A DNA stretch of 64,000 nt from Eledone cirrhosa (Eukaryota), in contig OZ024741.1 in assembly GCA_964016885.1 (NCBI GenBank), positions 133,796,001 through 133,860,000 on the forward strand, given 5' to 3'. Positions 1-64,000 of this stretch are shown here, piece by piece (position 1 is the stretch's first letter; every line of letters begins with the position of its first letter). The position numbers and the translations under genes were made by a program. The notes below the pieces were generated by a model that was not told the DNA's origin, did not search any database, and worked only from the letters and a program-made list of their open reading frames with translations.

Positions 1-465
1 ACTGTAAGCCCAGATACCATCAGTGACGTAACTCGGGCATTTTTCAAAGACTCTAGTCTTCGCTGGTGTTATATTCCAACAGCCGTAGCCATCCCAAGTA
101 GGTGGACAGTAAAGCGTGTTATTGTGTGGTGTAAACCTACGGATATGTTGGTGTTGTTCTTGGCAGCATTTCAACGCTGCCAGACAACAAGAGGTCCAAA
201 GATAGCATTTATCGTAGCTATTCATGGCGTTACATAGCTCCGTCATTAAAGTTTCGTTTTCAACATCTGGGGGAGCGCTGTAGTTACTGTTGACAACATT
301 CAAGCTGTAATCGGGTGTATGGTAGAAAATGTCCAGATTTGGAAATAGATAGTAGTAACACATTGTACAAGTGATCAGCTTATATAGGTGGAATGGTTGT
401 GCACCAGATCGATCACGGCAATGAATTGGATACATCGAGGGATTGAGTGTTTGGAGCGATCTAAT
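1..465 (-). CDS. Exon of a class B (secretin-family) GPCR: Cys-rich N-terminal extension plus hormone-receptor (HRM) domain; continues beyond window start
   Basis: Manual translation of the minus strand is open from 465 to 1: ...MYPIHCRDRSGAQPFHLYKLITCTMCYYYLFPN...LCNAMNSYDKCYLWTSCCLAALKCCQEQHQHIRRFTPHNNTLYCPPTWDGYGCWNITPAKTRVFEKCPSYVTDGIWAYS. CPxTWDGxxCWxxTPA...CPxY is the class B GPCR ectodomain signature. The 5' boundary is uncertain (in-frame TAG/possible AG acceptor at 468-466; ATG at 435). Confidence 0.85.
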   Translation of the reverse strand, partial: MRSLQTLNPSMYPIHCRDRSGAQPFHLYKLITCTMCYYYLFPNLDIFYHTPDYSLNVVNSNYSAPPDVENETLMTELCNAMNSYDKCYLWTSCCLAALKCCQEQHQHIRRFTPHNNTLYCPPTWDGYGCWNITPAKTRVFEKCPSYVTDGIWAYS

Positions 466-925
466 CTATTCAGTTTACATATTTATGTCGGGTATGACAT
501 CTAAGTTCTGCCAATGATGAGGTTTACTGGATAATGTTACTGGTATGTTTGATAATGCTTTTCTCCTCCTCACTTCTTGTAGCTTATGGATACATACGCA
601 TGTATGTATGTATGTATGTATGTATGTATGTATGTATGTATGTATGTATGTATGTATATGACTATGGTTATATATATGTGAATGTTCGTGTTTAAGTATA
701 TGAGTTTAAGTATTTATTTCTCTTTCGTTCAATAGAAAGCCCTGCAATGACGTCTTCCATAATGGCACTGCTATTAGAGTAACTTGATACGATCTCTAGT
801 AGAAAATAAAGTCGTCAAACTTTTTCAGGATTTCAGTAGGTAATTCCAGAATCTCAATTATGTACCTATATGTAAAAAATAAAGTACATATATATAGTAT
901 GGTGAATATATATTACATATTATGT

Positions 926-954
<29 letters not shown>

Positions 955-959
<5 letters not shown>

Positions 960-1662
960 AACCAGTAAGACCCCGACAGCGTCTCTTTAGTATTTTGGCC
1001 CCTTTTGTTGACCAGTCACCGTATCATTTACGTACTTATACCTCTTAAAAGGGTCCTTGCTTAATTCGTCCCACCTAGTTCTTTTACTTATTTCCTTATT
1101 TATTTATTTATTTATTTATTTACTTCTTTCTTTCTTTCTTTATTTTATTCTCGCCTAACAATAGCCTGACACCTAGGTCGTAGAATTTAATTTTTTCTTT
1201 ACACTTTTTTGCTTTTCTTCACTCTCAGTATTTTTTCTTTCCTATTTTTACCCCCCATTGTTCTACCTACCGTTCCGACTTCCTCCCCCTCCCCCTCCCC
1301 TGTATCTTCTTTGACCTCATGCCCAGCTGTAGCTGGCACTACCAACGCTTGATTGGGTCTACTCCACCCCCTCCCCTCTTTCTCCTACTGGCAGGTTTAG
1401 CCACCATCTCCCCTACTAATTTGCAACCACAGAATTACTACTGATTTTTGACAATCACTTTGACCATATATGGAATTACCCCTTGAGAAGATCGGCTATT
1501 TAAATACCAGGATAAATGTTCATTTAGTCCAGAATTAGCCGTCGAAACGGCTTGAGCTCAGCTGTCGGGGTCTTACTGGTTCCTATTACCCACTCTACTA
1601 CCTCAAGTATTGAGTACTTTGGTGCGTTATGGTCCACCTGGTTCCTTACCACATTTCCTTCG

Positions 1663-1665
<3 letters not shown>
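955..1665 (+). mobile_element. Non-coding PLE pseudo-LTR-like element in (TA)n with a short inverted terminus
   Basis: Flanked by (TA)n on both sides. 955-980 is the exact reverse complement of 1561-1586. The 3' part matches 54786-54963 and 55815-55915 in reverse. Contains an HHR motif. Confidence 0.7.
1478..1571 (+). ncRNA. Type I hammerhead ribozyme, U3-A8 core variant, long stem II
   Basis: Stem I ACCCC/GGGGT; core TTGAGAA; stem II GA(T)CGGCTA...TAGCCGTC; GAAA; stem III ACGGCT/AGCTGT; GUC cleavage triplet ending at 1566. Confidence 0.75.
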
Positions 1666-1696
<31 letters not shown>

Positions 1697-1759
1697 TAGA
1701 AAGTAAGGTTTTTTTACAAAATTAAAAATAACCGAGGTGTCCTACACGACTGAAAGTAT

Positions 1760-2012
1760 GAAGAAAAAAAGATGAAATCGAAAATGCAACTGGAGTCTTA
1801 TTTAAAAAAATATATATATATTTATTTGGTTCCTTTACCGATTTCGCAGTTCTTCTGCTCACAGAGATGTGAGAAAAACCACAGTCCCTCCATCTCAACT
1901 CTACTTTTGAAAAGCAGAAGAACTGTGAAACCGGTAAAGGAACCAAATAAATATATATATTTTTTTTAAATAAGACTCCAGTTGCATTTTCAATTTCATC
2001 GTTTTTTCTTTA
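1760..2012. repeat. Fold-back pLTR fragment (arms about 100 bp) between (TA)n tracts
   Basis: 1760-1859 is a near-perfect reverse complement of 1913-2012. Confidence 0.85.
1904..1939 (+). ncRNA. Minimal hammerhead-like motif, U3-A8 variant
   Basis: CTT TTGAAAA GCAG-aagaa-CTGT GAAA CCGG TA AAG; palindromic stem III ACCGGT; stem I is only 3 bp. Confidence 0.5.
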
Positions 2013-2166
2013 TATATATACATATATACATATATATACATACATGTATATATACGTATGCATACATACACACATGTGTATATGTATATATGTATATATA
2101 TATACATATATATATAAATATATAAAAATATACATATATATATAACATATATATATATGTATATGT

Positions 2167-2243
<77 letters not shown>

Positions 2244-2950
2244 TATTGAAGTTTGCTTGAAGCATTGTGGAACAATAAGTAAATATTTATAAGTCGTTTG
2301 GAAGCCTCGATAATGCAAATGGGTAAATCTCCGGGTAACAAGGTCCGGTGGTGGAGAGAGAGATATGTAAGTGGGTGTACGTTGAGATGCGTGGTGTGTA
2401 TAAGATGTGTGAGATGTGTAGAATGAAGGGAAGAGTAAAAGAATAAAAATAATAATAACAACACAAGAGAGAGAGTTACCTTGGGAGAGATTTAATAGTC
2501 CCTATATATTTCGGATTCACATCCATCAACTGGGGTTTTTTCCGGGGTGGGGGAAAAGGTTGTCTGTCGGACAACTCGGAACGTGACTTTCGCTGTTTGT
2601 TGATTTGAATATCTGAGGTATTCGGCTGAGTGCGCGTGCGCGTGAAATGGGGTCGGTCGTACAGAGGTCAGCGGCCGAATGAGGGAGTGGGATGGCGCTA
2701 GCTGTCAGTCCATTCTCTGCCTGTTTGTTAAATGTTACTGTGTGTGTGTGTGCGTGTGTTGCTGTCTCGCTTGAGTGTGTGTGTGTGTGTGTGTGTGCGT
2801 GTGATGTTGCCTTGTTCATCTGTATTGGCAGTGTAGTATGTTCGTATGGTGGAATGCTACTGTGTGTGTGTGTGCGTGTGTGTGTGTAGTTGTCTCGTTT
2901 GCGTGTGTGTGTATGTGCGTGTGTTGTGTGTTGTTGCATCGCTTGTTAAA

Positions 2951-3978
2951 TTAAACCAGCCATTTCATTTCGCTTCTCTCTAATCGGTTGTTTATTTGCG
3001 GTTGCAGTTGTTTGATAAGAAGCGCTTCCTTAATACGTAACGTGCCGACGTTTCTTTCAGTCGCTAGAATTGTGACAATGGGCCTTCCGTCTTTGTTTCC
3101 GCATTTGTCTATGTGTTTCCGGAAAGACGAGGCCCTGGTTTTAATGTGTTCCTTGATCCGGATGTGCAAAGGTCGAATTGTGCTACCTATGTAGTATTGG
3201 TTGCACCTGTCACATTCTATCTTATACACGACGTATGTGCGTAGGCAACAGTTAGCATGGCGTATCGGGCAGTCTCTGAGGGAGCATGCGTCAGTAGATT
3301 TTTCGGGTTTTCTGGAGAGGCATCTTCGCAGGGAGGGGCCCGAGTGGGCCAGGTGGATGTCGAGGCCCTCCCTCCGTATAGCCTTGCGGATAGCGTTGGT
3401 GGTTTTCTCGCCCAGGTGTGGCATTTTAAGGAAGCACTTGCCTTGGGTGCTTCTCTGTCTCTTGCGTCTGGTGTCTCCTATTCTGTCTGTGATCGAGGTA
3501 GGGTACCCGTTCGTCTCCAGCACCTCGAGGAATCGCTTGGTATGAGTGACACCACTCGCGGGATCGCTGCATCTGTTTTTGATTCGCGCGATCTCGTTCG
3601 TGATGTATCCTCTTTTGGCACTGTTAGGGGGGGGGGGCAGACTTGTAGTGAACGAATAGGTCCCTGCAGGCTGCCTTTCTGTAGAAGTTGCAGTGGATCC
3701 CTCCTTGTTCCGTGATGTTGATTCGGAAGTCGAGGAGGGCAAGTGACCCGTCTTCGTTGGGGTGTTCAACACTGAAGTCAATGTTCTCGTCCGTGTTGTT
3801 GAACGTCTCGTAGATTCTGTTCGCCGTGTCTTGGGAAGATGTGAGGATGAGGATATCGTCCACGTATCTTGAGAAAAAGGCTACGGCGTTGGGGTGGCAG
3901 GCGTTGAGAGCCTTTCGTTCGAGGTTGTCCATGTAGGAGATCGCTAGCAAACCTGATAGACTTGATCCCATCGGCAAT
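2951..3978 (-). pseudogene. PLE RT (GLPMGS, RYVDD) plus GIY-YIG endonuclease (VVY...YIGST...RIKEH); frameshift at the G-run near 3627-3638
   Basis: ORFs 3624..4016 and 2951..3781 join at the homopolymer. The first residues of the 4016 ORF come from the inverted pLTR. Confidence 0.9.
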
Positions 3979-4128
3979 CCCTCATTCGGCCGCTGACTCT
4001 GTACGACCGACCCCATTTCACGCGCACGCGCACTCGGCCGAATACCTCAGATATTCAAATCAACAAACAGCGAAAGACGCGTTCCGAGTTGTCCGACAGA
4101 CAACCTTTTCCCCCACCCCGGAAAAAAA

Positions 4129-4164
4129 CCCCAGTTGATGGATGTGAATCCGAAATATATAGGG
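4129..4164 (+). ncRNA. Hammerhead-like motif with atypical core (second copy at 2500-2535, minus strand)
   Basis: CCC CAGTTGA T GGAT-gtga-ATCC GAAA TATA TA GGG. Topology fits a minimal type I HHR, but the core has A4 and U6. Confidence 0.45.
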
Positions 4165-4382
4165 ACTATTAAATCTCTCCCAAGGTAACTCTCTCTCTTG
4201 TGTTGTTATTATTATTTTTATTCTTTTACTCTTCCCTTCATTCTACACATCTCACACATCTTATACACACCACGCATCTCAACGTACACCCACTTACATA
4301 TCTCTCTCTCCACCACCGGACCTTGTTACCCGGAGATTTACCCATTTGCATTGTCGAGGCTTCCAAACGACTTATAAATATT

Positions 4383-4432
<50 letters not shown>

Positions 4433-4525
4433 TAGTAAAGTTTTTAACTTTACCTGAAGCCGGTAAAGTCATAAATGATTGTAAATAAACCTTCTGAAAG
4501 ACTACAATTGCATTTTCAACTTCTA

Positions 4526-4646
<121 letters not shown>

Positions 4647-4924
4647 ACGTTGATAACTTTGATAGATTTCAGCTAGTATTGGCTCTGGCCATGTCCAACT
4701 TAATCGCATCATCTGGCTCATATATATATATATAGAATGTAGAAACATCAACCAACATATTACCATTACCATTAAAGCCAGTGATAGAAATGTGGGCAAC
4801 TTAAGGAAGCCTTGCCCATATGTAGACTCAACCCGCACATAAATAGTAGATTAGAACTCAGCACACAGTACTTGACATAAAAAGAGACACCCACAGGCAC
4901 ACAAACTAAGCATCTCATACAAAA

Positions 4925-5330
4925 ATTTGCTTGGTAAGAAGGGTGAATTTGGACACCCTGCGGGATGAAAAATAAATCCCGTCAAAGGGCGGAGGAACTC
5001 AGGTGAGTCAACGGCCATCCAATAAAGTTTTTATTTTTGTAGAGCAAGAGACTCCTAGTCTTTATTAAGACATCTCTCTAGGAGAAGATCACTCTGATAT
5101 AAAACCTGCGACTTCGTTTACATCCAATGATGTAGACCAGTTCTTCTTTTTGGGCAAATGCATTCTTTGTTCAGAGAGCGGGATTGGCCCTATGCAAAGC
5201 CTTTCTTCACTTAAAAAAGCTTCAAGCACAGGCATCGCTTCATATGTGACATTTTTTGTATGTATGTTATTGCTGGGCATAGGCAAGTCCCTAGCAGGAT
5301 TAAAAAGCTATGTCCGTGATGCTTATGCTT
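4925..5330 (+). mobile_element. Diverged RTE-derived short element related to 39208-39879
   Basis: Shares ttggtaagaagggtgaatt...gtcaaaggg and the KSLAGLKS-coding segment with the 39-40 kb and 62-63 kb elements. Confidence 0.55.
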
Positions 5331-5650
5331 AAGTATCAAGCAATGGCATTCTGCCATTTGTAATACACATATTTCCAATAAAACCAGAAATAATCGAAAG
5401 AATAATTTCTTTTGATTAAAAAAAAACACGGCTCTGATTCTGAATAACTTACCCAGGTCACCTCATATTGTCATGAGTTGGACCTCCATCTTCAACACCA
5501 TCATCAAGTACCTGCAATTGGTGAAGGCAGTCGATAGCGTGCCACTCTAGGGATTTTCGCAGTCAATAGTCGCCACTGGTCTGTATCATGCGTAGAAGGA
5601 TCGCAGTGTTGTGTCCTGGCTAGTCCTTCATGTCAGACAAGAATTTTCTT

Positions 5651-5780
<130 letters not shown>

Positions 5781-6030
5781 TTCAATGATTAATTAGCAAA
5801 TTAGAAGTATGTCACTTGCGTCATCAAAGCTAATTAAAGTGGATGCAGCATTAAGCACTCCACATCAGTTGCACCCTTCCATAAATGATATAGGTCTATA
5901 TAAGTTGAAACATAACGGAATATTGATAAAAAGGATGACCACGAAGACAGAGAGTTATTTTTCCATATTTTAGTTAATTCAATAAAATATCGTCATGTGT
6001 ATTTCCGGATATGTCTGTTGGCCGTTAAGT

Positions 6031-6062
6031 ATTACATTTCGGGCAGCATGCCTTCATCAAAC
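6031..6062 (-). ncRNA. Degenerate minimal hammerhead motif in a pLTR remnant
   Basis: Minus strand reads GT TTGATGA A GGCA-tgc-TGCC C GAAA TG TA AT; C3>U and weak stem I. Confidence 0.4.
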
Positions 6063-6334
6063 GGTTGGCTAATATAATATAAGAAACCCAATTTTGGAGA
6101 TATATTGGACGGAAAATTGTCCGAAACAGTACATTCGAAATTGATCCATCATGTGTGATAGTAGTATTAATAAGCTTTTAGCTGTCAGCGTTAGTGGGTG
6201 TGATCTATATTTCGTGGTCGGTTCATAATTATCTTTGAATATGTAGTGAATGTTTGTTTTAATTGATCGATTTTTCACTTTGATTTATGCATATTCTCTA
6301 ATCTAATTTGTGTGTGTGTGTGTGTGTATGTGTG

Positions 6335-6417
<83 letters not shown>

Positions 6418-6684
6418 CGGTATAGATATATATAGTTATGTGACGTTCATTAGCCTGTAGCAGACTTTAACTTATCTGACGTTGGTCATTAGCTATTTAC
6501 TGATTCCTGACTTTTTTTTATGGCAGATGTTGCTTGGAATTTGGACAAATAAATCGTTAATAGGGGTTGCAGCATTGTGCATTCGACTAAAATGGATTTT
6601 CAGCTCAGTAGCAGACATGTTTATTTTTAAACATTTCCGGTAACAGTCTTCAAGCACGTCTCAATGTATTGCAACATACCTTTA

Positions 6685-6856
6685 TACCCTTAAACATGTA
6701 GGACAGTCGTGCCCAAGCGTGCAGTACAACAGATCTGTATATCTTTAAACATGTAACAAGAGTGCTCAAGCGTGCAACAGATCTGTATACCTTTAAACCT
6801 GTAGGACAGCCGTGCTCTAGCGTGCAACAGATCTGTATACCTTTAAACATGTAGGG
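6685..6856. repeat. Minisatellite, about 3 diverged copies of a 55-60 bp unit
   Basis: tacctttaaacatgtaggacagtcgtgc...gcgtgcaacagatctg repeated. Confidence 0.8.
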
Positions 6857-8355
6857 CAAGTGTTCACACGTATCTCAATGAATTGCATGTAAACGAAGGT
6901 ATTGTTTTGAACTCCCGCCACGTGTGTTTTCCTGGTTGTCAAGGCAGACTTTTGAAAGTAGGGTTTGGATATGGAACGTGAGATCAATTCTGGTCCATCT
7001 TCTGATCACATTCATTGAATAGCTTAGCAATATTTGTATCAAACTTGAATCCACTATGCAAAGGAAAGCTACAAACAACCTGACTAGATACGACGATACG
7101 AATAACAACATCAACATTAGTAACAAACCTAAGAAAGGCAACGCCATAAAAGACAAATAAATTTTACTAGAAATAGAAAAATTGAAATTATAAGACTTAG
7201 GCGGAGATCTAAATAGATTTATCATATAAACTCAATAATAACTTCTGTTATTGATATAAAAAAGCATCAAAATACAAAAGAAAACACCTGTTGACTATAT
7301 GAATAGAATGAAAATATATTTTGTCTGTCTTCACATTAAACTCAATTAATTCTCAGTGAAACAACTCCGGCAGCAAGCAACATTTGTTGAACGTACGAAA
7401 AAGGTTTTAATTATATTTTCATCTTACAAACTGAGAACAGTCCGAAAATCACAATACAAAAATAACATATTCGGGTTCATAGAACACACATGTCTACAGC
7501 AATTATGATACCAGTGGCAAGTAGAAGGTGGCGGTGGATAATCGGCATTGTTAGAACGTTAAATGAAATGTATTGCTGTATTTATTTCGATTCTCTTTTA
7601 CACTGAGTTCAAATCCCGCCGCGGTTAACTTTATTTTTCATTCTTTCAAGGTCGATGATTAATGTCCCAGTTCAATACTTGGACGATTCTTCCTCTACAT
7701 TTCTCACTCTCTCTCTTTCCCCCTCTCTCTTTCTCCCACTCTTCCTTTCACCTCTCTCTCTCTCTTGAAAGAAATTGGCTGTGTTCCGGCCTAAAGAGAA
7801 ATATGTTTCGACAGTTTTAAATGCCAAAGACACATCGTATGTCACCCCCCCCTATAACTCTATCAGGAATTAAGGGTCCATACATGGAGGTACTATGTCA
7901 GTTTACTGAAAGGCTGCCTGTCAACATGTATTGTAGCATATTCGGAATCAATGCACGAAACGTACCCAAGAATAGGTCTAACTTCCAAGATTTTTTTTTT
8001 ATCATTGAAGTAAAGCACCAGTAATTCACTGAGGTCGATTAATCGACTTTCCACTCCCTTAAAGTTGTAGGCCTTCTGTCTAACTCAAACACCATTATTT
8101 ACAATACAATTTCGTTCCTCTGTATTTCGTCCTTCCTGTCTATAAATACAACAGGGAATTTTTATCAGAAATATTTGGCAAGAGCATGTATTAATGGCAC
8201 GTATTAATGTGAAAGTACAAAATCAATAAATTGTGTTGTTTTGCTACGTATAATTTAATTAAATGATGTATTGGAGAAATATCAGTTTATTGGGTAGGGA
8301 AAAGATAATCTAAATTCATATCTACACAGAAATACACATTAATAAAAACACTACA

Positions 8356-8471
<116 letters not shown>

Positions 8472-9686
8472 AAAGTTTTATTTAAATTGTTGGGATACAA
8501 CAAGCAGATATTTTTATAACTGATATAAAGCACTCGACAAATATTTGGAGTAGATATACGATATTAATAAATGGAAACTATATTTATAAAACCATATTTA
8601 TTTCATTATATATATTTCAAGGATACCAAGTTACATTATGGTATGCCTTCATCAGACAAAATACAATATATAACAGTTTTATAAATAGACATTGACGTAC
8701 CCCTTTTAAAAATTGACCGTTGTATTTGGAGGCCATCAGGATAGTGATTTGTTTACTTTAGTAAGTCATAGTGTTAAGAGTAAGTAAAAAGATGGAGAGA
8801 GAGAAACATGGAGAAAAGAGAGGGAGAGATAGATAAAGAAAAAGAAGAAAACAAAAAGAAAAGAGAACAGAGGAAAAATAACGGGGAGATATCAAACCAT
8901 CAGACAGAGAAAAAAATCCAGAGAGAGACATATAGAGATAGAGAGAGGGGGGAGAGAACGAAAGCCCTAAGTTATGTCATATTAAGTTGAGTTAACAATT
9001 GGGATGAAAAGCATAAATAAAATTAGAAATATTAATATTCATGAATGGAATATAGATATATAATATGAGAAATTACACATTGTTTAATTATGATTAGATA
9101 TTTAGTTTAAAATTGAGATCAATATATTAAAAATTGGAATTTAAACATTATAAAATATATATATTGCTAGAGAGATTATCAATCTCATATTACATACACA
9201 TAGGCAAAGGTACATAAATATATATATATACACACTCACTCAGAAAATACACATTATATCTACTCCCGCACATAATATACATATACAAAGCATAAGTGAT
9301 TTTTTGCCATACATTCCCTGTGTTATTAATTAAAAATTAAAAGTTTTTAGTATATATATATAAATATATAGCTATACATGAATAGATATGTGTGTGCATC
9401 TTCAATTGGTATACACGCGTCACTCATGCATATATACAGACAGACATATAATCATAAAAAAGCATATAACACATGTATATGTATGTCAACACACACATAT
9501 AGATACATTAGCCGTATATAGATATAATCAACATATAACATAGTACAATTGAGTATATAAAATATAAAAGGATTATATTTTGGAAATATAATTATATCAA
9601 TATAACTTAAAAAGCAAACGAATTCTACAAATATCAAAATATTAAAATATCCCAAAATATTATAGAATATTTTAAGTTAAAATAAT

Positions 9687-9860
9687 TGTTTCTACTTTTA
9701 GCACAAGGCCAGCAATTACCCAGTGCATTACTGGTACTTTATTTTATCGACCCCGTAAGGATGAAAGGCAAAGTCAACCTCGGCGGGATTTGAACTCAGA
9801 TTGTAAAGGGACGTAACTATGCTGGAAAGCATGGCGTCCGACTCTCTACCGATACTGCTA
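9687..9860 (-). mobile_element. tRNA-derived SINE nested in the left arm of family D, TSD AAAATAAT
   Basis: Absent from the right arm (12610-12620). TSD at 9679-9686 and 9861-9868. B box GAGTTCAAATC. Confidence 0.9.
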
Positions 9861-10071
9861 AAAATAATATGTTTAATATATTTAGTATAGAAATTAATCT
9901 TACGTATATTTTAATCAAGATATTGAAAGGACGAACTTTTGAAAATTATGAGAAGCTCTCAGAATAAAAATAAATCTAATAAAAATTATGAGAAGCTATC
10001 AGAATAAAAACAAATCTAATAAAAACAAATCTAATAAAAATTAAAAATAAAATGAATCTAATAAAAAAAAA

Positions 10072-11836
10072 ATGTATAATGCATGTATAATGCATGAACT
10101 AGACATTGAAAATAAAACACAACCCTTCATGCCAAGGAAACCTAAGATCAATATGAAGGATCATAAAAGAAACTTTGAAAATGATTTACCAGTCAGATTA
10201 ATTGCACCATCTAAATCTGACCTGGGCAGACTTAGCAAAAATATTCTAGACAGAGTAATACAACAAATTAAGAATTTACCTAATTTATCTTACTTAAAAT
10301 TATGGAAAGGGACTAGTGAGGTTATCGATTGGTTTAAAGAAATTAAATATAACTATAATAATAAGTTTATTCAGTTGGATATTGCTAACTACTACTCATC
10401 TATCACTCCTAATCTACTGAATAAGGCACTAACTTACGCATTTAAACATACAGACCTAACTAGAAATGAAATGCACATTATATTATCGGCACGGAAAACA
10501 TTAATAGAATTTAATAACCAACTCTGGACTAGGGCAGATAGAAATAATAATTTCGACATAACTATGGGATCTTCAGACTCAGCTCAGGTAACGGACCTTG
10601 TGGGCCTATTTATAATTAATTCTCTACATAGAAAAATACCAGATGTAACCGGAGGCTTATATCGTGACGACATGCTTTTACTTATAGAAAATAATAGCTG
10701 TGAACTAAATAGAAAAAGAAAACAAATTATACAATTTTTTAATTACCTTAATCTAAAAGTAGAAATAGAGAATAACCATAAAATAGTCAATTTTCTAGAT
10801 GTAACACTAAATCTCAACACATATCTTCATTATCCATTTCACAAACTAAATGAGAACTTAAATTATGTCAATTTTAACTCTAATCACCCCCAGATCCGTT
10901 AAAAATACTATAGTGAACTCTGTTCAAAAACGAATTTCAAGAATTGCATCTAATAAGAATATATTTGATGAAAAAGCGCATTATTACAATGAAGCGTTAG
11001 GTAGAGCTGGGTATAGAAATAAAATTAAATACATCGATAATAATAATAATATACAAAATAACCAAAATAATAACAACTTTAATTATGGTAACAATTTCAA
11101 CAACCATAATAGAAAATATTACTATAACTCCGAAAGCCGAAAAAGAAATAGAACTAGGAATATATTATGGTTCGCTCCCCCTTTCTCACTAAATATTAAA
11201 ACCCCTATTGCTAAACTATTCTTTAAAGCTCTTGACAAACGATTCCCTAGAACACATAAATATTACTCAATCTTTAATAGACATACTATAAAATTAACCT
11301 ACTCTTCCACCAAAAATTTAGCGCAAAATATTAATAGAATTAATAATAGAAATTTAGAACCTAACCAAAACACCAATAATAAACCAAGCAATATTCAATC
11401 GAATAACTGTAACTGTAGAAATAAATCCAACTGTCCGTTAAATAACAACTGCTTAGCTAAAAATGTAGTTTATAATTGTAATGTTAAAACTAATTTAAAT
11501 TCATTTAACTATGTCGGTTCTACCTCTACAGAATTTAAATCCCGCTTCAATAATCATAAAAATTATTTTACAGATCCAAACAAAAAATCTTCAACTTCGT
11601 TATCTAGCCTATTCTGGGACCTAAAACGAGATAATGTTGAATATTCGCTGATTCGGAATATTATTTCAAAAGCTACTCCTTTTAATTCCTCTTCAGAAAA
11701 TTGTGACATTTGTATAGAGGAAATATTTTTTATATTAAAGACCAAAAATTCCCTTAATTTAAGGAATAATTTATTCAGTTGCTGCAGACATAGATTGAAC
11801 TCAACGTTTAAATATAAATATAAATTTAAAATGTAG
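10072..11836 (+). pseudogene. PLE RT (QLDIANYYSSI, MGS, YRDD) plus CNC linker and GIY-YIG endonuclease; one frameshift near 10890
   Basis: ORFs 10072..10902 and 10865..11836; motifs CNCRNKSNCPLNNNCL, VVY, YVGST, CDICIEE, SCCRH. Possibly Hydra-clade PLE (inference). Confidence 0.9.
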
Positions 11837-13732
11837 TTTAATTAATTAAGTAATTTAGTTAATATATCTAACCTGTCGATAAATCATTAGATTCCTTCAC
11901 CTTTTTCATTTTCTTTGGTTAAGTACCCAAGTATAAATTTTCTTCATAAATATAATTATAAATATAATAAACTATTCTAGAAAAGTTTATCCTTTCAATA
12001 TCTTGAATAAAATATGCGTAAGATAAATTTCTATACTAAACATATTATTTTAGCTTAAAATATTCTATAACATTTTAAGAGTTTTAACATTTTTTTTAAT
12101 TTTTAAATATTTTTGAAATTTTAAAGATTTAAAAAAAATTTTTTTGAAATTTTTTTTGAAATTTTTAAAAATTTTTTAAAATTTTTTATAATTTTTTTTT
12201 AATTTTTAAAATTTTTTAAAATTTTTAAACATTTTTTTTAATTTCTTTATTTTTTATTTTTTATTTTTATTTTTAAACTTTTTAATATTTTGATATCTGT
12301 ACAATACTTGTTTTTTAAGTTATATTGATATAATATTTTATTTTTTATTAGATTTATTTTTTATTAGATTCATTTTTTTTTTTATTAGATTCATTTTATT
12401 TATTTTTTTTTTTTTTATTAGATTCATTTTATTTTTTATTTTTATTAGATTTGTTTTTATTAGATTTGTTTTTATTCTGATAGCTTCTCATAATTCTTAT
12501 TAGATTTATTTTTATTCTGAGAGCTTCTCATAATTTTCAAAAGTTCGTCCTTTCAATATCTTGATTAAAATATACGTAAGATTAATTTCTATACTAAATA
12601 TATTAAACATATTATTTTAACTTAAAATATTCTATAATATTTTGGGATATTTTAATATTTTGATATTTGTAGAATTCGTTTGCTTTTTAAGTTATATTGA
12701 TATAATTATATTTCCAAAATATAATCCTTTTGTATTTTATATACTCAATTGTACTATGTTATATGTTGATTATATCTATATACGGCTAATGTATCTATAT
12801 GTGTGTGTTGACATACATATACATGTGTTATATGCTTTTTTATGATTATATGTCTGTCTGTATATATGCATGAGTGACGCGTGTATACCAATTGAAGATG
12901 TACACACATATCTATTCATGTATAGCTAAGAATTATGGATGTGAATGTACAGGCTTACACATGCAGTTTTTTATTGCACATATGCATAACTTAACAGCCA
13001 TAAATGCATGAAAGTTAATCCTATATATTTATATATATATACTAAAAACTTTTAATTTTTTTAATTAATAACACAAGGAATGTATGGCAAAAAATCACTT
13101 ATGCTTTGTATATATATATTATGTGCGGGAGTAGATGTAATGTGTATTTTCTGAGTGAGTGTGTATATATATTTATGTACCTTTGCCTATGTGTATGTAA
13201 TATGCGATAGATAATCTCTCTAGCAATATATATATTTTATAATGTTTAAATTCCAATTTTTAATATATTGATCTCAATTTTAAACTAAATATCTAATCAT
13301 AATTAAACAATGTGTAATTTCTCATATTATATATCTATATTCCATTCATGAATATTAATATTTCTAATTTTATTTATGCTTTTCATCCCAATTGTTAACT
13401 CAACTTAATATGACATAACTTAAGACTTTCGTTCTCTCCTCCCTCTCTCTATCTCTATATGTCTCTCTCTGGATTTTTTTCTCTGTCTGATGGTTTGATA
13501 TCTCCCCGTTATTTTTCCTCTGTTCTCTTTTCTTTTTGTTTTCTTCTTTTTCTTTATCTATCTCTCCCTTTCTTTTCTCCATGTTTCTCTCTCTCCATCT
13601 TTTTACTTACTCTTAACACTATCACTTACTAAAGTAAACAAATCAATATCCTGATGGCCTCCAAATACAACGGTCAATTTTTAAAAGGGGTACGTCAATG
13701 TCTATTTATAAAACTGTTATATATTGTATTTT

Positions 13733-13760
13733 GTCTGATGAAGGCATACCATAATGTAAC
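13733..13760 (+). ncRNA. Hammerhead-shaped motif with GAAA replaced by ATAA (also 8630-8657 minus; related copies near 43355 and 44260)
   Basis: GT CTGATGA A GG-cata-CC ATAA TG TA AC. Confidence 0.35.
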
Positions 13761-13830
13761 TTGGTATCCTTGAAATATATATAATGAAATAAATATGGTT
13801 TTATAAATATAGTTTCCATTTATTAATATC

Positions 13831-13876
<46 letters not shown>

Positions 13877-14096
13877 CGTTTCTGAATTTGTTTAGCAAGA
13901 TTCTTTATCTGAAATCGTGTGTTGAAACCGATATTGTTATACTTTGGGAGGGTCATGTTGCCAATAAGAAACACACGTACCAGTTGCTTTCACTTCAATT
14001 TATTATATATTTATAAATTTATAAATTTACAAATCTACAAACTTATACATTTCTGGTTGGTTAGTTGGTTCCACAACCAGATAGTTGTTTATATAT

Positions 14097-14141
14097 AGTC
14101 ATAGTCCTTTCGTCACACACTCTGTGACCTCTTCAGTGACT
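14097..14141 (-). ncRNA. Type I minimal hammerhead ribozyme of family B (3' pLTR copy)
   Basis: AGTCA CTGAAGA G GTCACA-gagtg-TGTGAC GAAA GGAC TA TGACT. Confidence 0.85.
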
Positions 14142-14345
14142 GGGGATTCCTTTCTTTGTTTCTGTGCCTTTCCTTTCTTCTGTCCTACGCCATTTTGTTT
14201 CTGTGTGTGTGTTGTGTGCTCAGTTTGCGCATGCGCCACATCCGGGTGTCTGTTTGTGTTTGTGTTCATTTATCTATTTGTTTATTTATTTACATGTTGT
14301 TGGTTGGTTGTTTGTTCTATGTGTGTGTGTGTTTTCATTTTGTCC

Positions 14346-17300
14346 TTAATTGTAAGTTGTGATGTTGCTGTTCCACTCATATTTTCTATTTAATTTTGGA
14401 TGTAATTCTTTTATGCTTACTGCCTCTGTAATTTGCCTAAACATTGCATCTTTTCTGTGTGTGGATTCTATTTTTATTTCTATGTTCTCTAATTTACCCT
14501 TGTGTTCTAGCTTAGCATGTTGGTAGAGTACAGATGATTCTTTATTATCTTGAAGGTCTCGCCAGTGTTCATTTATCCGTTCCCCTATACTACGAGCTGT
14601 CTGACCTATGTACACTATATTTTTGTTTCTACATTGTCCTTCAGTACATCTTATGCTATACACTACATTTCTAGTTTTACAGTTAATATGGGGGCTTATT
14701 TTACAGGTTATACATTTCTTATCTATACATGAGGGTCTTTGGAACGGGTATGTCTTGCTAATAAGTGTTTTTACGGAGGTACCTGGTCTTTCTACTATCT
14801 TAATATTGAGTTTATGTTTATTTAGGGCCCTTCTAAATTTGTAGGCTAGTTCGCCTCTAGGGGTTGTATTGATGAACATTACACTCTGGTATTTATTGCT
14901 ATCATACCATGAGTTTATTCTATTGGCCTTGTTCCTAGTTCTTTCTATTCTATTCCAAAATTTGCTCCTATACAAGGGGCAGGTCCCATTTATGTCATTA
15001 TTTACCATTTTTTCCCATTTGGTTCTGGCTCCTCTATACACTCTGATTCTATCTCTCTGATTGTAGCCAGAGAACTGCATACGGTGGATGAAGTGTTGTA
15101 TGTGTCTCTCTAGTTCTTCGGGGTTGCACATGCGGGACACATTTCTCATCACCCGTACCAAATCCGCAATCAGTATGTTGATTTTGGTATGGTCCGAAAT
15201 GGCCGAGTTTCGGTGGATCAGATGTTTGGAAGTCATGGGTTTGGCATAATGGGAATGGAGGATTTGTTTTTGGTTGTTAATGGTATCTAACCAGAGCTCT
15301 GTGTCTAGTACAGGTAATCGATGGTTGGGGTGTCTACTTGGGTAGTCTATAGTAACTGTAATGCTCTGGTGGATGGAGTTTGCTATTTGCTGGATGCTTT
15401 CCATTGTGTTTTTCTCTAGTTCCTGACTGTTCTCTAGTGGGGGTGTCTTAACTACGATGTTATATCATCTACGTAGCGGGAGTACATTATCAGGGTTAAG
15501 CTGTCTTCTAATTGTTCTTTAAGTTTAAGTTTAAGTCTACTGTCCCACCATACCATGAATAAGTTAGCTATGTCGCCTGCAATGCTAACACCAATGGCTG
15601 CTCCTTCCTCTTGGGCATATGTTTTTCCATTAAATTTGAACATATGTTCCTTAAGGGTTAATTTTATGCTGGCCCCTACCGCATGTGCAATCATTTTCTT
15701 CAGTTCATCGTGGTTTTCGGATGTCCGTATGGCTCTGGTCCACCCGTTCCATCTATCTGTGTGGGTTTTCTTGGCCATTGAGGTAATGGTAGGTGGTCTG
15801 CCTCTTGCTGGTCTTGTAGGGCACAGGTTGCTAAGGTCATAAGTGTCTAGGTAACTATTACTATGGGTAAGCTTAAGTAGAAGTCCCAGCTCACTGGTAT
15901 CAATCCCACGGAACTCAACCTTGCTCTCGCTGATCATTTCTCCACATTTCTCCACAGCAAAATCCACGTCAATAGATGGATACAGGGACACAACATCCAT
16001 ACTGCCTATTATGCAGTTTGTTAGGTCCCCAGATCGGTTACACACGCCGATTCTTCTGAGGAGGTCCTCCGTGCTGTCACATACATCTGGGGACATCTCA
16101 ATGATGGGGCGTATGATCAGGGAGAGGAAGTAGGACAGTCTGTAGTTACTAGCAATGTTAGCTCCACAGACTGGCCGTGTTGGTGGTCCCGCGACAGGGT
16201 CACAGCCCGTTTTGTGGTCTTTTCGAAGCCCATACAACGCCGGTACGTCATTGTTCCAGGCCTGGAAGTTGTTGGGAGTCCTTTTGTTGGGCTGCATTAT
16301 ATTCGTCCACATCACCATATGGGCATTGAGGGCTTTTTCTCTATCCTCATGCTCCTGTGGTGTTACCTCTCTTGTGTTAGTGATGTGGGGTTGCATTGCC
16401 TGGATGTAGTTTGGCAGGCTGTCAACCGACATTCTGCCAGACTTGTCTGTTGGAAAGCATGCTATCTCTCCATTACGTGAGCGCTGCATGAGCTTACGCA
16501 AGCCATTTGCAGATTTTTCTCCCAGTTGCTGGGCCTCTATTCTATTATGCTTCTTGCTATACTGTTCTATAATATTTCTAAGTTCGGATCTAGCTATACT
16601 AAATTGTGCTTCTGTTTGTTCATCGACCTGCGACGGCAACTGCGTGCGTTTGTTAAATGGTAAAGTCGTGGCGTGGACTCGTCGCAGGTCGAATGATTTA
16701 TCGGAGGGATTATAAAACGGAGAGTTCCAGGCTGCTGCTTTATGTGTACTAGTGCTATTGTTATTGTTAGTTGTGTTGTTTCTATTTCTATTTCCACCAA
16801 CAGCCTCATGGTTGTTTCTATGTCTCTCATAATTACTCCTGTCTCTTTCCACTGGCTCAATGTTGTTATCTACCCTATTTTGTGTGTCTGTGTGTTCGTC
16901 TTGGTTATTCTCTTTGTCCTTAGTCTCCCTTCTCCTTTTCCTTTTAATCCTATTACTTTCCCTTATTTCTGTGATTTCTGTGCTACTGTCATTACTTGTT
17001 TTCTGTGTCTGTGTGTTTGTTAAGATTGTGGTGGTGGTGAGAGGCATTGAATGCGTGTGTGTTGTTGTTGTTGATGTGTGCTGTTGTTGATGTGTGTTGT
17101 TGTTGTCTCCGTGTGTGTTATCGTTGTTGTGTGTGTTATTATTGTTGTTTGTGTCTGCGTGTCTGTTGTTGTTGTTTCTGGGTATGTTGCTATTGTTGTT
17201 GTTGTTGATATGTGTGTTGTTGTTATTGTTGTTTGTGTCTGTGTGTCTGTTGTTGTTGGGATGTGTGTTGTATATGTGTGTGCGTATATTGTTGCTTTTG

Positions 17301-18054
17301 TTTTTGATGCTCCAGCGTAGTTTTGTAAATGATTTTTCTATTTCTGACAGACAACTAATCAGATTTACCTTCTTGAATGTCGCAAATTTCGGCGGCAAAA
17401 ATAACACAGACATTTCATCATTATCTATTTTTGCGTTCCCATAAATGTTGGTGTTTTTGTTGTTGAACTCTTCTGATAATGAGGTGTCGGCCATGTTGAT
17501 ACCGTCAATTTTGTCGGGATATCTATTGGTATACTCTATAGTATCCTGATTTAGCTTTGCCTGTTTAAGCCACTTTAGTTTCCTGTTAAAGTGCTTATCA
17601 CATTCTTGAGTAATGTACTGTTCTTCAGGGCGTATAAGGCTTATAATATTAGTTTCTCTCTTGGTGTGGTGATTCTAGCTATTTCTTGTATTAGGTTACG
17701 CTTTTGTTTTTCTTGATGACTTAATTCTCTATAGATCTTCTTTTTTATGTTTAGAATTAATGTTCGTTTTAGCCTATCTGCTTGTTTTTTGGTGAGTTGT
17801 AATCTTCTAACGTCGGTATTGATGGTGTAGATTCTGGAAGAGGCACACTGCTTTATGAAGGATAGTTGTCGAGATGTTATGGTTTTTCGTAGACAACAGA
17901 ACATGGTGGTTTTCAGTATCTTGTTAGCCTGGCTAGGGCTTACGATATTTCGTTTCTGAATTTGTTTAGCAAGATTCTTTATCTGAAATCGTGTGTTGAA
18001 ACCGATATTGTTATACTTTGGGAGGGTCATGTTGCCAATAAGAAACACACGCAC
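14346..18054 (-). pseudogene. Full-length PLE polyprotein (about 1230 codons): N-terminal domain, Asn-rich insert, RT, Cys linker, GIY-YIG; two frameshifts (near 17640 and 15455)
   Basis: ORFs 17641..18054, 15452..17494 and 14346..15404; motifs TRPVC, GSMDVVSLYPSI, QEEGAAIG, RYVDD, NVVY, YIGQT. The 15455 shift is one missing A relative to the copy at 37580. Confidence 0.92.
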
Positions 18055-18170
18055 CAGTTGCTTTCACTTCAATTTATTATATATTTATAAATTTATAAAT
18101 TTACAAATCTACAAACTTATACATTTCTGGTTGGTTAGTTGGTTCCACAACCAGATAGTTGTTTATATAT

Positions 18171-18215
18171 AGTCATAGTCCTTTCGTCACACACTCTGTG
18201 ACCTCTTCAGTGACT
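18171..18215 (-). ncRNA. Hammerhead ribozyme of family B (5' pLTR copy)
   Basis: Same sequence as 14097-14141, about 120 nt upstream of the ORF start. Confidence 0.85.
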
Positions 18216-18898
18216 GGGGATTCCTTTCTTTGTTTCTGTGCCTTTCCTTTCTTCTGTCCTACGCCATTTTGTTTCTGTGTGTGTGTTGTGTGCTCAGTTT
18301 GCGCATGCGCCACATCCGGGTGTCTGTTTGTGTTTGTGTTCATTTATCTATTTGTTTATTTATTTACATGTTGTTGGTTGGTTGTTTGTTCTATGTGTGT
18401 GTGTGTTTTCATTTTGTCCTTAATTGTAAGTTGTGATGTTGCTGTTCCACTCATATTTTCTATTTAATTTTGGATGTAATTCTTTTATGCTTACTGCCTC
18501 TGTAATTTGCCTAAACATTGCATCTTTTCTGTGTGTGGATTCTATTTTTATTTCTATGTTCTCTAATTTACCCTTGTGTTCTATCTTAGCATGTTGGTAG
18601 AGTACAGATGATTCTTTATTATCTTGAAGGTCTCGCCAGTGTTCATTTATCCGTTCCCCTATACTACGAGCTGTCTCACCTATGTACACTATATTTTTAT
18701 TTCTACATTGTCCTTCAGTACATCTTATGCTACACACTACATTTCTAGTTTTACAGTTAATATGGGGGCTTATTTTACAGGTTATACATTTCTTATCTAT
18801 ACATGAGGGTCTTTGGAACGGGTATGTCTTGCTAATAAGTGTTTTTACGGAGGTACCTGGTCTTTCTACTATCTTAATATTGAGTTTATGTTTATTTA

Positions 18899-20012
18899 CA
18901 TCGTAGTTAAGACACCCCCACTAGAGAACAGTCAGGAACTAGAGAAAAACACAATGGAAAGCATCCAGCAAATAGCAAACTCCATCCACCAGAGCATTAC
19001 AGTTACTATAGACTACCCAAGTAGACACCCCAACCATCGATTACCTGTACTAGACACAGAGCTCTGGTTAGATACCATTAACAACCAAAAACAAATCCTC
19101 CATTCCCATTATGCCTAACCCATGACTTCCAAACATCTGATCCACCGAAACTCGGCCATTTCGGACCATACCAAAATCAACATACTGATTGCGGATTTGG
19201 TACGGGTGATGAGAAATGTGTCCCGCATGTGCAATCCCGAAGAACTAGAGAGACACATACAACACTTCATCCACCGTATGCAGTTCTCTGGCTACAATCA
19301 GAGAGATAGAATCAGAGTGTATAGAGGAGCCAGAACCAAATGGGAAAAAATGGTAAATAATGACATAAATGGGACCTGCCCCTTGTATAGGAGCAAATTT
19401 TGGAATAGAATAGAAAGAACTAGGAACAAGGCCAATAGAATAAACTCATGGTATGATAGCAATAAATACCAGAGTGTAATGTTCATCAATACAACCCCTA
19501 GAGGCGAACTAGCCTACAAATTTAGAAGGGCCCTAAATAAACATAAACTCAATATTAAGATAGTAGAAAGACCAGGTACCTCCGTAAAAACACTTATTAG
19601 CAAGACATACCCGTTCCAAAGACCCTCATGTATAGATAAGAAATGTATAACCTGTAAAATAAGCCCCCATATTAACTGTAAAACTAGAAATGTAGTGTAT
19701 AGCATAAGATGTACTGAAGGACAATGTAGAAACAAAAATATAGTGTACATAGGTCAGACAGCTCGTAGTATAGGGGAACGGATCAATGAACACTGGCGAG
19801 ACCTTCAAGATAATAAAGAATCATCTGTACTCTACCAACATGCTAAGATAGAACACAAGGGTAAATTAGAGAACATAGAAATAAAAATAGAATCCACACA
19901 CAGAAAAGATGCAATGTTTAGGCAAATTACAGAGGCAGTAAGCATAAAAGAATTACATCCAAAATTAAATAGAAAATATGAATGGAACAGCAACATCACA
20001 ACTTACAATTAA
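18899..20012 (+). pseudogene. Inverted duplicate of the family B RT thumb and GIY-YIG
   Basis: ORFs 18813..19118 and 19122..20012 are near-identical to 14346..15404; premature TAA at 19116-19118. Confidence 0.9.
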
Positions 20013-20216
20013 GGACAAAATGAAAACACACACACACATAGAACAAACAACCAACCAACAACATGTAAATAAATAAATAAATAGATAAATGAACACAAAC
20101 ACACACAGACACCCGGATGTGGCGCATGCGCAAACTGAGCACACAACACACACACAGAAACAAAATGGCGTAGGACAGAAAAAAGGAAAGGCACAGAAAC
20201 AAAGAAAGGAATCCCC

Positions 20217-20261
20217 AGTCACTGAAGAGGTCACAGAGTGTGTGACGAAAGGACTATGACT
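20217..20261 (+). ncRNA. Hammerhead ribozyme of family B (inverted copy)
   Basis: AGTCA CTGAAGA G GTCACA gagtg TGTGAC GAAA GGAC TA TGACT. Confidence 0.85.
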
Positions 20262-20419
20262 ATATATAAACAACTATCTGGTTGTGGAACCAACCAACCA
20301 ACCAGAAATGTATAAGTTTGTAGATTTGTAAATTTATAAATTTATAAATATATAATAAATTGAAGTGAAAGCAACTGGTGCGTGTGTTTCTTATTGGCAA
20401 CATGACCCTCCCAAAGTAT

Positions 20420-20514
<95 letters not shown>

Positions 20515-20620
20515 ATGGAAAATGAAGGAAATTTCTTGGTACAGCAAGATATATTTGATAAAAGAGAATGACTTCATTTGTACATACACTCTTACTGCTC
20601 TACTCCCAGACACCTCTCTT

Positions 20621-20654
<34 letters not shown>

Positions 20655-20889
20655 GTAATAATAATAAAATTGAAGACTAAAATCCAAACAGGGCTCGATA
20701 AGGAAAATATATATCAAATATATAAGAACCGTAGAGCAAATATTTATTAAAATAACAGATTAAAGTTTAAGCAAAGAATCGCTGCTTTCACCCTTAACGG
20801 GATCTTCTGAAACTAACAAAGTCAATCTGTAAACGCAGAACTGGATATTTCAAAAAACGTTGCAACTGCGTTTACAGATTGACTTTGTT

Positions 20890-20940
20890 AATTTCAGAAG
20901 ATCCCGTTAAGGGTGAAAGCAGCGATTCTTTGCTTAAACT
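20890..20940 (+). ncRNA. Hammerhead motif of family C, A4 variant (5' copy; antisense copy at 20764-20814)
   Basis: A(G/A)TTT CAGAAGA T CCC-gttaa-GGG T GAAA GCA-gcgattctt-TGC T T AAACT. Confidence 0.7.
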
Positions 20941-21093
20941 TTAATCTGTTATTTTAATAAATATTTGCTCTACGGTTCTTATATATTTAATATATATTTT
21001 CCTTATCGAGCCCTCTTTGGATTTTAGTCTTCAATTTTATTATTATTACTATTTGGCTCCTTCGGTTGAGCACTCTACTGACTTATATTCATC

Positions 21094-23183
21094 ATGCAGA
21101 AACAACATCTGAATATTTCTACAAAGAACATAGCCGTACCAAGCAGGAAAACATACCTAAAACTCCTGATACAGAAAACAGACGCGTTCATTAAAAGGTT
21201 GCGTTGGCGTGCCTTTTATTTCGATAATCCGCGAAAAGCAGACAACAAACAGGATGAATTTGGATTTAAAACCTATAATAACCCTCCGTAGAACCCAGCA
21301 TTGCTACCCTTCGAAAATGATGTCTTGGAACTCATTCGGAGTATCAAATTTCGGAATAGGAGCAATTCCTTCCAGCAAGACCTGAAGAATAGAATTCGTT
21401 CTATTAAGGATTCTAACGCCGTGCACGTCCATTCCGACAAAACTGACAACCTATATCAAGTGGAGCGCAGTACTTACCATCAACTACTACATAATGCTGT
21501 AACTAAGGATTACCGTAAAACTAATCGGTGTGTCATCAATGAAATCAACGATGCTGGGTTTAAAATCACATCTGATCTCAACATCCTGGACCGGACCGAA
21601 CCTCTGGACCCTATCTCTCCCCACTTTACCCTGAAGATCACAAATCCAATTTTCCGAACAACCCCTCTATTCGGCTTATTAACCCTACGAAGTCCGATTT
21701 AGATAGACTTAGTAAAACGATTCTTGATAGAATTATACCTGAAATTAGAAGTTTGGCCCCTCTCGCACTGTGGAACAATTCTTTCGCGGTGATTGATTGG
21801 TTCAACGGCATATGTAACAAGGAACATTGCCGTTTTATCCAATTCGACATCAACAATTACTACTCCTCCATCACTTTACCACTTCTCCTTAGAGCTATCA
21901 ATTTCGCTAAAACACTCACAGTGGTTAAGGATTTCGAAGTTGATGTCATCCTTAATGCCCGAAAGTCGGTGATTAATTTCGACGACTCTATTTGGATTAA
22001 AAAATCCAATAGTACCCCATTCGACGTGAGTATGGGCGCCAGTGACTCTGCGGAGGTTACTGATCTTATTGGCCTTTTCCTTCTTATTTTCTATCAAGGA
22101 CGAATTCCCCAACGCGGGCGGTGGTTTGTATCGTGACGATGGTCTTTTGACCATGACTAAGTGCGGACCTCGTGCTTGCGACAGGTTCAGAAAAGAACTC
22201 ACAGCCTTCTTTAAAGGCCAATCTCTCGGTCGTTAATTACCTCGACGTTACCCTCAATTTATTGAATGGGTTGTATTACCCGTATAGAAAGCCGAATGAT
22301 ACGCTTAATTACATAAGTAAGCATTCCAACCATCCTGCCAGCATAACCAAAAACCTGGTAAAAAACGTTTCGTTGAGGCTTTCCCGTCTTTCCACCAACG
22401 AGCGCATTTTCAACGACCATTCCACTTATTACAATGAAGCTCTTGCTCGAAGTGGATTTGTCGATATGGTAGCATATACAGAGTACGAAAATAGACCTAG
22501 AAGAAATAGATCCCGTCGCATTTGTTGGTTTAACCCACCATATAATATGGAGGTGGCCACACCATTAGCTAAGATCTTTCTTTCCCTTATTACGAAGCAT
22601 TTTCCCCCTACACATAAATATAGTAAAATTTTTAATAGAAATACTATTAAATTTTCTTACTCTACGACTCCTAACCTTGCACATAACATCACAGCTTCAA
22701 ATTTAGCTAAACTACCTAGCCGTAGGAACACGTGCAACCCTGTAGTTAGTACTAACTATAATTGTAGGAATCGGGCTGATTGCCCCCTATCCGGGAAATG
22801 CCTCTCTAGTAACATTGTCTACAAATGTAAGGTTGTAACACCCACGTCCCGTAGGGCCTACATAGGGTTAACCGCCAATAGTTTCAAGCAGCGTCTTTAC
22901 ATGCATACCCATTCTTTTCGTTACCTTCTAAGAAGGAATATGACGTCACTTTCAGCTTATATCTGGAGTCTAAAAGACAACCACACCCAAGTTACACTGG
23001 GAGATCCTAGCTAGGGGTAGATCGTATAACGGAAATAAAAGACCATGTGACCTCTGCGCCGCTGAGGCCCTGGAAATACTCTACGCCACAGACCACAAAA
23101 AATCTGAGGCAATTTCGGCTTGTAAACATAAATTGCACAAAACTTTCCTGTATTACAGCCCCACGTTATACCCTAACGGATAG
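21094..23183 (+). pseudogene. PLE RT (YRDDGL) plus CxC linker and GIY-YIG, several frameshifts or stops
   Basis: ORF pieces 21094, 21301, 21753, 22042 and 22172; motifs STKNI, RLRWRA, QFDINNYYSSI, MGA, YRDD, WFNPPY, IVY, YIGLT. Confidence 0.92.
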
Positions 23184-24108
23184 CACGATCTATACGTGGA
23201 TATTTTACGTCTTGATGTGGGAGCTAAGTATATGTTTTGTTTATTCCTTTACTTATTTGCATAGGTAAGTATATATTACCCGTATGTTTTGTGAAGGTAT
23301 GTATACCTTCTCGTACGTATATTTGACTGTTTGGCGTATAATTTTTACATATTCTGGTATTTAGGGTTTGGCTATGTGTATACGGGAGTTTTGCGTCTGC
23401 GTGAGTATGCAGGTTCGTACGTATGATGGGTGTGTGTATATGTGTACTTCTTGTTTTAGTTGACTTACGTCTCCGAACATTCGTGTATTTATTTGTAGGT
23501 ATGTGTGTGCGCTTGTTATATACGTATTTATTTACTTATATACGTTTATATAATTATTTATTTATTTGTACACAAGCATACACACACACATATTTATATG
23601 TGCGTGGTTTTGTATACCTATGGTAAGGTTTTGCGTATGCTTGTGTATGTACGTATCTGTTTGCGTGTATGTATTTATTTGTTTCTATTACTTCTGTATT
23701 GTATTTATTTACTTTGTTCTTAACTCTGTAGCGGAGATTCATTTGGTCTCCTAGTTAGAATTTTAGTCTACGACTTTTGCTATACCATTTACGTGGTTTT
23801 GTCTTTGCGTGCTATTGTTCTCCACGGTCCACATATGACTTATTATCTTCGTTTTTTCGTTCATTGCCAGAGAACGTCTCATTGCACCACCTAAGAGAAC
23901 ATTAGTCTACGACCTCTTTTATACCATAAACGTGGTTCTGTCTTTGCGCGTAATGGTTTTTCACCGCTCCTATTAATGACGTATTATTCGTTTTTTCCCG
24001 TTCTTTGCCAGCGAACGTCACCATGAACCAAAGTATCGTCTTCCTGTCTTCCTCCGGTTGCAACGTTTTTTGAAATATCCAGTTCTGCGTTTACAGATTG
24101 ACTTTGTT

Positions 24109-24159
24109 AGTTTCAGAAGATCCCGTTAAGGGTGAAAGCAGCGATTCTTTGCTTAAACT
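24109..24159 (+). ncRNA. Hammerhead motif of family C (3' copy)
   Basis: AGTTT CAGAAGA TCCCGTTAAGGGT GAAA GCA...TGC TT AAACT; three stems close around the core. Confidence 0.72.
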
Positions 24160-24172
24160 TTAATCTATTTTA

Positions 24173-24266
<94 letters not shown>

Positions 24267-25631
24267 GCAGTAGCATTAACATAGAGTGGTTAATAATAGG
24301 AGTACGTATATACGTCATTTGTGACATGTATGAAACAATGTTTCAATTGGTCTTTCCGTTGCTGGTACTATCTGCTGATGATCAGATTAAACCATGTTTC
24401 CATTGGTTTCACCATAGCTGATACTATTTGCCTGTCATCAGATCGAACCAAAGAAATAATGCTTCCATTGATCTTTCCATTGTTCGGTCGCAACTCTTAA
24501 ATAAAGTATTTTACTCAAGAATACAATGCACCCTCCTGTCCGGAAATAGAATCTATAATGTTATGATCTTCAGCGCAACTCCCTAACCACGAGTCCATGC
24601 GATTTCACTTGGTAAACTGGGAAAACCTTTTTGTATAGACAAGATGGTCTCTGTTAGAATGCCTTTGAATATTGAACAGCTCAACAAGGACTGTTTTGAT
24701 TTCAGGTTTTCATGTATACAGTCTATTTCCCAACGGTATGAGTTGGCAGTTATTGACCTCTTGTTGCAAAATTTTCTTAGGGTAGAGCGGTAGGTCTGGA
24801 AATATTTGGAAGACTCATCTAAATAACGCCATTATCCAGATATAGTTTATTATTGTGAAATAATGTCAACGTCAATTCCTCATCTCAAGTAGTAATTGTA
24901 GTTCCGAAAGGGGAGATTATCAGTTCTGACAACCCATCTTCACGCCACAATATCTGATTTACAACCAATTTCTGTTAAACCCACGTATCAAAATTGTTTC
25001 TTTTTCAGACGACATCCACATAACAGAAAACTGTCTTAAGAAATACGAATTAGTTCACTACAGGAAGTAGAACGGTCGTTCGAAACTTTGTTTATTTTCC
25101 ATCAGTTCTTTTATTTGCTATTTATTTATGACAGACTTTGTGGCTCATTTGTCCACAGCAACATTTCTGGAATTACAGCTGCATCGTTTGTACATTAACT
25201 CTCTTCACATGCCAAATTGATTTCCTTGGGAGCTTCACTTGCATTATGCTCTAATCTGAATTCTTATAAGAAGAGAATTCTTATTATGGAGGCGCAGGAA
25301 ATCAATGCTTAGACTACTGTCTCTTGAAATAAGAAGCCGAAGAAACAACAAAGATAGTGAACTAATACAAACTGGATTTTAACAGACTAACTACTTTACA
25401 TATGTATATACCCATTACTTTCAAATGGTTCATATCGAAAAACGATATTTTATGGGATGCGCTCTAATACGCACAAACCAAAAAACAAACACTCACTCAC
25501 ACACGCGCATATATGTATATATATGGATATACATACATACAAACACATGCACACAGGCATATATATACACAGATATGTAACTTTGCATTTATATGACAGT
25601 ACATACATACATACATACATACATACATACA

Positions 25632-25667
<36 letters not shown>

Positions 25668-26397
25668 TACTTACATACATACATGCACTCATACATATTC
25701 ATTTATTCATGCGTACATACATATATACATACATACTTACATGACCACATTCGTAATAGTAGATATATAAATATATACATACATTCATAATAACCCCATT
25801 TTCAAAATTAACAGAAAATGCTTTTACCGCTTTTATTCCAATTCGTATTCAATTTCGGTTTATCAAATTATTGAATACAAATCTTTGCATCACACATGAA
25901 AACCAAAACTCCAAAATACTTCTTTTGATTGTCAACTTATGCGAATAGGAGGCAATGGATTCCGAAATAGGACACACACGTACTCACAAATACATACAGC
26001 TACACAGAGCTAAACACAGGTAAAAGGAGAACTCAACAAAGGTCACGAAATCTCATTTTTTCGTGATACACCAAAAGGAATATAACATAATATATAGCCT
26101 TATATGATCAGTTATAAATATTGATTTCATATATATGTATAAGTAGTTGTATACATATGTATGTATGAATGTTCTTCTGGTTTTATATTTTCACAAATTT
26201 TTTCCCAATAAAGAGAGAGTCGGTTTCTAACATAGACACAAGACTCTCTCATTGGAATTTACACAACATCAACTAGGTAGATTATGTATGCATGCATGTG
26301 TAGATATGGATGTTATTGTATGTGTGGATGTGGATTTTTTTAGTTGTATGTGTGCATGTGTATATGCTTTGCATCTGTACATGTGTACATGCAGTTA

Positions 26398-28035
26398 TTA
26401 GATGCAACATTTTTGGAATGTTTTACATATTTTTACTGTTCCATTAATGGATTGTACTTGTGATTTCCTAACTAGTTGTGTTCTTTCTATTCCTGTGAAG
26501 CCTAGCTTCTCAAGATTTGTATTGAGGCAGCTACTAACATACCCCAGTGCCCCAATAATCACAGGCATAAATCTGAAGGTGTAATCAGGATGGAGTATCT
26601 GCAGATTTCTCATCAGTTCTGCATAAATATTCTCCTTTTCGCTAATCTTTGATATTATATTGGCATCTGCTGGGCAGCTAATTTCCACTACTGTGCATGC
26701 TTTCTTCTCCCTGTCCTATATCATATCTGGTCTGTTATGCCTGCCCTTTATTGGGGTTTTTACTGGAACATTCCACCAGTACTCTTTCATATTATGTACA
26801 TGGATGTCTTCCACATTGCTGTAGCTTTTAATGTGTTTATTATCGGGGCTATCTTTTTTACGAACTGCATTGTACAGTGTTTTGGCCACTACATCATGCC
26901 TCATAGGTAGATACTACCGTGATGACATCTTTGGACAGCTGCTGATGACATGGGTGATATCCTCGATGTTAGTTCTGCAGATTCTGCACTTGTTATCACA
27001 TCTAGGTGTTTTGCCTGCATCCCTATCTCTTTTGTTGAATCAGGTATTTCGTGTTAATCTCCTGTTCTTGGATTACAAAAGCGTATCCTTCAAAGTAGGA
27101 GCCAATATAGCGGTTGTTCGTCCAAGATAGACTACTTTCCTTATCTATATTACTCTCACTCTGGAGCTTCCTGGCAACATATCCATGCATGATTTTTTGC
27201 TGATAGGCATGCAGTTTTTCATCCATGGATTCACTGCGATGGATTCACTGGGTGTGAGTTTTTGATTATCACACAGGGAATATCTCTCAAGGAGTTCCTT
27301 CCCAACTCTCATGATCTTATCTGTTTCATGCAGATAAACTTGCTCGAGAAGCGGGCTCCTACGCTTCGCGGTTCGTAGATGTTGTCGGAGAGATATGATG
27401 CGACATTCAAATGTTGTCTGGACTGATGTTAGGCCTCTGCCTCCCTGCTTACGTTTCAAGTAAAGGTGGTCTATGTCATTGTTGATGTGGAAGTTTCCGG
27501 TGTTGTTCAGTATTTTTCGAATTCCAACATCAACTGCTCGGATTTCGTCTATCGTCCAATTGAGTATTCCAAACGTTGGTGTTAGGACAGGCACAGCAAA
27601 CACATTGTGAGCCACTGTTTTGTTTTGCGCAGAGAGTTCCGATGACCAGATCTTTCTTAATCGGGTGTAGTATTCCCTGGTTACGCGTTCTCTATTACAG
27701 ATACCATTATAGGATATGTTCTCATCTATCCCCAGGTATCTGTAGCAGTCCTCATCAGATATCGGCGAAGCAGTTAGGCCATTGATGACAATGCTGCTAG
27801 ATTGGGTTGTTGTTTTTCCCCGCTTTACAGTCATGTTCATCTGTGATGATGTTATTATTTTCAGTGATCTTGGAGGAATAGGTTCAGGCAGGCTGTATAC
27901 ATCTTATACATCAGGTTCTGGCATGCAATGGGTCGGTAGTTTTTTGCCAAGTGGGTGTCTTTGTTCTTGGGGACCAGTAACGTTTGTGCTAATGTCAACC
28001 ATTCTGGTATCTCCCTTAAGAACTTGTTGGTAGAC
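26398..28035 (-). mobile_element. Degenerate non-LTR element with restriction-like endonuclease (R4/Dong-like), RT core internally deleted
   Basis: Peptides NYRPIACQNLMYK, YRYLGI, LYLKRKQGGRGL, RHDVVAK, HNRPDMI, EISCP and PVIIGALG; no YxDD segment between 27860 and 27840. Confidence 0.8.
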
Positions 28036-28057
28036 AATATATATATATACGAGATAT

Positions 28058-28112
<55 letters not shown>

Positions 28113-29343
28113 CACATATATATATACACACACACATATATATATATATATAGGTATATACAGTGGCGTAGCTAGGGTAAACGGCGCCCAGGGGCAAGCA
28201 TCAAAATATATTAATTTACTTGATTTATGATTTTCCAATTTTGATTTCTCATTATTCATTTGTTATTTGTTTTCTGTTTTCTTCACTTTATCACCTAACA
28301 TTTATATTTAAGTTGAGATTGGTTATAACACCCACACATTTTATTTGATTTTCCTATTTCGTTTTATTCTTTTACCATCTTGTTCCTCCTTCCAATCTAT
28401 CCAACATATTTCTGACCTTGAGATTGGTTATAGCACACACACACGTTTTATTTTATTTTATTTGAATCTTCATTTTATTTTTCACTTTTCATTTTCATTT
28501 TTCATTTTCCATATTCATTTTTCATTACTTTTTCATTACCTTTTCATTAATTTTTCATTTATTCTCTATTTATTATTTATTTTCTGTTTATTTCATTTTA
28601 TTGCCTTCTATTTCTTCATATACATGGCAGAAACCCCCCCCCCCCCACACACACACACACACCACCACCACCACCACGGGAGATGGTGGCAGGAGGGATG
28701 AAGAAACACACACACAGATACTTCTAAATTGTCAGCAGCAGCAAGAGATAAGCTGACCACAACACCAACAGCACTACCAAAATAAGGGTAGAGGTCAGAT
28801 GTACTTAACAATAGCAAACACAAACACTACAGGGAGCCTCACCCCAGAAAGAATTTCTATAGACTTTGGACTGAGGAATGCTCTCAAAACTAACCAATGG
28901 GAAGTTTGACCTTACAAATCTTTATAACATTGAGATGGGTATAACACACACACACATTTTATTCGATTATTTTATTTTATTTTGTTCCTTTACCATCTTA
29001 TTCCTTCTACCACTTTATCACTTTTTTTTTAGCTGACTCCAACAATAACACCACTACTAACACAAGCATAGAGGTCAGATGTACCTAACAATAACAAGAA
29101 CAACAACTACAGATTGGCTTGCCTCAGAACGAATTTCTATAGACTTTTGACTGAGGAATGTTCTAGCAACTGACCAATGAGAGGAGAAGAGGCCCTTTGA
29201 CGCTGAAATTCGTTTGTTTGAATTCATATGATTCCAGTTCCTCAGTGAAATAACAACCCAACCAGGAACTGGGCATATCAGGGTATTGACAAAGTTATAC
29301 ACCTCAACAACATGTGTACTCGTCTCTACCACACTAACTCGGT

Positions 29344-29396
29344 CTGCCTGAAGAGGTCACAGCCAAAGATGGCTGTCACCGAAATAATTATAGCAG
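29344..29396 (+). ncRNA. Type I hammerhead ribozyme, canonical core
   Basis: CTGC CTGAAGA GGTcACAGCCA-aaga-TGGCTGTcACC GAAA TAATTA TA GCAG; palindromic stem III ATAATTAT. The host repeat 29225-29455 recurs at 60630-60842. Confidence 0.88.
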
Positions 29397-29448
29397 TAAT
29401 AAACGAAGCCAAATTTTAAACATTTGACTTATTTATTTTATTTTATTT

Positions 29449-29525
<77 letters not shown>

Positions 29526-30175
29526 TCGTAGTCTGGTGTTCTTTAGTTCAATACTTCCGGGTAGTATTCAATGGCGATTCTCGAAACGTAACAGCCTCCT
29601 GTATTGAACTAAAGAACACCAGACTACGATCTCTAAATGGATTGTCAAACGCTCAATATCGAATTGTCGTGGATTATGTGAGGGGCATATAATCGAAAAA
29701 TACACTCCCCTGACCATGAAAATGTCGAAGTACATGAAATACTTGACATCCCTTCGCTGTGCATCTCCAATACTTTTAACACTTTTAATGCTTGCACTAT
29801 TTTTAATGCTTATAACATTTCTCCACACACAGACTATATCAATCATATAAAGAATTTGCCACCAGATCTACCAACCTAACACTCTTGTTTACCTACCTAA
29901 GTGCCTCTACCACACATATCTCTCTGCCACACTATATAAACAAGACGCACATGCGTGCCACACATATAACATTTGCACTATATAACCGCTTATCTTCATG
30001 TTGTATTTTAACCTGTATTTTTGATTTGATTGTACCTCTTAATATAAATGTAATCTCGAAGTGTGTACTGCCACTCTAAATTCTGTAATGAATGTTGACC
30101 CACAATGTTTGAATATGTATCGGTATGTCTCTCGGCTGAAAACGAGGTCATATAACTGTCCATGCATTAATAAAT

Positions 30176-30222
30176 TGCTCCGAAGAATCCAAACCTCGGT
30201 TTGGAGGAAACAGCTGTAAGCA
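30176..30222 (+). ncRNA. Type I hammerhead ribozyme, C4 variant
   Basis: TGCT CCGAAGA A TCCAAAC-ctcg-GTTTGGA G GAAA CAGCTG TA AGCA; palindromic stem III ACAGCTGT. Confidence 0.78.
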
Positions 30223-30423
30223 CAATAATGTTTTGAACAGTTCTTTGATTCTTATATTTCATATAACTGCTCTGTAAATCATCTGATGTTTTTACATTGA
30301 GCTACTTAACTTACTGGTAATAAGGTAGTAATACATTACTGCCTACCACTATTTAGGGTGTGTGTAAAATACTTATAACTGCATAAGGTTTTGTATTTAC
30401 ATAACCATAAATAGTATAACTAA

Positions 30424-30483
<60 letters not shown>

Positions 30484-30633
30484 GTTATTCCGGGTTGAAT
30501 CGGAGGTAACCACAGTAAGTAAGGTACTCAATACATAGCAGAGTATAACAGTTTTAATATAGATGAGATTCTACAGGACTAGAACTGTTTCATTCATGGA
30601 TTTTATCTATTACATTCACGTATTATATTTCGA

Positions 30634-30691
30634 ATACCTGATGATATCACCGGATTCATACGGAACCCGGTCATTGAAATGATCATAGTAT
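30634..30691 (+). ncRNA. Type I hammerhead ribozyme, canonical core
   Basis: ATAC CTGATGA T ATcACCGG...CCGGTcAT T GAAA TGATCA TA GTAT; palindromic stem III ATGATCAT; second copy at 54598. Confidence 0.85.
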
Positions 30692-30882
30692 AATAAACCT
30701 TTCAAGGATTTACACAAATCCAGCCTCCTGTTATTTCATTATAATATTTAACTCCGTAATAGCACCACCAACTACAAAAACAAAGACGGTTGAACTGCTT
30801 TACGTTGAGTACTCTCTATATTATTACATTACGATTGACCATACGGAATAGACCAGCTCTATCCAGTGGTGAACCTCAAACC

Positions 30883-31750
<868 letters not shown>

Positions 31751-31788
31751 TCTTAGATCCTTTGAAGTGAAAGGTACGAATTTTCCTG

Positions 31789-31867
31789 GATACCCGCAGA
31801 CGAGCACAAGAATTCTGACTTTCACTTAATAATTCTTGCGAAACAGATTTTCGTCTGTCCGGGTATC
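31789..31867 (+). ncRNA. Type I hammerhead ribozyme, A4 variant, all stems long
   Basis: GATACCCG CAGACGA G(ca)CAAGAATT...AATTCTTG C GAAA CAGA-ttttcg-TCTG TC CGGGTATC; 8-bp stem I; GUC triplet. Confidence 0.85.
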
Positions 31868-32153
31868 AAAGGGTATTGGCCGATATAGGTTTGTTATTTT
31901 TATTGATTTATTACTTTAAATCGAGACAGGCAAACCATATTGTTTTAAGTTAGTATTTTTTCAACCTAGCTAACTTGGTCATTTGCAATTGGAACACATG
32001 TATACTTATATCTGTGTTCATCCCTCTCATATATTCAATTATATTACACGGCTCGGAAAGATTCCCTTCTTTGAGCTATTTAATTGTAAAAGACTATTTA
32101 GAGTTTATAACTCAATATATGATATATACACACACACACACGCACACACACAC

Positions 32154-34166
<2,013 letters not shown>

Positions 34167-34290
34167 ATATATATATATAAACGTTTGGAGTTAGAAGGCC
34201 ATAACAATGCAGGTATGGATATAGAATATAAATACAAATGCAAAAGATATCACTGACAATTAGTCTTTTACCTTAAATTTATTTGAATAT

Positions 34291-34322
34291 CCTGATATTT
34301 CGAGATATCTCTTCTTCTGAGG
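34291..34322 (-). ncRNA. Minimal hammerhead motif, A4 variant
   Basis: Minus strand: CCT CAGAAGA A GAG-atat-CTC GAAA TA TC AGG. Confidence 0.65.
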
Positions 34323-34345
34323 GAAGTAAAGGGGTTAATCCAGTG

Positions 34346-34408
<63 letters not shown>

Positions 34409-34549
34409 AACTCATAATATTATAATATAAAATTAAATCAAATTGTTTAGAACTACAAATGAAGTCATTCTTTTCCCTTTTTTCAAATATACCTAACTGT
34501 ACCAAGGATATGCGCAATTATATATAAATGTGTGAAATCCTTGGTATAG

Positions 34550-34633
<84 letters not shown>

Positions 34634-35163
34634 GAATAAGTTAAGAATACAACAATATATACGGCCAAGGGTATTTAAAGCCCAATGCGACTTTACATTT
34701 CACAATTTGAAGACTAATAAACAGTTCAAATTTTAATCCAATGGTAATTTCCAATCACAATAGTGTTATAATTTCACTGAGCATATATATAAAACAAATA
34801 AATAAGTCATGGTTATTATTAAAACATTTAATTGACTTACGTACATTTCACTAGTCAGACAGGGAATGAAATACAGTTCATTCTTGAACGTCTAGATCAT
34901 TAAAGTCAAATAAAATAAACAATGAAATAATGATATACCTTAGATGTGTGAATATACCAGAAGAAAATGATAAAACATGTTTTTACTTCGTAAATGAAGT
35001 TGTAAATAAATCATGTTTCTGAAATACGTAAAAAAGAACGTTAAACTATGGAGGCATAAAAGGGTAATCAATTGCTATATATAATTTATGTTTAGTGACT
35101 TTAGATATTTCACAAACTAAAATATAACAAAGGAGATAACCTATACTAAATGTAGAGCTGGAA

Positions 35164-35368
<205 letters not shown>

Positions 35369-35392
35369 TTTTATTTTTTATTTTATAGAAGG

Positions 35393-35443
35393 AGCTTCTA
35401 CAGGACTAGTACTGTTTCATTCAGATGAAATCTTCAGGAAGCT
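35393..35443 (-). ncRNA. Type I hammerhead ribozyme in an insert of about 85 bp between (TA)n tracts
   Basis: Minus strand: AGCTTC CTGAAGA T TTC-atct-GAA T GAAA CAG-tactagtc-CTG TA GAAGCT. Confidence 0.85.
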
Positions 35444-35448
35444 GGGTG

Positions 35449-35497
<49 letters not shown>

Positions 35498-35700
35498 AAT
35501 TGTAGTACAGCATTAACGAAGCTTTAGGCTGCGGCTAAGCTAACGAATGCAAATTCGGAATGAAGCTTTAGCACTCGATGGAGAATAATACCCCAGAGTA
35601 ATAACAATACGTTTAGATAGCTTTGCAAATCAAATATAGCGATCGGCAGTCCAGCAACGAAAAAAACTGGACCATAGCAACGAAAAAGACTGGACTCAGG

Positions 35701-35750
<50 letters not shown>

Positions 35751-35756
<6 letters not shown>

Positions 35757-35846
35757 GAAAGTGAACAACACAAAATATAACTACTCCATTACCAAAGGTT
35801 TCTGGTAATGGAGTAGTTATATTTTGTGTTGTTCACTTTCTAATTA
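35751..35846. repeat. Perfect inverted repeat of about 44 bp (fold-back pLTR end)
   Basis: taattagaaagtgaacaacac...ccattacca / tggtaatgg...ctttctaatta. Confidence 0.85.
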
Positions 35847-35929
35847 AATAGTTCTGTTCTATACATAGATCATTCTTTTTTCCTTTGCTTTTTTTCCTAA
35901 TACACATACACACATATACATATATATAT

Positions 35930-36221
<292 letters not shown>

Positions 36222-36237
36222 TGTGTGTGTGTGTGTT

Positions 36238-36283
<46 letters not shown>

Positions 36284-36295
36284 TGTGTGTGTGTC

Positions 36296-36412
<117 letters not shown>

Positions 36413-36633
36413 CAATCGCCACCGACGAATGCGAGAAAGTTCTCCAAGAAAACGTTAACCAGGAATCTTTAAAAATCGCCCCACCGAAGTTGTCAAAGAA
36501 CTTACTAGATCTACAAAACCAAATTGTAAAATTATATTATAAAATTAAATTAAATTGTTTAGAACTACAAGTGAAGTCATTCTTTTCCTTTTTTTTAATA
36601 TACCTAACTGTACCAAGGATTTCACACATTTTG

Positions 36634-36716
<83 letters not shown>

Positions 36717-36717
<1 letters not shown>

Positions 36718-39085
36718 CAAATACCCTCAATGCCCATATGATGATGTGGACAAACATAATGCAGCCCAATAAAAGGACTGCCAACAATTTCCAGGCCTGG
36801 AACAATGACGTGCCAGCGTTGTATGGGCTTCGAAAAGACCATAAGACTAGCAGTGACCCAGTCACAGGACCACCAACACGGCCAGTCTGTGGAGCTAACA
36901 TTGCTAGTAACTACATACCTTCCTACTTCCTCTCCCTAATCATACGCCCCATCATTGAAATGTCCCCAGATATATGTGACAGCACGGAGGACCTCCTCAG
37001 CAGAATCAGCAAAAATAACCGATCTAGGGACCTAACAAACTGTATAATAAGTAGTATGGATGTTGTGTCCCTATATCCATCCATTGACGTGGATTTTGCT
37101 GTGGAGAAATACGTAGAAATGATCAGTGAGAGCAATGTTGAAGGATTGATACCAGTGAGCTGGGACTCCTACTTAAACTTACCTATAGTAATGATTATCT
37201 AGATACGTATGACCTTAGCAACCTCTGCCCTACAAGACCAGCAAGAGGCAGACCACCTACCATTACCTCAATGGCCAAGAAAACCCACACAGAAAGATGG
37301 AACGGGTGGACTAGAGCCATATGGACGCCCGAAAACCACGATGAACTAAAGAAAATGATTGCACATGCGGTGGGGCCAGTATAAAACTAACCCTTAAGGA
37401 ACATATGTTCAAATTTAATGGAAAAACATATGCCCAAGAGGAGGGAGCAGCCATTGGTGTTAGCATTGCAGGTGACATAGCTAACCTATTCATGGTATGG
37501 TGGGACAATAAACTTAAACTTAAACTTAAAGAACAATTAGAAGACAGCAACCTATTAACCCTGATAATGTACTCCCGCTACGTTGATGATATAAACATCG
37601 TAATAAAAACACCCCCACTAGAGAACAGTCAGGAATTAGAGAAAAACACCATGGAAAGCATCCAGCAAATAGCTAACTCCATCCACCAGAGTATTAGAGT
37701 TACTACAGACTACCCAAACAAACACCCCAACCATCGATTACCTGTACTAGACACAGAGCTCTGGTTAGAAACCATTAATAACAAAAAACAAATCCCCCAT
37801 TCCCATTATGCCAAACCCATGACTTCCAAACATCTGATCCACCGAAACTCAGCTGTTTCGGATCACACCAAAATCAACATACTGATTGCGGATTTGGTAC
37901 GGGTGATGAGAAACGTGTCCCGCATGTGCAACCCCAAATAACTAGAGAGACACATACAACACTTCATCCACCGTATGTAGTTCTCTGGTTACAATCAGAG
38001 AGATAAAATCAGAGTATATAGAGGAGCCAGAACCAAATGGGAAAAAATGGGAAATAATGATACAAATGGGACCTGCCCCTTGTATAGGAGCAAATTTTGG
38101 AATAGAATAGAAAGAACTAGGAATAAGGTTAATAGAATAAACTCATAGTATGATAGCAATAAATACCAGAGTGTAATGTTCATCAATACAACCCCTAGAG
38201 GTGAATTAGCTTACAAATTTAGAAGGGCCCTAGATAAACATAAACTTAATATTAAGATAGTAGAAAGACCAGGTACCTCCATAAAACCACTTATTAGCAA
38301 TACATACCCTTTTCAAAGACCTCCCTGTATAGATAAGAAATGCATAATCTGTAAACTAAGCCCCCATATTAACTGTAAAACTAGAAATGTAGTATATAGC
38401 ATAAGATGTACTGAAGGACAATGTAAAGATAAGAATATAGTGTACATAGGCGAGACAGCTCGTAGTATAGGAGGACGGTTAAATGAACACTGGCGAGAAC
38501 TTCAGGATAAAAAAGAATCATCAATACTCCACCAACATGCTAAAATAGAACATAAGGGTAAATTAGAGAACATAGAAATAAAAATAGAATCTACACACAG
38601 AAAAGACGCAATGTTTAGACAAATCACAGAGGCAATAAACATAAATGAACTCCAACCAAAATTAAAAAGAAAACATGAAAGGAATAGCAACATCACAACT
38701 TACAATTAAGGACAAAATGAAAACACACACACACATAGAACAAACAACCAACCAGTAACATGTAAATAAACAAATAAATAAACAAATAAAAACACACACA
38801 GACACCCGGATGTAGCACATGCGCAAACTAAGCACACAACACACACAAAAACAAGATAGCGTAGGACAGAACAAAGGAGAGGCATAAAACAAAGAAAAGA
38901 ATCCCCAGTCACTGAAGAGGTGACAGAATGTGTGACGAAAGAACTTTGACAATATATGAACAACCGTCCGGTTATGGAACCGGAATTTTATAAATTCTTA
39001 AATTTATAAATTCAATTTATAATAAATTGGAGTGAAAGCAACTGGTGCGTGTGTTTCTCATTGGCAACATGACCCTCCCAAAGTA

Positions 39086-39090
<5 letters not shown>
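36717..39090 (+). mobile_element. Penelope-like element family B, diverged 5'-truncated copy, hammerhead at 38907-38951
   Basis: ORF pieces 36555.., 37405.. and 38176.. are homologous to 14346-16330; multiple stops; (TA)n flanks; no inverted arm. Confidence 0.92.
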
Positions 39091-39145
<55 letters not shown>

Positions 39146-39207
39146 CATACATACATACATACATACATACATACATACATACATACATACATACATACAT
39201 ACATACA

Positions 39208-39924
39208 TTGTGGCTGCCAACTCGTTTTCGAGTACGGCCACTACTTTATATCCATGTAGGAGAACCCCTACCGATGCGCTGAACGCGTGTGACTTTTTAG
39301 TCCAGCCAGCGACTTGAAAACTCTGGTACCCCTACCGATGCGCTGAACGAGTGTGAATTTTAGTCCAGCCAACGACTTGAAAACTCTGGTACAAAGACTA
39401 CACTTGTGACAATTATTGACACATAGTGCTGGGCACATGGTACCATGTGACGACAAGTGCAGAGAGATCTCCAGATATAAAGCAATGCCTGTGCCGTGAA
39501 GCTTTTATAGTGAGCAAAGGCACTGCACAAAACCAGTCCCACTTTCTTAACCAAGATGATATTTACCAAGAAGAAGAACAAGTCAACATCATTGGATACC
39601 ATCAGGGTTGGAGGTGTTATATCAGAGTTTTCCTTCTCCTAGAATTCTGCCTTGACAAAGGCTAAGGAGTCATCTCTCCCGGTGATTTTGGATGGCCATT
39701 GACTCTTAAGAGCTCATTTGCCCTTTGACAGGTTTTGTTTTTAGTCCTGCAGGATGTCTAAATTCACCCTCTTCACCAAGAAACCTTGGTGGGGTTGCCA
39801 GTTTAGTCGCCAACGACCGGACCATAAGACAGTTTGTACTGGGATACATGTTACCAGAAGCACCAACTGGTGACCTGACATACATACATACATACATACA
39901 TACATACATACATACATACATACA

Positions 39925-39956
<32 letters not shown>

Positions 39957-40270
39957 CATACATGGTGGCTGCCAATTCGTTTTCGAGTACGGCCACTACT
40001 TTATATCTATGTAGGAGAACCCCTACCGATGCGCTGAACGAGTGTGACTTTTTAGTCCAGCCAGCGACTTGAAAACTCTGGTACAAACACTACACTTGTG
40101 ACAATTATTGACACATAGTGCTGGGCCCATGGTACCATGTGACGACAAGTGCAGAGAGATCTACAGATATAAAGCAATGCCTGTGCCGTGAAGCTTTTAT
40201 AGTGAGCAAAGGCACTGCACAAAGCCAGTCACACTCTCTTAACCAAGATGATATTTACCAAAAAGAAGAA
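39208..40270 (-). mobile_element. Two tandem RTE-derived non-autonomous elements (39208-39879; truncated 39962-40270) separated and flanked by (TACA)n
   Basis: The 3' end encodes a C2H2-like remnant [22 protein letters not shown]. Internal duplication of about 62 bp at 39264-39391. Third copy at 62766-63212. Confidence 0.7.
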
Positions 40271-40341
40271 TACATACATACATACATACATACATACATT
40301 CAAACATACATACATACATATATAAATATACTTATATATAT

Positions 40342-40374
<33 letters not shown>

Positions 40375-40784
40375 AGGACCTAAGGAGTAACATAGGGTAG
40401 ATTAAAGATTAGTAATAATCTAAAAGGGGTTATGAATTATGAATTATTTCAAATTGTTTAAAATATGAATATGGTATAAAAGATTGTATGATTGAAGGAG
40501 GATTGAACCATTTAATTTTTTCACATTTTTTCTTTTTGTTAAATAGTTGATTACGTAAAACTTCAACAGATAAGGTATTACAGGTAGTATATATTTGCAC
40601 ATTATAAGGAGTACCAATATTCGTACTACCAAAGTATCCTGAGCGATTTGCACTACGAGGAGACAGTGTGCGTTGCGTTTTTGCCGTTCATTTTGTGCCT
40701 GATGGTTAAAATATTAGGCATTACATTACAAGTATTATCAGGGAAGTATGCTTTATCTTGAAGTTCAATTTGGTTATAATTAAT

Positions 40785-40971
40785 TGTTTCTACTTTTGGC
40801 ACAAGGCCAGCAATTACCCAGTGTATTACTGGTACTTTATTTTATCGACCCCGTAAGGATGAAAGGCAAAGTTAACCTCGGCGAGATTTGAACTCAGAAT
40901 GGCAAGGGCCGTAACTCTATGCTGGAAAGCATGGCGTCCGACCCTCTACCGATACTGCCAATCCACCGCCC
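40785..40971 (-). mobile_element. Full-length tRNA-derived SINE with a 20-bp TSD
   Basis: TSD TCAATTTGGTTATAATTAAT at 40765-40784 and 40972-40991; A-box-like TGGCAGTATCGG; B box GAGTTCAAATC. Confidence 0.92.
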
Positions 40972-41363
40972 TCAATTTGGTTATAATTAATATCACCATT
41001 TTTACCAATACTCTCCTTATTATTATTTCTATTAGTCCGGACTAGTATTTCGTATCCTAGGTTTGTTGTAATTATTACTTTCCTTAACAGCCGTATTATT
41101 TAGACGAGGGTTAGTAATATTTTTGTAGGTAATGATAATATCGGCGACACTTTCAGTGAGATTGAAGTGTATTTATTTCCCCAGTATATCCTGCCTGATC
41201 TTGCAAGTACTTCGCTATGATATTGACCATTTCGGTAGAAAATTCCCTGGTTCACCGAGAGTCTAGATTTTTTTACTTGTATGTTATCAATAATAGACTA
41301 ATATAAAGAATTTAGGAAATTTGTGTATATAATAAAAAATACTAGCTATGTATTTAGTGTAAA

Positions 41364-42038
41364 CTAGCAGAATGGCCCGGTGTTTATCCCTCCTTTCTGA
41401 AACAGTACAGAGAAGTACGGAATTCCTCGGCCTCGGGATGGTGTCTACATTTTGTGCTTATAAAAAAAATTCGTCGTAGATTACCAGGGTTTTTTTTTAC
41501 CGTGCGAAGAAAATCAATACGTTATCGCAAAATAAATACTTTTGTTTATATTTTGTTATTGTGTATGCCAAAATATCTGTACACGAATATATAATTATAT
41601 ATATATATATATATATTAAAATAACAGATTAAAGTTTAAGCAAAAAATCGCTGCTTTCACTCTTAACAGGATCTTCTGAAACTAAAAAAATCAATCTGTG
41701 AACGCAGAAGTAAATATTTCGTAAAACGTTACACACAATATATATACACACACTATATATACATATATACACACACACATAGCGTCATAATGTCGTAATG
41801 TAGACAGCCAGACATACAGGCAGATATTATAAGGGTGCGACGTTATATCTATGTATCTATCTAAAAAGAAAGACTAAGAATTATAGAGATTGGGCATTGA
41901 ACATCTGAAATATGTTTTGCTCAAAACACTTACAGGACCATAAGTATTACATGTGTAAAGTTTGAAAACAATCGGTTGGGTGGTTCTCGAGGTTTAGGGA
42001 GTCAGACAGACAGACATTCTCTGTTTTAGATATAAAGA
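41364..42038 (-). mobile_element. Probable non-autonomous Helitron containing a family C pLTR fragment (41612-41732, hammerhead at 41633-41683)
   Basis: Minus strand starts A|TC near 42038 followed by (GTCT)n and ends CTAG|T at 41364. The internal segment matches 20745-20860. Confidence 0.6.
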
Positions 42039-42304
42039 TAATCTCCTTTGTACTGAAATAATTTAGTTAGTAAAATACCTAAATTAGTTAGTAAAATACC
42101 TAAAGTTATTGAACATGTATGTATATATGTATGAATGTATGTGTATATGTATGCATGCATCTTTGATTGTATGTATGTTTATATGTATGTATATTTGTAT
42201 GTATATATGTATGTATATATGTATGAATGGTAGTATGTGTATATGCGTGTTGTGCTTATGCATTTGTAACTAGAGGACACAAACATATATTCATGTATAA
42301 TAAA

Positions 42305-42420
42305 GACGTGTGGCTTAGTGGTTAGACGTGAGTTCACAATCGTAAGGTCATGGATTCGATTCCTGGTAGTGCGTTGAGTCCTTGAGCAAGACACTTTATT
42401 TCACACTGCTCCAGTTCAAG
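42305..42420 (+). mobile_element. tRNA-derived CORE-type SINE (related copies near 24505-24605 minus, 45110-45200 and 51838-51905)
   Basis: A box TGGCTTAGTGG, B-box-like GATTCGATTCC, then GTCCTTGAGCAAGACACTT. Confidence 0.65.
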
Positions 42421-43129
42421 CTGGCCAAATCCAGTTATACCAGTAATCGAAACGTATCTGTGGAATGCTCAGCCACCTGCACAAACAGTCTGTTCCGTTG
42501 TTCGAACAACTGTAACACCCGTGGTCGGAACCGGCGGACTTCCAGCATATACACATGTGTGCGTATGAGCATGTGTGTGTGTGTGTGCGAATGTGTGAGT
42601 GTGTTTGTGTTTTTGTGCGTTTGTATGTGTGTCTCTGTGTTTATGTGTGCATTCACATAGATATGTACTTATATTTATCTGTTTGGATCAGTGAATACGT
42701 ATATTAATGAATGGACGAAGTAGAATAAATAGAATGAAAGATTGAGAGAAGAAAATATGATGGCATGTGAGATCGATAGATGAATAGATGGATGGATGTA
42801 AGGTCAAGAGAGAAAATACGAAAGATAGCAATTTGTTCACGGAATATTTCATTATTATCAGATCGTGGTTGAAGTTGGAACATCAAACTTTTATATACAC
42901 ATAGAATAGCCCAAGAGATTAGCATGAGATTCCATTGACATAAAATTTTGTCGAATGAACAACTTAAGCTGTTTGGCATGGTAACTCAGTGGTAATCCCG
43001 TTCTCTATTTTACGAACAGGAATATATTATAGTTTAAGATGAGCTAAACTACTAAAACACAGTTTCACGATATTAATTATTTTTTCCTCCGCCTCCCACG
43101 TTTTTCAACACACAGACATACACAGGCAC

Positions 43130-43193
<64 letters not shown>

Positions 43194-44355
43194 AAAAAGT
43201 TCTATTTAAATTGTTGGGATACAACAAGCAAATATTTTTATAACTGATATAAAGCCCTCAACAAATAATTGGAGTAAAAATACGATATTAACAAATCGAA
43301 ACTATATTTATAAAACCATATTTATTTCATTATACATATTTCAAGGACACCAAGTTAAATTATGGTGTGCTTTCATCAGATAAAATATAATATAGACCAG
43401 TTTTATAAATAAATATTGACATACCCTTAAAGAATCCAACCATTACTGTTGGAAGCTCTCGGATAGTGAAGTTATATCTTTAATTATACTATTAGGTAAG
43501 TTAGTATTGGATATTTTTAAATAAGCCGTTGGGTTACGGAGAAAGAGAAAGAGAGAGAGAGGGCAGAACAACAGAGAGAAAAAACAGCAGAGAGAAAAAA
43601 GAGAGAGAGAGAGAGGAGAAAGAGACAGGAGAGAGAGCGAAAACTCTAAGTCATATCTTGTTGAGTTATCTTAACATTTGAGATGAAATGAATAAATAAA
43701 ATTAGAAATGTTAATAATCATGAATGAAAGATACATATATAATATGAGAAATTTAACCATTGTTTAAATATGATTAAATGTTTAGTTAATCAGTTAAAAT
43801 ATGGAGATCAATTTTTAATGTATTGATCTCAATATTTTAACTGATTAACTAAACATTTAATCATATTTAAACAATGGTTAAATTTCTCATATTATATATG
43901 TATCTTTCATTCATGATTATTTACATTTCTAATTTTATTTATTCAATTCATCTCAAATGTTAAGATAACTCAACAACCTATCACTTAGAGTTTTCGCTCT
44001 CTCTCCTGTCTCTTTCTCCTCTCTCTCTCTCTCTTTTTTCTCTCTGCTGTTTTTTCTCTCTGTTGTTCTGCCCTCTCTCTCTCTCTTTCTCTTTCTCCGT
44101 AACTCAACGGTTTATTTTAAAATATCCAATACTAACTTACCTAATAGTATAATTAAAGATATAACTCCACTATCCGGGAGCTTCCAACAGTAATGGTTGC
44201 ATTCTTTAAGGGTATGTCAATATTTATTTATAAAACTGCTCTATATTCTATTTTATCTGATGAAAGCACACCATAATTTAACTTGGTGTCCTTTAAATAT
44301 GTATAATGAAATAAATATGGTTTTATAAATATAGTTTCCATTTGTTAATATCGTA
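43194..44355. mobile_element. pLTR-only fold-back of a family D relative (arms about 530 bp)
   Basis: 43280-43812 is inverted at 43822-44355; homologous to 8470-9125 and 13265-13832; no ORF. Confidence 0.88.
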
Positions 44356-44358
44356 TAA

Positions 44359-44484
<126 letters not shown>

Positions 44485-44530
44485 GTGTGTGTGTGTGAGT
44501 GTGTGTGTGTATACATGTTTACATAAATAT

Positions 44531-45075
44531 CTTCTTCAATCACTTATTCCTGAGAGGGTCGTGGGAGCAGAGTCCTTAACAACGCCTCCCAGCGGGTCCT
44601 GTCAGAAGCAAACGTCTCCAACTGATCCGGCTGGATCCCCAAGCGAGACCAGCCAAGCTCATGGATGTTATCCAACCATCTTGCGTGGGATCTACCCCTG
44701 GGTCTCCTGCCGGTTGGTTTTGCCCGTAAAATCTGTTCAGCGATTCTTTTCTAAGACATTCTAACCACATGGCCATAGTATCGGAGCTGTGATCTCTCAA
44801 TTCGGAGAAGTAGCGGCTCTACCTGGAGTGACTCTCTGATATCTGAGCTACGTACTCTATTGAGTAACGTTACTCCAAAGACCCTTCTGAGGAACCCCAT
44901 TTCGGTTACTTGTATTCGCGATCGTATTCTTTCGGTCATTATCCAAGACCCATAACCATAGGTAAAGGTTGACACGAATACCGAATTGAAGATAGCAAGT
45001 TTGGCTTTTACACCGACTTCTCTTCTTCCGATTACCGAATGCTGCAGCTGGCGCATTAGTGCACCAGCTCTTACA
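44531..45075 (-). mobile_element. RTE-like LINE 3' fragment (second, rearranged fragment at 52144-52640 with GAA tail)
   Basis: RIRSRIQVTEMGFLRRVFGVTLLNRVRSSDIRESLQVEPLLLRIERSQLRYYGHVVRM. Confidence 0.8.
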
Positions 45076-45698
45076 ATTCTTTTAAAACTCCTTTAACCTA
45101 GCTTGTGAAGACGCGTAGCTTAGTGATTAGAGAATTGAATTCGAATCCCGGACCGGGTGATGCGTTATGACTTTGAGCAAGACACTATATTTCACATTGT
45201 TTTTTCTGCCAGGCGTTGTGACTAGTAGATAGTATCAGCAATGGGTAGATCAATGGAAACATTGCTTCCTTGGTCCGATTTGACGAGTTCCACCCCACAC
45301 AGTAAGTGAGTGAGGCTTGGGAACTTGTCAATCGATTCGATCGATTTTAACCTAGCTAAAACATATAAAATAGTATCGGATTCGATTAAATGTGATCAAA
45401 GACTGGCTGAATTGAAAATTACACTTGTCCATAGAACCTTCCCACTTGGTCTAATCAAAAGCCTTTATATATTTTTATGAAGCTGAAAAAATGAACAACT
45501 TAAATTGATTGAACGGAAAAAATATAAAAGTATTTATTCTGCCGGATTAAAGCAAAAAAAGAATGTTTAAATATACTTCTGTGCCATTTTAACTTTTTAC
45601 CTATAAACTTCGATATGTATGGAATTTTAACCACTCCCATATCTGTATATATACTGCACACACACACGCACACACATACACACACATATATCTATCTA

Positions 45699-45742
<44 letters not shown>

Positions 45743-45746
<4 letters not shown>

Positions 45747-46576
45747 GGAAAATTTGAACAGGAACAAGACAGAGAGGCAGTAAAACGAATGTTTATTAAT
45801 TTCACGCTCTTGAGAGTGGGGTGGTGGTGGGGAACGACGTTTCGGGCATAAGCCCTTCTTCAGGTGAAAAGTGTGTGGGAAGAGAGTTCAAAGGGTGTGT
45901 CGGGGAGTGGTGGAGAGACATATAGCAAAAAGGGGGTGTGAGGAAACGGTGCAAATGAAATTAAAAATAAAAGCATGATCAAAATAAAATTAAAATGGGG
46001 TAAAACAGGTGGTGGAAGGGTGTGGGGCGTGTAGGAGTGGTGGCGGGTGGAGTGGGGGGAGGGAGACGGGGTGTCCGAGCGGGGAGGGCTGAAGGTGGTG
46101 TGTGTGTGTAGGTGTACGTGTGTGTGTGTGTGTGTGTGTATGTGAAAGCAAGGGTCGGGGGAAGAACGGTGTGGGGGTTGATGGAGGGAGTGTGGGGGTT
46201 GATGGAGGGAGTGTGGTGTACTGGTGTGTGTGTTGTTTGATGAATGGGGTGTTAGTATACAGGAGGTGGAGAAAGGGTGGAGAAAGGGTTGAATGCGGGT
46301 GTGAGTGGGGATCAGTGGTGGTAGGGTGTGTAGAGTTGGTGGTCTAAGAGGGTGTGTGTGTACGTGTGCGTGGGGTTGAGGGGTGTTAGTGATGTTAGTT
46401 GCGTGTAGGGTGGGTGGTGTAAGTGGGTGCGTGTGTTCGTGTGCTTGGGGTCAGGGGGTGTTAGTGATGTTAGTTGCGGGGTGGTGGGGTGAATGTGTGG
46501 GGGTGAGGGTTAGTGGTGGTAGTAGGGTGTGTGTTTAGTGTGAGCGCGTGTATATATGTGCCGGTGGGTGTGTGCG

Positions 46577-46578
<2 letters not shown>
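45743..46578 (-). mobile_element. Non-coding PLE 3' UTR/pLTR fragment in (TA)n
   Basis: CA-rich on the minus strand, flanked by (TA)n, carries a classic minimal PLE hammerhead. Confidence 0.7.
45834..45865 (-). ncRNA. Minimal PLE-type hammerhead ribozyme
   Basis: Minus strand: AC CTGAAGA A GGGC-ttat-GCCC GAAA CG TC GT; palindromic stem III ACGT; short stem I. Confidence 0.8.
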
Positions 46579-46644
<66 letters not shown>

Positions 46645-47110
46645 TTATTATTAAAATATAAGGGAACAAAGAATCAGTGTTACATCATATACATATTTAA
46701 TTACATATTACATAAGTTTCACTGTCGATCAGCTCTAAGAGCTATCTATTAAAGATCGAACCTGACTCTGGAATTATGTTTTAACATGTAGACTCCCGTC
46801 TGAGGGTGGTTGAATATTATCCCGATTCCTTCTTATATGCTACCACAAATTCTATCATGGTGGTGGGTGACCGTGTTCACTTGTTGGTTTGTTTTCGGTC
46901 AGATCACAGCTGGGGGCTTCCTATAATTTAGAGGCTACTATCGCCATCTCGGTCAAGTTGTCGTACGTATCCATGCAAGTCGACCCGTCTGCCTGGCGTC
47001 CGTTGGCACATTGTTTGAAGTAAGCATTAAGGAGATAAGGCCATACAAGAATGCAGGGGTGAGGAAATGCAAAGGGGTAAAGGAATAAAGATACAAAATA
47101 TAAATCATAT

Positions 47111-47149
<39 letters not shown>

Positions 47150-47391
47150 AATATAACTAGGATTTTTTTCAACACGCTGACGAGTGTGTGTATATGTGTA
47201 TTAGCAGCCTCCATCAGTGAATGTTAAACGCTGTTTTCTGTAGTTTGTCATCACCCCTTCCTTCCTCAATCATCTCTAGTGTGTGACGTCATCACCCCTT
47301 CCTTCCTCATACATCTCTAGTGTGTGACGGAAGAACAGATGGACGGAAGTCACTCAAGTTTATATATAAGTATATATATATATATGCATAG

Positions 47392-47710
47392 TCCCGTAAC
47401 TCCTGATGGAGTCGTAGGGGCGCAGTAGTGGCAAACGGCGTTTCTAGGGCATTTAAAACTTGACGGAGCCCACCCCCTCCAGGTCTGAACACAGCAGATT
47501 TCTTCCTGAGAAGGATAGAAAGTGAGAGAGAGTAAGTGAAAAAGAGATATAGATGAAGAACTGACTCTAGCACTAGACTGGTACTTTTTTTATCGACCTC
47601 GAAAGGATGGAAGGCAAAGTTGACCTCGGCAGGATTTGAACTTAAACAGAATAGAGCTGGAATGAATGCTGTAAAGCATTCTCTCCGACGTTCTAACGAC
47701 TCTGCCAATT
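47392..47710 (-). mobile_element. SINE variant with a different 3' extension (second copy at about 50730-51030, plus strand)
   Basis: The shared SINE core followed by ...gaagaaatctgctgt...cagacctgg...gcccctac.actcca... occurs in both places. Confidence 0.65.
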
Positions 47711-47739
47711 TGTCACCTTGTATAATATATACTTAAGTA

Positions 47740-48960
47740 TCTATATATATAAAGTTGTTGTTCCTGTTTGTTTGTTTGTTCACGAACTCCTCCTATGGTT
47801 TTGGAGATAGACCTCCATAACCATATGTATTTTGAAACTACATTGCCCAGGCAACTTGGATAAATATATTTCATTGTAATCAAAGGGTTCCCCGGAGGCA
47901 CAAACCCCCACTGAAAATGTTTTCCCTTCGATTTATATGAAATTTAAACCATAGGTAAATGATAAGATATGATGCCTATTCACAAAATTTCAGCAAATTT
48001 CAATAATATTAAGATACCCGAATGGGGGTTAAACCTCCTATAGTGAAAATTTTGTCCAATAAATGGAACACGATGTGTTGTAACAAGATTGCATGAGAAC
48101 TTGATTGAAGCAACCATTATATTCGGGGCTTACAAAGGTCAAGCTCTTCTCATTCCGAGGATTCCACTTATACCAAGTGATAGCGAGTTGCCTTTTGCAT
48201 TTAAGAGGCTGCAGTTCCCAGTGAGGCCATGCTTTACCATGAGCATCAATAAGAGTCGAGGTCAAACTTTCAAAACTATTGGTATAGATCTGACAAACCC
48301 ATGTTTCAGTCATGGCATGTTTTATGTGGCTGTTTCAAGGACTGGAACTTCAAAAAACCTCTACATTTTAGCCAATCAAAGAAAGACAAGAAATCTTGTT
48401 TACCCTGAAGTTCTTCATTAGAACAAAGTATGAAATAGATTTTCATGTATTTATTATGCTAAAAAATAAATAATTAAACTTTAAATTTCTAATTTGAAAA
48501 TAATGCTTTACACAAAAATGAAATGATCAAGTTTTGAATTGATATTTTTAAAAAAATTATTTACAAGAAACAAAATAAGAATAAGATTTAATAATGTAAT
48601 TTTGATTTGATATATTACAAAAAATAATTGTTTCTACTTTAGGCACAAGGCCAGCAATTACCCAGAGCATTACTGGTACTTTATTTTATCGACCCCGTAA
48701 GGATGAAAGGCAAAGTCAACCTCGGCGGGATTTGAACTCAGATCGTAAAGGGATGTACCTATGCTGGAAAGCATGGCGTCCGACTCTCTACCGATACTGC
48801 CAAAATAATGTTTTCCAATTTTTCATGCATTACATTTTACATTGAGTAATATTGAAATGCAGAGTTTTTCTCCATAAATTATATGACTGATTTAAAATCA
48901 ATCATCATTTTCTTACAAAAAAATGTGTGAGTCGCAGCAAGGCGCGGGTAATTCGGCTAG
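47740..48960 (+). mobile_element. Internally deleted Helitron
   Basis: A|TCTATATAT start, GC-rich subterminal sequence, CTAG|T end; contains a helicase C-terminus and a nested SINE (48629-48801, TSD AAAATAAT). Confidence 0.88.
48089..48421 (+). pseudogene. PIF1-type helicase C-terminal fragment of Helitron Rep/Hel
   Basis: LIPRIPLIP...FKRLQFPVRPCFTMSINKSRGQT...CFSHGMFYVAVSR...TRNLVYPEVL. Confidence 0.9.
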
Positions 48961-49014
48961 TATATAATAAAAATAGTCGATCACTATAAATAATCTATTA
49001 TTATTATGGTCATA

Positions 49015-49199
49015 GGGCGGTGGATTGGCAGTATCAGTAGAGAGTCGGACGCCATGCTTTCCAGCATAGTTACGTCCCTTTACGGTCTGAGTTCAAATCC
49101 CGCCGAGGTTAACTTTGCCTTTCATCCTTACGGGGTCGATAAAATAAAGTACCAGTAATGTACTGAGTAATTGCTGGCCTTGTGCCTAAAGTAGAAACA
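49015..49199 (+). mobile_element. Full-length tRNA-derived SINE with a 14-bp TSD
   Basis: TSD ATTATTATGGTCAT at 49000-49013 and 49200-49213. Confidence 0.92.
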
Positions 49200-49548
49200 A
49201 TTATTATGGTCATTTTCGTTGGGTCGCAAACATTTCAAATTTCAAATTTTCCCAATTCTTCTTTACATATATATAAAGCCATGGAATATACCAATATTAA
49301 TAATCTTTCATACAAAATATCCGATGCATTGATTGGTTGATTCGATGTCAACATAAAAAGAGAAGCTGAAAGAGTGTAAGAGGAAGTTAGATAGATTTAA
49401 TATGTGGAGTATATATACTGAATTAAGTGACAGGTAAAGAGTGAGATACATAGAGAGGCAAACAAACACCAAAAATGAAATCTTGTGTGGGCACACACAC
49501 ACAGATACACAGATACACGTGTATATATTATAAAAAGAAGAGAGACGG

Positions 49549-49601
<53 letters not shown>

Positions 49602-49603
49602 GC

Positions 49604-49651
<48 letters not shown>

Positions 49652-52600
49652 CGCGGGAATATGTATATATATATATATATGTGTGTGTTTGTGCACAAAC
49701 TCACAAACCAGTAATTGTCGTCTACTGGGACAATAGTGAATGCTTATAGCTTTAGTATGAACTTACGGTTTTTTTTCACTCTTTTTTTCCTTCTTTTTTT
49801 ATAAGAGGAATCAAATCGCTGATTTCTTTAGTACTATTGAATAAGTAAATTGCAAAAAAGGGAGAGAAAAAAGAATAAAACTAAAAATAAAAAAGGAAGA
49901 AGAGTGTATTTTGTGAAAATGGTTTTCTAAAGGAAAGTTATTATAGTTGGTAGGTATAGTTATTGAATATTGTGAAATAGTGGCGTGGGTTAAATAAAAT
50001 TAATATGTAATTATCGAAAACCTATAGTTAATTGTTTATAGAATTTTCGACGAAATTTCAAAGGTCAAATATATAATATAAAAGTTATTAGTTTATGTAG
50101 GAGGTGGTAGATTAACAGAATCATTTGGGCGTCGGAGAAACTTTTTGGTGGCATTTAGTTACGGCATATTACGTTTTAAGTTCAAATACTGCCGAGGTCT
50201 AACTTTGCCTTGCATCCTTCCGTGGTCGATAAAATAAAGTAGCACAGTCTAGTACTGCCTGTCTCGAGTTCGGAAGCTCATCAGACCCGTGCTTATCCCG
50301 GTTTCCGTAGCGTTAGACGACATAGAGTACACGACTACCCCCTGGACAGGAAGCCTGTCCATTGCAGAGTTAACCCCCAGCTATTGCTGATGCCCATTTC
50401 AGCTGAGTATATTGGAATCGAACCCACGACATTATGATCGTAAGTCTAACTAACACATGTGCCTCCACTCAGTCAAATACTGGGGTCGATATAATTGACT
50501 TTGCCCCGCCCCCAATACTATCTTTGCGCTTAAATTAGAAATCGTTGGTTAATGTAGGGTTTAATGTGGGGAAATTTGAAGGTTGGTGTGGAGAATACAT
50601 ATATGAACAATAAACAAAGGTGAACTATTCTATATCAGAATAACTTTCAAAATACAAGGATATGTGTATATATGTATGAGGTATGAATGTGTATGCGCGC
50701 GTTGTGTGTATTATTTTGTGGATATATAGAGTCATTAGAACGTCGTATAGAGTGCTTTGCGGTATTGGTTTCGGTTCTCTGCTTTCTGAGTTCAACTCTT
50801 GCCGAGGTCAACTTAGCTTTTCATCCATTCGAGGTCGATAAAAGAAGTACCAGTCAAATACTGGGATTGATTTTTCCCTTATATCTCTTTCTCACTTCCA
50901 TTCTCTCACTCTTTATCTTATCCTTCTCTGGAAGAAATCTGCTGTACTCAGACCTGGCGGTAGATGGGCTCCGCCAGAAACGCCGTATGTCAATACGACG
51001 CCCCTACAACTCCACCCGGAGTCACGGGGGCATGCATGCATATATACACATATACACTTGGTTTGCAAAGAATATCATTTATGAGAAATTATATAGGTTA
51101 GTTAGGAGCTATATAAGTTTAATATTAGGGTTTACGACCGAAGATCTTGAATTTTTGATGGGTTCGTAACATTCATAGTTGATAGAAGTAATTAATTATG
51201 TAGAGAAGTTTATAAAGGCAAGAATGTTCTGGTTATATGTATGTGAGATGACAACAAATAATTGGGTGCATGTAAAGGTTGAATAACGTTTGATACTCAC
51301 GTTTTACCAACTCTTAAGTATGTCGTTACAATTAAAATACATTACTGGGGTGTGGACTTCCGTAGGTTTCGACAAGAGTACTTCAGTTATTTGATCAACA
51401 GAACGCTCTGCTCATGAAATTAATGTGTAAGTGGCTGAGCACACTCCACACAGTGTGTGCTTTAAGATCCACGAGGATATCATGCAGATTGCGACAGCGA
51501 GAACAGAACTATTCCGGAAGAAGCTTTCTAGTTGTGCTTCGAACACTGGAAAGGTTGCTGGAATAAGTATGTAGAAGAGGAAATGGCATATTTCGAAGGG
51601 GATTCGCAATTGAAGCCCACTAAGTACGTAATTCCCACTCTCAACAACCTAATATACATATACACAGGGTTACACATACGCAAACATACATACATATAGG
51701 CTTACATATATACATAAACATATACATATACACACACATACGCACACACAAGCGCGCACACACACATGCCTCTTCACGGAAACGTACAAGTAGTTTTTAG
51801 TTACACAAGTAAACTGAACAGCAGGCATAAACTGTGGACGCACCATGGTCGAATGGTTAAGAAGTTCGCTTCGTAATCGTGAGGTGCCCTGTTCGATCCC
51901 ACGGTATAGTATCTTGTTCAACTCATGTCTTGTAAAAGAAATTTGGGAGACGGAAACAGTTTGGAAACCAGTCAGATGTAGTATACTTGTAATTCAACTG
52001 GCCAGCGTTGTCATACACTGTGTTACGCTGATTCTCCCTGAGAATTACGTTAAAGGTGCACATGTCCGTAGAATGATCAGCCAGTTGTACATGCAAATAT
52101 TTATATGTAGTATGCAAACACATACACACATTTATATATATATTTCTTCTTCTTCTTCTTCTTCTTCTTCTTCTTCTTCTTCTTCTTCTTCTTCTTCTTC
52201 TTCTTCTTCTTTCTGAGAGGGTTGTTGGGTCAGAGTCCCCCAACTCTCCTTCCAGCGGGTCCTGTCAGAATCTACCGTCTCCAAAATTTCTAACGAGACC
52301 AACAAGGGCAATAATTAAGGAGTTAGTGTAGTAATGCACCCGCTTCAACATTCAGTAATCAGAAGAAAGGAGGTAGGTGTAAAAGCCAAACTCGCTACCT
52401 TCAATTCGATATTCGTGTCAACCTTTACCTATGGTCATGAATCTGGGGTAATGACCCAAAGAATACGATCGCGAATACAAGCGATCGAAATGGGATTCCT
52501 CTGAAGGGTCTTTGGAGTAACGTTACTCGTCAGAGTGTGTATCTCAGAGATCATGGAGTCACTCTATACAGAGCCGTTACTTCTCCGAATGGAGATATCA

Positions 52601-52753
52601 CAGCTCCAATACTATGGGCATGTGATTGGGTAACGAGAGAAGAAGAAGAAGAAGTAGTAGTAGTAGTAGTAGTGGCAGCAGATGATGTGAACAGATATGA
52701 GGGTGAGAGAGAGAGATAAAGAACGAAAAGAAAGGAAGGAAGGAAGAAAGAAA

Positions 52754-52787
<34 letters not shown>

Positions 52788-54597
52788 ATTAATTTTTGTC
52801 AGTGTTTAGATGAGTTAGGAAAACAAAAAAAATATGATGAATAGATGAAGGCAAATGCAAGGTATTCATTTCTAAAATCATTTCGTCAGTGAAAGAGCTA
52901 TTTAAGTCATCTCTAAATTGTCATATTGTATTGTCTTTGATTTCCACTGCATATGTTTTTAAGACGCTATATGACCTGGCTTAAATAATCGTTTCAAATG
53001 TTAGCACTAGGTCAACAATTTTGGGAGGAAGAAACTCAACCCAGGAAGGATGAAAGGTAAAGCCCGCTCTAAAAGTACGAAATTGTATTTCCACGTTTGT
53101 TGTTTATGACAGTTTTTTCCACACATACATATTTATATATATACTTCCTTGTCGGGATGATTCCGATTCCGACAAAACTCTACGTATTATACTAAAACTT
53201 GTATTGTATTGATTGTATTCTCTACTCTATACCTCAGGACTTTTTGTGACTCGCACTGAATTCGGAACCCGAACTTTATACTAGGTACAATCTGTTACCA
53301 TTCCATCTCCTCCATCCTCTATATCTGTATCTATATGTACAACTTATATTATCTTACTACAACTTGATCTATATTGACTCTTATTTACCTTTATTAATTT
53401 GTTTACTACCTCATTAATGTATATTTTATTACTTTATTATTTTCTATTATTTTATTAATGTATTTTTATCAATGTATTGGTATTTTTTGTAACTTTTCCT
53501 TACTCAGGTCATTATGCACCTTCATAGCCCCCTACCCACCTAAGAACCACACTACCTATAACCCGGACTAACTGGGACTTTAAAATAATTTAAATAATTT
53601 TGATCTATTTGCACTTTTCATTGTTTGACTTGTGTGGTGGCTTTTTCCCGGTTGCGCACTGGGCACTCGGAAAGTTCAGCCTTCCTTGAGTGCTTGAAAA
53701 AATAAATTTCTTCTCTTTCGGTAAATGAAATTACTCGGAGTGGCTTGCTCTGCCCCAGTCCCACCGCGCCGCCTGTTTTGGCCGCCTAATTATACCTGTA
53801 CCTACAAACTCCAGGTTTGGGCACAACTATTAGTTGTATCATGCCTCTATTGACACGTAAATAAACCCCTAATGTGTGATTTATGGTATAGACGATGGCC
53901 TGTCGAAATTGTGGGGTTCCCGCTAGCGATCCCAGGGCCAAAGTTAGCTATGTTCCTAGAGTACTCGGAAAAATTAATTTCGATTTCTTTCGCTGGACGA
54001 TACCACTTGAGACTAGCTGACTCATGGTGGTGGGTGTGCTGGCTGGGACTCCCAATCGAAATCTTTACTCTATATCCCATCCTAATATCTTATCGAGATA
54101 AATAAAAAAAAAAATGTTTTCATATAAGACTCTCTCTCCGTAAGTTCGTTAAATAAATAAATCTCGCTACCTCTATTTTTCAATTTACCATTTTGCAATA
54201 TAATATTTTTAATTTAATTTATTTCATCCTATAACTCGCAACATAAGTTTAGCGTTCCAATCTTCGGTTCACACATTAGACCATACAGACACCCACTATA
54301 GATTCTTTGGGTAGCATTTTTTTCGCGGCATTTTCTAACATGAATGTAGTTTGACCCTTACACTACACTTCTTTCTCCCTTTCTTTCTTTCTTCCCCTTC
54401 TTCTTTGACGGAGTGGTGGTAGTGTATGATAGGCCTGCGCCCCCTTACCAGATATTCACTGTTAGTTTTCGGTTGCCAACAATTTGAGGGAGGCTGGCTG
54501 TGAAGCTAGTTGGTCAGCCTCCCTTTCTGTCTCTGGTTTCCCGGACCCATGGATTTTCGGACCCATGGCTTTTTACATATTCCTTTGTTATATTCCA

Positions 54598-54655
54598 ATA
54601 CCTGATGATATCACCGGATTCATATGGAACCCGGTCATTGAAATGATCATAGTAT
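54598..54655 (+). ncRNA. Type I hammerhead ribozyme (same family as 30634)
   Basis: ATAC CTGATGA TATCACCGG...CCGGTCATT GAAA TGATCA TA GTAT. Confidence 0.85.
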
Positions 54656-54701
54656 AATAAACCTTTCAAGGATTTACACCAGTCCAGCCTACTATTATTT
54701 C

Positions 54702-54785
<84 letters not shown>

Positions 54786-54789
<4 letters not shown>

Positions 54790-54963
54790 CGAAGGAGTTG
54801 TGGTAAGGAACCAGATGGACCATAACGCACCAGAGTACTCAATACTTAGGGTAGTAGAGTGGGTAATAGGAAAAAGTATGACCCCGACGGCAGAGCTCAA
54901 GCTGTTTCGACGGCTATCTCTGGACTCATAGCCGTCGAAACGTCGGGGTCATACTTTTTCCTA
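54786..54963 (-). mobile_element. Fold-back pLTR fragment of the 955-1665 family
   Basis: Matches 1525-1665 in reverse, followed by an inverted arm at 54928-54964; (TA)n flanks. Confidence 0.8.
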
Positions 54964-54974
54964 TATATATATAT

Positions 54975-55786
54975 ATATATAAAGTAAGTCCATAAAATCA
55001 TTAGATAAAATATATACAGTATTTCTTCTCCCAATCAGCATAAATCAACCACACAAAAAATCATTTAAACGAGGCCATAAGTTTAAAATATACTTATGAA
55101 GAAACAATAGATAAATGATATATCTTCTTATCCGCGAATTATAGCTACAATAGATTTACCTAGTATCTCTAATAGCCTGTAGAAATTGACTAAGCATATA
55201 GTTAACCATACATAATTAAGTACAAAATCAAAGTTAGAAGAAAAAAAGTACATAAACCTTACCAAAATCATCAAAATATCTCTAACCCCCCCCCCCCCCC
55301 CCCCCCCCCGGCGGTTTCATTCCATTTTTGGATATATCCGATCTTGGATAAATCAACGAGGTTTGGAAATCACCAAGAGATAACTGAATTTGACAAAGAT
55401 TTTTCTTACATGATCCCCGCCAGAAACGAATTCAAAATGGCTAAGAATCATCACGTGGCCAGTGGTCAAGGCAGAAAGTTTGTGATTGGTGCCTGTCGGC
55501 GAGTAGGCTGGTTGCTAGAAAGTGCAGCCGAATACTGCCTAAAGTTTTACTCAACCTTACGGGAGTATATAAAATTTAAAGGGTATATACATATAAACTA
55601 GATAGAGTGATAGATATATATATATATGTTTTTGGCAACCACTCACGCTATGGCTCAATGAGGAATTAATTAAATAATTAATAATCAGAGCAATATATAA
55701 AAGTAAGTCCATAGAATCATTAGAGAAAATATATGCAGTATTTCTTCTCCCAATCAGCATAAATTAACCACACAAAAAATCATTTT
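54975..55786. repeat. Direct repeats of about 90 bp, about 720 bp apart (pLTR-like unit without ORF)
   Basis: atatataaagtaagtccata...aaccacacaaaaaatcattt at 54975-55067 and 55693-55786. Confidence 0.7.
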
Positions 55787-55973
55787 TATAATATATATAA
55801 AGTATATAACAAAGAGGATGTGGTTAGATACCAGGTGGACCATAACACACCAGAATCCTCAATACTTAGGGATCTAACTGTCGAAACGGCCGGAGCTCAG
55901 CCATCGGGGTCCTGACTCTTCTTCTCTCTCGCTATCTCTCTCTCTCTTTCTCTCTCTCTCTCTATCTCTCCCC

Positions 55974-56015
<42 letters not shown>

Positions 56016-56021
<6 letters not shown>

Positions 56022-59000
56022 ATAATAATAAATTTGAAGACTAAAATCCAAAGAGGGCTCGATAAGGATAAATATATATCAAATATATAAGAACCGTAGA
56101 GCAAATATTTATTAAAATAGCAGATTAAAGTTTAAGCAAAGAATCGCTGCTTTCACCCTTAACGGGATCTTCTGAAACTAACAAAGTCAATCTGTAAACG
56201 CAGAACTGGATATTTCAAAAATCGTTGCAACCGGAGGAAGACAGGAAGACGTCATTAATAGGAGCGGTGAAAAACAATTACGCGCAAAGACAGAACCACG
56301 TTTATGGTATGAAAGAAGTCGTAGATTAATGTTCTCTTAGGTGGTTCATAGAGACGTTCTCTGGCAATGAACGGAAAAAACGAAGATAATACGTCATATG
56401 TGGAGCGTGGAGAACAATTGCACGGAAAGACAAAACCACGTAAATGGTATAGCTGAAGTCGTAGACTAAATTCTAACTAGGAAACCGAATGAATCTCCGC
56501 TTCAGAGTTAAGAAAAAAGTAAATAAATACAATACAGGGGTAATAGAAATTAAATAAATGCATACATACATTCAAATACGTATATACACAAGCATACGCA
56601 AAACACTTGCCATAGGTATACAAAACCACGCACATATAAATATGTGTGTGTGTGTGCGTGTATACAAATAAATAATTAAATAAACGTATATAAATAAATA
56701 AATACGTATATAACAAGCGCACCCACATATCTACATGTAAATACACACATGTTCGAAGACGTAAGTCAGCCAAAACATGAAGTACACATATACACACACC
56801 CTACATACGTACAAACCTGCATACACACGCAGACGCAAAACTCCCGTATACACATAACCAAACCATATGTACCAGAAAATATGAAAAATGTATACGCCAC
56901 AACATAATCAATCAAATATACGTATGAGGAAGTATACGTACCTTCACAAAACATACAGGTAATATATACTTACCTATGCAAATAAGTAATGGTATAAACA
57001 AAACATATACTTAGTTACCACATCAAGACGTACAAAATCCACGTATAGATCGTACTATCCGTTAGGGTATAATGTGGGGCTGTAATACAGGAAAGTTTTG
57101 GGCAATTTATGTTTACAAGCCGAAATTGCCTCAGATTTTTTGTTTAAGATGCGGTCTGTAGCGTAGAGTATTTCCAGGGCCTCAGGGGCGCAGAGGTCAC
57201 ATGGTCTTTTCTTTCCGTTATACGATCTAGCCCTAGCTAGGATCTCCCAGTGTAACTTATATTGGGTGTGGTTGTCTTTTAGACTCCAGATATAAGCTGA
57301 AAGTGACGTCATATTCCTTCTAAGAGAGTAACGAAAAGAATGGGTATGCATGTAAAGACGGTGCTTGAATCTATTGACGGTTAACCCTATGTAGGCCCTA
57401 CGGGACGTGGGTGTTTCAACCTACATTTGTAGACAATGTTACTAGAGAGGCATTTCCGGATAGGGGCAATCAACCCGATTCCTACAATTACAGTTAGTAC
57501 TAACTACAGGGTGGCACGTGTTCCTACGGTTAGGTAGTTTAGCTAAATTTGAAGCTGTGGTGTTATGTGCAAGGTTAGGAGTCGTAGAGTAGGACATTTT
57601 AATAGTATTTCTATTAAAAATGTTACTATATTTATGTGTAGGGGGGAAATGCTTCGTAATAAGGGAAAGAAAGATCTTAGCTAATGGTGTGGCCACCTCG
57701 ATATTATATTGTGGGTTATACCAACAAATGCGACAGGATCTATTACTTCTAGGTCTATTTTCGTACTCTCTATATGCTACCTTATCGACAAATCCACTCC
57801 GAGCAAGAGCTTCATTGTAATAAGTGGAATGGTCGTTGAAAATATGCTCGTTAGTAGATAGACGGGAAAGCCTCAACGAAATGTTTCTTACCAGGTTCTT
57901 GGTTATGCTGGCAGGATGGTTGGAATGCTTACTTATGTAATTAAGCGTATCATTCGGCTTTCTATACGGGTAATACAACCCATTCGATAAATTGGGGGTA
58001 ACGTCAAGGTAATTAACGACCGAGAGATTGGCCTCAACCTGCATAGAAAAATAGAAGCCTTTAAAGAAGGCTGTGAGTTCTTTTCTGAAGCACGAGGTCC
58101 GCACTTAGTCATGGTCAAAAGACCATCATCACGGTACAAACCACCGCCCGCGTTGGGGAATTCGTCCTTGATAGAGAAAAGAAGGAAAGGGCCGATAAGA
58201 TCAGTAACCTCCGCAGAGTCACTGGCGCCCATACTCACGTCGAATGGGGTACTATTGGATTTGTTAATCCAAATAGAGTCGTCGAAATTAATCACCGACT
58301 TACGGGCATTGAGTATGACATCAACTTCGAAATCCTTAACCACTGTGACTGTTTTAGCGAAATTGATAGCTCTAAGGAGAAGTGGTAAAGTGATGGAGGA
58401 GTAGTAATTGTTGATGTCAAATTGGATAAAACGGCAATGTTCCTTGTTACATATGCCGTTGAACCAATCAATCACCGCGAAAGAATTGTTCCACAGTGCA
58501 AGAGGGGCCAAACATCTAATTTCAGGTATAATTCTATCAAGAATCGTTTTACTAAGTCTACCTAAATCGGACTTCGTAGGGTTAATAAGCCGAATAGAGG
58601 GGTTGTTCGGAAAATTGGATTTGTGATCCTTCAGGGTAAAGTGGGGAGAAATAGGGTCCAGAGGTTCGGTCCAGTCCAGGATGTTGAGATCAGATGTGAT
58701 TTTAAACCCAGCATCGTTGATTTCATTGATGACGCACCGATTAGTTTTACGGTAATCCTTAGTTACAGCATTATGTAGTAGTTGATGGTAAGTACTGCGC
58801 TCCACTTGATATAGGTTGCCAGTTTTGTCGGAATGGACGTGCACGGCATTAGAATCCTTAATAGAACGAATTCTATTCTTGAGGTCCTGCTGGAAGGAAT
58901 TGCTCCTATTCCGAAATTTGATACTCCGTATGAGTTCCAAGACATCATTTTCGAAGGGTAGCAATGCTGGGTTACACGGGGGTTATTATAGGTTTTAAAC

Positions 59001-60218
59001 CCAAATTTATCCTGTTTGTTGTCTGCTTTTCGCGGATTATCGAAATAAAAGGCACGCCAACGCAACCTTTTAATGAACGCGTCTGTTTTCTGTATCAGGA
59101 GTTTTAGGTATGTTTTCCTGCTTGGTACGGGTATGTTCTTTGTAGAAATATTCAGATGTTGTTTCTGCATGATGAATATAAGTCAATAGAGTGCTCAACC
59201 GAGGGAGCCAAATACGCATAGTACGATCTATACGTGGATATTTTACGTCTTGATGTGGTAGCTAAGTATATGTTTTGTTTATACCATTACTTATTTGCAT
59301 AGGTAAGTATATATTACCTGTATGTTTTGTGAAGGTACGTATACCTTCTCGTACGTATATTTGATTGTATATGTTATGGCGTATAATTTTATATTTTCTG
59401 GTACATATGGTTTGGTTATGTGTATACGGGTGTTTTGCGTCTGTGTGGTTATGTAGGTTCGTACGTATGTAGGGTGTGTGTATATGTGTACTTCATGTTT
59501 TGGTTGACTTACGTCTCCGAACATTTGTGTATTTACATGTATGCATGTGTGTGCGCTTGTTATATACGTATTTATTTATTTATATACGTTTATTTAATTA
59601 TTTATTTGTATACACGCATACACACACACACATATTTATATGTGTGTAGTTTTGTATACTTATGGTAAGTGTTTTCGCGTATGCTTGTGTATGTACGTAT
59701 TTGCATGCGTGTATGTATTTATTTAATTTCTATTACCTCTGTATTGTATTTATTTACTTTGTTCTTAACTCTGAAGCGGAGATTCATTCGGTCTCCTAGT
59801 TAGAATTTTAGTCTACGACTTCAGCTATACCATTTACGTGGTTTTGTCTTTGCGTGCAATTGTTCTTCACGCTCCACATATGACGTATTATCTTCGTTTT
59901 TTTCCTTCATTGCCAGAGAACGTCTCTATGAACCACCTAAGAGAACATTAGTCTACGATCTCTTTTATACCATAAACGTGGTTCTGTCTTCGCGCGTAAT
60001 TGTTTTTCACCGCTCCTATTAATGACGTATTATATTCGTTTTTTCCCGTTTTTTGCCAGGGAACGTTTCCACGAACCAAAGTATCGTCTTCCTGTCTTCC
60101 TCCGGTTGCAACGTTTTTTGAAATATTCACTTCTACGTTTACAGATTGACTTTGTTAGTTTCAGAAGATCCCGTTAAGGGTGAAAGCAGCGATTCTTTGC
60201 TTAAACTTTAATCTGTTA

Positions 60219-60226
<8 letters not shown>
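56016..60226 (-). mobile_element. Penelope-like element family C, copy 2, with an inverted 3' UTR arm of about 1 kb; hammerheads at 56129-56179 (minus) and 60157-60207 (plus)
   Basis: ORF pieces 59170..57055 are homologous to 21094-23183. 59214-60226 is inverted relative to about 56110-57062. (TA)n flanks. Confidence 0.95.
57055..59170 (-). pseudogene. PLE family C RT plus GIY-YIG, frameshifted
   Basis: ORFs 58763..59170, 57933..58964, 57442..58104 and 57055..57351. Confidence 0.92.
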
Positions 60227-60283
<57 letters not shown>

Positions 60284-60532
60284 GACGTAAAATAAGAAAA
60301 TTTTAAAAATTAAAAATTAACTTACTTACTAAAATTTTCACTCCAACTAATTAGTTTCTGTAATGGGATAAATATAATTTTTAATTTTTAATTTTTAAAA
60401 TTTTCTTATTTTACGTCTTTCATATAATTGTTCTGCATCCCCCTGCATGGAACCACCTAGGTACTTTGACATAACTTATATATTTGCTAGCATTAGTGTA
60501 CATCTGTACGCATATGTTGGTAGATGTACTAA

Positions 60533-60594
<62 letters not shown>

Positions 60595-60602
<8 letters not shown>

Positions 60603-60938
60603 AAGTTAAATAAAAGTCAAATGATTGTCATATGACTCCAGTTCCTCAGTGAAATAACAACCCAACAAGGAACTGGGCATATCAGAGTATTGACAATATT
60701 ATACACCTCAACTTGTCTATACCATAGTAATTCAAACTGTCTGAAGAGGTCACAGCCAAAGATGGCTGTCACTTAAATATATATAGCAGTAATAAACGAA
60801 GCTAAATTTTAATCATTTGACTTTTATTTAACTTTATTTTACACTACTCCGGAGTAACCAAACCAACCTGCGCACTTCGTCAAGTGCTCCAGCCTGCATA
60901 CTGAGGTGTTGGTATACAACGAACATAAACTCAAAATC

Positions 60939-60945
<7 letters not shown>
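60595..60945 (+). mobile_element. pLTR fragment with a short inverted end and a mutated hammerhead (60736-60790, GAAA>TAAA)
   Basis: Homologous to 29225-29455; 60597-60626 is inverted at 60811-60840. Confidence 0.75.
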
Positions 60946-60988
<43 letters not shown>

Positions 60989-61257
60989 CATATATATAAT
61001 CAATATATTTGGTATAAACATAAAACAAATAAAAGATACAGTATCAAATAAAATCAATTGTAGAAACGTATATAATAGGAAAAGTAAAAATTATAACAGA
61101 CTGAAGTAAAGACAATTATTAAAAATAAGAGATAATTAAAAATAGAAAGAAAGAAGACATGAAAAATTAACAATAAATCAATAAATAAAATAAAACATCG
61201 TTAAATTCAGGAAATATATCTGAACATATCTTAGAGTGATAAGCCTATCTTTCTTTC

Positions 61258-61291
<34 letters not shown>

Positions 61292-61342
61292 GCTCTCTCT
61301 CTCTCCCTCCCTCTCTCTCTCTCTATCTCTCTCTCGCTTCCA

Positions 61343-61439
<97 letters not shown>

Positions 61440-61811
61440 TGTGTGTGTGTATGTATGTATCTATCTACCTATCTATCTATTGGGGAAAATCGACTAACTT
61501 TCAAATTCCATCTGTGATAACATTTTACACGTTTTTATTGTATGTAAACTTCCCCCTTTGTATTTGTCCCCTTCTTTTGTGCCCCTGTGGCTAATAAAGA
61601 AATATATCTATATGTGTGTTCCAATGTAGAAACTATTAGTTTAAGAGAGATGACGTCTTGAAGCCGATCATTAAAAACTACCAGGATTGGACATCAAACA
61701 TATTGTCAGATCTGCCAACTCTAAACAAGATCTTGGTATAAATGAACGTTAAGGAAATATTCAACAGAAACTTTTAGTCCCTTATTTTCCACATATGTGT
61801 ATGTATGTGTG

Positions 61812-61894
<83 letters not shown>

Positions 61895-62100
61895 GTGTGC
61901 GTGCGTGTGCGTGTGTGTGTGTGAATGTGTAATATGTGTATATGTTTGACAACCAGTATATCAAAAGAAACCTGCATCCATGCATTTTGTCTAACAAGAA
62001 CATTATTTGGACTATGTTATACATAAGCCTTGCATCTTCGAAATATATATAATAAAATAGAGATGATCTAAAGTAAATATCTTTTGTTTATTATTATTGA

Positions 62101-62570
62101 TGAGTTCAAATCCCGCCGTGGTTAACTTTGCCTTTCATCCTTACGGGGTCGATAAAATAAAGTACCAGTAATGCACTGGGTAATTGCCTGTCTTGTGCCA
62201 AAAATAGAAACAATTATTATTGACGAGGCGGCGGATTGGCAATATCGCTAGAGGGTCGGACGCCATGCTTTGCAGCAAAGAGTTACGGCCCTTTATGGTC
62301 TGAGTTCAAACTTCGCCGAGGTTAACTTTGCCTTTCATCCTTACGGGGTCGATAAAATAAAGTACCAGTAATACACTGGGGTATTTGCTGGCCTTGTGCC
62401 AAAAGTAGAAACAAGTATTATTGATGCATAGAGTTACGGCCCTTGCCATTCTGAGTTCAAAGCCCGCCGAGGTTAACTTTGCCTTTCATCCCTACGGGGT
62501 CGATAAAATAAAGTACCAGTAATGCACTGAAATAATTGTTGGCCTTTTGCCAAAAGTAAAAACCATTATT
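62101..62570 (+). mobile_element. Three tandem copies of the tRNA-derived SINE
   Basis: Core gttaactttgcctttcatccttacggggtcgataaaataaagtaccag repeated three times with ATT-rich tails. Confidence 0.9.
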
Positions 62571-62581
62571 ATTATTATTAA

Positions 62582-62626
<45 letters not shown>

Positions 62627-62765
62627 GTTTAGGCATTTATGCGCGAATATTTATCTTGTATATGTATGTTTGTGTGTACATATATATTCATTTACATATA
62701 TATTCATTTACACCTGCGTATGTATATTTACTGTGTATATGTGTGTATATACGTTTATATGTATA

Positions 62766-63212
62766 GGCAGAATTCTAGGAGAAGGCCATCCAAAATCACC
62801 GGGAGAGATGACCCCTTAGCCTTTGTCAACGCAGAATTCTAGGAGAAGGAAAACTCTGATATAACACCTGCAACCCTGATGGTATCCAATGATGTTGACT
62901 TGTTCTTGTTTTTGGTAAATATCATCTTGGTTAAGAGAGTGGGACTGGCTTTGTGCAGTGCCTTTGCTCACTATAAAAGCTTCACGGCACAGGCATTGCT
63001 TTATATCTGTAGATCTCTCTGCACTTGTCGTTACATGGTACCATGGGCCCAGCACTATGTGTCAATAATTGTCACAAGTGTAGTGTTTGTACCAGAGTTT
63101 TCAAGTCGCTGGCTGGACTAAAAAGTCACACTCGTTCAGCGCATCATTAGGGGTTCTCCTACATGGATATAAAGTAGTGGCCGTACTCGAAAACGAGTTG
63201 GCAGCCACCATG
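62766..63212 (+). mobile_element. RTE-derived non-autonomous element, third copy
   Basis: Reverse complement of about 39208-39700, without the internal duplication. Confidence 0.8.
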
Positions 63213-63420
63213 TATATGCGTACATATGAAATTGCATGCATTTGTATATTCAAACAACCACTTCATCCAGCCAACCCTACCAACCTTTTCACTAACCCCT
63301 AAACTCCCACCTTCACATTCATCACCTGCTTCCCACTGACCAGTTAACATTTTCATTCTATCATCTTCTTCACACAGCCCAGTTCTCCACCTACTGCCAC
63401 CACCACCAAACAATAATAAT

Positions 63421-64000
63421 AATTGTTTCTACTTTTTGGCACAAGGCCAGCAAATTAACAATGTATTACTGGTACTTTATTTTATCGACCCAATAAGGAT
63501 GAAAGGCAAAGTTAACCTCGGCGGGATTTGAACTCAGAATGGCATGGGCCGTAACTCTATACGTCAAAGCATGGCGTCCGACCCTCTACCGTTACTGCCA
63601 ATCCATCGCCCTTCCAAACAATTATGATAATGATTTCTAGTATAGGCACAAGGCCAGTAATTTGGTGGGGAGGGGAAAGTCGATTAAATTTACCCCAGTT
63701 CATTACTGGTGCTATATTTTATCGACCCCGTAAGGAAGAAAGGCAAAGTTAACCTCGACGGGATTTGAACTCAGACTGTAAAAGACCGTAACTCTATGCT
63801 GCAAAGCATGGCGTCCGACTCTCTACCGATACTGCCAATCCACCGCCCTTCTACGTTTGGCACAAGGCCAGCAATTTCTCCAGTGCATTACTGGTACTTT
63901 ATTTTATCGACCCCCGTAAGGATGAAAGGCAAAGTTAACCTCGACGGGATTTGAACTCAGAGCGTAAAGAGCTATAACTCTCTGTTACAAACCATGGTGT
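63421..64000 (-). mobile_element. Three tandem copies of the tRNA-derived SINE, opposite orientation
   Basis: Same core repeated at about 63470, 63715 and 63895. Confidence 0.9.

Follow-up and report, generated by a model that had tools for sequence, protein, structure and literature searches.

Results

A head-to-head insertion of a Penelope-like element

The window, i.e., the whole 64,000-nt stretch of Eledone cirrhosa DNA that was analysed, carries an insertion of a Penelope-like element (PLE) that we call copy 2. Comparison of the window with itself showed that the insertion is 4.2 kb in size and has two 3′ ends that face outward, since at 59214 the element copy runs into an inverted 3′ segment from the same family, the two overlapping by 1 nt. 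No target-site duplication could be resolved around 56016..60231. The features of the insertion are:

56016..60231 (.), entire insertion: main copy joined head-to-head to an inverted 3′ piece, with (AT)n at either outer end
56016..59214 (-), main cDNA of copy 2: 3199 nt, from +1/+2 of the unit to 3′ site B
59214..60231 (+), inverted second cDNA: 1018 nt, from site A (60231) to near the stop codon
57055..59170 (-), RT-GIY-YIG open reading frame with Hydra-type motifs: four open stretches in three frames, hence broken
56129..56182 (-), hammerhead-like motif of copy 2, type I: core CAGAAGA...GAAA...CUU, predicted cut at 56134/56133
60154..60207 (+), hammerhead-like motif in the inverted arm, with the cut predicted at 60202/60203
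56105 (-), position of 3′ site A within copy 2: the 89-nt "tail" runs from site A to site B
56016..56019 (-), 3′ site B: TTAC/TAT where it meets the (TA)n target, coinciding with unit +1..+3
59108..59170 (-), predicted 5′ arm of a long-range helix: +45..+107, folded on relatives
56198..56251 (-), predicted 3′ arm of the same helix: reference 3029-3082, folded on relatives

Two further members of the family lie in the window:

20652..24180 (+), copy 1 insertion: inverted piece 20652-20866 from site B; direct unit from 20866, past +1, to site A (24180)
41609..41733 (-), short 5′-truncated member, ending at site A

Copy 1 is the mirror of copy 2, in that its inverted arm terminates at the end base of copy 2 (20652), while its main arm terminates 89 nt before copy 2's end position. 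At 21040-21060, copy 1 reads ...TTATTATTAC-TAT-TTGGCTCC without interruption; copy 2 starts with TATTTGGCTCC at 59214 and finishes with TTATTATTACTAT|(AT)n at 56016. In four sets of contigs over 20700-21700, loose (TA)n ends were found at 20964 (site A) and 21052 (site B).

The initial annotation had described copy 2 as an insertion of exactly one monomer, circularly permuted relative to copy 1 and opened about 115 nt past the hammerhead site. The junction letters on which this was based are indeed present in both copies, and the distance is right as well, with the predicted cut lying 115-118 nt upstream of copy 2's 3′ end. The insertion does not consist of one monomer, however: the inverted 59214-60231 segment is attached to it, such that 59214 is not an insertion end, and the copy 2 unit itself is missing about 59 nt internally near 56249. 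The permutation holds to within about 3 nt but not to the single base, because the TAT could as well be part of the (TA)n target and the inverted piece shares the 5′ T.

The element belongs with the EN+ Penelope-like elements

The family has the single ORF of EN+ PLEs, which encodes a reverse transcriptase (RT) and, at the C terminus, a GIY-YIG nuclease. It is uninterrupted over 709 codons in three relatives (L140, L130, L101), where it carries YRDD and NIVY...YIG. Further translated motifs are SDKT, RWR, a CxCX5C linker (CNCRNRADC), CxxC (CDLC) and CxH (CKH), and CCHH is absent. The insertions also have the EN+ architecture of a partial tandem (pLTR), an inverted 5′ copy and a one-ended tail, and (TA)n is found in the 3′ flanks of the family. 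The unit of the natural copy L003 is 3261 nt (3.26 kb) long. Searches of Pfam and PDB with the family ORF returned no RT or GIY-YIG match. Clusters of GIY-YIG and RVT_1 are among the Atlas neighbours (0.96-0.99), which is a lead only.

The hammerhead-like motif has the CAGAAGA form in 186 of 193 motif strings. It is non-canonical, with an A in place of U at what we take to be core position 4 and a U.U beside stem II; by this A, it differs from the canonical hammerhead of the Hydra clade. An Rfam scan of 55800-60500 detected no hammerhead, but merely low-complexity miRNA-like matches well under the cut-offs, and the hammerhead fold is not the lowest-energy structure of the motif. Two independent junctions begin precisely at the predicted cut, one in a 151-nt unit (L254) and one in a monomer (L308), and these two cases hint that the variant ribozyme cuts in vivo.

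Judged by the described motifs and the (TA)n target, the element matches the Hydra clade of C-terminal EN+ PLEs (PMC8557442). The description of that clade has in common with our family the single ORF, DKT, RWR at the RWK motif, the CxCX5C linker, and CxxC and CxH around the E/N position, as well as the lack of CCHH, the (TA)n target, the partial tandems, the inverted 5′ copy and the one-ended tail. It differs in giving a unit length of "generally <3 kb", as compared to 3.26 kb here, a canonical hammerhead core, and a tail of 30-40 nt rather than 89 nt.

Family members end at two 3′ sites and pile up at one 5′ position

For a survey of copy ends, exact-match anchors were used that occur at 580 places (anchor at +4) and 856 places (anchor at ~+347). 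The first 100 places of each list, all on contig C1 and with 40 in common, were taken as the sample, to which we added 20 of the 24 places that are broken at +1 (of the others, three were already in the sample and one is copy 2). Two duplicates (L128, L205) were removed. Coordinates refer to L003, where site A is reference 3175 and site B is reference 3264. The survey thus covers one contig, with exact anchors that favour younger copies and with automated end calls.

Among the 99 copies anchored at +347, the 3′ end is site A in 48 and site B in 40, with 11 unresolved; that is, 88 of 99 long copies finish at one of two fixed sites, of which A lies about 29 nt beyond the predicted hammerhead cut. 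With just two 3′ sites, permutations at different start points are absent, and the excess of unit-length permutations expected by the initial annotation did not appear when the family ends were tabulated. Likewise, the ends of copy 2 are not an unusual coincidence, its 3′ end being one of the two family-wide sites and a 5′ end at -1..+4 being common.

The 5′ ends show a pronounced pile-up. Between -19 and +20, 28 of 77 copies at risk stop, where the upstream rate predicts 6.7 (p = 2e-11). These ends cluster there for either 3′ site (12 of 37 A-ended and 14 of 32 B-ended copies; Fisher p = 0.46), which is the very outcome that the initial annotation had named as counting against it. The same holds for the narrower interval -1..+4 (5 of 32 A-ended and 5 of 26 B-ended copies at risk, p = 0.74): irrespective of the 3′ end, roughly one in six of the copies extending that far stops there. 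Microhomology to (TA)n was considered as the sole cause of the pile-up and rejected, because the pile-up remains in the GC-rich stretch +5..+20 (12 stops vs 2.8 expected, p = 2e-5) and at inverted joints: 15 of the 28 stops are joined to an inverted arm and not to (TA)n.

Almost half of the copies (49 of 99) extend more than 20 nt beyond +1, seamlessly and up to -2072. No 5′ end falls near the predicted hammerhead cut (-101..-129; 0 in 1073 nt at risk, with about 2.4 expected at background), such that an RT stop there was not seen. Strings across the cut site are seamless in 219 of 221 cases, and those across B|+1 in 76 of 76, barring point or TTA-unit changes, where in both searches the pattern requires both flanks. 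No joint of the B|+n or A|+n type, as a jump would leave, was found among the mapped insertions. A weaker and broad bump of 5′ ends lies at -50..-100, near site A. A stop of A-primed copies at their own primer is weak, with ends at -89..-83 in 2 of 22 A-ended and 0 of 16 B-ended copies (p = 0.5).

Two-ended insertions pair site A with site B

From 157 unselected insertions on C1, 53 have two ends that could be compared, and 48 of these combine an A end with a B end (Fisher p = 7e-10). The five same-site pairs are one A/A and four B/B. The two other PLE insertions in the window also pair A with B. The rule recurs in a second, Neptune-like family. The first 30 of its 24,983 matches contain 10 head-to-head pairs in which both ends are true ones, and all 10 are A/B (one of the ends was assigned by eye); in an eleventh pair, one end is a read-through. 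By inference, this exclusion would mean that each target end is directed to a site of its own within a single event.

The repeated parts of an insertion probably derive from one template

Within an insertion, the inverted arm and the two pLTRs (5′ and 3′) resemble one another more than they do the remaining copies (mean rank quantiles 0.14 and 0.08), and long repeats come out as sister tips in 7 of 7 insertions other than copy 2. Variants private to the sample, i.e., within 51-106 sampled copies out of at least 856, are common to 5′ and 3′ pLTR in 22 cases (0.65 expected) and to inverted and 3′ parts in 43 cases (1.05 expected). Gene conversion may contribute to this sharing. There is no polarity of 5′ versus 3′ variants (36 on the same side, 28 opposite); an apparent polarity of 83:24 was due to gap placement at one site and disappeared upon re-alignment. 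A MAFFT fragment test was noisy owing to internal deletions, and its weaker "discordant" flags (L147, L182, L214, L236, L240) may reflect misalignment in an internal repeat.

Copy 2 itself is different. Its 3′ UTR has 16 linked variants in common with L161 that are absent from its inverted arm. By this pattern, the inverted piece is from a different RNA sub-lineage than the main arm, and one insertion can thus draw on two different RNAs. Among 34 inverted arms, L094 may be a second insertion of this kind.

Short copies form multimers whose junctions follow a predicted helix

Many short copies join a position in +25..+256 to reference 2940-3170, and their junctions follow an anti-diagonal (Spearman rho -0.79). 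In folds of 15 copies, reference 3025-3082 is predicted to pair with +45..+107; the hammerhead and the two 3′ sites would then lie inside the stretch that this helix closes off. Ten of 26 short deletion junctions are no more than 12 nt away from the helix register, as compared to 3.5 expected (p = 3e-4). The folding energy of the region does not exceed that of shuffled sequences (z = 0.09; rank 7 among unit windows), and what supports the long-range helix is the junction register rather than the energy.

The +13..+28 motif is repeated within 480 nt in 21 matches at 14 places. Ten of these places are 2- to 7-mers of mini-units of 151-410 nt, each of which repeats its own junction; because the search selects for repeats, this establishes the existence of the multimers and not their frequency. 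The other four are an interrupted dimer (L127), two insertions with differing junctions (L162, L266) and one place that is not a mini-unit (L250). Locus-specific mini-junctions include 124|2983, 74|3052 and 38|3147. An identical junction can occur up to six times within one arm, and in L254 and L268 it is the same in both arms, the inverted one included. The hammerhead motif is kept at nine of the ten multimer loci; L254, a 151-nt heptamer, is without the core and could stem from iterative jumping. Since L162 and L266 carry different junctions in one insertion, RT is able to jump de novo. Junctions at the cut or 3-4 nt beyond it are found in L254, L308, L159 and L123. Descent from one ancestral mini-family was considered for junction 121|2983 and rejected, as its nine matches differ in their micro-sequences.

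Discussion

The copy 2 locus alone decides nothing about how it arose, but the family supplies rules that can be counted. We consider it probable, from the pattern of ends and joints, that the insertions are two-armed, Hydra-type integrations into (TA)n in which the ends of the break prime reverse transcription at B and A, on a template that likely resembles a closed circle. In such a scenario, the GIY-YIG nuclease, for which a dimer is predicted in an Anolis relative, would cut both target strands; site A, which is AT-rich, would pair with one 3′-OH and site B with the other, and each RT would run back across the hammerhead site without stopping. The leading RT would circle once and often, in about one third of cases, halt just before B (+1..+20), where the block could be the primer/cDNA hybrid or a bound protein. 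Otherwise, it would displace the block and go on, thereby regenerating the 5′ pLTR from the same RNA, and the two cDNA ends would finally be joined head-to-head. Copy 2 would then be an ordinary product of a halt at B, its second arm likely coming from another RNA molecule. RT jumps over the predicted helix likely yield the mini-units, which upon circularisation would give rise to tandem multimers in a retrozyme-like fashion.

Two observations do not fit this scheme in its simplest form: the arms of copy 2 are of different lineages, such that "one RNA, two primers" is not universal, and in 5 of 53 insertions both ends fall at one site. Also, the pile-up at +1..+20 could mark a transcription start or a block by protein or structure instead of a primer.

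Twin priming is known from L1, where the second target end primes a second cDNA and a head-to-head inversion results. There, the second primer lands anywhere upstream and the cDNAs cover different parts of the RNA. In the present family, by contrast, the starting points of the two cDNAs are fixed and adjacent, and the RNA stretch they copy is the same.

Which template is used can be approached from what the rival templates would leave behind. An uncleaved tandem transcript would preserve two pLTR lineages, and from a cleaved linear monomer one would expect a stall or a scar at the cut. The A/B exclusion, the stop beside B, the same-template repeats and the locus-specific multimers favour a circle-like template. 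The circle proposed by the initial annotation has thus gained support at the level of the family, as has a halt of RT near B, through the seamless read-through, the lack of a cut-site stop, the same-template repeats and the rolling mini-multimers; the argument from a single copy, on which it had been built, fails.

Penelope-like elements are the sister group of telomerase. A linear template with joined ends is a rival that we regard as unlikely. Here, a cut monomer or an mRNA from about +1..+20 would be closed by the helix and hammerhead stem I, RT would jump the gap in a telomerase-like translocation, and the 5′ pile-up would be the RNA 5′ end or a protein-bound element. The predicted helix with its 10 of 26 junctions in register and the anti-diagonal speak for such a template, as do the junctions at or shortly past the cut, the differing junctions inside single insertions and the independence of the pile-up from the 3′ site. 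It is difficult to reconcile with a cut site that is free of stops and sloppy joints, with the lack of B|+n or A|+n joints in the mapped insertions, with identical junctions up to six times per arm, and with an overall fold of the region that is no better than shuffles.

An uncleaved, linear read-through RNA from a tandem donor that is primed internally at A or B, according to the model in PMC11167929, appears improbable for this family. In this model, the 5′ pLTR would be that of the donor, and the likeness within insertions would come from young donors or gene conversion. It draws on in vitro data for an Anolis element (PMC11167929), in which uncleaved RNA was used and cleavage was described as dispensable; moreover, reading through the hammerhead then needs no ligation, and the hammerhead core is a variant one in the present family. 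However, the model predicts separate lineages of 5′ and 3′ pLTRs, and none were seen (7 of 7 sisters; polarity 36:28). It also predicts that B-primed arms halt at an upstream A where a second primer sits, whereas the observed stops are at +1..+20, and it does not give multimers of locus-specific mini-junctions.

The version of the initial annotation, in which one primer on one circle goes round once and stops at itself, with variable permutation points, is refuted as stated and very improbable: it fits the main arm of copy 2 within 3 nt and the B-ended copies that pile up at +1 (14 of 32), but it leaves out the inverted arm, faces just two 3′ sites and a point that 49 of 99 copies pass, and has no account of the A-ended copies, which pile up equally at B (12 of 37) and hardly at A.

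The idea of a circular template is already known. It was proposed for PLEs in 2014, with hammerhead cleavage, ligation and more-than-unit reverse transcription leading to head-to-tail tandems (PMC4209133), as a tentative role and without the end statistics or the two-primer rule found here. The published views are in conflict, with a ligated circle on one side (PMC4209133) and an uncleaved multimer on the other (PMC11167929). Partial tandems, an inverted 5′ copy and a one-ended tail are described as the architecture of PLEs (PMC8557442, PMC3846280), and the origin of their tandem and inverted insertions as well as the role of the hammerhead are stated as open (PMC8557442, PMC7761336). To this, the family data add exact sites, junctions and units of 151-410 nt. 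In openly available main texts, the A/B exclusion was found in qualitative form only ("tail often at one end"), and our search found no twin-priming model for PLEs, no stop beside B and no helix-tied multimers of locus-specific mini-junctions.

A close parallel is Poseidon from Anolis (PMC11167929), for which two internal RT starts downstream of the hammerhead are described that define the tail, together with AT-rich targets and a predicted dimer; each of the two strands is cut and extended. By that description, the starts lie inside the ORF and are non-homologous to the target, whereas here they are upstream of the ATG, AT-rich and matching (TA)n. Furthermore, no difference in start site between the strands is reported there and uncleaved multimeric RNA is favoured (PMC11167929), whereas here the two ends are mutually exclusive and the repeats share a template.

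Whether these rules extend to PLEs in general is a more tentative matter. They might engage in obligate two-site twin priming on circular RNA, each end of a double-strand cut priming at a fixed site of its own, with RT continually spawning retrozymes by jumping a rod-like helix, though we lean somewhat against so broad a reading. If it is true, it jointly explains the one-ended tail, the head-to-head inversions, the regenerated pLTRs and the stop beside the downstream primer, and this genome holds at least ten retrozyme births with rolling-circle multimers, one of them with its join exactly at the ribozyme cut. Non-LTR retrozymes are described as derived from PLE pLTRs and are thought to roll on circles, and they resemble the mini-units in their tandem units of 150-400 nt and a type I hammerhead (PMC7761336; bioRxiv 10.64898/2026.07.22.740005). 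The mini-units, in one case without a hammerhead core, differ from them in being deletion products of a resident family that are nearly identical, with a separate junction on the predicted helix at every locus, and in keeping the parental A and B ends.

Mini-unit multimers and arm ends of the copy 2 family

Among the insertions of the copy 2 family mapped elsewhere in the genome, several loci carry multimers of a mini-unit, a short unit that joins a 5′ part of the element to a 3′ part and repeats one junction:

G000:C2:61196573-61197643, heptamer with a 151-nt unit (L254)
G000:C2:273.376-273.383 Mb, multimers with a 406-nt unit (L245 and L259)
G000:C2:210.40 Mb, trimer (L258)

The 151-nt unit of L254 lacks the hammerhead core, and its joint falls exactly at the predicted cut. 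The junction of this heptamer is found again in the inverted arm, and the 3′ end of the locus lies at an unusual position, +36 in the coordinates of the reference copy. At L245 and L259, one and the same unit occurs in two distinct multimers, with 4 and 6 junctions, that are separated by about 5 kb. At the junction of the L258 trimer, 42 nt of ORF sequence (ref 1912-1953) are caught between the two arms, and this insert is present in every unit.

In another insertion, L138, the inverted arm ends at ref 3018, which is also the point where the main arm jumps to +111. Three further insertions (L089, L103 and L148) have (TTA)n expansions at site B, the fixed 3′ end at ref 3264, that separate the pLTR from +1.

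Other elements of the window

2954-3880, minus strand, ORF fragment bearing a GIY-YIG domain (Pfam PF01541)
about 8450-13840, second PLE of the Hydra type, whose hammerhead is canonical (CUGAUGA)
13871-20427, minus strand, Neptune-like PLE with a canonical hammerhead and an Asn-rich insert in its ORF
60279-60422, AT-rich inverted repeat that is almost perfect and resembles a hairpin or a MITE

Across 310 aa in the C-terminal part, the second Hydra-type PLE is 38% identical to the copy 2 family; its inverted arm carries a tail, and its main arm has none. In the Neptune-like PLE, a 60-nt tail is present at the main end and absent from the inverted end, and the pLTR occurs twice, once direct and once inverted. 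The end motif of this element has 24,983 exact matches genome-wide. The ORF fragment is likely a member of yet another PLE family. The AT-rich inverted repeat comes directly after the (AT)n tract bordering the inverted arm of the copy 2 insertion.
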